Sequence record: OM632669.1 | Length of the DNA stretch: 64,000 bases | From: Escherichia phage BEU42 | Strand: one strand, 5' to 3' | Shown here: one piece after another, positions 1-64,000 of the stretch | Layout of the letters: each line of letters opens with the position of its first letter | How positions within the stretch are numbered: the first letter of the stretch is position 1 | The notes under the pieces: model-generated | Seen by the model: the letters and a program-made list of their open reading frames with translations, nothing else | What the model was told of the DNA's origin: nothing | The model's database searches: none | Position numbers and translations under genes: made by a program

Positions 1-422
1 CCGGAGAGAATCCTACAGCTAAAACTGCAACTCTTATTAACCATGCAGTAACTGCTGAATCTGCTGGTACTTATAAAGTCATCGTTACTGATGCTAACGG
101 TACTACTATCGAGAGTTCTTCTCTGCTGGTTGTAGGAGTTCAGGAACCACCTGAAGTAGCTTCTATTGTTGCTTATCCAAGTCCACTGGCTCTATCAGTA
201 GCTGATGATATTACTGATGGTAAAACAGTTAAATTTTCTTCCCTGCCTGCTGGCTCTTTGATTGGTACTCTGTCCATTAAGACCCAGCCTGACAGTGGTA
301 AAGCTACTGCTGAGATTAGTGGTAATGTACTGACAGTTAAACCTGTAGCCGCAGGTGACACTACTGTAGTGGTCACCAACGGAACCAAGGAAGTAACTGT
401 TACGGTTAATGTTACAGAATAA
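1..422 (+). CDS. Ig-like (Big_2-type) domain protein, C-terminal fragment; gene starts upstream of the window
   Basis: Open frame from window edge (codon phase from nt 3) to TAA 420-422. Translation is T/V/S-rich with Ig-like strand patterns (AGTYKVIVTDANG; LTVKPVAAGDTTVVVTNGTKEVTVTVNV). Followed by a terminator hairpin. N4 gp17-like decoration role is inferred from position only. Confidence 0.5.
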   Translation, partial: GENPTAKTATLINHAVTAESAGTYKVIVTDANGTTIESSSLLVVGVQEPPEVASIVAYPSPLALSVADDITDGKTVKFSSLPAGSLIGTLSIKTQPDSGKATAEISGNVLTVKPVAAGDTTVVVTNGTKEVTVTVNVTE

Positions 423-443
423 TGTGATTGTTTTTATGAATGT

Positions 444-466
444 AGCCCTCCTTGTGGGGGCTTTTT
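444..466 (+). terminator. Rho-independent terminator
   Basis: GC-rich hairpin (agccctcc..ttgt..gggggct) followed by a T-run, directly after the stop of the Ig-like CDS. Confidence 0.5.
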
Positions 467-491
467 AGTATCTATAGGAGAGTAAATAATT

Positions 492-806
492 ATGGCTAAT
501 AAGAACCGTCTTCGTGTATGGCATATCCCTCAAGTACCCGGCAAAGCCTTCTATGTTGAAGTAGATTCAGTAGAAGAAGGTGTACGTATCATTGATATAC
601 TAGCCAACTATGACCTATTCCAGTATGAGAACAATATCAAAGGTGATTACTGCAATGTCTCTGGTTTACAGATGTATGATGAACATATCACTGATGATGA
701 AATGGAAGAGATGGGTCTGACTGACCGTTGGGTAGACTGGTACTATGAAGATGACCAGAGCTTTTTTGATAACCCGAAAGAGTATTTGAATAATCTCAAG
801 AAGTAA
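492..806 (+). CDS. hypothetical protein (104 aa)
   Basis: ORF with AGGAGAG RBS about 8 nt upstream of ATG 492; acidic C-terminal half; no recognisable motif. Confidence 0.55.
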   Translation: MANKNRLRVWHIPQVPGKAFYVEVDSVEEGVRIIDILANYDLFQYENNIKGDYCNVSGLQMYDEHITDDEMEEMGLTDRWVDWYYEDDQSFFDNPKEYLNNLKK

Positions 807-846
807 TTTCTTGGGGTTAATGACCCTTATTAATTCCTTATCCTTT

Positions 847-869
847 GCCCTCCTATGGAGGGCTTTTTT
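847..869 (+). terminator. Rho-independent terminator
   Basis: Perfect 7-bp stem gccctcc/ggagggc with 3-nt loop, followed by TTTTTT at 864-869. Confidence 0.6.
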
Positions 870-880
870 ACGGAGTACAA

Positions 881-1087
881 ATGTTTAAGTTTTTAGACCT
901 TATCTGGGCAGTCATTTTGCTGGTTGCTACAGGCTTTGTATATGGCTTCTTGCTCCCATCAATGATGTCTGCTTTAGACAGCATCATTGTTGTTATGGGC
1001 TTGATAGTCTGTATTGTGTGGCCTCTTATCGTAGGCCGTATCGTTTATCTTACAGTTAAGAAAAGGATGAGAAGAAAACATGTATAA
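881..1087 (+). CDS. small integral membrane protein (about 68 aa, two predicted TM helices)
   Basis: Track ORF 845..1087 begins inside the terminator hairpin. Internal ATG 881 is preceded by GGAG at 872-875. Product is almost entirely hydrophobic with a basic tail (KKRMRRKHV). Overlaps the next gene by 8 nt. Confidence 0.5.
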   Translation: MFKFLDLIWAVILLVATGFVYGFLLPSMMSALDSIIVVMGLIVCIVWPLIVGRIVYLTVKKRMRRKHV

Positions 1088-1916
1088 GTACATTGCAGTA
1101 GCAATTGCAGGGCTAATCATTGCTCTAAGTTTAACGAGCTGCTATGACCGAGTTGAACCAGGTAATGTAGGTATTATCGTTAACCGTCTCGGTGAAGATA
1201 AAGGCGTGGAAAATGAGGTTAAAGGTGTAGGCCGTTACTGGCTCACTTGGAATGAAGAACTTTATACATTCCCAACCTTTAAGCAGATGAAGACCTATGA
1301 TGGTCTGTTCTACTTCCAACTGTCTGATGGTACTCAGATAGGCCACCAGATGGCTATCAGCTATAAAGTGAACCCTACTAAGGTAACTAATATCTTCCAG
1401 ACGTATCGTAAGGGAGTTAATGAAATTACCGAGCAGGATTTACGCCAACGTATTGCTGATGTACTTAACAGACAGGGTAACCTGATTAACACTGATACAT
1501 TTATTGATGGTGGTAAATCTAAGCTACTAGATAGTGTCACTGACACAATCCGTAAAGAGATGGAACCAGTGGGGATTGATATTATTGCTATCTCCTGGAT
1601 TGGTGCTCCTGAATACCCTGATAACGTTAAACGTGCCATTAATGCCAAAGTAGAAGCTACTCAGAAAACTCTGCAACGTGAGCAAGAGATTCAACAACGT
1701 GTAGCTGAAGCTAATATGGAACGTGAACAAGCTAAGGGTGTAGCTGATGCTATTCTGATTAAAGCTAAAGCAGAGGCTGATGCTATTCGTTTACGTGGTG
1801 AAGCACTCACCGAGAATCCAAATGTAATGCAACTGGAAGCTATTAATAAGTGGAATGGTACATTACCTACCACAATGATTCCTGGGGCTACTACACCTTT
1901 CGTTAATGTGAAATAA
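1080..1916 (+). CDS. SPFH/band-7 (prohibitin/HflC-like) family lipoprotein
   Basis: N-terminal signal with lipobox-like LTSC. C-terminal coiled-coil segment (AKAEADAIRLRGEALTENPNVMQLEAINKWNGTLP) closely resembles the conserved stomatin/HflC C-terminus. 278 aa. Confidence 0.65.
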   Translation: MYKYIAVAIAGLIIALSLTSCYDRVEPGNVGIIVNRLGEDKGVENEVKGVGRYWLTWNEELYTFPTFKQMKTYDGLFYFQLSDGTQIGHQMAISYKVNPTKVTNIFQTYRKGVNEITEQDLRQRIADVLNRQGNLINTDTFIDGGKSKLLDSVTDTIRKEMEPVGIDIIAISWIGAPEYPDNVKRAINAKVEATQKTLQREQEIQQRVAEANMEREQAKGVADAILIKAKAEADAIRLRGEALTENPNVMQLEAINKWNGTLPTTMIPGATTPFVNVK

Positions 1917-1922
1917 CTAAGC

Positions 1923-1952
1923 AAACCCACCATTACGGTGGGTTTATTTTTT
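1923..1952 (+). terminator. Rho-independent terminator
   Basis: Hairpin aaacccacc-atta-cggtgggttt followed by a T-run, immediately after the SPFH stop. Confidence 0.65.
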
Positions 1953-1978
1953 GAAGTTATCTAACACTGGGTATTCCT

Positions 1979-2203
1979 ATGAAAGTAAATGTTTTACGTC
2001 GTAAGAAAGTTCCTTTCTTTCAAATCAATTGTGGTTCATGTTTTCAACACGATGATGACTACTATATGAAGTGTAGTTATCAATCTAAAGAACACTTCTA
2101 TGGTGTGAATTTACAAACAGGGCATCTGTTCACATTTGATAATAATGACTTTGTTTATCCTGTGACTTTAGAAGCATGTATTCCTGACCCACTTAATAAA
2201 TAG
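1979..2203 (+). CDS. hypothetical protein (74 aa, Cys-containing)
   Basis: ORF only; weak RBS. Confidence 0.4.
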   Translation: MKVNVLRRKKVPFFQINCGSCFQHDDDYYMKCSYQSKEHFYGVNLQTGHLFTFDNNDFVYPVTLEACIPDPLNK

Positions 2204-2204
2204 T

Positions 2205-2561
2205 ATGGCTCAAGAAAAGAATCGTCGTCAGACACTTATCGAACGTATTCAGGCCAGAATCAAATTACAGGACTTAGGCTATACCGTTAATGGTCAGCCT
2301 AGCCTCTGTCACATCTGGACTGGTTCACATTCAGGTAATGGACGCGGTGGGCAATATGGCAGGATTTCCGTGAATGGAGTTACCTCTGCAACTCACATTA
2401 TTGCCTATACCCATTATCATGGTTATATCCCCAATAAGATGCAAGTAGACCATCTCTGTAATAATCGTCTGTGCTGTAACCCTGAACATCTTGAATTGGT
2501 TACTCACCAAGAGAACCAGAGAAGAAGGGCTAAGCGTTCTAAATCTAAAGGAAATAAATAA
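2205..2561 (+). CDS. HNH endonuclease (free-standing homing-endonuclease-like)
   Basis: HNH signature with zinc ligands: DHLCNNRLCCNPEHLELVTHQEN, plus upstream CHIWTGS...G. 118 aa. Start codon uncertain (no obvious RBS). Confidence 0.65.
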   Translation: MAQEKNRRQTLIERIQARIKLQDLGYTVNGQPSLCHIWTGSHSGNGRGGQYGRISVNGVTSATHIIAYTHYHGYIPNKMQVDHLCNNRLCCNPEHLELVTHQENQRRRAKRSKSKGNK

Positions 2562-2732
2562 ATGATTAAAAAACTTATTTGTAAACTTATTGCAGCAATC
2601 TTAATTAGTATTATTGGTATTGCATGGGTAATTTCTACTCCAGATAACGTTATGCAACAAATTTATTATGCTGTATATACATCAACCTCTTTTGTTTGGG
2701 TTTATGTAATGTACCGTATTTGTAGCGACTAA
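2562..2732 (+). CDS. possible small membrane protein (56 aa)
   Basis: Untracked short ORF ATG 2562 to TAA 2730-2732, single hydrophobic helix (LIAAILISIIGIAWVIS); fills the gap between the HNH gene and the ATPase gene. Confidence 0.3.
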   Translation: MIKKLICKLIAAILISIIGIAWVISTPDNVMQQIYYAVYTSTSFVWVYVMYRICSD

Positions 2733-2761
2733 TACTTAATATAGCTTAACTGGAGAGTAAA

Positions 2762-3820
2762 ATGGCTAGTATTGATTCTATTGCCGTATGTAATCCACGG
2801 CAGGTACGTAAATTTGTTGAACACTGTATCCGTTCAGGATTGGTTCCATTTATCACTTCATCTCCTGGTATGGGTAAATCTGCAATTGTTCATCAGATTG
2901 CAGAAGACTTTGGCCTGAAACTGATTGACCATCGTCTGTCTACTTCAGCACCAGAAGACCTGTCAGGTCTGCCTCGTTTTAAAGAAAATGGTCGTGCTGA
3001 ATTTGCTCCATTTGACGAGCTATTCCCACTGGAAGGGGATACTGTACCTGAAGGATTTAATGGCTGGCTTCTCTTTCTCGATGAGTTTAACTCTGCTCGT
3101 AAAGAGATTCAGGCTGCTGCTTATAAATTGGTACTCGACCGTATGACTGGTCAGAAGAAGCTACATCCTTATGTAGCTATCGTATGTGCTGGTAACAAAG
3201 CAACTGACCGTGCCATTACTAATAACCTGTCTACAGCTATGCAATCACGTCTTATTCATCTGGAAATGGAGACTGATTTTGATGTCTTTATGGAAGATGT
3301 AGCTATCCCTAACAAATGGGATGAGCGTGTAATTGCATTCCTGAATGCTAACCCAAATAAACTGAATGATTTTGAACCAGACCATCAAGAGAAGACTTTC
3401 TGTTGTTCTCGTACATGGGAGTTCGTTAACAAGATTGTTTCCATTCTCCCACCGGGACCGATTGATAGTGAAATGACTCTGCTATTAGCAGGCACTATCA
3501 CCTCTGGTGTAGCAACATCATTCGTCCAGTTTACTCAGGTCTATAGCAACATGGTGTCTTTGAATGAGATTTTGGATAATCCTAAGAAAGCTCGTATGCC
3601 TGAAGACAATAACCTGTTGTGGGCTGTAGTCACTTCACTGATTAACAATACTGACGAAGATAATCATTCGAAAATCTTTGATTACGTTGAACGTATGCCA
3701 TTTACGTTCAAGGTTTTGTACTACCGTTCCGTAGGTAGTCTGGTTCCAGCTTTGGTTAAATTACCGAACTGGCGTGTTGCTGCAATCACATTATCTAAAT
3801 ACGTTCATGGTTCCAATTAA
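2762..3820 (+). CDS. AAA+ ATPase, MoxR/AAA_5-like
   Basis: Walker A SSPGMGKSA and Walker B LLFLDEFNSA; GGAGAG RBS; 352 aa. Sits directly upstream of a vWA-domain gene (N4 gp24-like by synteny). Confidence 0.7.
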   Translation: MASIDSIAVCNPRQVRKFVEHCIRSGLVPFITSSPGMGKSAIVHQIAEDFGLKLIDHRLSTSAPEDLSGLPRFKENGRAEFAPFDELFPLEGDTVPEGFNGWLLFLDEFNSARKEIQAAAYKLVLDRMTGQKKLHPYVAIVCAGNKATDRAITNNLSTAMQSRLIHLEMETDFDVFMEDVAIPNKWDERVIAFLNANPNKLNDFEPDHQEKTFCCSRTWEFVNKIVSILPPGPIDSEMTLLLAGTITSGVATSFVQFTQVYSNMVSLNEILDNPKKARMPEDNNLLWAVVTSLINNTDEDNHSKIFDYVERMPFTFKVLYYRSVGSLVPALVKLPNWRVAAITLSKYVHGSN

Positions 3821-3986
3821 CAAGAAAGGAGTTACAGACCTCCTGTATGTTGCTGGCTTTAACGGTGAAAAAATTACCGTATATGCCCCAAGTCTGGCTG
3901 CTGCTAAACAAAAGGCAGTTGAATACTTTCGTCCAAAGAAACGTGTAGCCCATACCATTTGGGTTCATCTCGCAGAGGAAAACTGA
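3807..3986 (+). CDS. possible small protein (59 aa)
   Basis: In-frame ATG 3807 inside track ORF 3774..3986; overlaps ATPase stop by 14 nt; no clear RBS. Otherwise the 167-nt gap before the vWA gene is non-coding. Confidence 0.25.
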   Translation: MVPINKKGVTDLLYVAGFNGEKITVYAPSLAAAKQKAVEYFRPKKRVAHTIWVHLAEEN

Positions 3987-3987
3987 T

Positions 3988-5130
3988 ATGTCCATGACAG
4001 ATGCTCAATTAACCCGTGAATATGACAGATGTCAGGCTAAAGCCTTTATGGGCAAAACTGCTGCATTCTTTGGTTCACTGTTATGTTCTCTGAAGTTCCG
4101 TTGGGTAAAAGATGGCTGTGATACAGCACAAACCGATGGTGAGCATCTCGAATGGAATCCTGATTGGTTTGAGAGTCTATTACCTGAATCTCGTGTAACA
4201 GTACTCATGCATGAACTATGGCATGTCGGCTTACTGCATTCTGTTCGTATGGGTTCTCGTGACCCAGAAGTATGGAATTATGCCTGTGATATTTATATCA
4301 ACAATCAGCTTATTCAGGATGGCTACAGCTTTATAGGAATCGAAAATTGCTGGAAAGACTCTAAGTATGCTGGTTGGGCTGAAGAACAAATCTATGATGA
4401 CCTCATGAGCAAACAGATACGTCCTCCTAAAGCATCAGGTGCTTTTGGGGCTGGCTCAGGTGGTGACATGAAACCTTCCACTTCGAAGGCTAGTCAGGTA
4501 AATATTGTCAATAATGTAGTAAGAGCCATGCACCAACAGAAACTATCTGGTGGTTCTTTGCCTGGGGTATTACCTGGAAAAATGGAAGAAGTTATTACTC
4601 AATTCCTGAAACCAGTAGTACCGTGGCAGGTCTTACTTGAACGCTTCTTCAATGACCTGCAAGAAACTTACTACTCATGGCAACGGCCTAATCGTAGATA
4701 CCCTGATATGTACCTACCATCTCCTATGGATGATGACGGTAGACTGGAACATCTGGCTTATTTCCTCGATACATCTGGCTCCATTAAACCTAAAGATGCT
4801 TTACGCTTTAGCTCTGAAGTGGCCTATGTAAAAGAGAAATACCAGCCTCAGAAGATGACTCTAGTTCAGTTCACTACAGAGATTGTAGATGAACAAGTCA
4901 TTGAAGATGGTGATAAGTTTACTGATGTCACTATCAAAGGACGGGGTGGTACTAGTCTGGTTCCTGTACGTGAGTGGATTATTAAGCATAAGCCTACTGC
5001 TGCCATTATCTTTACTGACTTAGAAGTCAGACCGATGGAGCCATTGCCATTTGACATTCCTGTCATATGGGTAGTTATTCGTAACCCTGGTGCACAAGTT
5101 CCATTTGGGAAAGTTATTAACATTACATGA
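3988..5130 (+). CDS. vWA-domain protein with N-terminal HExxH putative metallopeptidase-like domain
   Basis: MIDAS-type motif DTSGS (AYFLDTSGSIKPKD) and upstream MHELWHVGLLH; GAGGAAA RBS; 380 aa. Partner of the preceding MoxR-like ATPase (N4 gp25-like by synteny). Confidence 0.65.
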   Translation: MSMTDAQLTREYDRCQAKAFMGKTAAFFGSLLCSLKFRWVKDGCDTAQTDGEHLEWNPDWFESLLPESRVTVLMHELWHVGLLHSVRMGSRDPEVWNYACDIYINNQLIQDGYSFIGIENCWKDSKYAGWAEEQIYDDLMSKQIRPPKASGAFGAGSGGDMKPSTSKASQVNIVNNVVRAMHQQKLSGGSLPGVLPGKMEEVITQFLKPVVPWQVLLERFFNDLQETYYSWQRPNRRYPDMYLPSPMDDDGRLEHLAYFLDTSGSIKPKDALRFSSEVAYVKEKYQPQKMTLVQFTTEIVDEQVIEDGDKFTDVTIKGRGGTSLVPVREWIIKHKPTAAIIFTDLEVRPMEPLPFDIPVIWVVIRNPGAQVPFGKVINIT

Positions 5131-5136
5131 GGTTTT

Positions 5137-5643
5137 ATGGTTGTTAATGGAAAACTATTGTTAGGTGCTATACCCATTAAGGGCATGGTTAACAGTAAAC
5201 TCAGTTCAGGTGAGACTACATTTGGACTGGGAGAAGCTGGTTATGACATCCGTATTAAACAGGATGTTACCTTCTACCGATTTCTTGGTTTGATTCCCTG
5301 CATCAAGATTAAGGATGAAGGAAAGACCAAGTGGAAGTTTGGCACTTTCACATTAGCTTCTGCAATGGAACGTTTCAATGTACCTGCTGGCCTAGTGGGT
5401 ATTGTCCATGACAAATCTACATGGGCAAGGCGTACATTATCTGTATTTAATACCGTTATTGAACCAGGATGGTCAGGCTATCTGACTTTAGAACTGGTTT
5501 ATCACGGTCGTAAAAAACTTCATATCCCTGCTGGTTCAGGTATTGCTCAGGTCATCTTCCATGAGACAGTAGAGAATACTACCTACAATGGACGATACCA
5601 GAACCAGCCTAATCAACCTGTAGCTGCTAAGTCAGCTCGTTAA
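5137..5643 (+). CDS. dCTP deaminase / dUTPase-superfamily protein
   Basis: Motifs GEAGYDIRI and VIEPGWSGYLTLELVYHG...GIAQVIF resemble the Dcd/dUTPase-fold signatures; 168 aa. Confidence 0.55.
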   Translation: MVVNGKLLLGAIPIKGMVNSKLSSGETTFGLGEAGYDIRIKQDVTFYRFLGLIPCIKIKDEGKTKWKFGTFTLASAMERFNVPAGLVGIVHDKSTWARRTLSVFNTVIEPGWSGYLTLELVYHGRKKLHIPAGSGIAQVIFHETVENTTYNGRYQNQPNQPVAAKSAR

Positions 5644-5656
5644 TTAAGGAAATATC

Positions 5657-5857
5657 ATGTCTATCTTTACTACTAAGGTTAATGGTCAGAAAGTTACTGT
5701 TGTTGCTCGTAACGTAGCTTACGTTACTGAAAACAGTGAAGGCCGTGGTGTAATTACTTTTACTAACGGTGATTCCATTGATACCCAGGTAGGTTATGAC
5801 TCTATCCGTCGTAACGTAGCTAAAGCACTTGATGGTGCTAAAGACATCGCAGAGTAA
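5657..5857 (+). CDS. hypothetical protein (66 aa)
   Basis: ORF with AAGGA RBS; followed by terminator hairpins. Confidence 0.45.
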   Translation: MSIFTTKVNGQKVTVVARNVAYVTENSEGRGVITFTNGDSIDTQVGYDSIRRNVAKALDGAKDIAE

Positions 5858-5932
5858 GGTGTTTACAGTAATGGGGCTATATAGTAGCCCCATTTATGGA
5901 AATTCCTTTCTCCATTGCTTAGTCCCAACTAT

Positions 5933-5956
5933 GCCCACTTTATGTGGGCTTTTTTA
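5933..5956 (+). terminator. Rho-independent terminator
   Basis: Hairpin gcccac-tttatg-tgggc followed by TTTTTT; a second hairpin (ggggctatatagtagcccc) lies at about 5872-5890. Confidence 0.55.
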
Positions 5957-5970
5957 ATTAGAGACTATGT

Positions 5971-6213
5971 ATGAGCAAACTAGGTATACACGTTTACATA
6001 GATGAAGCCGAGAAGATATACCCCTATACATTATTTAGTTCCAGTGATTTACTTCAGATGAAGGTAAACTCCATCATCGTAAACTACTGGTATAACGATA
6101 AGAATTGGGATTACTGGGCTGCACGACAGAAGAGTAAGAACAAGAAAGATATATTCAAAAGCAAATCAACTCCACATATGTTTCCTTGGTATCACAGAAA
6201 CCGGAGATATTGA
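5971..6213 (+). CDS. hypothetical protein (80 aa)
   Basis: ORF; stop overlaps the next start (TGATG). Confidence 0.4.
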   Translation: MSKLGIHVYIDEAEKIYPYTLFSSSDLLQMKVNSIIVNYWYNDKNWDYWAARQKSKNKKDIFKSKSTPHMFPWYHRNRRY

Positions 6214-6674
6214 TGACAAGAATACCATTTTTAAAACCTAGAAAACGAACACCAAAGCTGTATCAAAAGACCTCAGAAGACGGTTTAGCCTTGAACCAGA
6301 AAGCTATTAAGGCCGTTAGTACACTGGTTCAAGGTAAACAGGATGCTGTTGCTTTACGTCTTGTTGTTGAGCAAATCTTAGTTGCTCTGACACTGGCTCA
6401 AGTAGCTAAACAAGAAGGTAAACAAGAAACCTGTAAAACAGCATTAGGTGCTTTGTACTGGTTGTATAAAGACCTTGCTGACAACTTTGAAATGTCTATG
6501 GATAAGTGGCAGGGCATTTCTTGTGTACTTGCTCTTAGAGAAGGACAGGAATTACTGTCTACTCTACCAAAAGCAGAATTTAAACTAGCCTACACTGGAG
6601 CACATAAGATTGTTCTTGGTTCCAGTAAGGACATCTTTAACCACCTCAAGCTATTCAAGGCTTTCTATGATTAA
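6213..6674 (+). CDS. hypothetical protein (about 153 aa)
   Basis: Track ORF 6186 uses TTG; ATG 6213 has GGAG 6 nt upstream and is stop/start coupled to the previous gene. 3' end overlaps the thyX start by 8 nt. Confidence 0.45.
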   Translation: MTRIPFLKPRKRTPKLYQKTSEDGLALNQKAIKAVSTLVQGKQDAVALRLVVEQILVALTLAQVAKQEGKQETCKTALGALYWLYKDLADNFEMSMDKWQGISCVLALREGQELLSTLPKAEFKLAYTGAHKIVLGSSKDIFNHLKLFKAFYD

Positions 6675-7608
6675 TGCAAAAATCCTCGCTGATAGTATTA
6701 CTCTTTCTGGTGACCGTCTGGTAACAATGGAGCTGGTTTATCCGCGTTTTATTCATTCAGAATTTATGACTCACCGAGCACTTAATCGTAATGCTTCCAG
6801 TAGTCGTGCTATTCCTACCCAACGCCTTATTGAGCAAGTTCGTAATGAACCAGTAATGCCAGTACATTGGGGTAAGAACCAGAAAGGAATGCAGGCAAGT
6901 GAAGAACTCACTCCTATGGAGATTAAGGATGCTGAGTTCATTTGGGAAAATGCTGCCTCTGCTGCTGCTGTGTATGCTGAACAACTTCGTCGTGGACAAG
7001 TACATAAGCAGATTGTTAATCGTATTCTGGAACCATTCACGCATATCCGTGTAGTAGTGACAGCTACTCAATGGAATAACTTCTTTGGTTTACGTATCCA
7101 TCCCGATGCTCAACCAGAGATTTGTGAATTGGCTACTAAGATGAAGGAACAGTATGACCAATCAAAACCCCGTACCTTGTTGGCTGGGGAATGGCATTTG
7201 CCGTACATTACTAATAGTGATTACCTCGATGCTTACGATTATTGCAAACATCAACGAATTACTCGTGATGAACCAAGTAGTGATGAAATTAATTGCCTGT
7301 TAGTAAAAATCTCTGCTGCTCGTTGTGCCCGTGCTTCTTATAACAACTTTAAAGGCACTCCTTCTACTATCGAAGAAGACCTGCGTTTGTTCTCTAAATT
7401 GGTTGAAAGTAAGCCTGTTCACGCAAGTCCTACTGAACATCAAGCAACTCCTCAGCATGTAATGAGTAAAGGCTTAAATGAGCCTACTGACCCATCTACA
7501 TGGGAAAATGGCATTAGCCACATGGACAGAAATTTACGTTTATACTCAGGTAATCTGTGTGGCTGGATTCAATTCCGTAAGCTGCTTGCAGATGAATGCA
7601 TCCACTAA
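6667..7608 (+). CDS. thyX: flavin-dependent thymidylate synthase (ThyX-like)
   Basis: ThyX-like signature HR-x7-S-x-R in MTHRALNRNASSSRAIP. ATG 6667 is in frame with track ORF 6610..7608 and gives a 313-aa product. Confidence 0.55.
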   Translation: MINAKILADSITLSGDRLVTMELVYPRFIHSEFMTHRALNRNASSSRAIPTQRLIEQVRNEPVMPVHWGKNQKGMQASEELTPMEIKDAEFIWENAASAAAVYAEQLRRGQVHKQIVNRILEPFTHIRVVVTATQWNNFFGLRIHPDAQPEICELATKMKEQYDQSKPRTLLAGEWHLPYITNSDYLDAYDYCKHQRITRDEPSSDEINCLLVKISAARCARASYNNFKGTPSTIEEDLRLFSKLVESKPVHASPTEHQATPQHVMSKGLNEPTDPSTWENGISHMDRNLRLYSGNLCGWIQFRKLLADECIH

Positions 7609-7654
7609 GTAGGTCTTTTGTGGGTGTAGACCACTCATAATAAACTCCGCTATT

Positions 7655-7681
7655 TGCCTCCTACATGGAGGCAATTTTTTT
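7655..7681 (+). terminator. Rho-independent terminator
   Basis: Hairpin tgcctcc-tacat-ggaggca followed by TTTTTTT. Confidence 0.65.
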
Positions 7682-7705
7682 GATTCCATGTACATAGGAG
7701 GCCAT

Positions 7706-7939
7706 ATGGCTAAACCACGTAAATTTCGTATTAAGGGTAAGCCTGTAATGGGTAGTGCTGCTGGTCAGTCACATGAGAAAGGAGACATTGTTTATGAATG
7801 CCTTCAGTATGATTACGGCGTTGCTCATGATGACACTCGTGCTACTGGTGTCCCACATACCTCAGTAACTCTTGAGGAAGATGGTAGCTACCCATTCTTC
7901 ACTGTTCCTACTCATAACCTGGAAGAAATTCATGATTGA
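7706..7939 (+). CDS. hypothetical protein (77 aa)
   Basis: Strong RBS AGGAGG 5 nt upstream of ATG 7706 (track ORF begins 7688). Confidence 0.5.
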   Translation: MAKPRKFRIKGKPVMGSAAGQSHEKGDIVYECLQYDYGVAHDDTRATGVPHTSVTLEEDGSYPFFTVPTHNLEEIHD

Positions 7940-8258
7940 CCCAAATATCATCCATGCCAAAACAGGCGAATCCCATAAGCTGTCTGAATATTCCAAAGTA
8001 GAAGATATTGCAGTTTGTCCTGCAAATATTGCTTCTCTTTGTATCTGTATTGCAGAGCTATCTAAAGAACGCCAACTATGGCTATCTCCTAATAAAACAA
8101 TGGTTCAGGCAGGTCTGGCAGAAGTACAACGTATGCTGGATGAATGGTCTGAAGACCAGATGTTCATTGATGGCAATGCAGAAGCAATAACCGATGACAT
8201 GGCCTCTGATATGGCTGTGTTTGTATTACAAGCAATGGCTGAAAAGCGTAGTAGTTAA
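7932..8258 (+). CDS. hypothetical protein (108 aa)
   Basis: In-frame ATG 7932 overlapping the previous stop (ATGA) within track ORF 7872..8258. Confidence 0.45.
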   Translation: MIDPNIIHAKTGESHKLSEYSKVEDIAVCPANIASLCICIAELSKERQLWLSPNKTMVQAGLAEVQRMLDEWSEDQMFIDGNAEAITDDMASDMAVFVLQAMAEKRSS

Positions 8259-8282
8259 TTAATAATTTACTGGAGAAAATTC

Positions 8283-10373
8283 GTGAAACGAAATTATCTC
8301 GCCATTATTGCCCTGTCAGTAGACAGTCGTAACCTCACCTTATGGCAACCAGATGGTTCTACTATGGTCATCCCCCAAGGGGATGCCCGTGTACCACGTA
8401 TTGTTGCTGAAGCAAAAGAAAAGAATCTTACCCCAGGTAAGATTATCGAAGTGGATGTCACTATCGAAGCTCAGATTCGTCAGGAGTTTCTGGACGCTGA
8501 ACGTGATACAGGTGGCTTTGTTAAATTCTTCCGTATTACTAAGAAGAGGCTACAAGAGTTCTTCTTAGGGGAAGAGGAAGAACAAGTCCCTTATGTATCA
8601 CCTGTAGAGTTAGGTGCTAAACCCACTGCTTTCAATGCTTTTATTGCTAATGCTGTAGGCAAAACTCTTGCTGTACAACATGCATCATTAAAAGCACCTG
8701 AACCAGAAATGACAGTTACTCATGAGCGTTTTTACGGTAACTATGCTGTATGGATTACAGATGTAGACCCACGGAATCATCGTATTGAGGTTATTCATGT
8801 TATCCGTGAAATCTCAGGAAGAACCAGTGAATATGTCAATAACCTGCTGGCTCAACCAACCCCATTCAAAGTATTTGATTGGCTCACAGAGACGCAGGCT
8901 AAAGAGTTTGTAAGACGTCTGAATAACACTCAGGGTGTTATCTCTGTCTATAACAAACTGGAAGACGGTATTCCTGCTAAGGTTGCTGTAAAGGCCACAA
9001 AGCCAACCAATAAGGAAAAGCTGGAAGCTGCATCAACTAAGCTGAAAGCTATGGGTGCTGTCGCTACTGATGCTTATGAGTTTCATACTGACTTGAATGA
9101 GAATGAAGAGACTATTGTAGCTGTAGTGAATGATAAGGTGGTTCCTGATGTTCAGAACCTACACCGCCACATCCGTCAATCTGCAAACCTGAAAGACTAT
9201 AAAGGCTTTACTAAGTTCCTTGAACGTCTGTCTACTGTAATTGATAAACGTCGTCACTCTGTTGAAGACCTGATGAAGTTTATGGAAAAAGGTGACCTGC
9301 CAATTGCAGATGATGGCTCCATTGTTATCTTCAAACGTCTGGAAAGCAAAGACAATCCTGAACATCTCAAAGACGTAATGGATGATGTATTTGTTGATTG
9401 CCATTCTAGGAAGATTGAGCAATGCGTTGGTATGCGTGTAATGGTTAAAGAAAACCTTGTAGACCAGAACCGTCGTAAAGACTGTTCTCATGGTTTGCAC
9501 GTAGCTTCTCTGCAATACATTCGTAATTTCTCAGGCAACGTAACCATTATTGGTAAAGTTGCTCCAGAGGATGTATTTGCAGTACCAGAATACGATGTTA
9601 CTAAGATGCGTGTATCTGCTTATCACATCATTACCAAGCTACCTGATGCTATTCGTGACCATGTTAATAATGGCAATCCAATCTCCACCATTGAGGGTGG
9701 TACGGAAATCCTGAACATGGTTCTCAGTGGTAATCACCCTGAACCTTCCCGTCAGGTACTGGTTGGTGGTCATTATGGAACCAATCTGACTTATTCAGAA
9801 CTCACCCGTAATTATCTGGATGATGAGGAAGACATCGTTATTCCAGATGAACCAGTAATTAAGAAAACTGCCTTGAATATGGAAGAGAGCTTTACGGCAA
9901 CTAATCCTAAAGCTGAACCAGTGAAGGCAACGGATGTTAAACCTATTAAGAAGACTAAGATGGAAATTCTTAAAGACCTTTGGAACCAGTTCCTGAAAGC
10001 AGAGACTTCTAATGAAGCTATTACACTGGCTGATGAAATCATTGCTGCTAAGGGCAAATGTAAGAAGTCATGGGCTTCTTTAGGCTTCAGTGGTGACATG
10101 GTTCAGAAACTGATTGATGCTCGTGCTAATAAACCTAAGCCAGAAAAAGTAGTCAAACAGGATAAAACTGTTGCACCTAAGAAAACTACAATCACTCGTA
10201 GTCGGAATGCTGATGTTATTCGTAGCTATCTGAATGACAAAGGTATGTCTGATTACTGTAAAGCTCATGCCATTCACGATGTGAAACGTGCTGCTAAGAA
10301 ATCTTATGCTGCACTGGGTCTGACTCCTGAAGAATGCAGCCAAATTGATAAACTGAAGCATCATTTGAAGTAA
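8283..10373 (+). CDS. large hypothetical protein (696 aa), GTG start
   Basis: Long ORF with GGAG 6 nt upstream of GTG 8283. Lys-rich C-terminal third. No GHKL or other motif recognised; an rIIA-like role is only a synteny guess. Confidence 0.5.
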   Translation: MKRNYLAIIALSVDSRNLTLWQPDGSTMVIPQGDARVPRIVAEAKEKNLTPGKIIEVDVTIEAQIRQEFLDAERDTGGFVKFFRITKKRLQEFFLGEEEEQVPYVSPVELGAKPTAFNAFIANAVGKTLAVQHASLKAPEPEMTVTHERFYGNYAVWITDVDPRNHRIEVIHVIREISGRTSEYVNNLLAQPTPFKVFDWLTETQAKEFVRRLNNTQGVISVYNKLEDGIPAKVAVKATKPTNKEKLEAASTKLKAMGAVATDAYEFHTDLNENEETIVAVVNDKVVPDVQNLHRHIRQSANLKDYKGFTKFLERLSTVIDKRRHSVEDLMKFMEKGDLPIADDGSIVIFKRLESKDNPEHLKDVMDDVFVDCHSRKIEQCVGMRVMVKENLVDQNRRKDCSHGLHVASLQYIRNFSGNVTIIGKVAPEDVFAVPEYDVTKMRVSAYHIITKLPDAIRDHVNNGNPISTIEGGTEILNMVLSGNHPEPSRQVLVGGHYGTNLTYSELTRNYLDDEEDIVIPDEPVIKKTALNMEESFTATNPKAEPVKATDVKPIKKTKMEILKDLWNQFLKAETSNEAITLADEIIAAKGKCKKSWASLGFSGDMVQKLIDARANKPKPEKVVKQDKTVAPKKTTITRSRNADVIRSYLNDKGMSDYCKAHAIHDVKRAAKKSYAALGLTPEECSQIDKLKHHLK

Positions 10374-10440
10374 GTAGGTTAACTATTCAAGTAGCTCCGG
10401 TTGAAATATACTGGAGCTATCTTTGAAGAGGATACATACT

Positions 10441-10836
10441 ATGGCCAAAGTTTATCGTGCTAACCGTAAAGCCCATGATGACGATATTATTCGTATGAAT
10501 GCAGTCGGTTTATCATTGGGAACCATTGCTAAAACACTGGGTGTTCACCCCACTACAGTTACCTTACGATTACGCTCTCTTGGTATTGAACCAGCCGACA
10601 CACGTCGAACATTTATGGAGAACGTACTAGCACCATTACCTACTCACGTAGCTGATTGGTTATCAGAACAAGTAGGACCAAAGTATGAGATTCGACAATA
10701 CGTCCGAGACTTATTACTAGAAGCCTACAATAATCGTCATAATCATAAGGAAACTGCTCATGAACGATTCCTCAAAAGATACGTTGGTACAAACTCAGAA
10801 CTGGTTTCTGAAGGCAGTACCCAGTCCAACGAGTAA
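10441..10836 (+). CDS. putative helix-turn-helix DNA-binding protein
   Basis: HTH-like segment GLSLGTIAKTLGVHPTTVTLRLRSLG; ATG 10441 preferred over the track's TTG 10423. About 131 aa. Confidence 0.45.
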   Translation: MAKVYRANRKAHDDDIIRMNAVGLSLGTIAKTLGVHPTTVTLRLRSLGIEPADTRRTFMENVLAPLPTHVADWLSEQVGPKYEIRQYVRDLLLEAYNNRHNHKETAHERFLKRYVGTNSELVSEGSTQSNE

Positions 10837-11221
10837 AAACATTAGTACTCAGATTGGTTGTCATCTGGAAGAAGTAGTTGAGATGCTGGAAGAATTGGCT
10901 CCAAATTCTGAAGAAGCATACGATACACTTCATAATGCCATTGTAGCTTTAACTGAATTGTCAGAATTAATGAAATCCTCTGATAAAGAAGTTTATGCAC
11001 CTAACAGCAATCGCTTAGCTATTCTGGATGCACTGGCAGACCAGATTGTTACAGCAACTGGCATCGGTACTTTCTTGGGTATGAACGTACCTGGAGCACT
11101 CACTGAAGTGAACCGTTCTAATTATTCAAAATTTGAAGATGGTGAGCCTGTTTTCAATGAGAATAAGAAAGTAATGAAAGGTAAGGATTACACTCCGCCT
11201 GATTTAACCCCATTCATTTAA
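10760..11221 (+). CDS. possible MazG-like nucleotide pyrophosphohydrolase
   Basis: Glu-rich helical segment (HLEEVVEMLEELAPNSEEAYDTLHNAIVALTELSELM; DALADQIV) reminiscent of all-alpha NTP-PPase. Start uncertain (77-nt overlap with upstream gene if ATG 10760). Confidence 0.35.
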   Translation: MNDSSKDTLVQTQNWFLKAVPSPTSKNISTQIGCHLEEVVEMLEELAPNSEEAYDTLHNAIVALTELSELMKSSDKEVYAPNSNRLAILDALADQIVTATGIGTFLGMNVPGALTEVNRSNYSKFEDGEPVFNENKKVMKGKDYTPPDLTPFI

Positions 11222-11225
11222 AAGA

Positions 11226-11248
11226 GCCGCCCATATAGGGCGGTTTTT
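11226..11248 (+). terminator. Rho-independent terminator
   Basis: Hairpin gccgccc-atata-gggcgg followed by TTTTT. Confidence 0.65.
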
Positions 11249-11263
11249 GTATCTGGAGAACTC

Positions 11264-12583
11264 ATGTATAAAAGTACTACTAAGCTGCCACTAAATCCTG
11301 GTCAAGAGGCAGCGGCAGAAGGTTTCTTCGACTTTCTGCTCGACCCCAATGCTTCTGAACTTCGTATTAGTGGACCTGGTGGTACAGGCAAGACATTTAC
11401 AATGGCTCATATGATTGACGAGATTATGCCTCGTTATCATGAGACATGTAGTCTGATGGGAATCCCTGCTCTCTATAACGAAGTTATTATGACTGCTACT
11501 ACTAATAAGGCAGCAGAAGTATTAGCCCGTGCAACAGGACGTCCTACGTCTACCTATCATTCCTTTCAAGGTCTGACAGTACGGAATAACCTGAAGACTG
11601 GGGAAGCAGACCTGATTCCATCTAAGTCCTTCAGTATCAAAAAGAATAAGGTCATTTTTATTGATGAAGCATCAATGATTGACCGTAAACTGAAGAAGTT
11701 CATTAACGAAGGTACTCACCAAAGTAAGATTGTTTACTTAGGTGATAAATGCCAATTGTTACCTGTAAAGGAAACTTCTTCTCCTGTCTACAATGACAGT
11801 AGCATTAAAGAGTTTATGCTGACCCAGCAGATGCGTACTGATGTCCCTGAACTCCATGCACTGCATGAACAGCTTCGTGGAACCATTGAAGGTAAGCATG
11901 GATTCCTGCCTATTAAAGCAGTTCCAGGTATTATCGACTGGATTGAAGATGGTGATGAAATGAGAAAAGAAGTCGAAGGTCATTTCATGACTAAGACTGA
12001 CACTCGTATTGTTGCCTATACCAACCAACAGGTTGTTAACTATAACACCTTCATTCGAGCTATGAATGGATTCCACGGGGAGTTCTGTATTGGTGAAGAG
12101 TTAGTAAGTAACTCTGCTATTCAGATTGGTGCTGGTGATCGCCTTAGTATTGAACAGGAATGCCAGATTGTTGACCAGGATTCTGCTACTCGTAAGATTC
12201 TGATTGATTCCTCTGGCATCGAATTAGAAGTACGTGATTGCACCCTGGATACTGGTTATGGTGGTGTCTTTGAAGGTATCCCTATTCCGGTAGATATGGA
12301 TTATTTCATTCGTTTGCAAAAGTACTATGCACACCAAAAGAACTGGGAACGTCACTTCTATTTGAAAGAAACATTCCCTGAACTTCGAGCATTACATGCT
12401 TCTACTGTGCATAAGTCTCAAGGTTCTACCTACGACACCATCTTTATTGATGCTACTGATTTATCTACTTGCCGTCAGCCTGATGTAGTAGCACGTCTGC
12501 TTTATGTAGCAGTATCTCGTGCTCGTCATCGTGTTGTGTTCTATGGCTCTTTGGCAGAGAAATTTGGTGGTCTGGTTCGCTAA
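11264..12583 (+). CDS. SF1 DNA helicase, Dda/RecD-like
   Basis: Walker A GPGGTGKTF, Walker B VIFIDEASMI, C-terminal motif STVHKSQGSTYD; 439 aa. Confidence 0.7.
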   Translation: MYKSTTKLPLNPGQEAAAEGFFDFLLDPNASELRISGPGGTGKTFTMAHMIDEIMPRYHETCSLMGIPALYNEVIMTATTNKAAEVLARATGRPTSTYHSFQGLTVRNNLKTGEADLIPSKSFSIKKNKVIFIDEASMIDRKLKKFINEGTHQSKIVYLGDKCQLLPVKETSSPVYNDSSIKEFMLTQQMRTDVPELHALHEQLRGTIEGKHGFLPIKAVPGIIDWIEDGDEMRKEVEGHFMTKTDTRIVAYTNQQVVNYNTFIRAMNGFHGEFCIGEELVSNSAIQIGAGDRLSIEQECQIVDQDSATRKILIDSSGIELEVRDCTLDTGYGGVFEGIPIPVDMDYFIRLQKYYAHQKNWERHFYLKETFPELRALHASTVHKSQGSTYDTIFIDATDLSTCRQPDVVARLLYVAVSRARHRVVFYGSLAEKFGGLVR

Positions 12584-12592
12584 GGAGAACTT

Positions 12593-13120
12593 ATGCAACT
12601 GGGTGAAAAACAAATCCGTGAAATGACTAATAGTAGTGAACTAGTTCAGGAATTATTCTTAGCCGAGTTACGTCGGCTAGATAAAGTGCTGGATAGTATC
12701 ATTACACGTAATGGGGAAACATTCGCTGTATACAACTCAACAGGGTTTCTGTATTTAGGGGAGTTCTATTCGAGTTCCCGTTCATCACAACAACCCCCTT
12801 CTGGTCATCGTCTGGCTCTGGCTAATCACCTACTGGATGATATGCGGGAGTATCTGGAACAAGCAGGTAAACTTCTGCTAGAAGTCCATATGGTGAATCA
12901 GATGGTCTTTCGTCTGGTTCAGGGCTGTAAGACTTATCAAGACGTTCGTGATGCATTGCCAGAATGCCTCATTGCTATGGATAAACAGGGTCATCTGAAA
13001 TCCTTACAGAGAACCAGAAAGGCAGCATTTACTCTGGATAATGATGCTATGGCTCTCCGTCAGTATGAGAAAATCTTGCCGATTATCGAATACTATGCGG
13101 GAACCCATCTTATCTTTTGA
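12593..13120 (+). CDS. hypothetical protein (175 aa)
   Basis: ORF with AAGGAG RBS. Confidence 0.5.
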   Translation: MQLGEKQIREMTNSSELVQELFLAELRRLDKVLDSIITRNGETFAVYNSTGFLYLGEFYSSSRSSQQPPSGHRLALANHLLDDMREYLEQAGKLLLEVHMVNQMVFRLVQGCKTYQDVRDALPECLIAMDKQGHLKSLQRTRKAAFTLDNDAMALRQYEKILPIIEYYAGTHLIF

Positions 13121-13127
13121 GGTCTGT

Positions 13128-15092
13128 ATGCGTCACATTACATTCAACAATGAGGGTATCTACCCTATTGCTATCCTTACTACAACGTTACGTAAGGATG
13201 ATATTGTCAAAGCATACATGGAACCCTGGGATGTAGATAAAGATTCAGTAATGATTCTTGAACTTCATACAGCCCCAGGGAAAAAGAAAACTCCTGCTAA
13301 AGAGATGCAGGAGTTTATTACCCAAGAATTAGTGCCAGCATTCGAAGCAGCACAAACTCAGTATATCATCTGTGGTGATTCTGAATATTACAAACAGCTA
13401 ACCAAACAAGGTAAAGCTGATGCCAATATTGGCTATGTAATGGATTGTGCTTATGGGAACCAGAAAGTTATTTACGTTCCCAATTACAGACAAATCTTTT
13501 ATGACCCGGATAAGGTAAAGACTAAGATTGCTTTATCCATGCAGGCTCTGATTGATTATGTCTCTGGTTCTTATGTTGAGCCAGGAACTAAGATTATCCA
13601 CTATGCTGATTATCCATTAACTCCAGAAGCTATATCTAAGTGGTTAGATAAGTTACTGGAGATGAATGTTCCATTAGCAGTAGATATAGAAACCTTCAGT
13701 CTGAAGCATTATGACTGTGGTATAGGCACTATTACATTCTGCTGGAACAAGCATGAAGGGATAGCATTCCCTGTGGATTATGAACCAATTGAGGGGGCTA
13801 CTGAAGCTCCTTATGGTAGACAAGTTCACAACATGCTTGTTCGTTCTATGCTCAGAGACTTTTTTATTAAGTATCTGAACAGGCAGATGTATCACAATAT
13901 TGCCTTTGACGTATATGCACTCATTTACCAGTTATTTATGACAGACCTTCTGGATACGGAAGGGTTGTTGCATGGCATGAGTATCATGCTAAGAAACTGG
14001 GATTGCACTAAGTTAATTACCTATCTGGCTACTAACTCTTGTGCGGGTAATAAGCTAAGTCTTAAAGACCAGGCTCAGGAATATGCTGGTAACTATGCTC
14101 AAGAAGAAATCAATGACATTACCAGAATCCCATTAGCAGAGTTGTTGGAATACAACTTAGTGGATGGATTATGTACCTGGTATGTCTATGAAAAGCATTG
14201 GGATACTCTGGTTAATGACCAACAGTTAGATGTTTATACAAACATCTTCAAACCTGCATGTGAAGATATTATTCAAATGCAGTTAACTGGTATGCCTATC
14301 AATATGAAGACAGTATTGGAGGTAGAAGAGGCATTAACCCAAGACTATAACAATGCGTTAAAAACAATTGCTGACAGTAAAGTAATCAAAGATTTCACCC
14401 GTCTTCTTAATGAAGAATGGGTAGAAAAACAGAACCAGATTCTGAAGAAGAAACGAGTGACTTTAGCTGATGCTAAAGAACAGTTTAACCCAAACTCAGG
14501 TATTCAATTACAGAAGCTACTTTTTGAGTTTCTGGAGTTACCTGTACTTGGTTTGACTGCAAGTAAACTACCTGCTACTGGCAGTGGCATACTCAAGTCT
14601 TTGAAGAACCATACCCAAGATACCAGTATTCTGGAAATTCTTGATGCTCTGATTGATTACAAAGCTGTAGATAAAATTCTGACAGCATTTATTCCAGCAT
14701 TAAAAAATGCCAGACAAGGACCAGATGGTTGGCATTATCTCTTTGGTAATCTGAACTTAGGTGGGACTGTATCAGGCCGCCTATCCAGTAGTGAACCAAA
14801 CCTACAGAACCTACCTTCTGGTTCCAGATATGCCAAGATGATTAAAAAATGCTTTGAGGCTCCTCCTGGATGGATATTCTGTGGGCTAGACTTTGCTTCT
14901 CTCGAAGACCGTATATCTGCTTTAACAACCAAAGACCCTAACAAGCTGAAGGTGTACATGGGTGTGACTGTTTATACAGTTACTATAGAAGGAGTTGACC
15001 ATCATATCCGAGATGATGATACAATCGTTTATGATGGTAAAACTTATACCGGTGAGGAGTTCTATGACGCTTTTACCCGTGGCCTTCTATGA
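13128..15092 (+). CDS. DNA polymerase (family A), N-terminal portion: 3'-5' exonuclease domain through polymerase motif A
   Basis: ATG 13128 with GAGG RBS (in frame with track ORF 13041). Exo I motif LAVDIETFSL; polymerase motif A GLDFASLEDRI. ORF stops at 15092, before motifs B and C. Confidence 0.75.
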   Translation: MRHITFNNEGIYPIAILTTTLRKDDIVKAYMEPWDVDKDSVMILELHTAPGKKKTPAKEMQEFITQELVPAFEAAQTQYIICGDSEYYKQLTKQGKADANIGYVMDCAYGNQKVIYVPNYRQIFYDPDKVKTKIALSMQALIDYVSGSYVEPGTKIIHYADYPLTPEAISKWLDKLLEMNVPLAVDIETFSLKHYDCGIGTITFCWNKHEGIAFPVDYEPIEGATEAPYGRQVHNMLVRSMLRDFFIKYLNRQMYHNIAFDVYALIYQLFMTDLLDTEGLLHGMSIMLRNWDCTKLITYLATNSCAGNKLSLKDQAQEYAGNYAQEEINDITRIPLAELLEYNLVDGLCTWYVYEKHWDTLVNDQQLDVYTNIFKPACEDIIQMQLTGMPINMKTVLEVEEALTQDYNNALKTIADSKVIKDFTRLLNEEWVEKQNQILKKKRVTLADAKEQFNPNSGIQLQKLLFEFLELPVLGLTASKLPATGSGILKSLKNHTQDTSILEILDALIDYKAVDKILTAFIPALKNARQGPDGWHYLFGNLNLGGTVSGRLSSSEPNLQNLPSGSRYAKMIKKCFEAPPGWIFCGLDFASLEDRISALTTKDPNKLKVYMGVTVYTVTIEGVDHHIRDDDTIVYDGKTYTGEEFYDAFTRGLL

Positions 15093-15609
15093 ACAACGGT
15101 ATAAGATTTCCGATGAAGGTTTCATCTTAAATCTTGCAAACAATCAACCCCTAAAACCGACTCTCAATCCTAATGGATACCTTAAGGTTGGATTAGCTAA
15201 TGGCGATGGTACACATCACCAAGAGCTACTTCATATTCTGGTAGCTAAACACTTCATCCCTAATCCTTATGGCTATGAACAGGTAAACCATAAAGACGGT
15301 AATAAACTGCATTGTCATAAGGATAATCTGGAATGGTGCTCTGCTACTCAGAATGTTGAACATGCACTTAAAACAAAGCTACGTCCTGGTTACATGTCTG
15401 CTGACGATAAAGAGAAGTATCTCTTTGAGGTGCTGGCAGGTAAGCAAGTTAAAGACATTGCTTTTGAAATAGGTAGGCGTCCTGAAACTTTGCATAAGAT
15501 GCTCAGAACTACTGCTGACCGACTTGGTGTTCGAAATGAGTGGGATGATGTTATGAGGAGAAATAGAAAAGATGTTGCTTTACGACAGCTTGCCAAAATC
15601 AACTCATGA
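15064..15609 (+). CDS. HNH homing endonuclease inserted in the DNA polymerase gene
   Basis: HNH_3-like sequence (NPNGYLKVGL...VNHKDGNKLHCHKDNLEWCSATQN). Strong RBS GAGGAG 6 nt upstream of ATG 15064. Reading frame differs from both polymerase fragments. Confidence 0.7.
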   Translation: MTLLPVAFYEQRYKISDEGFILNLANNQPLKPTLNPNGYLKVGLANGDGTHHQELLHILVAKHFIPNPYGYEQVNHKDGNKLHCHKDNLEWCSATQNVEHALKTKLRPGYMSADDKEKYLFEVLAGKQVKDIAFEIGRRPETLHKMLRTTADRLGVRNEWDDVMRRNRKDVALRQLAKINS

Positions 15610-16402
15610 CTTCACTGGCAAGAAAATTGACAACGTAGTCAAAGCTGGGAGTTCATCAGGTTACGATGGGCATAGTCTTCGTGCATATGCTTACTTCGGT
15701 GAGATGATGCCTGACATTGAAGATACGGTAGAGTCTGTTAATTCTATTCAGGAGAAGTACAAAGCATATCGTCAGGATTCTAAAGCACCTACCTTTGCTC
15801 TTACCTATCAGGGCACATACATCACTTTGATGAAGAACTGTGGTTTCTCTGAACAGAAAGCTCGAATGGTTGAAGAACGTTATCACACACTTTATAAGGT
15901 AAGTGATGACTGGGTTCAGGCTAAACTAGACCAAGCTGCAAAAGATGGTTATGTAACCGTAGCATTTGGCCTGAGAGTCAGAACCCCCTTACTTCAACAA
16001 GTTATCCGTGGAACCAGTAAAACTCCTTATGAAGCTGAAGCTGAAGGACGTACTGCTGGTAATGCATTAGGCCAAAGTTGGTGTCTTCTGAATAACCGTG
16101 CTGGTTCAGAGTTCATGCGTATGGTGCGGAATAGTAAGCATCGTCTTGATATTCGTCCAAGTACCCATATCCATGATGCTCAGTATTTCCTTATCCGTGA
16201 TGATATGGATGTTGTGATATATACCAATACTCATTTGGTGAAAGCAGTACAATGGCAAGACCATCCTGATATTGCTCATCCAGATGTTCATTTGGGTGGG
16301 GAACTCTCCTTATTCTACCCAACGTGGGCTAACGAGATTGAGATTCCAAACTACGCTACGCCCGAACAAGTCCATGAAGCAATCCAAAAGGCATTTAAAT
16401 GA
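15572..16402 (+). CDS. DNA polymerase (family A), C-terminal portion: motifs B and C
   Basis: Post-motif-A helix-like GYDGHSLRAYAYFGE, motif B KAPTFALTYQGTY, motif C THIHDAQYF. N-terminal boundary (own start versus spliced exon) undetermined. Confidence 0.7.
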   Translation: MLLYDSLPKSTHDFTGKKIDNVVKAGSSSGYDGHSLRAYAYFGEMMPDIEDTVESVNSIQEKYKAYRQDSKAPTFALTYQGTYITLMKNCGFSEQKARMVEERYHTLYKVSDDWVQAKLDQAAKDGYVTVAFGLRVRTPLLQQVIRGTSKTPYEAEAEGRTAGNALGQSWCLLNNRAGSEFMRMVRNSKHRLDIRPSTHIHDAQYFLIRDDMDVVIYTNTHLVKAVQWQDHPDIAHPDVHLGGELSLFYPTWANEIEIPNYATPEQVHEAIQKAFK

Positions 16403-16737
16403 CCAAACAAATTGAAGAGAAAAAGCATCACTGGTTAGTAGCAGCTCAACTGACTTTTGTTATTCCTGATAACAAAGATGGTCAGGAAGGTGCTGTTATT
16501 GTTCAGAACACTATGTTGCTTACTGAAGAGAAACAGGTAACTTTCCGTGACCTGGGACGTGCTCAGTCTGCTCTGTTTCAGAATCTGAATGACCGTTTTG
16601 GTCAAGTGGTAGATGTACGGGATATTGTATTCCTGAACGTCAGCTACCTGGGTCATATGAGTCAGCCTGACTTTCAGCAAAATCTGGTAACTAAAGATAC
16701 TGCTGCGAAGAAAGCTAAACTGAAAGCTGTGGAGTAA
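16399..16737 (+). CDS. hypothetical protein (112 aa)
   Basis: ORF; ATGA overlap with polymerase stop. Confidence 0.5.
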   Translation: MTKQIEEKKHHWLVAAQLTFVIPDNKDGQEGAVIVQNTMLLTEEKQVTFRDLGRAQSALFQNLNDRFGQVVDVRDIVFLNVSYLGHMSQPDFQQNLVTKDTAAKKAKLKAVE

Positions 16738-16739
16738 TC

Positions 16740-17348
16740 ATGTCTGAAAAACTATCAGGTGGTTTTAATAACTACTATCTGGTTCAGGTAACCAACCCTC
16801 AACGTATGGAACAGCCTCCATATCAGGCCGAGTGTGAGGATATTATCCAAGCACTAAATATGACCTTTGATGAAGGGTGTCTGTTCAAGGCATTGTGGCG
16901 TAATGCTGCTGCTCGTTTAGGTAACGGTAAACCAGGTAACAATGCCGTTTATGATGCAGAGAAGATGGTTCATTATGCTAACCGTATTTTTATTAAAGAA
17001 TCCGGTGGGCAGAAAAAAGAAGCAGAAGAACCAGTTTCTGAGGCTCTGAAGAAGGGTGAAGAGATTCATATGTCTCTGTCTGAATTATTCACCCTGTTAA
17101 CTGGTGAAGCAGCAGAAGGTGAAGTAATGAGCCTTGCTGGTTGGCATACTCACGTACCAAACCGTTTGGGTGTTATGCCTATTGCTGTTGCAATGAGCAA
17201 AGCAGAACAAATTGATGTAGTACGTGCCGATGGAACGACTATTACTCATGTATTTCCTCATGAGATTGACTGGTCTGATAAGATTGCCCCCTTTGCTCGA
17301 ATCACTGCATGGCGTTTCAGTAACCCATCTAAGGTCGCTTCTAAATGA
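16740..17348 (+). CDS. hypothetical protein (202 aa)
   Basis: ORF with GGAG RBS. Confidence 0.5.
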   Translation: MSEKLSGGFNNYYLVQVTNPQRMEQPPYQAECEDIIQALNMTFDEGCLFKALWRNAAARLGNGKPGNNAVYDAEKMVHYANRIFIKESGGQKKEAEEPVSEALKKGEEIHMSLSELFTLLTGEAAEGEVMSLAGWHTHVPNRLGVMPIAVAMSKAEQIDVVRADGTTITHVFPHEIDWSDKIAPFARITAWRFSNPSKVASK

Positions 17349-18319
17349 AAATCACGAACAATCATGACGTGTCCTTGCCATTAGCTGTCTGGCTTTTGCA
17401 TGACGAGTATGATTACGTGAAGGATAAAAAGTATCTTTCTGTGACTACCTTGCTTAAGCCAATTAAGCACATTGTCATGAAGCATCGTGTAGACCTTTCT
17501 GTAGAAAGTATGGACATCATGGATTTGGTGTCCACTTCTATGGGTACGGGCTTACATGATTCTATTGAGAAGGCATGGCATAACGGACACCACAATGCAT
17601 TACGCAAGTTAGGGTATCCTGAGCGTGTCGTTCAGAATGTTGTCATCAATCCTACCCCTGAGCAGATTGCATCAAATCCAAACTTAATTCCTGTATGGAT
17701 AGAACAACGAGCAACTAAAAAGATTGCTGGTTGGACTATTGGGGGCAAGTTCGACATCGTTACTGAAGGTCTTCTTCAGGATGTAAAATCCACCTCCACT
17801 TACACATGGGTAAAGGGTGGACGTGATGAAGAACATAAACTTCAGGGGTCAATGTATCGTTGGTTACATGACGACAAGATTACCGAAGATGTGATTCGTA
17901 TTAACTACATCTTCACTGACTGGATGAAAGCACTAGCTACATCTCAAGAAAACTACCCAAAGCACCGTGTGCTGCATAAAGACATTCCATTGATGTCTTA
18001 TGAAGCGACTGAAGAATGGATTAAAGCCAAGCTGGCTCTCATTGATAAGTACTGGGATGCTCCTGAAAACGAGATTCCAGAATGTACTGATGAAGAGTTA
18101 TGGCGTTCTGACCCAGTGTTTAAATACTTTGCTGACCCAGAGAAGGCAAAGCAACCTGGTGCTCGTTCTACCAAAAACTTCCCTACTCTCTTTGAGGCTC
18201 GGAAGTTCATGGCAGAGAAAGGCAAAGGCACTATTCTTCATGTTCCTGGTGAACCTAAACGATGCAACTATTGCTCAATTTTTAACATCTGCGAACAAAG
18301 AAAGAGATATTTCCCATGA
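17345..18319 (+). CDS. PD-(D/E)XK-type nuclease with C-terminal cysteine cluster (Cas4/RecB-like; candidate phage 5'-3' exonuclease)
   Basis: Candidate catalytic segment GKFDIVTEGLLQDVK and C-terminal C-x2-C-x5-C (KRCNYCSIFNIC) plus an upstream Cys (IPECTDEE); 324 aa; ATGA coupling on both sides. Confidence 0.45.
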   Translation: MKITNNHDVSLPLAVWLLHDEYDYVKDKKYLSVTTLLKPIKHIVMKHRVDLSVESMDIMDLVSTSMGTGLHDSIEKAWHNGHHNALRKLGYPERVVQNVVINPTPEQIASNPNLIPVWIEQRATKKIAGWTIGGKFDIVTEGLLQDVKSTSTYTWVKGGRDEEHKLQGSMYRWLHDDKITEDVIRINYIFTDWMKALATSQENYPKHRVLHKDIPLMSYEATEEWIKAKLALIDKYWDAPENEIPECTDEELWRSDPVFKYFADPEKAKQPGARSTKNFPTLFEARKFMAEKGKGTILHVPGEPKRCNYCSIFNICEQRKRYFP

Positions 18320-28500: not shown

Positions 28501-31500
28501 GTCATATTTCTGTTGAGCGTAGTAACGGTCAGCAGGGTTAGTACTATCAGGGTCAGCCATGAAATGTTCTACCGTAAGGTGTTTCATTACATGGGTATAA
28601 AGTTCCTGAGCACGAGCCATAGCGTGTGGGTCAATTGCAGCTTCAGTTGCTAATGCAGCAGTAACCATCTGGAATACAGATTGTTCCTGAGCAGTCATAT
28701 TGAAGCCACGAGACTGAACATCACGAACCAGTCGAGTAGCACTCATTAATGCATTAGCCACATTGCCACGACGTTCTACTTCTGTAACTGGGTCAGTACG
28801 AAGGTAATCAGTTACCAGTTTATCGAAGGTCTGATTCAACTGAGACAGACGTTCATTGTTGCCATATGCTTTGCTATGGAACAGTGTGCCATCTTTAGCT
28901 ACTGCCTGAGTTGTAGGTTGGCTACGCATCAGAATTGCAGAGTTAAACAGCAGATTAGAGAACATATCTTCTCCCAATGCAGGAGCTTGTTTACGTCCCC
29001 AAATCAATTTCTTAATGGCCTGATAAACATCTTTCACCATTTGAACCAGTGAAGATGTTCTCTTCTGTTTAGCAGCAAGAGCACGGTTAGCTAACCCCCA
29101 AGCCATAAACTCATTAAGAGCAGCAGCTTTAGAGATAGCTGGGTCAACAAAGCCATTACTCAAATGACCTTCAATAGTTGCAATAGCATCAGCATATGCT
29201 TCTCTCATTTCTGGAGAATCTTTGGAAATATCCAGAGAACGGAACTGTTCCATCAGACCTTCAAGGTTCTCAATAGCCTGCTTAGAAGTAGGGCTTACTT
29301 CATTACCCTGATAGAAGGAATAAACTTCCTCAAAGGTAGAAGCATGAACCAGTTCATGAATGAGGGTTTCCATAGATGGGCTAACCAGATAAATGGTCTT
29401 ATCATCGAAGTTAGTCCAGCCATAAATATTGCCTGCCTGAGCTTCTTCCATTTCCTGAGAAGTCAATTCAGTAACATTCTTCTGACGAGCATACTCTGCA
29501 ACCTGAGTAGGTGTACCGTAGATAATCTTATAGTCTTTAGCTGCCAGTGATTTCTGAATCTCAGCAAGAGTAGCTGCCTGAGTAGATGGCAGATTACTAA
29601 TCTTAGCCAGATTACGAATAGCAGTAGCAGACAGGATACGAACACCGGATGCCTTATGCTCACGGCCTACCATACCAAAGTCTGGATTCACTGGTTCTTT
29701 TTCAGAAACAGTTTCTTCTTTGACTTCAGCCTTAGCCTTAGCGACTTTTTGTTTACGGGCTTCTAACTCTTCACGGAAAAGTTTATTCAGTTCATCAGCC
29801 TGTTGTTCAGGAGTCATATTGCTGAGGTCAATCTTACCGTTGTTCTGATAAGGAGCACCTACAGCAGCCATCTGGTCAATGGACAGATTTACCTTATCCA
29901 GTACCTTATGGCGAATATCTACACCCAGTGCAATATTACGTAAGTTACGTTCAATCAGAGATGCAGCATTAGCAATATCATCTACAGTAGCATTCTCACG
30001 TTGGTCATATTCCAGAGCAGATTTACCAATTGCTTCCAATGCTTCAGGGGACAACTTGCTGAAATCTACATTTTTCATGAACTTAGCATATGATTCGTAA
30101 ACATTCTTAATAGGGTTACCCTGCCAAGAAGTGTAAACAGCTTCATTAGCCTTACGACTAGCATCAGTGATGTCATTCAAACCAATGTTCATACCATCAA
30201 AGATTTTGAGGGTATTCTTTGGTGCACCTTTCATAGTGGAAAGAGTTTGCATCATCATGCCGTCACCAGTACCAATAGTCATAAATGGAATACCTGCTAC
30301 ACCAGCCTGTGCTGGGGCATAGATACTCATTGGTACACGCATACGGTCATCAAGGTTAGTAGCTAATACCTGATTTGCTACTTCTGCATTTTCTGAGCCA
30401 GCAATGTAGAAAGTCTGAGAACCAGTCTCAATCATAGGAGCTAAGTTATTCAGAGAAGCCTGAATATCATTCAGTTCTTTCTGAGTAAGGAAATCGCCTT
30501 TCTTCCATGTCGGGTCTTTAGCCTTCTCTGTCAGTTTCTCCTGTACTCGCTGTTTGAACATATCTTCCAGCACTACAGATTGAATCTGAGTAGCTTTCTG
30601 TAATTGTTCAGTGGAGTACACCAGACTTTCACCCACAGTCTGAGTAATACCATTACGTAGTGGTTCTACAAAGAAGTGCAGCATATTTTCCTGAAGTGCC
30701 TTCAGTTGCTCACCCTTAATGGTATAGGTCTTAGGATTGATTTTCCCTTTGGCTCCTGCACCTGTGGATTGTAGTTCCAGTACACCTTTACGTTTAACAG
30801 GAACGGTAGAAGTCAGTGTTTCCATATCTTTCAGGAAACGAGCAAGAAGTTCTTCAGCATGTGCTTCTGAAGCAGCTTGCTTACCAAACATTGCCATAGC
30901 AGCAGAAATATTTGGGTCTTTAGCACGAGCTTTCAGCACATCGGACATACGCTCATAGATGGCATCAGTAACAGAACTAACCAGCTTACCTGCAATACCA
31001 CGAGCACCAGAACCATAGATGGTAATAGTCAGTGGGTTCTTAGCAATACCACGTTTAAGTTCTAAAGCACCATTCTCACCGAGATTAATATCCGGTAAGA
31101 ACAAATCCATCAGAGAAAGAAGACTGTCTATCTGGGACTGAATAGGCATATTAGAAGCGTAGTTACTACGTAACTTACCCAACGATTCCATCAAAGCATT
31201 AGTGGATGCTTGATATAAATCATTATTGTCAGCAGTAGAACGATGCTCATTCATGGTCTTATTTGGAGAACCAATGAACAAGCCACCTTTGGCAATGTTA
31301 CGAATCCAGTCAGGGGTAAACAGGCCACCTGTCATTAGCATCATGGCATTGATTGGACCATTAGTAACACCATCTGCTTCTACATACAGTGGGGTTACAA
31401 ATGCAGATTTATCCTCTGCTACTAAGTAACGGGAATACTCCATAAGAGCCATCAATGCTACGAATGACTTCCTATCCCCTAATGCTGTATTCAGAACACC

Positions 31501-34500
31501 AACTGCATTTTCTGGTAAGGAACCAGTGGTATTAAACTCAACCATCATATCAATGGCTGGTTTCAGATTACCTTCCAGTAATTTAGTCAACTCGTCAGAC
31601 ATAACCTCACGAGTCATAGTATGGACTTTAATGTCCAATGCCTGAGCCAGACCTAACTGGAATGCAGAGAAGTCTTCATTGTTCTGGTTCGATAAATCCA
31701 AAGTAGCTTTAGTAGGTAGGATAGCCTCACGAACCAGTTTGGCTGATTGAGGATTGTATTTACCTAACATCTGCATACGACCAACACGGGTCATATTATA
31801 TGCATAGTGAATAGGCACAGTAGAGATGTCTTCACTCTGTGCTCTTACCTGCTCAATGACGGAAAACAGTTGGTTGTAAGAGTCCTCTACTGAACGGTTC
31901 TTACCTTCCAGAGATTTAGCATGATTATCATTAAGTAACTCTTTATTCAGAGTACCAGCACCCATCAGTTCGAGAATACGGTCTTTACCTAACGTCTCGT
32001 AGAATTGAACCATTGGAGTGTGTACATAGAACTCTGTAGCCTGCTCTGCTTTCAATGCAGCCTTCTGTTCTGGAGTATTACGAACAGCAGGATTACGAAG
32101 CTGAGTATTAGCTACAGGAGGAATATCATCACCAAAGAACATCTTCTCTGTAGGATTCACTAAAACAGCTTCTTCAATAGCAGTAGGGAAGCTATTAATT
32201 GGGTCGAAGGAATCCAGTTCAGTAATGGTGTACAGACCAATAGTCTTCTTATTATCTGGGTCAATTTCTGACATATCCACGATGTTCTCTACAACATCAG
32301 TAGACTCTACAAATGCAGCCAGAATTTCCGCAGCCATTGCTGTAGGGATACCTTTGGTATAGCCCAATGGAGCATTTGGATTACGAGATAATCCCCAGTA
32401 AGACTCAATTTTCTGAGCCAGGGAACTAACTGCTTCAGTGAGTGTCATACCAGTATCAAATTGCTCTACTAAACCTTCTGGCAGCAGAGCTTGGTCAATA
32501 CCAGTAATAGCAGCAACATCTTTTGCATCTTTGATAGCAGTATTGCTGGTAGCAGTAAGTCTCCACTGAAGACCTGCTAATACAGCAGTCTGTAGCAATT
32601 GCTCATTGTACTTAAAGGTATCCCCATCCTGTTCAACGATGTTAAGTAACTTACCGCCTACCCAACGGTTGGCTTCTGTACCCTGAGCAAAACGTTTACC
32701 AACATCCTTAGTGTTAAGGAACTTAGCCAGACGGGAACGAAGAATATCAGCAATACCTTCCCCATGTTCCATGAGTTCTTTGTATCGCTTAATAACTTCC
32801 CCATTAAAAGCAGGATTAGCAACTTCTTTCTCAGTAAAGAGTTCATAACGAGCACGGGAAGACAGAGCTTGAGCTACATCTTTTAGAGGTGCTTCTGAAC
32901 CAACAGTACGGGATTTCTGTTCTTCCGGTAAGGTAAAGGACAATTTGAAATAGTTCTTAATACCCTCTGCTTTAGAATCAGCAGTACCTACCAATGAGGG
33001 GTAAACAGCATCGATACCTTCTCTTAATTCTTCTGTAACTGTGCTTTCTTTTGCAGAAGTTTCAGTTTCTTTAACAGATTCAGTAGGTTGCTTGATGGTG
33101 TCCTCATTAGTAAGGTTAACATCCTGTTTTTCAGACTGGTTCACAGGTTCTTTTATAGCCTGTGGGCTAGACTCTTTAGTAGTAGGTTCTGTTTTAACAG
33201 ATTCACTAACAGGAGTCTTAGTCTGTACAGTAGATGTAACTGGTTCCTGTTTTGTAACAGGAGTTTCTTTAACCTGATTCACGGAGTCAGCTTTCGGTTG
33301 AGAAGAAGCAACGTCTCGATTGCCTTGACGGAATGCCTTGACCACCTCAGCAGCAGGAGCGTTAAGACGTGAATCCAATGGAGTAACTTTTATATGACTG
33401 ACCTTCAGTTCCGGGTAAGCCGAAGCGAGGGCATTAGCAATATCCGCTACCGTTTTCGCTTCAAGAGCAACTTGCTGGGCAAATTTAACCGACTTAGTGT
33501 CATAGGGATTGACCCCCAATCCGGTACGGCTACGAACCCATTCTCTGTCAGCAGTAAGAGCTTGGTAGTGGACAGACTTATTCTTATCCGCATCCCCCGT
33601 AACAAGATGCTCATTCAACGCTCCAACCTTATTCTGCATGTGCTGGGCGAACTGCATAAAGTCGTTCAGGTAAGCGGAGGCCAACTCGAAATTACCAGAG
33701 TTATACGCAGACCGAATCCTATTCGCATGTTGCAACGCAGAGTATTGTCCTTCCTGAGTTCTGCTCTCATCCGTTTTAATCTGTTTACTCACAATGTCTT
33801 GAGGACGTAATCCAAGACGGGCAGCTTCTGCATCATATTCCCGTGCCCCCTTCAGGATTGCAGCAGCATTCTGAAGGGCAGCAATTTGGCGATTATTCAG
33901 TTTAATACGACCATCAGCAGCATGTTTAAGAACAACATTTACAGATTCTGGATTGAGCTTTTCAGGAGCTACTTCAGCAGCTAATGCTACGTTCTGCATT
34001 TCCTGTGGACTGGATTCTTCAGTCACATCCAAAGAACCATTCTGGGCAGATTCATTAATCATTCGATTAATAACATTCAGTGCACCAATTACTTTTGGTG
34101 TGTTCTGAATATTAGCTGTCAGATTTGTATAACGATTGAGTAACTCAATAGCCGGAGAATCTTTAGGAATGCTATCCAGTGCAGCAGGGTCACGGTTAAT
34201 GAATTGCTCAAACTCTGAAACAGCATCATACATATAAGATGCAGCTTCCATCAGTGCTTGAGGATTAGATTCATCTAATGTGTTAACTAGGTCTGCTAAC
34301 TTTTGAATAACCTGTACTTGGTCAGTAGAACCAGCTACAGCATTACGAATATGCTCTGGTGCTTCCTGATAATTTTCAGGATTAAAACGAGTAGCATTCA
34401 TTAAGTCAGAAACATACTGGTGTGCTGCAACTTTCTGTTCCGGAGTAGCATCAGTTGCTTCAACAGCATCACGAATAGTAACTTCTGCTTCTGGTGCTTG

Positions 34501-36057
34501 AGCCATAGCTTCTTGTGCTGCCTGTGCAACATAGTCATCAGCAACAGGAGATGCTTCTTCATTCTGCTTCATAACCCGCTCACCACGAGCTACCAAAGTG
34601 TTCTTAATAGGGGAAACAACCTTACCTGCTACACTACCAGCAGCTTTAACACCAGCCATTGTGGTACGCAATACAGGAGCAGTTGCAGCACCTGCTAAAC
34701 GAGCAGCACCAGCCGGAGCCTGTACAACACCAGCAGAACCAAAGCCATAAAGAGCACCTAAACCAGCTTGTGTACCGACACCTTTAAGCAAGTCTTGGTT
34801 CTTATCAATGTTTTGTTGCTGTGCAATATTCTGAGCCAGTTGGCCTGTAGCACCCTGAACACCTTCTTCCACTGTTTCACGGGCAAGGTTCATACCTACA
34901 GCACCTAAAGAACCAGCACGGAAAGGAGCCATCTCAAAACGAGATACCAGAGGACCAGTTGCAGCAGCAATAGGTAATTGAATAGCAGCAGCAGTAAGAC
35001 CAGTTTCAGATGCAGTCTGACGACGAGCCTGTTCTGGAGACATACCATCTTTAATATGTTGCTGATAAACAGGAGACTTCTCTAAGTCTTTAAGACTCAT
35101 CTTCATAATTTCATCAGCAGTTTGTTGGTATGCACCACCAGCTTCCATTACACCAACACCAACCATACCTGGTGCAGCTCTGCCTACAGTAGAAGCAATA
35201 CGAGCCAGGGACTGAGTACCAGTACCTGCATCAATAGCACCAGCCAATGCAGCACTACGAAGAGTATTTGCTGGAACAACTGCTTTACCCAGTAAAGATG
35301 CACCCTTTAATACAGGACCAGCACCTAATAGAGAACCTACCCCTTCTGCTAACCCATCAGAAATAATAGAGTCAGTTTGAGCAGCATTCTCAATTGAACC
35401 TACAAAATCACGTCCAAATTTAGATAAGGAAGCTACTATGTCATTAGTGCCTTCTTTCTTATCTGTTTGATACTGACGTTCACTCTCTACCTCACTCATT
35501 AAGTTACGAGCAGCGAAGAGCTTACGTTTATCTTGTAATGCTTGGCTTTGGGTAGCATGGACAGCATCATTAAACTTACTCAATTGTTGAGCAACAACAG
35601 CACCTGCGTCATCGTTGAGTAAGCCTGCCCCAAGAGCACCAATGCCCCCAAGGGTATTAACAAAACCAAGACCAACACCAGTAGCAATATCCCCCAGTTC
35701 TTCCCCAGGAGTTCTTGTAGTAACTGAATCATTGAATACCTGGTTCCCTGCATCAGCACGAGCGTTGATAAGTTGTAAGCCTTGCTCAACCCCATACTTA
35801 TTCATGATTTGCATTGGAGTCAGATTCATGAAATCTGATTGCACTGTCCCTGGTTCAAATGCATTAGCCCCAACATTACCAGTACGGGCAGCTTGCATTT
35901 GATAAGCAGCATCAGGAGAAACAAGAGGAGTAGTGACACCTTGTTCAGCTTTCTTCTGGGCGGTTGCAGTAGAGACGTCAACTTGCTTTGCATTGGTTAC
36001 GCTGTCTGCGAACCCAGCCAGTCTATCAAATACTGACATAGTAGGTTTCCTATACAA
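25537..36057 (-). CDS. virion-encapsidated RNA polymerase (N4 gp50-like giant vRNAP)
   Basis: Single ORF of 3506 codons, or exactly 3500 if translation starts at the second Met (ATG ending at 36039, which has AGGAAA upstream). Central region has single-subunit RNAP-like elements (motif B-like KRGIAKNPLTITIYGSGARG). The ~3500-aa size is the hallmark of N4-like phages. Confidence 0.8.
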   Translation of the reverse strand: MYRKPTMSVFDRLAGFADSVTNAKQVDVSTATAQKKAEQGVTTPLVSPDAAYQMQAARTGNVGANAFEPGTVQSDFMNLTPMQIMNKYGVEQGLQLINARADAGNQVFNDSVTTRTPGEELGDIATGVGLGFVNTLGGIGALGAGLLNDDAGAVVAQQLSKFNDAVHATQSQALQDKRKLFAARNLMSEVESERQYQTDKKEGTNDIVASLSKFGRDFVGSIENAAQTDSIISDGLAEGVGSLLGAGPVLKGASLLGKAVVPANTLRSAALAGAIDAGTGTQSLARIASTVGRAAPGMVGVGVMEAGGAYQQTADEIMKMSLKDLEKSPVYQQHIKDGMSPEQARRQTASETGLTAAAIQLPIAAATGPLVSRFEMAPFRAGSLGAVGMNLARETVEEGVQGATGQLAQNIAQQQNIDKNQDLLKGVGTQAGLGALYGFGSAGVVQAPAGAARLAGAATAPVLRTTMAGVKAAGSVAGKVVSPIKNTLVARGERVMKQNEEASPVADDYVAQAAQEAMAQAPEAEVTIRDAVEATDATPEQKVAAHQYVSDLMNATRFNPENYQEAPEHIRNAVAGSTDQVQVIQKLADLVNTLDESNPQALMEAASYMYDAVSEFEQFINRDPAALDSIPKDSPAIELLNRYTNLTANIQNTPKVIGALNVINRMINESAQNGSLDVTEESSPQEMQNVALAAEVAPEKLNPESVNVVLKHAADGRIKLNNRQIAALQNAAAILKGAREYDAEAARLGLRPQDIVSKQIKTDESRTQEGQYSALQHANRIRSAYNSGNFELASAYLNDFMQFAQHMQNKVGALNEHLVTGDADKNKSVHYQALTADREWVRSRTGLGVNPYDTKSVKFAQQVALEAKTVADIANALASAYPELKVSHIKVTPLDSRLNAPAAEVVKAFRQGNRDVASSQPKADSVNQVKETPVTKQEPVTSTVQTKTPVSESVKTEPTTKESSPQAIKEPVNQSEKQDVNLTNEDTIKQPTESVKETETSAKESTVTEELREGIDAVYPSLVGTADSKAEGIKNYFKLSFTLPEEQKSRTVGSEAPLKDVAQALSSRARYELFTEKEVANPAFNGEVIKRYKELMEHGEGIADILRSRLAKFLNTKDVGKRFAQGTEANRWVGGKLLNIVEQDGDTFKYNEQLLQTAVLAGLQWRLTATSNTAIKDAKDVAAITGIDQALLPEGLVEQFDTGMTLTEAVSSLAQKIESYWGLSRNPNAPLGYTKGIPTAMAAEILAAFVESTDVVENIVDMSEIDPDNKKTIGLYTITELDSFDPINSFPTAIEEAVLVNPTEKMFFGDDIPPVANTQLRNPAVRNTPEQKAALKAEQATEFYVHTPMVQFYETLGKDRILELMGAGTLNKELLNDNHAKSLEGKNRSVEDSYNQLFSVIEQVRAQSEDISTVPIHYAYNMTRVGRMQMLGKYNPQSAKLVREAILPTKATLDLSNQNNEDFSAFQLGLAQALDIKVHTMTREVMSDELTKLLEGNLKPAIDMMVEFNTTGSLPENAVGVLNTALGDRKSFVALMALMEYSRYLVAEDKSAFVTPLYVEADGVTNGPINAMMLMTGGLFTPDWIRNIAKGGLFIGSPNKTMNEHRSTADNNDLYQASTNALMESLGKLRSNYASNMPIQSQIDSLLSLMDLFLPDINLGENGALELKRGIAKNPLTITIYGSGARGIAGKLVSSVTDAIYERMSDVLKARAKDPNISAAMAMFGKQAASEAHAEELLARFLKDMETLTSTVPVKRKGVLELQSTGAGAKGKINPKTYTIKGEQLKALQENMLHFFVEPLRNGITQTVGESLVYSTEQLQKATQIQSVVLEDMFKQRVQEKLTEKAKDPTWKKGDFLTQKELNDIQASLNNLAPMIETGSQTFYIAGSENAEVANQVLATNLDDRMRVPMSIYAPAQAGVAGIPFMTIGTGDGMMMQTLSTMKGAPKNTLKIFDGMNIGLNDITDASRKANEAVYTSWQGNPIKNVYESYAKFMKNVDFSKLSPEALEAIGKSALEYDQRENATVDDIANAASLIERNLRNIALGVDIRHKVLDKVNLSIDQMAAVGAPYQNNGKIDLSNMTPEQQADELNKLFREELEARKQKVAKAKAEVKEETVSEKEPVNPDFGMVGREHKASGVRILSATAIRNLAKISNLPSTQAATLAEIQKSLAAKDYKIIYGTPTQVAEYARQKNVTELTSQEMEEAQAGNIYGWTNFDDKTIYLVSPSMETLIHELVHASTFEEVYSFYQGNEVSPTSKQAIENLEGLMEQFRSLDISKDSPEMREAYADAIATIEGHLSNGFVDPAISKAAALNEFMAWGLANRALAAKQKRTSSLVQMVKDVYQAIKKLIWGRKQAPALGEDMFSNLLFNSAILMRSQPTTQAVAKDGTLFHSKAYGNNERLSQLNQTFDKLVTDYLRTDPVTEVERRGNVANALMSATRLVRDVQSRGFNMTAQEQSVFQMVTAALATEAAIDPHAMARAQELYTHVMKHLTVEHFMADPDSTNPADRYYAQQKYDTISGANLVEVDAKGRTSLLPTFLGLAMVNEELRSIIKEMPVPKADKKLGNDVDTLLTNAGTQVMESLNRRMAGDQKATNVQDSIDALSETIMAAALKRESFYDAVATPTGNFIDRANQYVTDSIERLSETVIEKADKVIANPSNVAAKGVAHLAKLTAAIASEKQGEIVAQGIMTAMNQGKVWQPFHDLVNDIVGRTKTNANVYDLIKLVKSQISQDRQQFREHLPTVIAGKFSRKLTDTEWSAMHTGLGKTDLAVLRETMSMAEIRDLLSSFKKVKDEISTLEKEIQNQAGRNWNLVQKKSKQLAQYMITGEVGNNLLRNAHAISRLLGERITNGPVADVAAIDKLITLYSLELMNKSDRDLLSELAQSEVEGMEFSIAYMVGQRTEEMRKAKGDNRTLLNHFKGYIPVENQQGVNLIIADDKEFAKLNSQSFTRIGTYQGSTGFRTGSKGYYFSPVAARAPYSQGILQNVRNTAGGVDIGTGFTLGTMVAGRITDKPTVERITKALAKGERGREPLMPIYNSKGQVVAYEQSVDPNMLKHLNQDNHFAKMVGVWRGRQVEEAKAQRFNDILIEQLHAMYEKDIKDSNANKSQYVNLLGKIDDPVLADAINLMNIETRRKAEELFGKDELWVRRDMLNDALGYRAASIGDVWTGNSRWSSSTLDTVKKMFLGAFGNKAYHVVMNAENTIQNLVKDAKTVIVVKSVVVPAVNFLANIYQMIGRGVPVKDIAVNIPRKTSEINQYIKSRLRQIDAEAELRAAEGNPNLVRKLKTEIQSITDSHRRMSIWPLIEAGEFSSIADAGISRDDLLVAEGKIHEYMEKLANKLPEKVRNAGRYALIAKDTALFQGIQKTVEYSDFIAKAIIYDDLVKRKKKSSSEALGQVTEEFVNYDRLPGRFRGYMESMGLMWFYNFKIRSIKVAMSMIRNNPVHSLIATVVPAPAMFGNVGLPIQDNMLTMLAEGRLDYSLGFGQGLRAPTLNPWFNLTH

Positions 36058-36102
36058 ACTTATATCTATTAGAAATCACACTATACCTAGTGTAAGGACG
36101 AG

Positions 36103-36126
36103 AAAAAAGCCCCGAAGGGCTTTTGT
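36103..36126 (-). terminator. terminator/attenuator hairpin upstream of the vRNAP gene
   Basis: Plus-strand aaaaaagccc-cgaa-gggctttt; on the minus strand the hairpin is followed by TTTTTT; lies between the 644-aa gene stop (36140) and the vRNAP start. Confidence 0.5.
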
Positions 36127-36139
36127 ATTATGGTAGAAA

Positions 36140-38074
36140 TTAACGAGGAAATATATCAGGGATACCCAATCGACGTCCGGCATCTCTGCCTAAACTTCTC
36201 CGGTTTGCCTCGCTCTCTTCCTGTTTAATATTTTGTAGGCTCTTAATATCCAAATTCTGAGGGTCAGCAGCTACAGCACTACGAGCACCATCAAGAAGAC
36301 GTTTAGCAGTATTAACTCGCTCCTGATAGCGAGGTAGTACACTTCTAAGGTTTTCCTGACCGGTCTGAATACGACGCTGTACTTCACGTAAATCAGCAAG
36401 TGCAGTATCTAACGTATTCTGTGCTGCATAGATGTTTGATTGAATTTGTGCAGTAAGCTGATTACGAGCATTCTGTTCAATAGCAGTACCAGTAGTTGCA
36501 AGTTTTGCATTTGCTTCTACGGCTGCTTTATCCAGTTGGTAATCACCACCCAAATCAATAACATCAGTATCAAAGGCATTTCGAATACCACTAAACCATC
36601 CCTCTGGTTTACCAGTGATACTGCGTTGAATGATTGCTCCTGCCATAGCGGGAGAAATAGCATTCTGTTTTGCTACCTCATTGATTTGTCGAACCAGTGC
36701 ACCTTGGTTAATGCCTTTCAGTTCATTGTTATCAATAATACGTTTAGCCACCTGACCAGTCGTAGAAGGGTCAACAGTAGCAGCTTGGTATTCAGGCAGC
36801 AGAGTATTACCAATATTCTGCATATTACGAGTACCAACAGTATTACCAGCAACAGAAGTGAATGCTTGTTCCTGTAATGGATTAATAGAATTACCTGTTT
36901 CTGCTTGAGCAATGTAATCCTTCATTTCATCCCATGACAGGTTCTTATAAGCACCCGGAGTATCATCTGGTAAAGCAGCCCATGTACTCTTCAGATTGCC
37001 ATTCTTACGAGCATTAAAAATAGCTTCACCCAGTTTGTCTTGGTTCTCCGGAGACATAGGGATGTTCTGCCAATCTTCACCAAATACCTTTGGAGCAAAG
37101 TCTTTAAGGGTATCTTGGTTAATCTGGTATGCACCAACAGGAGAAGCACCTAGTGTCTTCTTCATAGTGTCTTGATGCTGAACCACCTGACCTAAGTTCA
37201 TCTGAGTAATAGGTACATCAGTTGGTGTGAACTTATAGGTAGTGTCATATGCAGAACCATTCCGAGTACCCTGAGTACCAGGAGGAGATAGAGATGCAGA
37301 ACCAGTTCCCGGAGTATATGCACCTGGGTATGCTCTATCTAACTGAGATAGTGCACGACTTACTGCTCCTGGTGACATTTGGTCGAACGTACCCTCTGCA
37401 AGCATACGAGCATCGTCAGCACTGTATGCACCACGACGAATATTATTCAGTAACTGCATAGCAGCCTGAGTATCCGCATCGTTACGCATATCAACACCTA
37501 AGTTGAATAAGCTGCGACGTTGACCAATACCAGCAGTACCCTGTCCTTGAAGGTTGTTCATGTAGTCCATAACAACACCAGCAGGAAGGGTTTTTAATAC
37601 GTCTCCATACTGAGCCTGTGCTGCCTGAACCTTTCTTGGGTCACCAGATTGATAAGCCAGAGCCAATTCCTGCAATGCAGGAGCAGCAGCATCAGTAGCT
37701 GCATTTACCTTCATGGTTCTGTCATTACTGTATCGAGTGAAATCCAGATTTTGTTGTTTAGATGCTTGGTCTAACAGATTGCCAGCACGATTATCTAAGT
37801 TCTCCATAGTACGAGAAGAAATTAGAGAAGGGTCATAGCCAGCAAATAATGCTCCAGAAGCTAAGGCATTACGATACTCATTAGGGTCTTGGTAACGCAT
37901 GGCTTCAGCCATAATTGCATCACCAGCTTGCTGTCTTGCAGAGTCTCGAAAATCACCTAATGCATTACTCAATCCGGCAGTGGCATTACCCAGCATATTG
38001 GAGAAAGTACGAATACTATCCCCAACACCAGAGAAAGAAGGAGCATCAACATTACGCCATGTAATTTGAGCCAT
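36140..38074 (-). CDS. putative virion protein (644 aa)
   Basis: Late-strand ORF with AAGAGG RBS; Q/N/A-rich; no motif recognised. N4 gp51 position by gene count. Confidence 0.5.
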   Translation of the reverse strand: MAQITWRNVDAPSFSGVGDSIRTFSNMLGNATAGLSNALGDFRDSARQQAGDAIMAEAMRYQDPNEYRNALASGALFAGYDPSLISSRTMENLDNRAGNLLDQASKQQNLDFTRYSNDRTMKVNAATDAAAPALQELALAYQSGDPRKVQAAQAQYGDVLKTLPAGVVMDYMNNLQGQGTAGIGQRRSLFNLGVDMRNDADTQAAMQLLNNIRRGAYSADDARMLAEGTFDQMSPGAVSRALSQLDRAYPGAYTPGTGSASLSPPGTQGTRNGSAYDTTYKFTPTDVPITQMNLGQVVQHQDTMKKTLGASPVGAYQINQDTLKDFAPKVFGEDWQNIPMSPENQDKLGEAIFNARKNGNLKSTWAALPDDTPGAYKNLSWDEMKDYIAQAETGNSINPLQEQAFTSVAGNTVGTRNMQNIGNTLLPEYQAATVDPSTTGQVAKRIIDNNELKGINQGALVRQINEVAKQNAISPAMAGAIIQRSITGKPEGWFSGIRNAFDTDVIDLGGDYQLDKAAVEANAKLATTGTAIEQNARNQLTAQIQSNIYAAQNTLDTALADLREVQRRIQTGQENLRSVLPRYQERVNTAKRLLDGARSAVAADPQNLDIKSLQNIKQEESEANRRSLGRDAGRRLGIPDIFPR

Positions 38075-38084
38075 GTGATACCTC

Positions 38085-38537
38085 TTAACGAGTTAAGCGA
38101 TTAGCTGCAATGTAAGCATCAGCCGTAGATTGGTCACGATTTTCTGCAACAGCACGACTACGAGCACGGTCTTCCAGAGCAGTGTTATAGGACTTAATCT
38201 GGTTATTCAGATTAGTGTTAGTAACATCTTTAGCAAAAGAGAACTGACTCTTAGCTAACTTGTTAGCCTGTAATGCACCATAGATATTACCCAGTGCGTT
38301 AAGACCACCTAACCCCAACTGGAAGGTAGGAATGTTCAGACCCAGTTGGTCAGTAAGCCCTTGAGTCTGCCCACCGGTATTCCCTGTAGCACCACCAGTA
38401 ATATTCTGAAGCCAATCATTACTAAGGATGCCGGATTGCATAGGGTTATAGTTCATGGTTGGGGTATTAAAGGAACCATACCCATAGCCAAAATTGCTTT
38501 GTGCAGATGGGGTTCCAAAAAGGAAATTAGTATCCAT
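38085..38537 (-). CDS. putative virion protein (150 aa)
   Basis: ORF with AGGAGA RBS; Gly/Asn/Thr-rich N-terminus. N4 gp52 position. Confidence 0.5.
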   Translation of the reverse strand: MDTNFLFGTPSAQSNFGYGYGSFNTPTMNYNPMQSGILSNDWLQNITGGATGNTGGQTQGLTDQLGLNIPTFQLGLGGLNALGNIYGALQANKLAKSQFSFAKDVTNTNLNNQIKSYNTALEDRARSRAVAENRDQSTADAYIAANRLTR

Positions 38538-38550
38538 AAGGATTCTCCTG

Positions 38551-41106
38551 TTACGTATCTAAATCAAGCTGCAACGTTATATCTGCAAAGTTGGTAATCA
38601 TGTTGTTAGACATGTCAGCTATATCATGACCAGTCATAAGAGTACGGTTAAGGAATGAATCCAATGGCTCAAATTGTTGGCCTACATTAGTTAGGTTCAT
38701 TGGGTCAATGTAACCCATGCCCTCAGTGCCAAACATTTCCTCGTACTTTTCCTGAATGGTTTTCATCTGGTCACGGTACTCTGCCATAAGTTTCTCTGTC
38801 TTTTTGACAGTTTCCATAGCAGAAGCATTGATGTAATCACTTATGCCATTTCCTACAGATGAAGTGAGTTTAATGATGTTATCTGCTTTCATCATTTCAC
38901 CCAGCATCGTAGACATGGATGAACCAGTGGATAAAGCTGTACCAACATTCATGGCTACCATAGAGGCAATGGTAGCAACAATGATTCCAATCTTATCCCC
39001 AAGCAGACTAACAGAGACTGTTTGAATAATGGACATCAGAATCATAGCTGCAATGGCATTAGCCACAGCCCCAACGATAATAGCAGCTAACCCTGCAAAA
39101 CCTAATGCAGCACCAATAGAAGCAGCAGTACCCATTACCCCAGCACCAGCAGCAGGAGTAAAGAACACAGACACTACTACTGCAACAACAACCACTACTA
39201 CTTTAAAGATGCCAGACTGATACCATTTCTTCTTAACTTTCTTATATGAGTTAAGAACCAGATAACAACATGCAGTAGATAACTGAGTACCATTTACCAA
39301 AGACATACTACGATAAATGTTGTTATGAAGAGGGATGATAAATCCGGACTCTTCATCATCATTTAGTGCATCTACACCAGAAATGCTTACAGATTTATTC
39401 TTGTAAACATTATTGTTATGGTTCAGGCCATAGACAGAAATCTTCCTCCATGAATTATCCCCATCCTGCCAATACATTGTTATCTTATCTAGCCTGTAGA
39501 TATTAAACCCAACTTTGTCATTACCCTTTTCAGAGTACATAACGGCTTTCTGCATAAGGACTACAGTACCTTCATAAGCAAACTTGAGCTGCCCTTTCTT
39601 GGCTCCAGAGAATGCTTTTCCCGAACCAACTGACTCTTCAATGAAGTTCCAACTAATAGTCATGTTGTAACGGTATCCACCGTTAGAACGAATATTAATG
39701 GATTTAGAAGGTATTGTTGGATATACGGGTCTTTTAGGGGGTTTCCCTATGGGAATATCCCTATTACCACTACGAGATTTCCACCATTCCTGGTAGGCAT
39801 CAAAGTCCCTGTTAGCCTGAGCAAAGCCTTCTACCAAAGCATCCATAGTTGGGTAGTTTGGGTCAGCAGGCATTGACTGATTCACTAACTGGAAGAACCT
39901 GTATATAATGTCAGAAATCTTACCCCCTGTAGCCTTCTTAAAGGCTTTCTTACAAAGAGTATATGTAGAACCAGAAATCCAGTTCTTATCACTACGGATA
40001 GGGATGAATGAATAGAATCTGTTATTGGTTGTTTTATTAATAAACAAAGCATCAAGAACAGCATTACCACTATTCTGTTTATAAATAAACAGTTGAGGCA
40101 TACCACCAGCAGACAGAGTAGTAACTACATCTGTATTCTGATAAGACCATGTATAACCTAAAGTATCTGTAGTTACTGTAGTAGTTCTGGTTTCAGTAAC
40201 CCCACCACCTAAATCAATAACTTCAGTGTTTGTAGTGGAACCAGTAGATACAGTACCAGTCTGTACCTGGGTCATTGTAGTCTTACGAATAATGATTAAG
40301 CCTACTTCACTTGGTTCACGAAATTCTTTCTCGTAAACATCTGAGAAGTTAGTCCAACTAACCTGTTCTTCTTCAGTATTGGTACTTTCCTCATCAGGTC
40401 TACCATCAGAGAATACACTCTTAATATGAGTAACTGTCTTCAGAGTAGCTGACTTAGGGGTATGGTTCTGAGATACCTGAGTCCATTCAGAAGTAGAAGG
40501 TAAGTCATCAGCAGATGATACAGATACAACAGGATGAACCACTGGGTCTGCAACACTAGTAGGCTGTATGTAGTAATAATTCACATACAGATACATTGCA
40601 TCCTGACTGTAATTCTTTGGATAAAAGGATAACTCACTACCATCAGTAGCAGTGAGTACAATCCTGTCATCATCCATGATGTCTATTTCAAACTCTTCAG
40701 TAATACGGTCTGGATAATTCTCATAGAGGAATTTATCAGCCCATTCCTCAAAATCACCAAATCCAATCCTACTGCTCTGAACCTGTACCTCATAACCTGC
40801 TTTTTGAGGAACTTGCCATTTAACTACTTCAGGGTCTATCTGAGACAGTACTGACAAGTTCCCATAAGCAATACCAATTGAAGGGTCATAGTTAGTTGCA
40901 GCCCAACCAGGGAATCTACGTAAACGAATACCAGGTCCATTTAAATAAGAGTCAGTGATGGTATCACCCATACTAAAGTCAGATTTACTGACGATGTTAC
41001 CAATCACCGTAGTCTTTAAATAATTTGGACGTTTATGTATATCCCCTGCCAAATTGTAGACAGAGGATGCTACGTAGATTTTAGTCTTACTGCTAAACAG
41101 TCCCAT
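38551..41106 (-). CDS. large virion protein with internal multi-helix hydrophobic region (851 aa)
   Basis: ORF; residues about 600-720 form consecutive hydrophobic segments (VVVVVVAVVVSVFFTPAAGAGVMGTAASIGAALGFAGLAAIIVGAVANAIAAMILMSII...). N4 gp53 position. Confidence 0.5.
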   Translation of the reverse strand: MGLFSSKTKIYVASSVYNLAGDIHKRPNYLKTTVIGNIVSKSDFSMGDTITDSYLNGPGIRLRRFPGWAATNYDPSIGIAYGNLSVLSQIDPEVVKWQVPQKAGYEVQVQSSRIGFGDFEEWADKFLYENYPDRITEEFEIDIMDDDRIVLTATDGSELSFYPKNYSQDAMYLYVNYYYIQPTSVADPVVHPVVSVSSADDLPSTSEWTQVSQNHTPKSATLKTVTHIKSVFSDGRPDEESTNTEEEQVSWTNFSDVYEKEFREPSEVGLIIIRKTTMTQVQTGTVSTGSTTNTEVIDLGGGVTETRTTTVTTDTLGYTWSYQNTDVVTTLSAGGMPQLFIYKQNSGNAVLDALFINKTTNNRFYSFIPIRSDKNWISGSTYTLCKKAFKKATGGKISDIIYRFFQLVNQSMPADPNYPTMDALVEGFAQANRDFDAYQEWWKSRSGNRDIPIGKPPKRPVYPTIPSKSINIRSNGGYRYNMTISWNFIEESVGSGKAFSGAKKGQLKFAYEGTVVLMQKAVMYSEKGNDKVGFNIYRLDKITMYWQDGDNSWRKISVYGLNHNNNVYKNKSVSISGVDALNDDEESGFIIPLHNNIYRSMSLVNGTQLSTACCYLVLNSYKKVKKKWYQSGIFKVVVVVVAVVVSVFFTPAAGAGVMGTAASIGAALGFAGLAAIIVGAVANAIAAMILMSIIQTVSVSLLGDKIGIIVATIASMVAMNVGTALSTGSSMSTMLGEMMKADNIIKLTSSVGNGISDYINASAMETVKKTEKLMAEYRDQMKTIQEKYEEMFGTEGMGYIDPMNLTNVGQQFEPLDSFLNRTLMTGHDIADMSNNMITNFADITLQLDLDT

Positions 41107-41109
41107 GTA

Positions 41110-42018
<909 letters not shown>

Positions 42019-42031
42019 TCATTGGTTCATT

Positions 42032-42067
42032 AAAAGAAAACGGCTCACGGTTTTACCCAGTGAGCCG
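42032..42067 (-). terminator. possible terminator hairpin within the late operon
   Basis: 8-bp stem cggctcac/gtgagccg with 11-nt loop; on the minus strand followed by TTTTCTTTT. Confidence 0.4.
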
Positions 42068-42088
42068 TGCTGACTTACAGATTAACTC

Positions 42089-42715
42089 TTATTGAGAGTC
42101 TACGCTACCAGCAGCAATCTGAGCAGCAGCCAGAGTTTGTAATTCTTCCTTAGTCAGTGGAGGCAGAACTTCAATGGCAAACTCACGTACCCATGCAGAC
42201 GTAATATTAGGCTGACCATTCTTACCTTTGGTAACTCGAATGTTCAGGAACTTACGTTCTTTGAGGAAATTATAAATACAGTAAGGGATGTGATAGCCCT
42301 CATCAGTAGCTTCACCAAATGGAACGAATTTACGAACAGTACCAATATATTCGTTAGCTACTGTAATAATCTCACCAGGCAGGTCTTTCTTCTTAGGGTC
42401 AAGGTTCTGAATACGTACTCGAACCAGCTTTAATTGTTCTAAGCGTTGCTGGTGACGTAAAGAAGTTGCCGTAGTTACTGTACCTGTAGACAGAGCCAGA
42501 GGATTAGGCTGAGGTTCTACTGGTTCCTGAGCTTTATTTTCCTGTGCTGCTTCAATCTTCTTACGAAGAGTTTCAGCACTAATATTATTTGAGTATGAAA
42601 TACCCATCATATTAGCTCGTTGTTTCAGCAGAGAAAGTTCATCAACCTTAACTTCATCAACGGTGTCATCGTTGCCCTGAGTTAAATCAGCGGTCGGTTT
42701 ATCGTTAATGCTCAT
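42089..42715 (-). CDS. hypothetical late protein (208 aa)
   Basis: ORF immediately downstream (minus sense) of the capsid gene. Confidence 0.45.
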   Translation of the reverse strand: MSINDKPTADLTQGNDDTVDEVKVDELSLLKQRANMMGISYSNNISAETLRKKIEAAQENKAQEPVEPQPNPLALSTGTVTTATSLRHQQRLEQLKLVRVRIQNLDPKKKDLPGEIITVANEYIGTVRKFVPFGEATDEGYHIPYCIYNFLKERKFLNIRVTKGKNGQPNITSAWVREFAIEVLPPLTKEELQTLAAAQIAAGSVDSQ

Positions 42716-42777
42716 GTGTATATATCCTATTCATAAAGTAAGGGGAGGTTTCCCTCCCCCTGATGTTAGCCCAACTA

Positions 42778-43983
42778 TTACAGCGGAGCTACAGTTTTAA
42801 TAAGAGCCAGACGTTCTGGACGTTTAACCAGAATACCGTAGTACCATTTGATGCTGGAGAAACCAGTTTCACCATATGGGTCATTACGGTCAGCAGTTTC
42901 TTTACCAGGCATCTTAGTCATAACGGTAAATTTAAGTGACTTACCATCAGTCTGGAAGCCAATAGAGGTAAAGGAATCATCACCTACTACCAGCATTGGG
43001 TAAACGTCATAGTGCTCCTGACCAGATACCATAGAGGTACGGTAACCAGGGTTAGCTCCAGTAGCCTGTGCACCAGCACCTGCCCAGTGCAGCATCTCCG
43101 GAACCTGAATGATACGGAACTTATCAATAGAACCGACTTCACCATTCATGATAGTACCTGCATCAGCATAGTGCTGAGTTTCGATAAAGGCTTTATTACC
43201 GAACAAGTCTCTCATTGCTTTCAGTTCTGGAACCAGTTCAGAACCTACATACATAACACGAGTAGCACCGATGACTTTAGTATCAATCATACGGGAACCA
43301 GTGATGATGGTAGTCTGAGTAGGAGTACGGTTCTCTGTCAGAATCTGGTCAAGACGCATCAGGTTCTTATAAGAAACGATAGACGGAGTAGAACCTTCAC
43401 CAGTGATGGTGGCATCAGAAGTAGCAGCACCAGCATACAGAACAGTACCAGCAGCAGCCAGCAAGTCTTTTTGCAGTACAGCTTCAGTAATCTGAGTAGC
43501 ACCATTCATCAGTTCACGGGACAGGTGTTCCATCAGGCCATCGTCAGAATCGAAATCAATAGATTCCTGAGTGAACTCATAGAAGAAGCCAAACTTGTGA
43601 ATAGAACCTTCACGAGCAATACGAGTAAAACCAACACGGTTAACTCGACCGCCGTTTTCAGTCAGTAGAGGCAATTTGGAAGTAATGTTACCGATGTCTT
43701 TGCTGGAACCATACAGGTTACCGTTAACGATGGTAGCACCACTTGCATCAATACCCTGGTCATTGATGTTACGGTCATCCAGCAGAGGAACATATTCATA
43801 TACCTTGATGGTCTTACCGTAATGCTTCGGCATGTTAGTTACAGAGGCCAGTGGCATGAAGTACTGCTCTTTACGGGCAGTGATGATTGCTTTCTTCAGC
43901 CAGAAGAAGGTTTGCATCTGGTCAGAGTTAGCACCATCAATACTAGATTTCTGACCGTCAGTAGGAGCGTTATAGTTCAACAT
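42778..43983 (-). CDS. putative major capsid protein
   Basis: 401-aa ORF at the N4 gp56 position (5 genes after the vRNAP, before scaffold-like and portal genes); good RBS; hairpin downstream. No motif-level proof. Confidence 0.5.
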
Positions 43984-43994
43984 GTCTCAATTCC

Positions 43995-45212
43995 TTATAG
44001 GCCGTTCAGCCGAGGTAGTTTCATAAAGTCCTCGTCACTCATTGCAAGAGGATTAACAAGGACTTCTGTCTTACGCGGTGTAACCCGTGATGGGGATGCC
44101 GCTGCTGCCTGTTGAGTATTAGTGATTTCAGACTTAGGAGTTGCAACACGAGTTGCTACTGGCTGAACCACTGGTTTAGGTTGTTCAACAGGTTTCTGCT
44201 TAATCAAATCATTAAAACCACCATTAGCAGCAAGGTAGTTACCGACTTGATTATAAGCATCCAGGAATGCTGTACCGATTGGGATTTGGCCTAAGATTTT
44301 GAGTCGTTCAATTTCAGAAACAATACGGTCGTAAATACCGTTAGCTTTCTGTTCAACGATGGTATTAACCAGACCACGATTTTCCAGCAATGCCTGTTTG
44401 CTGTGGTCATCCCACGTAGTCGAAATTAACTGAAGAGTAGCTTGTCCTTCTGGAGTGGATTTAGCATCTTCCAGTTCGGTTGCAAATGCTGCTTCAGCAT
44501 CTGACACACGGTGATTACCAGCTTGGTATTTAACTTCCTCTTCCGGATTAATATCCAGAACATCAATACCAGATTCTTTAACCAACTTCTTAATAGCATC
44601 AGGATTCCCTTTAACTAAATCGATAGCATAAGAGAGTTGCCCTTCATCTAATAATCCGTTGTTTTCTAACATCAGGAGATACTTACGATACGGCTGAATC
44701 TCCTGCATTTTACGGGTATAGTTAGCTCCCATTTGCATCAGGCTAATGACCTCTTCAGGACTTTGAGGAGTAATCATTTTGCCGTTAGCTTTAAACGGAG
44801 CCATTATCCGTTCATAACCAGCCTTATAGTCGAAGTCAGTTTTCTGGTCTGATACCTGCTTGTCTTCTTCTACTTTTGCTTGGCCTTGCTCAGTAGTAGA
44901 AGGTGCATTATCAGTAGCAGGCTTACTGTTGCTGTCAACCTTATTTGGGTCAACTGTAGCACTATCATTACCAGTTGTGAATGCATCTGAATTGCTTTCT
45001 GATTCAGAAGTATTTTCTACTTCAGTTGGTTCAGTAGTTACTTCTGGTTCATCAGTTTGTTCAACTTCAACAATTGGGTCTGGTTGTGCAGGAGTATTAT
45101 TTTCTACCGGTTCCGGGTTGTTCTGAATGCTTGATGGACCAGGCATGTTCAGAATCTCTTCATCCGACATTTTAAAAATGTCGGAAGCTGTTTTTGCAGC
45201 TTCCGTAGTCAT
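43995..45212 (-). CDS. putative scaffolding-like protein with acidic low-complexity N-terminus (405 aa)
   Basis: ORF with GGAGAT RBS; N-terminal about 130 aa rich in E/T/S/D/N/P; located between portal and capsid genes. Confidence 0.4.
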   Translation of the reverse strand: MTTEAAKTASDIFKMSDEEILNMPGPSSIQNNPEPVENNTPAQPDPIVEVEQTDEPEVTTEPTEVENTSESESNSDAFTTGNDSATVDPNKVDSNSKPATDNAPSTTEQGQAKVEEDKQVSDQKTDFDYKAGYERIMAPFKANGKMITPQSPEEVISLMQMGANYTRKMQEIQPYRKYLLMLENNGLLDEGQLSYAIDLVKGNPDAIKKLVKESGIDVLDINPEEEVKYQAGNHRVSDAEAAFATELEDAKSTPEGQATLQLISTTWDDHSKQALLENRGLVNTIVEQKANGIYDRIVSEIERLKILGQIPIGTAFLDAYNQVGNYLAANGGFNDLIKQKPVEQPKPVVQPVATRVATPKSEITNTQQAAAASPSRVTPRKTEVLVNPLAMSDEDFMKLPRLNGL

Positions 45213-45237
45213 GGGAGTATCTCCGAGTTAGGATTAA

Positions 45238-45585
45238 TTAAACTTCTTCAGGTTCACCACGAGCAACATCCAATGCATTCTCAATATCTGATTGGACACC
45301 TACCAGTGTTTCTGCTTTCTGAAGAGTAATTTCCAGATAACGTTTTAAACAACCAGCAGCTTGAGCCATAGCAAGAGCATCAGCACGTTGACGGTCTTCA
45401 AGTAATGGGTCACAGGATTCTTGTACATAACGAGCACAGTCTACAGTACAGAATTGCTCAAGAATTACTTTACGGAAAAGGGAATTACCCATCAGCTTAC
45501 GAACATCTTCTGCATAAGCACGAGCAGCTTTAATACCCTTCAGTTGGTGTTCCAGTCCTTCAATTTCTTTTTCTTTGCTGTACAT
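45238..45585 (-). CDS. hypothetical protein (115 aa)
   Basis: ORF 3 nt downstream (minus sense) of the portal gene. Confidence 0.5.
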   Translation of the reverse strand: MYSKEKEIEGLEHQLKGIKAARAYAEDVRKLMGNSLFRKVILEQFCTVDCARYVQESCDPLLEDRQRADALAMAQAAGCLKRYLEITLQKAETLVGVQSDIENALDVARGEPEEV

Positions 45586-45587
45586 AA

Positions 45588-48371
<2,784 letters not shown>

Positions 48372-48391
<20 letters not shown>

Positions 48392-48998
48392 TACACCTCT
48401 CCAGAGGGACATTACCAATACGGTTAGCAATCCATCCTGTAGTGTACTCAGGCATATTAAGAGATAAATAGTAGTTTAACTGTTTACCATCCAGAGACTT
48501 CAAAATGAGCTTACAGGCTTCTACTTTGCCTCGTTTATTCTGAAGGCTCTTATATGCACTTAGAGTTCCAGAACCGACTTTACCATCAACTTGTATTTTA
48601 GGGTAGTCTTTGCCATTTCTGGAGAAAGCATTAAGAGATTCTTGTAACCAACGAGATGGTCTTGCAGGTCCAGTATTAACACCAGCATCTACTAGTTTTT
48701 CTGTTACCGCCGGTGATACATCTGCAAACTTAACAAAGCCAGGCTTCAAGATGTAATCGTTGTAATAAATACTTGATGCCATTTCCTGAGTTAAGTTCTT
48801 CATTGAACCATCCCAGTTATACATCGACTCTAGTTCTTGCTTATGCTTTTGAGCAACCTGAATAGTTACACCATGATTAGTTTCACCTCCTGGGTCTTTG
48901 GGGTCATTAACGTATCCACCCTCAACAGCAAATACAGCAGCAATGATTGCTGCAATAACTCCTCCAACACCACCAACTTTCTTCTTACTTATTGCCAC
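48372..48998 (-). CDS. endolysin, GH108-type N-acetylmuramidase with N-terminal SAR-like segment
   Basis: Motif EGGYVNDPKDPGGETNHGVT after a Gly/Ala-rich weakly hydrophobic N-terminus (VGGVGGVIAAIIAAVFAV); GTG start with AGGAGG RBS; 208 aa. Confidence 0.65.
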
Positions 48999-49248
48999 AC
49001 CAATCCTCCTTTGGTTTCAAACGAACCAGTCGGCAAATAATATTCAGCACAAAGAGTGCTATAGCAATGTTATTGCCATGTGGAATATCTTTGAGGATAT
49101 GTTGGGGTAATGCAGAGAAAGAACTGGATAAGGCATCCACACAAGAGAAGAACAATATTGCTAATGTGCTAATCTGAATAGATGCCCATTTCCAACAACG
49201 TTTCCAATTAGGAACCATTTCCACATGTTTGGTTAACTTGCGAACCAT
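48985..49248 (-). CDS. putative holin/pinholin (about 87 aa, two TM helices)
   Basis: Internal start MVRKLTKH of track ORF 48985..49314; two hydrophobic helices; immediately upstream of the SAR-type endolysin. Confidence 0.4.
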   Translation of the reverse strand: MVRKLTKHVEMVPNWKRCWKWASIQISTLAILFFSCVDALSSSFSALPQHILKDIPHGNNIAIALFVLNIICRLVRLKPKEDWCGNK

Positions 49249-49565
49249 GCAAAAATCTCCCGTCTGGCAGCAGCCAGTATACCAATAATGATACCTGCTC
49301 CAGCCCATACCCATTTACCAAACAATCCAGCACCAACAACTTTATGTTTGATGGTAATGAACTCTTCAATAGTAGGGGCAGACTCAGCCAGAGACTTTTC
49401 TACATTCTCCAGTCGAGTGTCCATCTTATTAATAGACAGTTGAAGGTTACGTACAGCATCATCTAAATCTTGCCGAGATTTAGCATCACGGGCATTATTT
49501 TCGAAGAGTGTCTTCATACGTTCCTCCATTCGAGCTAGGAGCACCTCTACGGATTCATGACTCAT
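49233..49565 (-). CDS. membrane-anchored protein (110 aa, C-terminal TM helix)
   Basis: Charged helical N-terminal region and C-terminal hydrophobic segment (GLFGKWVWAGAGIIIGILAAA); first gene of the lysis cluster. Confidence 0.45.
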   Translation of the reverse strand: MSHESVEVLLARMEERMKTLFENNARDAKSRQDLDDAVRNLQLSINKMDTRLENVEKSLAESAPTIEEFITIKHKVVGAGLFGKWVWAGAGIIIGILAAARREIFAWFAS

Positions 49566-49580
49566 GCTAAATCCTTATTG

Positions 49581-49601
49581 AAAAAGCCGGGTATCCCCGG
49601 C
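49581..49601 (-). terminator. Rho-independent terminator (minus strand)
   Basis: Plus-strand aaaaagccggg-tatc-cccggct; on the minus strand the hairpin is followed by TTTTT; downstream of the 417-aa gene. Confidence 0.55.
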
Positions 49602-49668
49602 TCTGTTAGTCCTAATGAACAGAGAGTGTGTTTATACACCCGTCAAATAGTACCGATATTTACTAGTA

Positions 49669-50925
<1,257 letters not shown>

Positions 50926-50954
50926 TTAATACCCCCATTGCTGGGGGTTCCTTG

Positions 50955-57528
<6,574 letters not shown>

Positions 57529-59121
57529 TCACACAATATATGAAGAGAGTGGGTTAACACTTCCAGTATCATCACCATCATCCCACAATGGGTCACCTGA
57601 TGTATTAACTGGAACCATACCTGCTTGTGGTTTCCACGGGTTCAGGTAGCCAAGCATTGAAATGGTATCAATACAGTCATCCTTACCTTTAAGACCATTG
57701 ATAGTGGCTAAACGAATTTGCCCCATAAAGAGTGTCATGATTGGGCTATCTTTCATCTCAGCAGGAAAATACATCTTACCAGCTTTGAACCAGGGAACCA
57801 CGAGGTTAAACCTTGATAGCTTACTGGTTACAGGATGAATACCCGGTTGGCCTCCACGACTGGATGCAAAGTTAAAGAACACATTACGGTTAAGCATTTC
57901 CTTCTGAAGAAGAGAAATAAAACCACCTTGCTGTCCGGTAGTTTCTACACCAACTTGTTGTGGTTGGTATTCCTGAACCAGACGGAATAAGTCATCAAAG
58001 TTCTTATCCATAGTTTGACGGCAAGCAATACCATCTACCCAGAACCAGTCACCGTTAGAACCATATGCCCATACTGATATTACAGAGTAGTCAGATACCT
58101 GCTTCTCACTAGTAGCAAAGTCAGTAGTGATATAAAAGTTATAACAAGAACGTAGACGTAATAGCTGCGTACGGGAATACCATTTAATCTCTGAATCTTG
58201 AATCAGACGTTCATCTTCAGAGCTGATACGTAACATCAATTCCTGATAAAAGGATGCCAGCTTACCTGTCTTCAATGCCATCTGGTATTGGTCATTGATG
58301 TAGTCATAGGAGAAACGGTCTTCCCAAGCACCTTGAAATTCTTCTCGCGTACATGGGAATTTCTCACATACAGGCCATACGTTGACATCCCAAGCACCGG
58401 ATTCAACTGCTTCAATAAGAATATCTTCCTTATTAAAGGGAGTACCATTAAAGATTACCTTACGTCTTGTTGGGTCGAGAGCATGGTTCACACCCTTATA
58501 TACCGTGTCTTTAATGGCTTCCATTGATGTACGTGAGCGAGCATCATCATCACTAACTAAGTCATCCAGTACACACAGAACAGGACGTTTACCAAAAATC
58601 TTAGTACCGCGAAGACCCGTCTTAGCACCAAACATCTTCACACCAAGACGGTGACCTTCAGCATTTACAAACTCAAGGTAGTTATCTGTGAAGGTAGCTT
58701 TAGGAATCCATTGTTGCAGGAATGGTGAATTGTTGTATCGAAACTCAATGTTCTTACGGGCAGACTTAACACCGTTATCCATAGAGTCAGACACATAAAT
58801 CATTCCTTCTACTTTACCCAAGCTAGGTAGATGCCCAAACACTGCTAAGAACAAAGTAAAGTATTCCATGAACAGAGTTGTCTTTGCTGCACCACGGAAA
58901 CATAAGTTAGCAATGTACTGATTCTTACTGGTTATCTTATCCAGCATTTTTAAGTGAACAGGAGGGGTTTTGTTTGATTCCCCCTCCTTACCATTAACCA
59001 GCTTAATAAAGTTAGCAAAGGTCAGTGCAAACTCGGTTGGTATATACGTAGGGGTATTCAGAACGGAATAGTCCACTTGGTCTAGCCATTCATCCAACTC
59101 CTGTTTAATTAGTTCAGACAT
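57529..59121 (-). CDS. terminase large subunit
   Basis: Walker A-like LCFRGAAKTT in the N-terminal ATPase region; about 530 aa from the second in-frame Met (MSELIKQ), which gives an 8-nt overlap with the upstream gene; track ORF extends to 59163. Confidence 0.65.
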   Translation of the reverse strand: MSELIKQELDEWLDQVDYSVLNTPTYIPTEFALTFANFIKLVNGKEGESNKTPPVHLKMLDKITSKNQYIANLCFRGAAKTTLFMEYFTLFLAVFGHLPSLGKVEGMIYVSDSMDNGVKSARKNIEFRYNNSPFLQQWIPKATFTDNYLEFVNAEGHRLGVKMFGAKTGLRGTKIFGKRPVLCVLDDLVSDDDARSRTSMEAIKDTVYKGVNHALDPTRRKVIFNGTPFNKEDILIEAVESGAWDVNVWPVCEKFPCTREEFQGAWEDRFSYDYINDQYQMALKTGKLASFYQELMLRISSEDERLIQDSEIKWYSRTQLLRLRSCYNFYITTDFATSEKQVSDYSVISVWAYGSNGDWFWVDGIACRQTMDKNFDDLFRLVQEYQPQQVGVETTGQQGGFISLLQKEMLNRNVFFNFASSRGGQPGIHPVTSKLSRFNLVVPWFKAGKMYFPAEMKDSPIMTLFMGQIRLATINGLKGKDDCIDTISMLGYLNPWKPQAGMVPVNTSGDPLWDDGDDTGSVNPLSSYIV

Positions 59122-59806
59122 CAATAATATCCTCGTCTTCTCGAACCAGTGTGGAACCTGCAATTACTTTAGTAGGTGTACCAGCTTCAATAGCTGCTTT
59201 CTGAGCTTCAGCCAACTGGGTTAGTGTATTCTTGAGTTCAGTCAATCCAGAGTTTTCTCTCAAATCCAGATTGATATTAGTAACAGCATCCTTCGGTTTC
59301 TGGAGGTGAGTAAGGATAGAGTTGGCAGCATCACACTGTACCTTCTCACTGGTAGCATTCTTCATGAGCCATGCCTGATGGTTCAATGCTTCCTGAAACA
59401 AATCCTGATTAACAATCCATACTGGAATCAGTGATTGTTCCATAATGAGGTTTACTAACTTACCTCTATGGTAAGCAGATACATAAGCAGAGATGTCCTT
59501 CTCACTGGTTCCTCTTGCTACTAATTCAGCTTGTCTGTTGGGGAATGTTTTGAAATAAGCATCTTTGTTACTATACCCCATGTGTTTGTAAGTAACATAT
59601 TGAACAGCATTAAGATAATCCTGGGTCTTAAACTTCCCATCCTTCATCACCCCAGCATAAGTCACAAAGTTATTTCTAATTTGCTCTGCTGCTGTCTGGT
59701 CTTGGGTCACATTGTTAATCATGTTTACCAGTTGGTCAGTAACACTGCTTTTAAACTGGGGAGGCAATGCAGAAACAATGTCTTTCTTAGTCAGTAGTGT
59801 GCTCAT
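59114..59806 (-). CDS. hypothetical protein (230 aa); possible terminase small subunit by position
   Basis: First gene of the minus-strand late block; AGGAAG RBS; no motif recognised. Confidence 0.4.
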   Translation of the reverse strand: MSTLLTKKDIVSALPPQFKSSVTDQLVNMINNVTQDQTAAEQIRNNFVTYAGVMKDGKFKTQDYLNAVQYVTYKHMGYSNKDAYFKTFPNRQAELVARGTSEKDISAYVSAYHRGKLVNLIMEQSLIPVWIVNQDLFQEALNHQAWLMKNATSEKVQCDAANSILTHLQKPKDAVTNINLDLRENSGLTELKNTLTQLAEAQKAAIEAGTPTKVIAGSTLVREDEDIIDV

Positions 59807-59933
59807 AGTCTTCCTACAAATTATCTAGAGTGAAGAGGATTCTTTTCTTGGGGTTAGCACCCCTTGCAGAAACCTATACATAGATTTAGACTTTAGACTT
59901 TCTTTAGTCTCCTTACAATAGTAAGACAGAGAC

Positions 59934-60275
59934 ATGGGGAGCCTATTGCCCAAAGGAACCAGTAACATGAGGCTATTCTATAGTTTTGACGGTAATGACC
60001 AATGGAATGAGATAGACTTCAGTAAAATAGGTGGAGCTATCCCAGTTGGAGGGGCTATACCAGGTGACCATATCTTATGTCACGATGAGGAGTCTTTCCA
60101 TTACATCTCAGGTATGATGTTAATCAATAACGTCACTGGGTTTACTGTCCATAAACCTGCACCAGTACGTGTCATTACCAAGCCTATCGAGGGTCTTGCA
60201 TTCTTTACAAGAATACCTCAAAGTATCTCTATCAAACGACAGCGTGACGCCATCGAGATGACCGTGGTTGCTTGA
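59934..60275 (+). CDS. hypothetical early protein (113 aa)
   Basis: First plus-strand ORF after the strand switch; weak RBS. Confidence 0.4.
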   Translation: MGSLLPKGTSNMRLFYSFDGNDQWNEIDFSKIGGAIPVGGAIPGDHILCHDEESFHYISGMMLINNVTGFTVHKPAPVRVITKPIEGLAFFTRIPQSISIKRQRDAIEMTVVA

Positions 60276-60438
60276 TAAGCCATTGCCCGCCCAGGAGTTG
60301 GTGGCGGGAAACAGGGAACTGTTTGAATAACCACTTCAGCTACATTCACCTATCTCCAAGACACCTTTGTTATCTGCCATTGGGTGATGAGTAGTATCAG
60401 AGAGAACTGATTTAACAAACACACTCGGTATAGGAATT

Positions 60439-60465
60439 GGGAGCCATTTGGCTCCCTTTTTCTTT
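60439..60465 (+). terminator. Rho-independent terminator
   Basis: Stem gggagcc/ggctccc with 4-nt loop followed by TTTTTCTTT. Confidence 0.65.
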
Positions 60466-60485
60466 TATGAACCAAGGAGTTCTAT

Positions 60486-64000: not shown

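Follow-up and report, generated by a model that had tools for sequence, protein, structure and literature searches.

Escherichia phage BEU42 (OM632669.1) carries, side by side, a gene for an apparent ATPase and a gene whose product combines an HExxH motif with a MIDAS-type motif, with a short ORF between them. This arrangement raises the question of whether the two proteins work as one unit, what such a unit might do, and whether the short ORF is a gene at all. Here, we addressed this question computationally in a 64,000-nt stretch of the phage DNA (hereafter, the window).

Identity and genomic context of the locus

The window derives from an N4-type schitovirus, with 100% identity to phages BEU5, BEU13, and BEU14 and 97.9% identity to N4. 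The pair is thus a rediscovery: it corresponds to gp24 and gp25 of coliphage N4, which are already catalogued in the core gene set of N4-like phages (PMC4193335, table 3; PMC7650795, table 2) and are two of the ~14 genes common to all members of this group (Schitoviridae). Both have been reported as middle-gene transcripts (PMC4193335). The N4 middle-gene block that houses them includes genes for nucleotide metabolism and replication, and a ThyX-like gene (6610-7608) is a neighbor in the window. A sigma-70 promoter scan was uninformative (8 found versus 11.4 expected), as would be expected given that N4 middle genes are transcribed by phage RNAP II. The sequence-only reading had placed an ATPase gene, a possible 59-aa ORF (3807..3986), and a vWA/HExxH gene within 2762-5130; all three ORFs were recovered there on the (+) strand, at 2762-3820, ending at 3986, and at 3988-5130, with the following features.

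2762..3820, (+) strand: N4 gp24 homologue, 352 aa, assigned to the MoxR/dynein/midasin clade of AAA+ ATPases
2858..2881, (+) strand: Walker A (P-loop) SSPGMGKS, residues 33-40, from the translation
3071..3088, (+) strand: Walker B LFLDEF (D107, E108), from the translation
3194-3196, (+) strand: sensor-1 N145, downstream of Walker B
3209-3211, (+) strand: candidate Arg finger R150 (S162-R163 also lies downstream of Walker B)
3807..3986, (+) strand: conserved small protein of 59 aa, phrog_19202 (PHROG match, 1.5e-33)
3988..5130, (+) strand: N4 gp25 homologue, 380 aa (Pfam, AF2 model, and alignment)
4210..4224, (+) strand: HELWH (H75, E76, H79), putative zinc site and catalytic glutamate, from the translation
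4237-4239 and 4288-4290, (+) strand: H84 and D101, candidate further ligands
4768..4782, (+) strand: MIDAS motif DTSGS (D261, S263, S265), from the translation
4951-4953 and 5017-5019, (+) strand: T322 and D344, completing the MIDAS

Literature searches returned neither functional data on DUF2201/COG3864/PF13203 or N4 gp24/gp25 nor a characterized member of the DUF2201_N + DUF2201 family; in the CRISPRi-ART paper, N4 appears only for rII. The NCBIfam searches gave no match, and neither did the PADLOC models for gp24, gp25, and the small protein, so that a curated name is lacking and nothing ties the proteins to a catalogued defense system.

gp24 is a AAA+ ATPase with MoxR-clade features

In gp24, a AAA+ core of ~190 aa precedes a C-terminal region of ~150 aa that is helical and conserved. 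Its reading as a Walker A/B ATPase was borne out: both motifs were translated in place, and in an alignment of 31 homologues, S34, P35, G38, K39, and S40 of Walker A were invariant, as were D107, E108, N145, and R163, with R150 present in at least 90%. The AF2 model displays a AAA+ fold whose best structural matches are dynein, midasin, CbbQ, and NorQ, and its predicted strand pairs at residues 70-82 and 132-145 fall where proteins of that clade carry their helix-2 and pre-sensor-1 inserts. Membership of gp24 in the MoxR (helix-2-insert) clade is supported by this predicted structure. The HMM searches proposed alongside the sequence-only reading bore out DUF2201_N and DUF2201 for the second protein but not AAA_5 for gp24, which scored just below the Pfam curated cut-offs for both AAA_5 (19.3 versus 22 bits) and AAA (19.6 versus 21.2 bits); some of its homologues clear the PF00004 or PF07728 thresholds. 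Searches with phmmer against the PDB yielded only noise for gp24 and gp25, and similarity to NorQ/NorD-type proteins was undetectable by this route.

gp25 joins a zincin-like HExxH domain to a compact VWA domain

Two Pfam domains cover gp25 in the N-to-C order typical of the family, namely DUF2201_N at residues 10-245 (2.6e-86; 290 bits, cut-off 23.2) and DUF2201 at residues 256-380 (1.4e-46; 158 bits, cut-off 26.4). gp25 is therefore a full-length, high-scoring member of the DUF2201_N (PF13203) plus DUF2201 (PF09967) architecture, from which it shows no difference; the family, also labeled "predicted metal-dependent peptidase" or "VWA-like domain-containing protein," numbers 14,141 clusters at 50% identity (E ≤ 1e-3). 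In the AF2 model (pLDDT 78.9), a zincin-like HExxH domain (approximately residues 1-150) is connected to a compact C-terminal VWA domain (residues 256-380) through a linker (approximately residues 190-250) that is modeled with low confidence and is conserved, with the motif WxRPNRRY..YLP.

The HELWH sequence lies within a predicted helix (residues 66-81), with strands at 36-39, 47-49, and 53-56 upstream of it. The earlier reading had proposed testing whether the HExxH histidines and glutamate are conserved in homologues, and they were in both samples analyzed: H75, E76, and H79 were invariant in 32 homologues with 50-85% identity, and among 150 cluster representatives with 34-51% identity, they were retained in 145, 140, and 144 of 148 sequences, respectively. 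The candidate ligands H84 (140/148, plus 7 with Asp) and D101 (148/149) proved similarly persistent in this distant set. Profile matches centered on the HELWH helix were weak and included HtpX and BepA (M48), MJ1213, SprT-like, and PhageMetallopep, and no peptidase surfaced among the fold matches in the structure search. The predicted VWA fold of the C-terminal half, Rossmann-like and alpha/beta, did emerge from that search, with matches including Ku80 and TFIIH p44/p34, and all five MIDAS residues (D261, S263, S265, T322, and D344) were invariant in the 32 homologues and present in 149-151 of ~151 distant representatives, in agreement with the vWA assignment first made from the DTSGS motif. 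With this degree of conservation, the Walker A, Walker B, HELWH, and DTSGS sequences are no chance occurrences.

The small ORF is a conserved third gene

The 59-aa ORF, listed earlier only as a possibility, begins with an ATG at 3807, overlaps the end of gp24 by 14 nt, and stops 1 nt short of the gp25 ATG. Phage AlfredRasser has it annotated (bas69_0056), and the N4 reference record does not. Using tblastn, we found homologues (42-56% identity) in Achromobacter, P. putida, Erwinia, and Burkholderia schitoviruses, and each of these four sits between the ATPase and VWA genes; the small protein also aligned with ORF36 of the Burkholderia phage (hhalign probability 98.3%). Judging from its PHROG match and synteny, the ORF is a real gene whose position is kept in five schitovirus lineages (N4 and four others), and by the same sequence comparisons, this third gene of the module is restricted to certain lineages. 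Two other occupants of the slot were rejected as homologues, namely LIT1 ORF34 (hhalign probability 2%) and plasmid proteins of ~300 aa (0.4%).

The pair is conserved across unrelated mobile elements

In each schitovirus inspected, the gp24 and gp25 genes lay next to or close to each other. Jumbo phage RaK2 and cyanophage S-TIM5 have the ATPase/VWA pair as well, with a thymidylate synthase gene located nearby, and so do conjugative or large plasmids, including those of Burkholderiaceae. In the plasmid tblastn, homologue counts for gp24 and gp25 were identical in each of seven genera: Burkholderia (27/27), Paraburkholderia (9/9), Cupriavidus (8/8), Synechocystis (5/5), Caballeronia (4/4), Variovorax (4/4), and Ralstonia (3/3). 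gp24 is alignable with the plasmid ATPases over ~300 aa, and the plasmid neighbors of the pair include genes for toprim/primase-like, ParB, and beta-clamp-like proteins and a T4SS. A scan of genome contigs with peptide patterns recovered just 6 loci, as these patterns were too specific to reach beyond the N4-like clade; the bacterial context was taken from the plasmid tblastn instead. In rV5, the "anti-sigma factor" gene upstream of the gp25-like gene does not encode a gp24 homologue, and a gp24-like "MoxR ATPase" is encoded ~4 kb from the gp25-like gene on the opposite strand. The gene pairing is conserved across unrelated mobile elements and, along with the folds and motif conservation described above, upholds the original view of a MoxR-vWA pair.

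A proposed AAA+/VWA machine with its own peptidase-like domain

That the ATPase site, the zinc-peptidase motif, and the MIDAS are all strictly conserved points to a functional enzyme machine. We estimate a probability of about 60% that gp24 and gp25 form one unit, a virus-encoded AAA+/VWA couple of the MoxR type whose VWA partner brings its own zincin-like HExxH domain, and that this couple performs ATP-driven remodeling and probably proteolysis. The bacterial MoxR AAA+/VWA couples NorQ/NorD, CbbQ/CbbO, RavA/ViaA, and CoxD/CoxE are likewise paired. In NorQ/NorD, a finger of the VWA domain sits in the MoxR pore as a plug, carboxylates of the target bind at the MIDAS, and the linker undergoes remodeling (PMC9976466, PMC13036017). 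Unlike in NorD and ViaA, the N-terminal domain of gp25 is a zincin-like HExxH domain; compared with NorQ/NorD-type couples, moreover, the gp25 VWA domain is unusually compact (~125 aa), gp24 has its extra conserved helical C-terminal region, and the genes are phage- and plasmid-borne, without an associated metalloenzyme target.

If the pair works as NorQ/NorD and other MoxR-VWA couples do, gp24 would form a hexameric ring, on which gp25 might dock via its VWA domain or the conserved linker. Loaded with Mg2+, the gp25 MIDAS could then grip an acidic residue of the target protein, and ATP hydrolysis would remodel either the target or the gp25 linker, allowing the HExxH domain to cleave the target or act on it otherwise. 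The 59-aa protein would most likely serve as an accessory adaptor, regulator, or substrate. Because the genes lie in the N4 middle block with nucleotide-metabolism and replication genes, the machine would be expected to work inside infected cells rather than in virions, and its substrate could be a host or a phage protein. Identifying this substrate would explain an infection step universal among schitoviruses and might reveal a new coupling of a MoxR motor to proteolysis.

A broader version, which we offer as a tentative and on balance unlikely hypothesis, is that the module represents an unrecognized type of ATP-dependent protease, in which a MoxR ring works with a VWA-zincin subunit that chooses the substrate via its MIDAS. 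Invading virulent schitoviruses, jumbo phages, and conjugative plasmids would use it early after entering the cell, with a conserved host protein (e.g., a defense or DNA-associated factor) being destroyed or remodeled as a result, with the variable middle-slot gene providing a lineage-specific adaptor or decoy.

Alternative explanations

The pair could instead be a cofactor- or metal-insertion chaperone similar to NorQ/NorD, CobS/CobT, or BchI/BchD, which would open a target enzyme for metal loading while the HExxH domain binds or delivers metal without cleaving peptides. Indeed, every characterized MoxR-VWA couple that PMC9976466 and PMC13036017 name is a remodeler or metal inserter and not a protease, gp24 has a weak match to the CobS-like phrog_249 ("porphyrin biosynthesis"; 9.8e-07), and the phage neighbors often include metal- or flavin-dependent nucleotide enzymes (ThyX-like, thymidylate synthase). 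However, the HExxH glutamate is as conserved as the histidines, which is expected for catalysis and not for metal binding alone, and no one metalloenzyme accompanies the pair in N4-like phages, jumbo phages, and plasmids alike, leaving this explanation rather improbable.

A more specific form of the proteolytic machine favored here would be a replication- or DNA-associated protease that resembles Wss1/Spartan with Cdc48/p97 and strips DNA-bound or cross-linked proteins from incoming or replicating DNA, or removes host DNA-binding defense proteins; such a role would account for the presence of the pair in both virulent phages and conjugative plasmids. FtsH and Wss1/Spartan with Cdc48/p97 share with gp24/gp25, by analogy only, the logic of coupling a AAA+ unfoldase with a zinc peptidase of the HExxH type. 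FtsH is a AAA+ domain fused to an M41 HExxH peptidase in one membrane-anchored polypeptide. The AAA+ domains of FtsH and Cdc48/p97 belong to the classical clade, unlike gp24, and neither uses a VWA/MIDAS adaptor. Consistent with a DNA-associated role are the SprT-like and PhageMetallopep matches of the gp25 N-terminal domain, the replication and nucleotide genes around the phage pair, the primase-like, ParB, clamp-like, and T4SS genes beside the plasmid pair, and the occurrence of VWA domains in the DNA-repair factors Ku80 and TFIIH p44/p34. On the other hand, the SprT-like matches are marginal (2/24 sequences; best E, 0.0042), Pfam, PHROG, and NCBIfam searches detected no DNA-binding domain in gp24, gp25, or the small protein, and neighborhood is weak evidence in compact phage genomes, so that we regard this specialization, too, as having a low probability.

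Another reading is a virion-assembly chaperone, for instance one that folds or packages the giant virion RNA polymerase (vRNAP), as proposed for p618 (MoxR) and p892 (VWA) of Acidianus two-tailed virus. p892 is not known to have a peptidase-like domain, and the role reportedly proposed by Scheele et al. 2011 is in extracellular tail development. These proteins, likened here by description, resemble gp24 and gp25 in being a virus-encoded MoxR-type ATPase with a VWA co-chaperone, but their virus, unlike N4, infects archaea. This viral MoxR-VWA precedent (Scheele et al. 2011, as cited in PMC7159879) and the presence of gp24, gp25, and vRNAP together in the small N4-like core (PMC4193335, PMC7650795) speak for such a chaperone; nevertheless, conjugative plasmids and phages that lack an N4-type vRNAP carry this pair too, its genes belong to the middle (replication) block and not to the late structural block, and the conserved HExxH glutamate would be left without a role, which makes this reading very unlikely.

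Finally, an HNH endonuclease identity for gp25 is almost certainly wrong, its support being the labels in N4 RefSeq, PHROG 1314, and many derived annotations, while gp25 has no HNH-family Pfam match, is covered entirely by DUF2201_N and DUF2201, and has a predicted VWA fold in its C-terminal half. This widespread label is, by the sequence comparisons, unsupported and should be corrected across the gp25 family; the region does have a genuine HNH gene, but this is a separate ORF at 2205-2561 (HNH_3, 8.6e-20).

Identity and genomic context of the gp24/gp25 module

By megablast, positions 2500-5700 of the window are 100% identical to Escherichia phages BEU5, BEU13, BEU14, BEU44 and BEU51, 98.6-98.8% identical to PMBT57, Jura, AlfredRasser and others, and 97.9% identical to the N4 reference. 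In this region, at 2762-5130, the sequence-only reading had proposed a MoxR-like ATPase paired with a vWA/HExxH protein, an observation that we confirmed and an interpretation that our results support. The N4 counterpart of 2762-3820 (gp24) is labelled "ATPase" with the GenBank note "similar to S. coel. protein 1", the counterpart of 3988-5130 (gp25) is a RefSeq "HNH endonuclease" with the note "similar to S. coel. protein 2", and the small ORF between them corresponds to an unannotated gap in the N4 records.

Features of the gp24/gp25 module and its surroundings
492-806, P22 gp17-like superinfection-exclusion protein (PF17420, 2.4e-56), upstream of the gp24/gp25 block
1080-1916, SPFH/Band 7 protein (PF01145, 1.7e-23), N4 gp20, "lipoprotein" in N4 RefSeq, upstream of the block
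1923-1945 and 5933-5949, strong terminator-like hairpins with T-runs, flanking the gp21-gp27 block that contains gp24/gp25
2205-2561, free-standing HNH endonuclease, just upstream of gp24
2762-3820 (+), gp24, ATPase of 352 aa
3807-3986 (+), small ORF of 59 aa
3988-5130 (+), gp25, VWA/HExxH protein of 380 aa
5137-5643, dCTP deaminase
6610-7608, ThyX-like protein (Pfam Thy1/ThyX, flavin-dependent thymidylate synthase, 1.8e-10)
8283-10373, rII-like protein of 696 aa (phrog_2886, 3.5e-201)

The pair is a correct rediscovery of a module that is already known, annotated but uncharacterised. Specifically, published core-gene tables of N4-like phages include both, gp24 as "unknown" in PMC4193335 (table 3) and "AAA+ ATPase" in PMC7650795 (table 2), gp25 as "vWFA domain" and "gp25", respectively; Pfam already contains both gp25 domains, and single phage records already use the names "MoxR ATPase", "putative metallopeptidase domain protein" or "VWA-like domain-containing protein"; literature searches found no functional studies of either protein. 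Here, we add quantitative evidence that both active sites are conserved family-wide, a structural placement of gp24, the identification of the small ORF as a third gene that is conserved and located with the other two, and a link of gp24/gp25 to conjugative plasmids.

Conservation of gp24 and gp25

Translation confirmed the Walker A and B motifs in 2762-3820 as well as the HExxH and MIDAS-type DTSGS motifs in the single protein at 3988-5130, and the ORF coordinates were exact. Among 31 gp24 homologues (52-79% identity), Walker A residues S34, P35, G38, K39 and S40, Walker B residues D107 and E108, sensor-1 N145 and S162-R163 were invariant, and R150 was retained in at least 90%; residues 56-71, DHRLSTSAPEDLSGLP, were nearly invariant. 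In the predicted model of gp24, strand pairs at 70-82 and 132-145 occupy the positions of the helix-2 and pre-sensor-1 inserts of the MoxR/dynein/midasin clade, in which we place gp24 on structural grounds, and the AAA+ core is followed by ~150 conserved, helical residues. In several schitoviruses (PW8 [vB_EcoP_PW8, 555-2475], U1G and ZC03), the gp24-type gene is interrupted by an inserted HNH homing-endonuclease gene, an invasion consistent with a highly conserved target gene. Erwinia phage Gutmeister (280-1380) carries a second, classical-type AAA ATPase (PF00004, 2.2e-14), annotated as '26S proteasome regulatory subunit', immediately upstream of its gp24 homologue.

An HMM search of gp25 returned Pfam DUF2201_N (2.6e-86; "putative metallopeptidase domain") and DUF2201 (1.4e-46; "VWA-like domain"), which makes gp25 a textbook member of this architecture. 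The conservation of HExxH, which had been set as a test, was borne out: H75, E76 and H79 were invariant in 32 homologues (51-85% identity), as were H84, D101, D261, S263, G264, S265, T322 and D344. Across the best 150 cluster representatives from an exhaustive HMMER search (34-51% identity), HExxH was kept in 140-145 of 148, H84 in 140 (Asp in 7 more), D101 in 148 of 149, and the five MIDAS residues in 149-151 of ~151. All four motifs (Walker A, Walker B, HExxH and DTSGS) are under strong purifying selection. The label 'HNH endonuclease' is widespread for the gp25 family (N4 RefSeq NC_008720, phrog_1314 and many phage records); we rejected it, as gp25 has no HNH domain and has DUF2201_N and DUF2201 instead, and the label looks like a propagated mis-annotation.

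The predicted gp25 model (pLDDT 78.9, pTM 0.54) has three parts: a confidently predicted N-terminal helical/beta domain with HELWH (H75/E76/H79) within helix 66-81; a linker (~190-250) of low prediction quality, in which W213, W231, P234, R237, Y242, L243 and P244 are yet invariant; and a compact C-terminal alpha/beta domain. When residues 1-150 were searched with a profile built from 24 sequences, they gave weak matches in the PDB to HtpX, BepA (M48) and the mini-zincin MJ1213 (E 0.3-1.3), centred on the HExxH helix, and in Pfam to PhageMetallopep, SprT-like, Peptidase_M91, Peptidase_M48, eCIS_core and DUF5700 (best E 0.002-0.1). Since these profile matches are weak and the N-terminal domain did not come up in either structure search, we consider it likely, not proven, to be zincin-like.

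A third gene between gp24 and gp25

The 59-aa ORF, suggested earlier as a possibility, proved to be a real gene: it matches phrog_19202 (1.5e-33), is annotated in AlfredRasser and has homologues in the same slot. Its ATG at 3807 overlaps the gp24 stop by 14 nt and its stop lies 1 nt ahead of the ATG of gp25, a start codon with a Shine-Dalgarno of its own (GAGGA). Homologues with 42-56% identity (tblastn) were found in Achromobacter (Dongdastvirus), Pseudomonas putida (Zurivirus), Erwinia (Yonginvirus) and Burkholderia schitoviruses, in every inspected case between the ATPase and VWA genes, and their alignment shows 18 positions invariant across four genera. Gamaleyavirus and Johnsonvirus lack the gene, and their ATPase and VWA genes abut. 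Given the homologues in this slot and the absence from other lineages, we conclude that the module has a genuine third gene, restricted to certain lineages. A 172-aa ORF in the same slot of LIT1 proved unrelated. The small protein ends in V-x-L-A-E-E/G in 4 of 5 sequences; the idea that this acidic C-terminus serves as a MIDAS ligand is speculative.

Distribution across phages and plasmids

Clustered at 50% identity, the gp25 family falls into 14,141 clusters when the cut-off is E<=1e-3 and into 1,334 when it is E<=1e-30. Among 50,697 phage records, relatives of gp25 are encoded by 684 and those of gp24 by 840, including all schitovirus groups and the jumbo phages RaK2, 121Q-like and PA5oct-like. 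The two genes are adjacent in RaK2, whose record already says "similar to N4 Gp24/Gp25", and lie ~4 kb apart in rV5-like phages; in cyanophage S-TIM5 they overlap by 4 nt and adjoin an Hsp20 gene, the ATPase matching gp24 at 3.7e-39 (hhalign).

On plasmids, gp25 relatives occur in 75 records and gp24 relatives in 123, with equal counts for both in Burkholderia (27), Paraburkholderia (9), Cupriavidus (8), Synechocystis (5), Caballeronia (4), Variovorax (4) and Ralstonia (3). The alignment of the plasmid ATPases with gp24 spans ~300 residues and takes in the C-terminal region (25-29% identity, E 4e-28 and 4e-32). Burkholderiaceae conjugative plasmids have the order ATPase, ~300-aa protein, VWA-like gene; the middle protein, of conserved size on the Burkholderia, Cupriavidus and Rhodovastum plasmids inspected, had no significant Pfam match and one weak, sub-threshold match to DUF3150 (E 0.0015). 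VirB-type T4SS genes lie directly downstream of the module in both Burkholderia plasmids inspected, and the B. gladioli module also has a DNA polymerase III beta-clamp-like gene (PF02767, 1.9e-09). The Rhodovastum module sits beside a DUF3991/toprim protein with ParB ~3 kb downstream, and on a Sphaerotilus plasmid the MoxR and VWA-like genes overlap and share an island with Sir2 and DUF262 genes. Computationally, the strongest evidence that gp24 and gp25 work together is their joint inheritance by unrelated mobile elements, and we put the probability that they form a functional couple at roughly 0.85.

The Acinetobacter baumannii 'plasmid' pRBH2-3 has genes for a phage-type DNA-directed RNA polymerase and a toprim protein along with relatives of gp24 and gp25 (36.6% and 28% identity). 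Given also its schitovirus-like length of 75,126 bp, this record probably represents the genome of an N4-like phage or a phage-plasmid. Mesorhizobium yinganensis contig2 (727 kb, 4854-7691) has an AAA ATPase, a DUF2201 protein (46% identity to gp25) and a dCTP deaminase in N4-like order, which could reflect an integrated N4-like element or an assembly/binning artefact. A 297-kb Roseococcus sp. contig encodes a gp25 relative with 50% identity.

Proposed mechanism

The MoxR-VWA chaperone/co-chaperone concept has been reviewed (PMC7159879). In NorQ/NorD, cryo-EM and mutagenesis revealed that the finger of one VWA domain plugs the MoxR hexamer pore, that carboxylates on the target's surface bind to the MIDAS site, and that ATP hydrolysis drives the remodelling of a linker within the VWA protein (PMC9976466; PMC13036017). 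By this scheme, gp24 would be the motor, the gp25 VWA/MIDAS domain the target-recognition module, the conserved linker a candidate for the remodelled element, and the HExxH domain the effector, most simply a peptidase. As the conservation of the catalytic glutamate matches that of the metal-binding histidines, we lean slightly towards gp25 being an active peptidase; a rival is a metal-insertion chaperone without proteolysis. Both genes lie in the N4 middle block, reported as middle transcripts (PMC4193335), which suggests that the module acts in the cytoplasm during replication. Another rival is a DNA-associated protease comparable to Wss1/Spartan with Cdc48. A role as chaperone for virion or vRNAP assembly is disfavoured, since plasmids carry the pair too, as do phages that lack an N4-type vRNAP.

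Other observations in the window

Terminator-like sites numbered 7, versus 2.6 expected from shuffles. The sign of the GC skew flips twice, at about 26 kb and at about 60 kb, consistent with the switch between rightward early/middle and leftward late genes of N4-type genomes. N4 gp30, the counterpart of 6610-7608, has no name in either N4 record, and the PW8 homologue is annotated as FAD-dependent thymidylate synthase. The naming of 8283-10373 is inconsistent: PHROGs gives 'RIIB lysis inhibitor', whereas N4 RefSeq gp33, at the same position, is 'RIIA lysis inhibitor'.

Follow-up and report, generated by a model that had tools for sequence, protein, structure and literature searches.

Phage N4 encodes a 5'-3' exonuclease (Guinta et al., J Biol Chem 1986; 261: 10736, as cited in PMC8994998). 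Could the open reading frame at positions 17345 to 18319 of Escherichia phage BEU42 (sequence record OM632669.1; the stretch analysed here, called the window, has 64,000 nucleotides) encode the corresponding enzyme? The original prediction had read this gene as that of a Cas4/AddB-type PD-(D/E)XK nuclease with an iron-sulfur cluster, placed in the replication module, and had suggested that it may be the N4 exonuclease.

The gene and its annotation

The reading frame starts with ATG and codes for 324 amino acids, the stop codon being included in its coordinates (Table 1). Its product, a homologue of phage N4 gp42 with a predicted mass of 37.6 kDa, is identical to the N4 protein at 322 of 324 residues, and the genes are 97.4% identical at the nucleotide level. 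Since 20 of the 25 nucleotide differences fall at third codon positions and just two amino acids are changed, the BEU42 gene (hereafter also gp42) is coding and under purifying selection. It overlaps its neighbours at both ends: ATGA at 17345-17348 combines its ATG with the stop codon of the preceding gene, and ATGA at 18316-18319 combines its stop codon with the ATG at which the primase gene begins. By these overlapping junctions gp42 is translationally coupled with gp41 and the gp43 primase.

Matches to gp42 came from records under 37 different first words of organism name, and 475 of the 476 cover at least 80% of the query. Across records, the labels given to the gene vary between 'hypothetical protein', 'UvrD/Rep family helicase' and 'exonuclease', an annotation that could now be cleaned up. 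RefSeq, PHROGs and UniProt already describe the protein as an exonuclease or a PD-(D/E)XK nuclease, so gp42 is largely ordinary apart from the unusual place of its first cysteine. Within N4 positions 1-45,025 it is the sole protein that bears the label exonuclease. The depositors' GenBank record of N4 leaves gp42 unnamed, names no exonuclease and does not identify ORF42 as the exo gene; the RefSeq label probably stems from computational re-annotation rather than from experiment. The 'gp42' of a CRISPRi-ART preprint is the T4 protein of that name and has no bearing on N4 gp42.

Table 1. Features of the gp42 homologue and neighbouring genes, in positions of the window.
Feature	Position	Strand	Remarks
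gp42-homologue gene	17345..18319	+	Cas4/RecB-like PD-(D/E)XK nuclease (probable); PHROG 2139, N4 gp42 identity
N-terminal segment S32-V-T-T-L-L-K-P39	17438..17461	+	aligned with Cas4 'YVTDLVRC'
Motif I helix G67, H71, E75	17543..17569	+	G67 and H71 invariant, E75 97%; aligned with SSO0001 'LGDILHLGLE'
Motif II G134-K-F-D137	17744..17755	+	predicted metal-binding Asp; G134 and D137 invariant; SSO0001 'GRAD'
Motif III D146-V-K148	17780..17788	+	predicted (D/E)xK catalytic motif; invariant in both clades; SSO0001 'E-I-K'
RecB-family QhxxY, Q167-G-S-M-Y171	17843..17857	+	Q167 invariant, Y171 99%; SSO0001 'QLQIY'
C247	18083..18085	+	context P-x-C-T-D-E-E-L-W; 145/145 + 119/119 homologues; proposed relocated fourth cluster ligand
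59-aa insert, residues 248-306, C247 to triad	18086..18262	+	predicted beta-beta-alpha-beta mini-domain
C307-x2-C310-x5-C316	18263..18292	+	putative C-terminal cluster-binding triad; aligned with SSO0001 'C-KYC-IFSVIC'
gp43-like primase	18316..20463	+	neighbour; DUF3987 + PriCT_1 domains
gp44-like Sak4-type ssDNA annealing protein (AAA_24)	20522..21277	+	neighbour; putative recombination partner
gp45-like single-stranded DNA-binding protein	21323..22120	+	neighbour
gp46-like RuvC-like Holliday junction resolvase	22120..22677	+	PHROG 159, 5.5e-40

Nuclease core, cysteines and insert

Profile searches and structure prediction both supported the proposed PD-(D/E)XK assignment. The protein matched the 'exonuclease' family PHROG 2139 at 1e-147 and the Cas4-like PHROG 1706 at 1.9e-9, while its match to Pfam PF12705 (PDDEXK_1; 20.6 bits, E 4.7e-4) stayed below the gathering cut-off of 22. 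This shortfall is a borderline miss of the sequence model and no structural failure: PDDEXK_1 was matched by 31 of 73 gp42 homologues at E<=0.01 (best 5.2e-7), and several members of a second, more distant clade have a precomputed PF12705 match. The search against NCBIfam returned no relevant match. The AlphaFold model of gp42 (pLDDT 89.7) is predicted with high confidence to have a Cas4-like fold, its best Foldseek match in the PDB being the Cas4 protein SSO0001 (E 3.6e-7). PDB sequence searches with the single gp42 sequence, or with a profile of N4-like members only, gave nothing meaningful. A family profile built from both clades had SSO0001 as its sole sequence match in the PDB (E 6.2e-4), with motifs I-III, the QhxxY motif and the cysteine triad all in register.

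The catalytic core had originally been described as 'D...E-x-K-like'. The conserved residues are D137, invariant in both clades (145 + 119 homologues), and D146-V-K148, so that this description holds only roughly and the motif is D-x-K; motifs II and III lie on the predicted strands 130-135/138-140 and 143-150, which are adjacent core beta-strands. The literal E-x-K strings E163-H-K165 and E303-P-K305 are missing from the lists of conserved residues and were rejected as catalytic motifs, K305 being conserved among close homologues only. Taken together, gp42 probably belongs to the RecB/Cas4 branch of the PD-(D/E)XK superfamily, as a nuclease that stands alone.

The protein has exactly four cysteines, at 247, 307, 310 and 316 (C-x59-C-x2-C-x5-C), and 8 residues follow the triad. 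The bare C..C.....C pattern has three further occurrences in long stop-free stretches of the window, and the one of them that was examined (near 22611) is out of frame with the gene at that place. The pattern is therefore weak evidence by itself, and in gp42 it gains its significance from conservation in homologues. Loss of the cysteines among homologues, or failure to predict a PD-(D/E)XK fold, had been named beforehand as evidence against the original prediction; the fold is predicted, as described above, and the cysteines are conserved. By alignment, all four were invariant in 30 of 30 close homologues. Among 145 representatives with 37-53% identity they were kept in 144-145, and the second clade (20-27% identity) has them in all of its 119 members. 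In total, about 260 homologues, down to 22-26% identity, share the four cysteines and the catalytic residues. In the second clade the triad is mostly spaced C-x3-C-x5-C.

The upstream cysteine proved to be conserved as predicted, but it is not the canonical N-terminal ligand. The canonical Cas4 module combines an N-terminal cysteine with a C-terminal C-x2-C-x5-C, and gp42 has the triad without the former. When the family profile was aligned with SSO0001, the position of the first Fe-S cysteine of Cas4 fell on Pro39 of gp42 rather than on Lys38. No cysteine occurs in this column in any of 263 homologues, the residues there being P, S, T, A, G or N. C247 is located after the catalytic core and before the 59-aa insert. 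As judged from the alignments, the triad appears homologous to the Fe-S ligands of SSO0001, and the four cysteines are probably the ligands of an iron-sulfur cluster.

A structural Cys4 zinc site in the same Cas4-like PD-(D/E)XK nuclease is the first alternative to this reading, and we regard it as unlikely. Fe-S and Zn(Cys)4 sites look alike in sequence, the first gp42 ligand is off the canonical position, and the two clades differ in spacing (C-x2-C against C-x3-C), which implies some geometric tolerance. Against zinc, the best structural neighbours of gp42 include several proteins that we take to be Fe-S nucleases. Moreover, the triad matches the Fe-S ligands of SSO0001 residue for residue in the alignment, and all Cas4-family members that Hudaiberdiev et al. 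examined have a four-cysteine Fe-S module (PMC5704561).

The 59-aa insert has conserved residues of its own (W253, K260, Y261, N278, F279, A285 and G295). It is without counterpart in SSO0001, where the distance between QLQIY and the triad region is only about 27 residues. The insert region resembles NDUFS4 weakly (E 0.4), a similarity that was dismissed as non-significant. A further insertion, around residues 100-133, is present in N4-like members. The mini-domain could be a lid on the channel for DNA ends or a docking site for the SSB or the annealing protein. It is possible, if somewhat doubtful, that the PHROG 2139 enzymes of the gp42 type form a distinct Fe-S RecB/Cas4-like subfamily, in which the first ligand has migrated past the core and the cluster clamps the mini-domain. 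Enzymes of this type occur in N4-like phages and, distantly, in a Pelagibacter phage, in a virus with a Methanomicrobiales host in its record and in many metagenomic contigs.

Genomic setting and role

The setting in a replication module was confirmed by the genes alongside, which encode a primase, a Sak4-like protein, an SSB and a RuvC-like protein. The locus belongs to the N4 replication/recombination module, where gp42 lies between gp41 and the primase, and is not a CRISPR-cas adaptation module; no cas genes are annotated at N4 positions 1-45,025 (of 70,153). The genes for gp42-45 are reported to be conserved among N4-like phages (PMC2784036, PMC11934525, PMC7845610). Elsewhere in the replication module, no nuclease signature was found in gp38, gp40, gp41 or gp47.

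A gene for an annealing protein close to that of the exonuclease was found in N4-like phages and beyond. Within one gene block, gp42 is followed at a distance of 2.2 kb by the Sak4-like gp44 gene. In vir555, a virus outside the N4-like phages, the gp42 homologue is directly upstream of, and overlaps, an Erf-like annealing gene, and in L007/L008, likewise outside the N4-like phages, it lies 14 nt upstream of an AAA_24/Sak4-like gene. No annealing protein was recognisable beside the gene in two of the four distant genomic contexts. Exonucleases paired with Sak4-type recombinases have been described (PMC3483164, which cites Lopes et al. 2010).

Most likely, gp42 acts in 5'-3' end resection during recombination-dependent replication. 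The explanation that we consider likely as a whole is that of a Cas4-like nuclease with an Fe-S cluster and a relocated ligand, which resects ends 5'-3' and is the candidate N4 exonuclease. The four cysteines would bind a structural [4Fe-4S] or possibly [2Fe-2S] cluster, C247 having taken over from a first ligand in the N-terminal segment, where Pro39 now stands. Instead of stapling the N- to the C-terminus, such a cluster would hold the C-terminus and the beta-beta-alpha-beta insert against the core. With Mg2+ at D137, D146 and K148, the enzyme would digest the 5'-ended strand at DNA ends, working 5'-3', and leave 3' single-stranded tails to which the SSB (gp45) and the annealing protein gp44 (Sak4-like) would bind. 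These tails may lead to annealing of terminal repeats, concatemer formation and recombination-dependent replication, and the RuvC-like gp46 would resolve the branched products. Cas4, EXO5 and Dna2, the closest structural relatives of gp42, are nucleases of single-stranded DNA ends, so that gp42 may need a helicase, unlike lambda Exo, which acts on duplex ends. Work on Pcal_0546 is said to have found both polarities in some Cas4 proteins.

Alternatively, gp42 might be a fork nuclease of the Dna2/EXO5 type, working with a helicase (gp37 or gp43) on single-stranded DNA to clear away RNA primers or 5' flaps. This is improbable as a replacement for the resection role, although the two roles are compatible with each other. 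It would fit the coupling to the primase/helicase-like gp43, the presence of the DNA polymerase gene in the same block, and the lack of a 5'-3' exonuclease domain in the N4 DNA polymerase (PMC2784036). The linkage to annealing proteins, on the other hand, recurs in unrelated viruses without an N4 replication module. In addition, N4 replication reportedly uses the 5'-3' exonuclease of host Pol I and host ligase, by which primer removal would be covered. That gp42 is a counter-defence 'viral Cas4', altering host CRISPR spacer acquisition, as Campylobacter phage Cas4-like proteins reportedly do, or degrading host DNA, is very hard to credit: the phage Cas4-like PF12705 proteins do include a Campylobacter phage case (PMC5704561) and PHROG 1706 is labelled 'CRISPR/Cas system associated', but gp42 gave no match to the Pfam Cas4 family, matches records that are nearly all of typical N4-like genome size, holds a fixed position in the replication/recombination module, and has annealing-gene partners in distant viruses.

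It is plausible that gp42, the leading candidate, is the 5'-3' exonuclease coded by the phage that was purified in 1986 from cells infected with N4. In favour of this candidate, no other protein is labelled exonuclease at N4 positions 1-45,025, and the N4 DNA polymerase has no 5'-3' exonuclease domain (PMC2784036). Confirmation would give a fold and a molecular identity to that enzyme, for which no ORF assignment was found, the depositors' record included, and would supply a core Schitoviridae gene with a probable Fe-S cofactor. If the subfamily with a migrated first ligand is real, phage recombination-dependent replication would be tied to host Fe-S assembly, and the cluster in gp42 would do another structural job than the 'iron staple' known from AddB, Dna2 and Cas4. 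The relocated ligand would be a small natural experiment on cluster function in Cas4/AddB/Dna2-type nucleases. Current understanding is not overturned, Cas4-like exonucleases in phage recombination modules being well known.

Comparison with known systems

The closest comparison is with Cas4 SSO0001 of Sulfolobus solfataricus (PDB 4IC1; Cas4/DUF83, PF01930), which has motifs I-III, QhxxY and the triad in common with gp42. It is shorter (about 200 aa against 324 aa) and has E-x-K where gp42 has D-x-K in motif III. It also carries the N-terminal Fe-S cysteine that is replaced by Pro39 in gp42, which adds the invariant C247 before its insert. Unlike Cas4 proper, gp42 is not CRISPR-associated.

AddB/AdnAB, Dna2 and EXO5 likewise combine a PD-(D/E)XK core with a Cys-x2-Cys-x5-Cys module, and have established roles in 5'-strand resection or processing. 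They are helicase-fused or helicase-assisted, whereas gp42 is a stand-alone phage protein. In their structures the first cysteine is N-terminal and the 'iron staple' joins the two termini of the nuclease domain, while both ends of the proposed staple of gp42 are C-terminal to the core.

Lambda Exo/Red-beta, RecE/RecT and the YqaJ family resemble gp42 in having their exonuclease gene linked to one for a single-strand annealing protein. To our knowledge, none of these exonucleases has a cysteine cluster, and gp42 is structurally nearer to Cas4 than to them. The partner also differs, being of Sak4 type with a RecA-like core (Erf in vir555) instead of Red-beta or RecT.

Among non-CRISPR phage nucleases, the mycobacteriophage 'Cas4 family exonuclease' and the Campylobacter phage Cas4-like protein are nearest to PDDEXK_1 (PMC5704561). 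Compared by family match only, these PF12705 proteins share with gp42 a relation to PDDEXK_1 that is weak in the gp42 homologues, and gp42 falls into a family of its own, PHROG 2139, as opposed to the Cas4-like PHROG 1706.

The gp42 gene and its surroundings

The window comes from an N4-type coliphage (Enquatrovirus), and its gp42 gene matches phage N4 26343-27317 (N4 gp42) at 97.4% DNA identity. Its protein (predicted mass 37.6 kDa) agrees with N4 gp42 at 322 of 324 residues, 20 of the 25 nucleotide differences fall on third codon positions, and the gene is under purifying selection. Five 'Escherichia phage BEU' records carry it at 100% identity. Since an ATGA is shared with the stop of the upstream ORF (17345-17348) and another with the start of a 715-aa downstream ORF (18316-18319), the three frames look translationally coupled.

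Features in and around the gp42 locus
Feature	Location	Strand	Description
gp42 ORF	window 17345..18319	+	ATG start, 324 codons plus stop
gp43	downstream of gp42		primase/helicase-like, PriCT_1, DUF3987
gp44	downstream of gp42		Sak4-type annealing protein, AAA_24, PHROG 124
gp45	downstream of gp42		SSB
gp46	downstream of gp42		RuvC-like resolvase
gp41 homologue	upstream of gp42, window 16740-17348		202 aa
gp40	upstream of gp42
DNA polymerase gene (N4 gp39 homologue)	upstream of gp42, window 13041-16402
Polymerase-gene insert	window 14957-15658		702 nt in place of 7 nt of N4
HNH/NUMOD4 homing-endonuclease ORF	window 14995..15609		within polymerase-gene insert
Four tRNA genes	window 23466-24141		downstream of recombination module
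Conserved 59-residue segment of gp42	C247 to cysteine triad		predicted strand-strand-helix-strand
gp42 homologue + AAA_24/Sak4-like pair	metagenomic contig L007, 1372-3268

The insert interrupting the polymerase gene matched no Rfam intron family, even at E<=1, and may be a self-splicing intron or the sign of a split gene; the polymerase of phage AlfredRasser (MZ501049) is annotated as a two-piece join. The tRNA genes correspond to a cluster annotated in AlfredRasser. In some records the gp41 homologue is called '3'-phosphatase 5'-polynucleotide kinase'; only its N-terminal residues 6-81 match, to the C-terminal part of PHROG 7063, Pfam gave no match, and the kinase label looks over-transferred. 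At the 8283/8284 junction precisely the whole rIIA gene of N4 (15460-17985, 2526 nt) is missing; rIIB, with GTG as its start codon, comes immediately after. Only records BEU44 and BEU51 run contiguously across this junction. In BEU5, BEU13 and BEU14 the sequence just downstream of it begins at position 2527, so that a segment of 2526 nt, the length of rIIA, precedes it at the record start; assembly permutation or rearrangement seems more likely than a biological deletion. Window 60802-64000 corresponds to N4 3447-6645 and window position 1 to N4 7177. Compared with the N4 reference, the source record is thus a circular permutation, and the N4 genome ends fall inside the window.

By tblastn, the gp42 gene was found in 476 phage records; at least 80% of the query was covered in 475 of them, and the genome size is typical of N4-like phages for nearly all listed records. 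N4-like phages that infect roseobacters or pseudomonads reportedly have the gp42-45 genes in common (PMC2784036, PMC11934525, PMC7845610). A full-length homologue with 43% identity lies at 228196-229134 of Enterobacter phage SonariX (PQ898399, 248.7 kb), a jumbo phage of 249 kb as against the usual 70-78 kb of N4-like genomes. In AlfredRasser the orthologue (6001-6975) is labelled 'UvrD / Rep family helicase'. This is a mis-annotation, because a Pfam search found no helicase domain in the gp42 protein; the label probably stems from Cas4-like nuclease domains, which are often fused to UvrD helicases (PMC5704561).

Nuclease core, cysteines and predicted fold

The assignment to the PD-(D/E)XK nucleases made in the original prediction was supported by profile searches: gp42 matched PHROG 2139 'exonuclease' at 1e-147 and the Cas4-like PHROG 1706 at 1.9e-9, while Pfam PDDEXK_1 was borderline, scoring 20.6 bits, slightly below its gathering score of 22 bits, and matching 31 of 73 homologues (E<=0.01). 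The proposed D...E-x-K-like core stood in part. D137 is a conserved catalytic residue, and the real catalytic motif, likewise conserved, is D146-V-K148 instead of a literal E-x-K; the strings E163-H-K165 and E303-P-K305 are not among the conserved residues, except for K305 in close homologues.

Cysteine occurs exactly four times in the protein (C247, C307, C310 and C316), in the pattern C-x59-C-x2-C-x5-C, the last lying 8 residues before the C-terminus. C..C.....C occurs three further times in long stop-free stretches of the window and is statistically unremarkable alone; one of these, near 22611, was checked and does not share the reading frame of the gene at that place. All four cysteines are invariant in 30 homologues with 56-83% identity. 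Of 145 cluster representatives with 37-53% identity, 144-145 carry them, the lone exception being a gap. They recur in 119/119 members of a second clade of shorter homologues (20-27% identity), where the triad is mostly spaced C-x3-C-x5-C, and many homologues have no other cysteine. The four cysteines originally noted are thus conserved in both clades, and it is this conservation, not the bare pattern, that gives them meaning.

An AlphaFold2 model built from a 30-sequence alignment was confident (mean pLDDT 89.7, pTM 0.79) and has the anticipated fold. Its top Foldseek match in the PDB was Cas4 SSO0001 of Sulfolobus solfataricus (4IC1, E 3.6e-7); RecE, a YqaJ-type phage exonuclease and human EXO5 came next. 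We take the leading matches to be mostly Fe-S-cluster-bearing members of the RecB-like family. In a viral structure library, the best matches outside N4-like phages were Cas4-like proteins from viruses of archaea and from uncultured caudoviruses.

Proposed role in recombination

gp42 has a predicted Cas4-like fold with a RecB-type active site that is conserved, its four cysteines are invariant, and its gene lies in a recombination module. Distant homologues also neighbour annealing genes: in vir555 (Caudoviricetes sp., BK063671, 3707-5318; recorded host Methanomicrobiales) the PHROG-2139 exonuclease gene overlaps the start of an Erf-like annealing gene, and in two 60-kb metagenomic contigs (L007 and L008) 14 nt separate the homologue from an AAA_24/Sak4-like gene downstream of it. 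Two further distant contexts showed no recognisable annealing protein beside the gene. The Erf-like and Sak4-like partners therefore indicate one exonuclease family with non-homologous annealing partners, and an exonuclease gene beside such proteins is the hallmark of two-component recombination systems in phages. That Sak4 can be paired with an exonuclease was noted earlier (PMC3483164, citing Lopes et al. 2010).

We propose that gp42 would be a Mg2+-dependent 5'-3' exonuclease, its four cysteines holding a structural Fe-S cluster, and that its task would be to resect the 5' strands of breaks or genome ends. gp45 would then cover the 3' tails and gp44 would anneal them; terminal repeats would thereby anneal, concatemers would form and recombination-dependent replication would follow, with gp46 resolving the junctions. 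Guinta, Lindberg and Rothman-Denes reportedly purified an N4-coded 5'-3' exonuclease and characterised it (J Biol Chem 1986; 261: 10736, cited in PMC8994998); because of this report and by analogy to Cas4, AddB, Dna2 and EXO5, the polarity is presumed to be 5'-3'. Dna2/EXO5-like flap or primer processing would fit both the fold and the coupling to the primase, and could coexist with resection. A Zn(Cys)4 site, which the sequence would fit too, is a less likely alternative to the cluster. A CRISPR-manipulating 'viral Cas4' is unlikely because gp42 keeps its fixed replication-module place across N4-like phages of many hosts.

The depositors' GenBank N4 record leaves gp42 without a name and names no exonuclease. 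RefSeq now calls it 'exonuclease', next to further PHROG-style names in that record, which looks like computational re-annotation. It is the sole exonuclease-labelled protein in N4 positions 1-45,025, where the other nuclease labels are small endonuclease gp22 and HNH endonuclease gp25; the window's gp46 homologue matches a RuvC-like resolvase family. Since, in addition, no 5'-3' exonuclease domain is present in the N4 polymerase (PMC2784036), we infer that gp42 is the best candidate for the purified enzyme. RefSeq, UniProt/UniRef names, PHROGs and several genome papers already record the gene, describe it as PD-(D/E)XK and label it 'exonuclease'; in the part of the literature covered, we found no statement of gp42 as a Cas4-like Fe-S enzyme or with a relocated first ligand.

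Comparison with Cas4

Neither the gp42 single sequence nor an N4-like-only profile reached any PDB chain; a profile of the N4-like and second clades reached SSO0001 (E 6.2e-4). In this alignment G67..H71..E75 is in register with LGDILHLGLE of SSO0001, G134-K-F-D137 with GRAD, D146-x-K148 with E-I-K, Q167..Y171 with QLQIY and the C-terminal triad with C-KYC-IFSVIC. N4-like members carry an extra insertion at about residues 100-133, which the second clade and a Pelagibacter phage homologue lack.

The Cas4 segment IYVTDLVRCPRR, bearing the N-terminal Fe-S cysteine, pairs with gp42 L31-S-V-T-T-L-L-K-P39-I-K-H, which places Pro39 at the canonical first ligand position. Over 263 homologues this column holds P, S, T, A, G or N, and cysteine in none. 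An upstream cysteine had been noted at the outset; it is the invariant C247 (conserved context P-x-C-T-D-E-E-L-W), beyond the catalytic core and helix 219-236 and away from the canonical N-terminal site. Because it is absolutely conserved and has no alternative, C247 is probably the fourth cluster ligand. We regard gp42 as a probable recombination exonuclease of the Fe-S RecB/Cas4-like kind, a phage protein that stands alone and has a variant ligand topology. The displaced first cysteine appears, from the alignments, to be its one real departure from Cas4; SSO0001 has no counterpart of the 59-residue segment, with only ~27 residues between its QLQIY and the triad region.

Follow-up and report, generated by a model that had tools for sequence, protein, structure and literature searches.

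Bacteriophage N4 is the standard example of a phage injecting an RNA polymerase of its own, and the expression of this enzyme raises a question of dosage. The genes for gp52, gp51, and gp50 (vRNAP) constitute a conserved ejection-protein operon, and the virion contains 12, 12, and 4 ± 1 copies of the respective products (PMC13434306). What, then, keeps expression of the 10.5-kb vRNAP gene suitably low? We found no description of this in the accessible literature. The present analysis concerns the spacer that separates gp51 from vRNAP, as contained in a 64,000-nucleotide stretch of Escherichia phage BEU42 (OM632669.1), hereafter the window.

The gp51-vRNAP spacer and its terminator

BLAST searches using an 801-nt query around the spacer returned 100% identity to several Escherichia phage BEU isolates, while the same query displayed 99.4% identity to the reference phage N4 (EF056009); the window is, as judged from its sequence, coliphage N4. 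No base of the spacer differs among the window, N4, and AL25, and in its vicinity the window position equals the N4 position minus 8986.

The minus-strand gene order is gp51, spacer, gp50 (vRNAP). The 644-amino-acid gp51 (ORF 36140..38074, minus strand), named “66 kDa protein” in the N4 annotation, is an ejection protein (PMC13434306), and its stop codon (TAA), placed by the ORF call and the N4 annotation, occupies positions 36140..36142 on the minus strand. The longest vRNAP ORF begins at an in-frame TTG at position 36057, while the annotated and conserved start is the ATG at 36037..36039 (minus strand; 3,500 amino acids), which is supported by the N4 reference coding sequence start at 45025, by an AGGAAA ribosome-binding site (36046..36051, minus strand) whose AGGAA is invariant in relatives, and by an N-terminus, MS.FDRLAGFADS, conserved across genera. 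Because translation starts at ATG 36039, the noncoding spacer comprises positions 36040-36139 and measures 100 nt, rather than the 82 nt previously read from the sequence alone, a value which had assumed the TTG start. On the transcribed strand, the spacer and its borders read TAA-TTTCTACCATAATAC-AAAAGCCC-TTCG-GGGCTTTT-TTCTCGTCCTT-ACACTA-GGTA-TAGTGT-GATTTCTAATA-GATATAAGTTTG-TAT-AGGAAA-CCTACT-ATG. Correction of the vRNAP gene start, along with the added regulatory features described below, improves the annotation of N4-like genomes, the practical value of which is modest.

Located 15 nt past the gp51 TAA, in the sense orientation, is a Rho-independent terminator, A4-GCCC-(UUCG)-GGGC-U6 (36103..36124, minus strand), identified on the basis of sequence, folding, conservation, and the annotation of others. 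It reads AAAAGCCC-UUCG-GGGCUUUU on the minus strand, followed by further U, with the G-C core at 36120-36109, the A/U extension at 36124-36105, and the U6 tract at 36108-36103. The stem consists of eight pairs, namely, four G-C pairs on a cUUCGg tetraloop and four A-U pairs, and the U run directly 3′ of it, UUUUUUCU, spans 36108-36101 on the minus strand. The calculated RNA folding energy is −11.2 kcal/mol in the sense and −10.8 kcal/mol in the antisense direction, and the element is symmetric enough to be predicted from its sequence to function on both strands. When folded with DNA parameters, it attained a z score of −5.8, with none of 200 shuffled sequences folding equally well. All of the sequence-level hallmarks of an intrinsic terminator are thus present (G+C stem-loop, U run, orientation, and syntenic conservation), and the terminator-like hairpin which the sequence-only reading had placed at 36103-36126 proved to be real, with canonical anatomy in the right orientation past the gp51 stop. 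A consensus terminator scan of the window did not list the hairpin at 36103-36124, probably due to maximal extension of the stem, which consumes four of the T's.

In the alignment of 17 Enquatrovirinae sequences, neither the stem nor the U-tract of the terminator varies, and the loop is UUCG, UACG, UCCG, or AUCC. Immediately upstream, a CATAAT/CATACT element (ATAnTA; 36127..36132, minus strand) is marked by the invariant alignment columns A5, T6, A7, and T9, and represents either an A/T-rich flank of the terminator (a U-rich tail on the plus strand) or a chance −10-like hexamer. A “terminator” feature is already annotated in OW991345 and is also listed under the LR999871 match; the terminator itself is thus already known, being of an ordinary kind, in a very well studied phage, and annotated in two related records. 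Six additional terminator-like hairpins occur in the N4 late cluster, which indicates that such punctuation is the general style of N4.

A strong terminator followed by approximately 40 to 60 nt to the vRNAP start was also apparent after the gp51 homolog in most other schitovirus lineages sampled, including Achromobacter phages Axy10, Axy24, and JWAlpha, Pseudomonas phage inbricus, Erwinia phages Rexella/Frozen and Fifi450, Alcaligenes phage QDWS595, and the metagenomic contigs L043, L058, L060 to L062, and L070 (no start codon could be assigned in a further contig, L071). The presence of a terminator at the gp51-vRNAP junction is, therefore, close to family-wide.

Covariation in hairpin 2

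Between the terminator and the vRNAP start, 38 nt upstream of ATG 36039, lies a second hairpin, ACACUA-GGUA-UAGUGU (hairpin 2; 36078..36093, minus strand), with six Watson-Crick pairs and covariation in relatives. The sequence-only reading had described it as the 7-bp palindrome cacacta-tacc-tagtgtg at 36077-36093, approximately 20 nt upstream of the vRNAP start. The palindrome exists, but its perfect stem amounts to 6 bp (36078-36093), as the plus strand at 36077-36094 reads cacacta-tacc-tagtgtA and the seventh pair is a C/A mismatch, corresponding to a G.U wobble on the sense RNA, and the distance of 20 nt holds only for the TTG at 36057. On the sense RNA, a U.G and a U-A pair lengthen the stem to eight pairs (36076-36095). 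The energy of the stem is −8 kcal/mol as RNA and −3.9 kcal/mol as DNA, the latter value rendering extrusion from duplex DNA unlikely. A perfect stem of at least 6 bp arises within a segment of approximately 35 nt in approximately 4% of shuffles (N4 alone), so hairpin 2 is marginal when considered by itself, and its significance derives from conservation. In the minimum-energy fold of N4, the hairpin region engages the start codon in a long-range pairing; the consensus fold lent no support to this pairing, which was discarded.

The letters of the stem carry no such significance. CACTA and TAGTG occur 57 and 63 times, respectively, in the window, against approximately 70 expected, and CACTA-N(0-12)-TAGTG matches twice, against 1.35 expected; the 7-mer CACACTA and its complement are each present twice. 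Among the 224 perfect hairpins of the window (stem of at least 6 bp, loop of 3 to 8 nt), the motif is found in hairpin 2 only. That it also appears in stems of the tRNA region, as had been noted, is literally correct: TAGTG-N7-CACTA is located at 23281-23297, and a 13-bp inverted repeat (23728-23740/23787-23799) carries CACACTA/TAGTGTG (23734/23787). The five to seven letters common to these repeats and hairpin 2 are at chance level, however, and the coincidence has no statistical weight. The sequence-only reading had regarded it as a hint of a shared recognition element and had named a motif search as the check, with a background frequency counting as refutation; the search performed here on the window returned the motif at or below background frequency, and the proposed shared element is rejected by that standard. 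Beyond forming the stem of hairpin 2, the CACTA/TAGTG letters are without significance.

Conservation was assessed through low-stringency BLAST, whereby N4 was aligned with members of the genera Kaypoctavirus (KP8), Gamaleyavirus (St11Ph5, ECBP1, IME11, Bp4, and pSb-1), and Moovirus (Moo19). The alignment spans the N-terminal coding region of vRNAP and the entire spacer, and ends at the gp51 stop codon. Including annotated phages and IMG/VR contigs, the comparison set comprised 17 to 18 distinct spacers, 17 of which entered the Enquatrovirinae alignment. Spacer identity to N4 between genera is 70 to 82%, compared to 69 to 73% for the first 450 nt of vRNAP coding sequence and 54 to 57% for the last 400 nt of gp51. 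As the spacer is at least as conserved as the 5′ coding DNA of vRNAP and far more so than the 3′ end of gp51, it is under constraint.

Approximately nine stem or loop versions of hairpin 2 were recovered across four genera, every one with a stem of at least 6 bp. The N4 version, ACACTA-GGTA-TAGTGT, is matched by CACACT-TTGTATAT-AGTGTG in KP8, TTCACT-TACTGTAC-AGTGAA in St11, CTCACT-TAATGTAC-AGTGAG in Moo19, GCTTACT-GTAG-AGTAAGC in IME11, and CTTACT-GTAG-AGTAAG with two G.U pairs in Bp4, while the contigs L029 and L025 carry ACTCACT-...-AGTGAGT and TCACTA-AATGTA-TAGTGA, respectively. Each of the stems of N4, KP8, St11, Moo19, L025, and IME11 has a 3 to 6% chance of arising in shuffles. At the three variable positions of the 3′ arm, the partner base always matches, and in the RNAalifold consensus the stem reappears, two of its pairs having changed on both sides in the same register. 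Hairpin 2 is, on this pattern of substitution, preserved through selection for pairing rather than for sequence.

The compensatory changes across genera make the palindrome more real than the reading of a single sequence could show.

The two arms of the hairpin differ in how they are positioned. The 3′ arm is anchored 10 to 11 nt from a 12-mer further downstream (described below) and contains an invariant GTAnAGT at the junction of loop and arm, while the 5′ arm shifts its register so as to produce a loop of 4, 6, or 8 nt. Consequently, the centre-to-centre spacing of the half-sites is 10, 11, 12, or 14 bp depending on the lineage, and the half-site sequences themselves differ. Such variable spacing argues against a duplex operator, and a palindromic operator for a dimeric DNA-binding protein, for which constant spacing and conserved half-sites are expected, was rejected.

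Hairpin 2 is a subfamily-level feature, present in Enquatrovirinae and some others, and not a family-wide one, since no hairpin is found at the equivalent position in Rexella and Fifi450. A hairpin does occupy this position in Axy24 and JWAlpha (GGGAGT-GGTAA-ACTCCC) and, with a nine-pair stem, in L043. Scanning of metagenomes with the pattern of the conserved block returned the same lineages along with chance hits, adding one loop variant and no new stem variant. Searches against Rfam 15 yielded no family match, the best scores being 18.5, 16.8, and 11.7 bits against gathering thresholds of 39 to 55.

The leader, a possible internal promoter, and vRNAP dosage

The distance from the U-tract of the terminator to the ATG is 63 nt at this junction, compared to roughly 10 to 30 nt at other late junctions. 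Downstream of hairpin 2, this leader harbors a pyrimidine tract, UUUCU (UUCYU in relatives; 36071..36075, minus strand), with invariant C and T columns in the alignment. The tract is complementary to AGGAA of the ribosome-binding site and pairs with this Shine-Dalgarno (SD) sequence in the predicted fold, making it a possible candidate anti-SD element; no covariation between the tract and the SD was observed in the alignment of 17 Enquatrovirinae sequences. It is followed by the 12-mer GATATAAGTTTG (36055..36066, minus strand), which contains the −10-like hexamers TATAAG and GATATA, is invariant in 17 of 17 sequences, and adjoins the 5′ side of the ribosome-binding site, with no indel from the 12-mer through AGGAA to the ATG.

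The N4 late genes are transcribed leftward by the host sigma-70 polymerase upon activation by N4SSB, whose single-stranded-DNA binding is reportedly dispensable for this function, from late promoters that resemble the sigma-70 consensus weakly (PMC4496689, PMC9163698). The AT-rich block might be regarded as a −10 region, as it contains or closely borders TATAAG (5 of 6 matches, with G at −7) and the overlapping GATATA and TAGATA; the long stretch between the U-tract and the ATG is a further hint of a promoter. A promoter scan identified no sigma-70-like site on the minus strand between 36040 and 36139, and no −35 hexamer was matched at a distance of 16 to 18 bp, where the best candidate, GGTATA, agrees in 2 of 6 positions. 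The 12-mer is unique in the window at 0 to 1 mismatches. Its candidacy as a repeated late-promoter motif was dismissed, as mismatch and position-weight scans of the window turned up no further convincing copy at any late junction, and a similar search of Erwinia phage Frozen did not find the block repeated at other late junctions; being absent from these, it defines no late-promoter consensus. The block does resemble the sequence that precedes the first late gene, gp69, as seen in KP8 (P = 0.012; AATAGATATAAGTTTGAATAGGAAAC versus AATAGACATAACTTT-ATAGAAGAC) and in St11Ph5 (P = 0.013), the comparison being not significant in N4 and Bp4. In both the vRNAP and the gp69 genes, the block lies 1 to 3 nt from the ribosome-binding site, a position which fits an AU-rich translational leader equally well. 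That the block serves as a weak, −35-less late promoter within the operon, and restarts vRNAP transcription at a low level, is a tentative proposal to which we attach somewhat less than even confidence.

The reading that we favor, and consider reasonably probable, is that a partial terminator lowers vRNAP relative to gp51 and gp52 and is followed by a structured leader, possibly together with the weak internal late promoter. The 100-nt spacer would thereby act as a module for punctuation of both transcription and translation within the gp52-gp51-gp50 ejection-protein block. Host RNA polymerase traveling along the late (minus) strand would encounter the terminator, where a fraction of the transcripts would end, and this partial termination would leave the 10.5-kb vRNAP message at a lower dose than gp51 and gp52. 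LUZ7, a relative of N4, possesses many leaky terminators whose graded read-through shapes late expression (PMC9163698), and the 12:12:4 copy numbers of gp52, gp51, and vRNAP agree with such a role. The earlier suggestion that the hairpin attenuates read-through into vRNAP therefore stands as regards the terminator, for which anatomy, conservation, and copy numbers all speak, while the attenuation itself is something we infer.

Transcripts that read through the terminator would carry the leader, consisting of hairpin 2, the pyrimidine tract, the AU-rich 12-mer, the ribosome-binding site, and the ATG. Within it, hairpin 2 is presumed to function in single-stranded form, on the sense RNA, where it would most likely shape or protect the 5′ border of the region in which vRNAP translation is initiated, and the AT-rich block may add the weak internal late promoter. 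The variable half-site spacing, the weakness of the DNA hairpin, and the bias of wobble extensions, which occur on the sense strand in four haplotypes and on the antisense strand in one, point to the read-through sense RNA as the most likely site of action. Folding energies calculated for both strands display no consistent strand bias for hairpin 2, and the assignment to RNA is, therefore, a lean on weak evidence.

In an alternative explanation, vRNAP would owe most of its expression to a separate, N4SSB-dependent sigma-70 promoter, with hairpin 2 representing a promoter-upstream DNA element. The −10 region would then be situated in TAGATATAAG (36069-36059) and the transcription start near 36053-36051, so that hairpin 2 would cover approximately −26 to −41, replacing the −35 hexamer and being recognised on DNA. 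This arrangement would account for a block that is invariant, AT-rich, endowed with −10-like hexamers, and similar to the gp69 upstream region, and for a 3′ arm whose distance to the block stays at 10 to 11 nt despite the shifting of the 5′ arm. It is also consistent with the unusual length of the spacer relative to other late junctions, with N4 late promoters being weak sigma-70 look-alikes in need of an activator, and with the invariance of GTAnAGT, similar heptamers being present 40 to 47 nt upstream of the ATG in the distant lineages L070 (GTATAGT), L058 (GTACAGT), and Axy10 (GTAGACT). Yet the promoter scan of the spacer called none, the predicted leader would measure just 12 to 14 nt, the variable loop length would alter the geometry of a duplex site, and the hairpin is weak as DNA at −3.9 kcal/mol; moreover, the motif was not found at other late units, and the single-stranded-DNA-binding activity of N4SSB is reportedly dispensable for activation. 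We consequently regard an own promoter of this type as unlikely. A further position, which denies the palindrome any separate function and takes it for a neutral by-product of an AT-rich spacer beside a terminator, could draw on the 4% shuffle frequency in N4 alone, on the 224 such hairpins of the window, on the low stability of the stem (−8 and −3.9 kcal/mol as RNA and DNA, respectively), and on its absence from some schitovirus lineages. It is the least probable of the explanations considered here, as it must contend with approximately nine versions in four genera, all of at least 6 bp, with matched substitutions at three positions and re-registering of the 5′ arm, in a spacer whose identity equals that of coding DNA.

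A different kind of element is brought into consideration by the Erwinia phages. Rexella/Frozen carry the exact reverse complement of GATATAAGTTTG, namely, CAAACTTATATC, in the corresponding position of the sense strand, where the TATA core is equally far from the ATG (19 versus 18 nt), and versions with 1 to 2 mismatches are present in Fifi450, Axy10, and inbricus. The adjacent TAGTGTGATTTCT of N4 and TAGTGTAAATTCT of Rexella share the same orientation, and the late strand of Frozen has the motif nowhere other than upstream of vRNAP. A raw estimate places the chance of the inverted match well below 1e-3, an estimate which is weakened by the AT-rich and quasi-palindromic nature of the 12-mer (WAASTTW around TATA). 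It is mainly on account of this inversion that a small probability is reserved for an unfamiliar type of control element specific to the gene. The approximately 60 nt from terminator to ATG might accordingly represent a control module specific to the vRNAP gene, conserved across Schitoviridae and not read by plain sigma-70 polymerase, which we consider improbable. Its parts could be the GTAnAGT core, the covarying hairpin, and the quasi-palindromic, TATA-centred 12-mer lying in opposite orientations in different subfamilies, and it could be read as a structure-dependent promoter akin to the N4/LUZ7 hairpin promoters or as an autoregulatory operator for vRNAP or an ejection protein. In the narrower form of this idea, hairpin 2 and the 12-mer together would be the operator for a phage protein, bound on the leader or on DNA, as in autoregulation by vRNAP or an ejection protein. 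The uniqueness of the element to the vRNAP upstream region in N4 and Frozen and the conservation of the region across subfamilies are in keeping with this, and an orientation-independent site would explain the GATATAAGTTTG/CAAACTTATATC inversion; however, no candidate binding protein is known, an AT-rich quasi-palindrome makes a reverse-complement match less surprising, an RNA operator would not tolerate inversion, and binding of a dimeric protein to DNA at the hairpin is at odds with the variable spacing of the half-sites. Such an operator is judged very improbable.

If correct, the favored reading of a partial terminator and structured leader would mean that vRNAP dosage is set by a conserved leaky terminator and a conserved structured leader, and it would provide three small targets for mutagenesis, namely, the terminator, the 16-nt hairpin, and the 12-nt block.

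Relation to known regulatory systems

The most obvious comparison is offered by the same phage. The early vRNAP promoters of N4 consist of exceptionally stable hairpins at the left genome end, with a 5- to 7-bp stem, a 3-nt loop whose middle base is a purine, and a loop-centred GC-rich heptamer (PMC4496689). Hairpin 2 likewise is a short inverted repeat of 5 to 7 bp in which pairing is maintained at variable stem positions, and its stem length, 6 bp in N4 and 6 to 7 bp in relatives, falls within the early-promoter range. It differs in being weak, in its loop of 4 to 8 nt (GGUA in N4), in its AT-rich centre and A-T closing pair, and in its location at approximately 45.07 kb of the 70.15-kb N4 genome, in the late region and on the late strand. 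Loop size, AT-rich centre, and location thus exclude hairpin 2 as a hairpin promoter of the vRNAP type.

A nut site of the lambda type combines a boxA-like sequence, CGCUCUUA, with a downstream boxB stem that is capped by a GNRA-like pentaloop. While CUCUUACA (St11) and CCUUACAC (N4) resemble boxA, the loops of hairpin 2 measure 4 to 8 nt and are mostly not GNRA-like, and the U/C-rich tract is not kept in other subfamilies; this assignment was consequently abandoned. CRP and IHF sites were also sought in the region through by-eye comparison with the consensus sequences, and no convincing match to either was encountered.

With regard to promoters, the vRNAP leader, with a candidate AT-rich, −10-like hexamer and no −35 match at the head of a late gene, resembles −35-less, activator-dependent sigma-70 promoters such as those activated by N4SSB in N4 and by the C protein in Mu (PMC2582627). 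It differs in that the vRNAP −10 candidate lacks a T at −7 and its motif is not shared by other late junctions in the genome. On the translational side, the “epsilon” sequence of T7 gene 10, UUAACUUUA, is an AU-rich enhancer of translation positioned just 5′ of the ribosome-binding site. In similar fashion, AUAAGUUUG of vRNAP and AUAACUUUG of gp69 in relatives lie 1 to 3 nt upstream of the ribosome-binding site with fixed spacing; the resemblance, a likeness in letters, extends to 6 to 7 of 9 positions.

Hairpin 2 is, therefore, not a demonstrable sigma-70 promoter element, nut site, dimer operator, or member of an Rfam family, and it behaves most like a putative conserved leader stem-loop. 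What is new at this locus is a modest cis-element, formed by a short, compensatorily maintained hairpin and an invariant leader before vRNAP.

The terminator that precedes this element is of a familiar type. In T7, T-phi represents an intercistronic Rho-independent terminator which grades expression of the late operon. Close counterparts are also the leaky intercistronic terminators of LUZ7 (PMC9163698), with which the N4 terminator shares a G-C stem, a stable tetraloop, a U-tract, and a position between more and less abundant structural genes, that position being conserved in relatives and other hairpins punctuating the same operon. It differs from them in that its leakiness is inferred and in the conserved leader downstream of it, which at approximately 63 nt is unusually long.

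Leader motifs of the vRNAP gene

The AT-rich 12-mer GATATAAGTTTG, which is invariant in the leader of the virion RNA polymerase (vRNAP) gene throughout the N4 group, is also encountered in other subfamilies, where the region preceding vRNAP carries its reverse complement on the sense strand. Exact matches are present in Erwinia phages Rexella (L013, positions 327 to 338) and Frozen (L072, position 26398), while three further schitovirus relatives carry it with one or two mismatches (L014, position 372; L012, position 473; L015, position 468).

The window holds exactly two copies of an 11-mer from the same leader, ATAAGTTTGTA: one lies within the vRNAP leader itself (36053-36063, minus strand) and the other on the plus strand at 23435-23445, 21 nt upstream of tRNA-Asn, where it is embedded in a sigma-70-like arrangement, TTGTAA-N18-TATAAC. 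The probability of a second exact copy arising by chance was estimated at a few percent.

Hairpins in the tRNA region and late gene cluster

A perfect 13-bp inverted repeat, AGTGAACACACTA/TAGTGTGTTCACT, whose arms are separated by 46 nt, is located between tRNA-Thr and tRNA-Pro (23722-23803, plus strand) and is predicted to form a long hairpin with a dG of -34 kcal/mol. Close to this repeat, at approximately 23915-24035, the presence of the T-arm-like remnants GGTTCGAGTCC and GGTTCGAATCC suggests that decayed tRNA genes are harbored there.

Six more terminator-like, G+C-rich hairpins were identified between genes of the late cluster and in the gap following vRNAP (42010-42088, 42716-42777, 49566-49668, 50923-50954, 55104-55144, and 25497-25542), and at these six junctions the hairpin is separated from the start codon by only some 10 to 30 nt, compared to 63 nt at the vRNAP junction. 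Across the whole window, perfect hairpins (stem of at least 6 bp, loop of 3 to 8 nt) number 224, being approximately twofold more common than in mononucleotide shuffles (102 to 111). The product of gp53 (38551-41106, minus strand) comprises 851 amino acids, as opposed to 885 in the N4 reference record, a difference that explains why the coordinate offset between the two genomes changes to the right of this gene.

The region around gp69 in relatives

Between gp69, the first late gene, and gp70 lies a 63-nt non-coding stretch, CAATAGGCTCCCCATGTCTCTGTCTTACTATTGTAAGGAGACTAAAG...GTCTAAAGTCTAA (59886-59948, minus strand), in which an inverted repeat, GTCTC...GAGAC, and a repeat of CTAAAGTCTAA are present, and for which no match was obtained in Rfam. 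This stretch shares approximately 86% identity with Achromobacter phages Axy04 and Axy12, members of another subfamily, whereas the flanking genes are far less conserved in the same comparison. Upstream of the gp69-like gene in Erwinia, Pseudomonas, and Achromobacter relatives, a terminator is followed directly by the palindromic TTCTATATATAG(G/A), common to all three sets of relatives, and then by the start codon (L039, 225-300; L040, 250-303; L041, 850-905).

Follow-up and report, generated by a model that had tools for sequence, protein, structure and literature searches.

The hydrophobic 851-residue protein of Escherichia phage BEU42 is very probably a deletion allele of the N4 tail plug, gp53

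Background

What is a phage structural protein doing with about one hundred residues that are hydrophobic enough to cross a membrane? The 64,000-nucleotide stretch of Escherichia phage BEU42 DNA that was analysed here (record OM632669.1; called "the window" below) raises this question at positions 38551-41106, where an ORF on the minus strand starts with ATG and encodes 851 amino acids plus a stop codon. A sequence-only reading of this locus had taken the product for an ejection protein that spans the cell envelope and conducts the DNA and the virion RNA polymerase (vRNAP). Our analysis leads to a different answer for the hydrophobic helices, which belong to a protein that is already known and whose purpose for them is structurally solved, and it uncovers an unexpected deletion in the gene itself.

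Identity of the gene and its neighbours

The ORF at 38551-41106 is very probably orthologous to gp53 of coliphage N4, the tail plug that Schitoviridae carry in a single copy, and we refer to it as gp53; it is a deletion allele of what is an 885-aa protein in N4. The protein is 99% identical to N4 gp53 (NC_008720; YP_950531.1) over all aligned columns, and the two are separated by 11 substitutions in addition to the deletion of N4 residues 401-434. At the DNA level the gene is 98.2% identical to N4 gp53 and 100% identical to its counterparts in BEU5, BEU13, BEU14 and BEU44. The window aligns with BEU5 without a mismatch across about 42 kb (100% identity), and judged by such sequence relationships it belongs to an Enquatrovirus. 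A PDB sequence search with gp53 returned two chains only, 9YFT_FA ("Gp53", 885 aa; E=0) and 9ZE4_M, the "N4 gp53-like protein" of Pseudomonas phage DEV; the latter was matched with an E-value of 5.5e-16 by the single-sequence query and of 6e-33 by a 116-sequence family profile. The sole PHROGs family for gp53 is PHROG 2220 (E 7.3e-283), which is unannotated, and a Pfam scan of gp53 and four neighbours found no domain in gp53.

The genes around it are in the order of those of N4 (NC_008720): portal gp59, gp58, gp57, capsid gp56, gp55, gp54, gp53, gp52, gp51 and vRNAP gp50. The gp54 orthologue (41110-42009, minus strand), which lies directly upstream of the gp53 gene, was assigned by synteny with NC_008720 and matches PHROG 2050 ("virion structural protein"); in N4 it forms, as a dodecamer, the tail tube into which the gp53 plug fits (PMC13434306). 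Downstream of gp53 is the ejection cassette (25537-38537, minus strand), delimited from the ORFs, the N4 annotation and the ejection proteins named in PMC13434306. It comprises the minus-strand genes for gp52 (38085-38537), gp51 (36140-38074) and gp50 (25537-36039/36057), the 3506-aa ORF nearby being the virion RNA polymerase. A 1382-aa ORF at 50955-55103 on the minus strand is a putative gp65, the sheath and receptor-binding protein, since its length equals that of the gp65 numbering in PMC13434306. In phage DEV the synteny around the plug gene is the same (PMC12892993).

The hydrophobic block

The Gly/Ala/Val/Ile-rich region, which the sequence-only reading had put at residues 600-720, extends from about residue 631 to 736 (38899-39216, minus strand) according to hydrophobicity, composition, conservation among homologues and alignment to DEV gp74. 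The ORF and its block are otherwise real, and the run of ten Val/Ala pointed out earlier is there as well (VVVVVVAVVV, residues 636-645). A Lys-rich flank, KKVKKKWYQSG, directly precedes the block, which includes two stretches free of charged residues, one of 68 aa (636-703) and one of 31 aa (706-736), and, at residues 655-736, numerous small-xxx-small (glycine-zipper-like) motifs. Residues 635-735 consist to 76% of G, A, V, I, L, M and F, as against 38% in the remainder of the protein, and the Kyte-Doolittle mean over 19 residues (KD19) reaches a maximum of 2.68. Of the 63 ORFs in the window that are 100 aa or longer, gp53 has 55 19-aa segments with a KD of at least 1.6, and each of the other 62 has 8 or fewer. 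Hessa-type 19-mer sums fall below 0 at gp53 residues 664-694, whereas the best segments of gp50, gp51, gp52 and gp54 on the same scale lie at +4 to +10.6.

These properties are common to the family. In 116 homologues, which range from 36 to 98% identity, the aligned 101-aa block has a median mean KD of 1.59 and a median of 3 charged residues, and G665, A675, G679 and N683 are invariant; no region is better conserved between the N4 and DEV plugs than the block with its flank. Because of the excess of hydrophobic segments over all other ORFs, the Hessa-type sums and this conservation, the block is more than a chance feature, and by its hydrophobicity it is transmembrane-grade.

The plug in the published structures

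A cryo-EM structure of N4 gp53 is available (PDB 9YFT; Nat Commun 2026; PMC13434306), and a second N4 structure in which gp53 was identified as the plug, that of Zheng et al. 2025 (Structure 33:1250), is cited in PMC12892993. In 9YFT, residues 29-56 and 670-716 form six short α-helices that together make a hydrophobic knot, and this knot closes the dodecameric gp54 tail tube at its distal end like a cork (PMC13434306). There is one gp53 per virion, so that tube, sheath and plug meet in a 12:6:1 mismatch, and the plug core is bound by domains D9-D10 of a single gp65 sheath/receptor-binding subunit, of which residues 1183-1382 hold it (PMC13434306). The C-terminal 160 residues of gp53 have no resolved density and probably lie beside gp52 in the lumen (PMC13434306). 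Plug density is present in full particles and also in emptied ones, which had released their DNA in vitro, and the authors read the re-seating of the plug on empty particles as gp65 tethering and rebinding through the knot (PMC13434306). In phage DEV the plug, gp74, has the same arrangement as that of N4 (PMC12892993, mBio 2026).

Both knot-forming segments are identical to those of N4 in the protein encoded here and are predicted to be helical by AF2. The N-terminal one comprises residues 29-56 (40939-41022, minus strand; AF2 helices at 29-40 and 46-55), and since alignment to N4 gp53 shifts the published numbering, N4 residues 670-716 correspond to residues 636-682 (39061-39201, minus strand; 100% identical to N4), which include the Val/Ala run and coincide with the first part of the hydrophobic block. 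The helical character of the block, as opposed to a buried β core, had been anticipated from the sequence and is borne out by the six short α-helices of the N4 structure (PMC13434306) and by the AF2 helices. Its assignment as a virion protein was also right: gp53 was detected in N4 virions by LC-MS and is modelled in the virion (PDB 9YFT, PMC13434306), and for the LIT1 homologue, gp74, MS had already shown its presence in virions in 2010 (PMC3715699).

The way in which such a plug would work can be put together from two sources; identity, synteny, fold and the conserved hydrophobic block of gp53 come from the present analysis, and the published N4 cryo-EM supplies the knot, the single copy of gp53 and its contact with gp65. 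Helices 636-682 and the N-terminal helices 29-56 would pack into a compact hydrophobic knot that sits as a cork where the gp54 tube opens, the last 160 or so residues would extend up the lumen beside the stored gp52, and one gp65 sheath/receptor-binding subunit would clamp the plug core. Binding of NfrA by gp65 would then displace the plug sideways, and through the opened tube gp52, gp51, gp50 (vRNAP) and the DNA could leave; the unplugging trigger and the sideways displacement are the model of the authors of PMC13434306. The reading of the gp53 hydrophobic helices as a cork, and not as a channel, is the best-supported one.

Plug or channel

If gp53 were an ejection protein, its hydrophobic helices would enter the host envelope and form or line a channel for the DNA and the vRNAP. 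Much in the sequence is as one would wish for such a role: the transmembrane-grade KD19 values and the negative Hessa-type sums at 664-694, a 68-aa uncharged stretch behind a Lys-rich flank, the many small-xxx-small motifs, hydrophobicity that is kept across the family and that by Hessa-type sums exceeds every segment of gp50, gp51 and gp52, and a gene that adjoins the ejection cassette. With podovirus ejection proteins (N4 gp50/gp51/gp52; T7 gp14/gp15/gp16), beside which it is encoded, gp53 shares a function in genome delivery as a part of the virion and hydrophobic segments of membrane grade (KD19 up to 2.68). However, cryo-EM places a single gp53 at the tail tip, with its helices knotted inside the tube mouth, and its density remains on emptied particles (PMC13434306). 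Ejection proteins are present in many copies in the head or lumen, whereas N4 gp53 is a single copy, mostly outside the tube, that is not ejected with the DNA in vitro (PMC13434306). A channel of about 35 Å, moreover, cannot be lined by one copy, and among the N4 ejection proteins (gp50, gp51 and gp52) it is gp51 and gp52 for which channels in bilayers have been demonstrated (PMC13434306). The comparison with podovirus ejection proteins that the sequence-only reading called for gave no sequence or fold similarity between any known ejection protein and gp53. From its single copy, its location at the tail tip and its persistence on emptied particles it follows that gp53 is not an envelope-spanning channel; that reading is largely refuted by 9YFT, is not supported here, and strikes us as highly improbable. 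What survives of it is the place of action, since gp53 does act at the conduit of the DNA and the vRNAP, but as its plug.

A less radical alternative combines both functions. The protein would be a plug in the virion, and after its receptor-triggered displacement the knot and the C-terminal lumenal tail would partition into the outer membrane, fixing the tail tip there or nucleating the insertion of gp52. In principle, this would resemble what the phi29 tail knob has in its membrane-active loops and T5 pb2 in its hydrophobic segments. The KD and Hessa-type data for the block agree with such a second role, and about 100 conserved hydrophobic residues seem more than a simple cork needs; indeed the resolved knot takes in only residues 636-682 out of 631-736. 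In addition, the C-terminal 160 residues probably sit close to the lumenal gp52, and the published model does not define what state gp53 takes up after the trigger (PMC13434306). On the other hand, packing against the tube lumen is sufficient to explain a hydrophobic cork, and the plug is found re-seated on empty particles, which its authors ascribe to gp65 tethering and rebinding of the knot (PMC13434306). We regard a membrane-active second role as unlikely, and the plug remains the preferred reading. If the dual role were true, the plug would be a penetration device as well, and within the N4 ejectosome it would be the element that acts on the membrane first.

Predicted fold, β-feather and C-terminus

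An AF2 model of the 851-aa protein, built with a 117-sequence alignment (mean pLDDT 73.8), has a mixed α/β core, a four-strand β-feather and a helical hydrophobic region; its globular core fold is that of the solved plug structures. Two fold searches (Foldseek PDB library to 2026-04-08) did not have 9YFT among their matches. The feather, residues 209-332 (40111-40482, minus strand), is predicted as four antiparallel strands of 24-31 residues (209-232, 239-264, 270-300 and 303-332) with pLDDT values of about 87-93, save for a 10-residue block at 261-270 (pLDDT 75), and it corresponds to the feather-shaped β-sheet protrusion described for N4 (PMC13434306). The Thr-rich stretches that had been noticed upstream of the hydrophobic block, STGSTTNT (287-294) and TTTVTTD (308-314), are present, and according to the model they sit in the long strands of this external feather and are unrelated to the block. 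An aerolysin-type β-pore-forming toxin was considered for the feather and rejected, as there was no significant fold match to an elongated pore-forming module.

The hydrophobic block is helical in the model at low confidence (pLDDT 34-58), and the knot itself is not reproduced. The C-terminal 160 or so residues, 691-851 (38554-39036, minus strand; N4 725-885), which have no resolved density in the cryo-EM map and are thought to reach into the tail lumen, are predicted as long helices, likewise at low pLDDT (34-66).

A 34-residue deletion in the conserved core

The gp53 gene of this genome encodes 851 aa and that of N4 885 aa because 102 nucleotides are missing in frame. The deletion takes out N4 gp53 residues 401-434, MDDLKKNKDIGDIQYIYAVFGCSLNSPENTAKEY, and its junction, located by protein and DNA alignments to N4 and by BLAST against BEU5, falls between residues 400 and 401 (39905-39908, minus strand). 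BLAST against BEU5 gives two HSPs, both 100% identical, that meet at 39905/39906 with a 2-nt overlap, AT. This AT is the only microhomology at the junction, so no mechanism of deletion can be inferred from it.

The missing segment is anything but a variable part of the protein. It is present in all 116 homologues at 100% occupancy, 3 of the 31 invariant columns of the family (N407, N425 and Y434) are inside it, and its counterpart is recognisable even in DEV gp74. N4 gp53 and the 112 full-length homologues listed are all 877-930 aa long. In an AF2 model of wild-type length the segment spans the last part of one helix, a strand of 11 residues (413-423) and the first part of the following helix, with pLDDT values of 90-97, whereas in the model of the 851-aa allele residues 350-420 drop to 51-78 and two adjacent strands are lost. 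The gp53 encoded here thus lacks an intact conserved core segment; this loss bears on the intactness of the allele and not on its family descent. With a conserved 34-residue core segment gone and model confidence reduced around the junction, full plug function is not guaranteed.

The deletion may belong to a viable variant or to a defective one, or it may have arisen artificially during assembly or sequence handling. That the allele is non-functional as written, through such an artefact or as a defective or strongly attenuated variant, is a tentative reading, which we hold to be possible but the less probable side of the question. It draws on the rarity of the allele, for the deletion was not found in 14 full-length Enquatrovirus records (four of them otherwise 100% identical), a look-up of the exact 851-aa product in an assembly collection gave no record, and a scan for the junction 31-mer in viral and metagenome contig collections gave no match. 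The lengths of the 112 listed homologues, the full occupancy and conservation of the segment across the family including DEV, and the collapse of AF2 confidence near the junction are in its favour too. Against it, the loss of 102 nt preserves the reading frame exactly, and this frame stays open for 451 codons past the junction; outside the deletion the gene is identical to that of BEU5, so that a viable natural or laboratory variant is possible, and in the AF2 model the feather and the remainder of the core are still folded. The 2-nt microhomology favours neither origin. As a viable natural variant, a 34-residue core deletion could change how the plug is held or released.

Comparison with other tail plugs

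Apart from this deletion, the protein resembles that of N4 closely. The knot-forming segments, the β-feather and the C-terminus are those of N4 gp53 (YP_950531.1; 9YFT_FA), in which the gene likewise lies between gp54 and gp52, but N4 gp53 keeps residues 401-434, part of a helix-strand-helix element in the globular core, which gp53 here does not have. The DEV plug (gp74; 9ZE4 chain M) is far more distant, with only 12-16% identity to gp53. Its gene nevertheless also follows that of the tail tube (PMC12892993), and conservation between the two proteins extends to the N-terminus MGLFSSKKK, the WY-SG-FKV hydrophobic block and the C-terminal region. DEV gp74 retains the segment that is deleted here and has no β-feather, unlike gp53, and the two plugs are held differently, that of DEV by the gp56-gp55-gp54 receptor-binding fibre trimer and that of N4 by the gp65 sheath (PMC12892993, PMC13434306).

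The tail needles P22 gp26 and Sf6 gp9 likewise seal the channel of the tail and come off once the receptor is engaged (PMC12892993). These are, however, trimeric coiled-coil needles that are inserted axially, whereas the gp53 plug is monomeric and asymmetric and has hydrophobic helices as its cork, and PDB sequence and fold searches found no homology of gp53 to P22 gp26 or Sf6 gp9.

Conclusions

The role of gp53 was set by cryo-EM in 2025-2026, and the hydrophobic block observed here adds no new biology to it. What is new is the 851-aa allele, in which an in-frame deletion of 102 nt removes a core strand that is conserved throughout the family. The locus also carries a caution for the reading of phage genomes: transmembrane-grade helices in a virion protein need not mean a membrane channel, and here they seal a proteinaceous tube.

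Differences from N4 and from close relatives

Comparison with the phage N4 tail plug protein gp53 shows an in-frame deletion of 102 nt in the gp53 ORF, at 39905-39908 (-), through which 34 conserved residues (N4 gp53 401-434) are lost. AlphaFold2 (AF2) modelling suggests that a confidently predicted core strand of gp53 is thereby removed. In the phage collection, all 14 full-length relatives lack the deletion, among them four genomes that are otherwise 100% identical, and a search of viral and metagenome contigs found no occurrence of it. Over the approximately 42 kb in which the window was aligned to its close relative BEU5, there are only two differences, the gp53 deletion and a 12-nt tandem duplication (GTAGCTGAAGAA x2) at 23029-23040 (+). 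The latter lies in an acidic ORF of 151 aa (22680-23135 (+)), whose product carries one additional VAEE relative to BEU5.

Other genes

The start of the vRNAP ORF has two alternatives within 36039-36057 (-): the mechanical ORF call uses a TTG, giving 3506 aa, and the first ATG (36039) gives 3500 aa. The annotated N4 gp50 gene is 10,503 nt long, which fits 3500 aa, and the ATG at 36039 is probably the true start. When window ORFs were scanned for Kyte-Doolittle means over 19 residues, the second most hydrophobic product was that of a 174-aa ORF at 47888-48412 (-), with 8 segments at 1.6 or above and a maximum of 2.15; this ORF is directly downstream of a 763-aa ORF that is taken, from gene order alone, to be the putative portal gene gp59.

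The roles of ejection proteins gp51 and gp52 are swapped within the cryo-EM paper on the N4 tail (PMC13434306): its abstract gives gp51 as the outer-membrane complex and gp52 as the periplasmic tunnel, whereas its Fig. 8 legend has gp52 implanting as the outer-membrane complex and gp51 as the tunnel. This discrepancy is relevant only to the assignment of roles to the genes neighbouring gp53.
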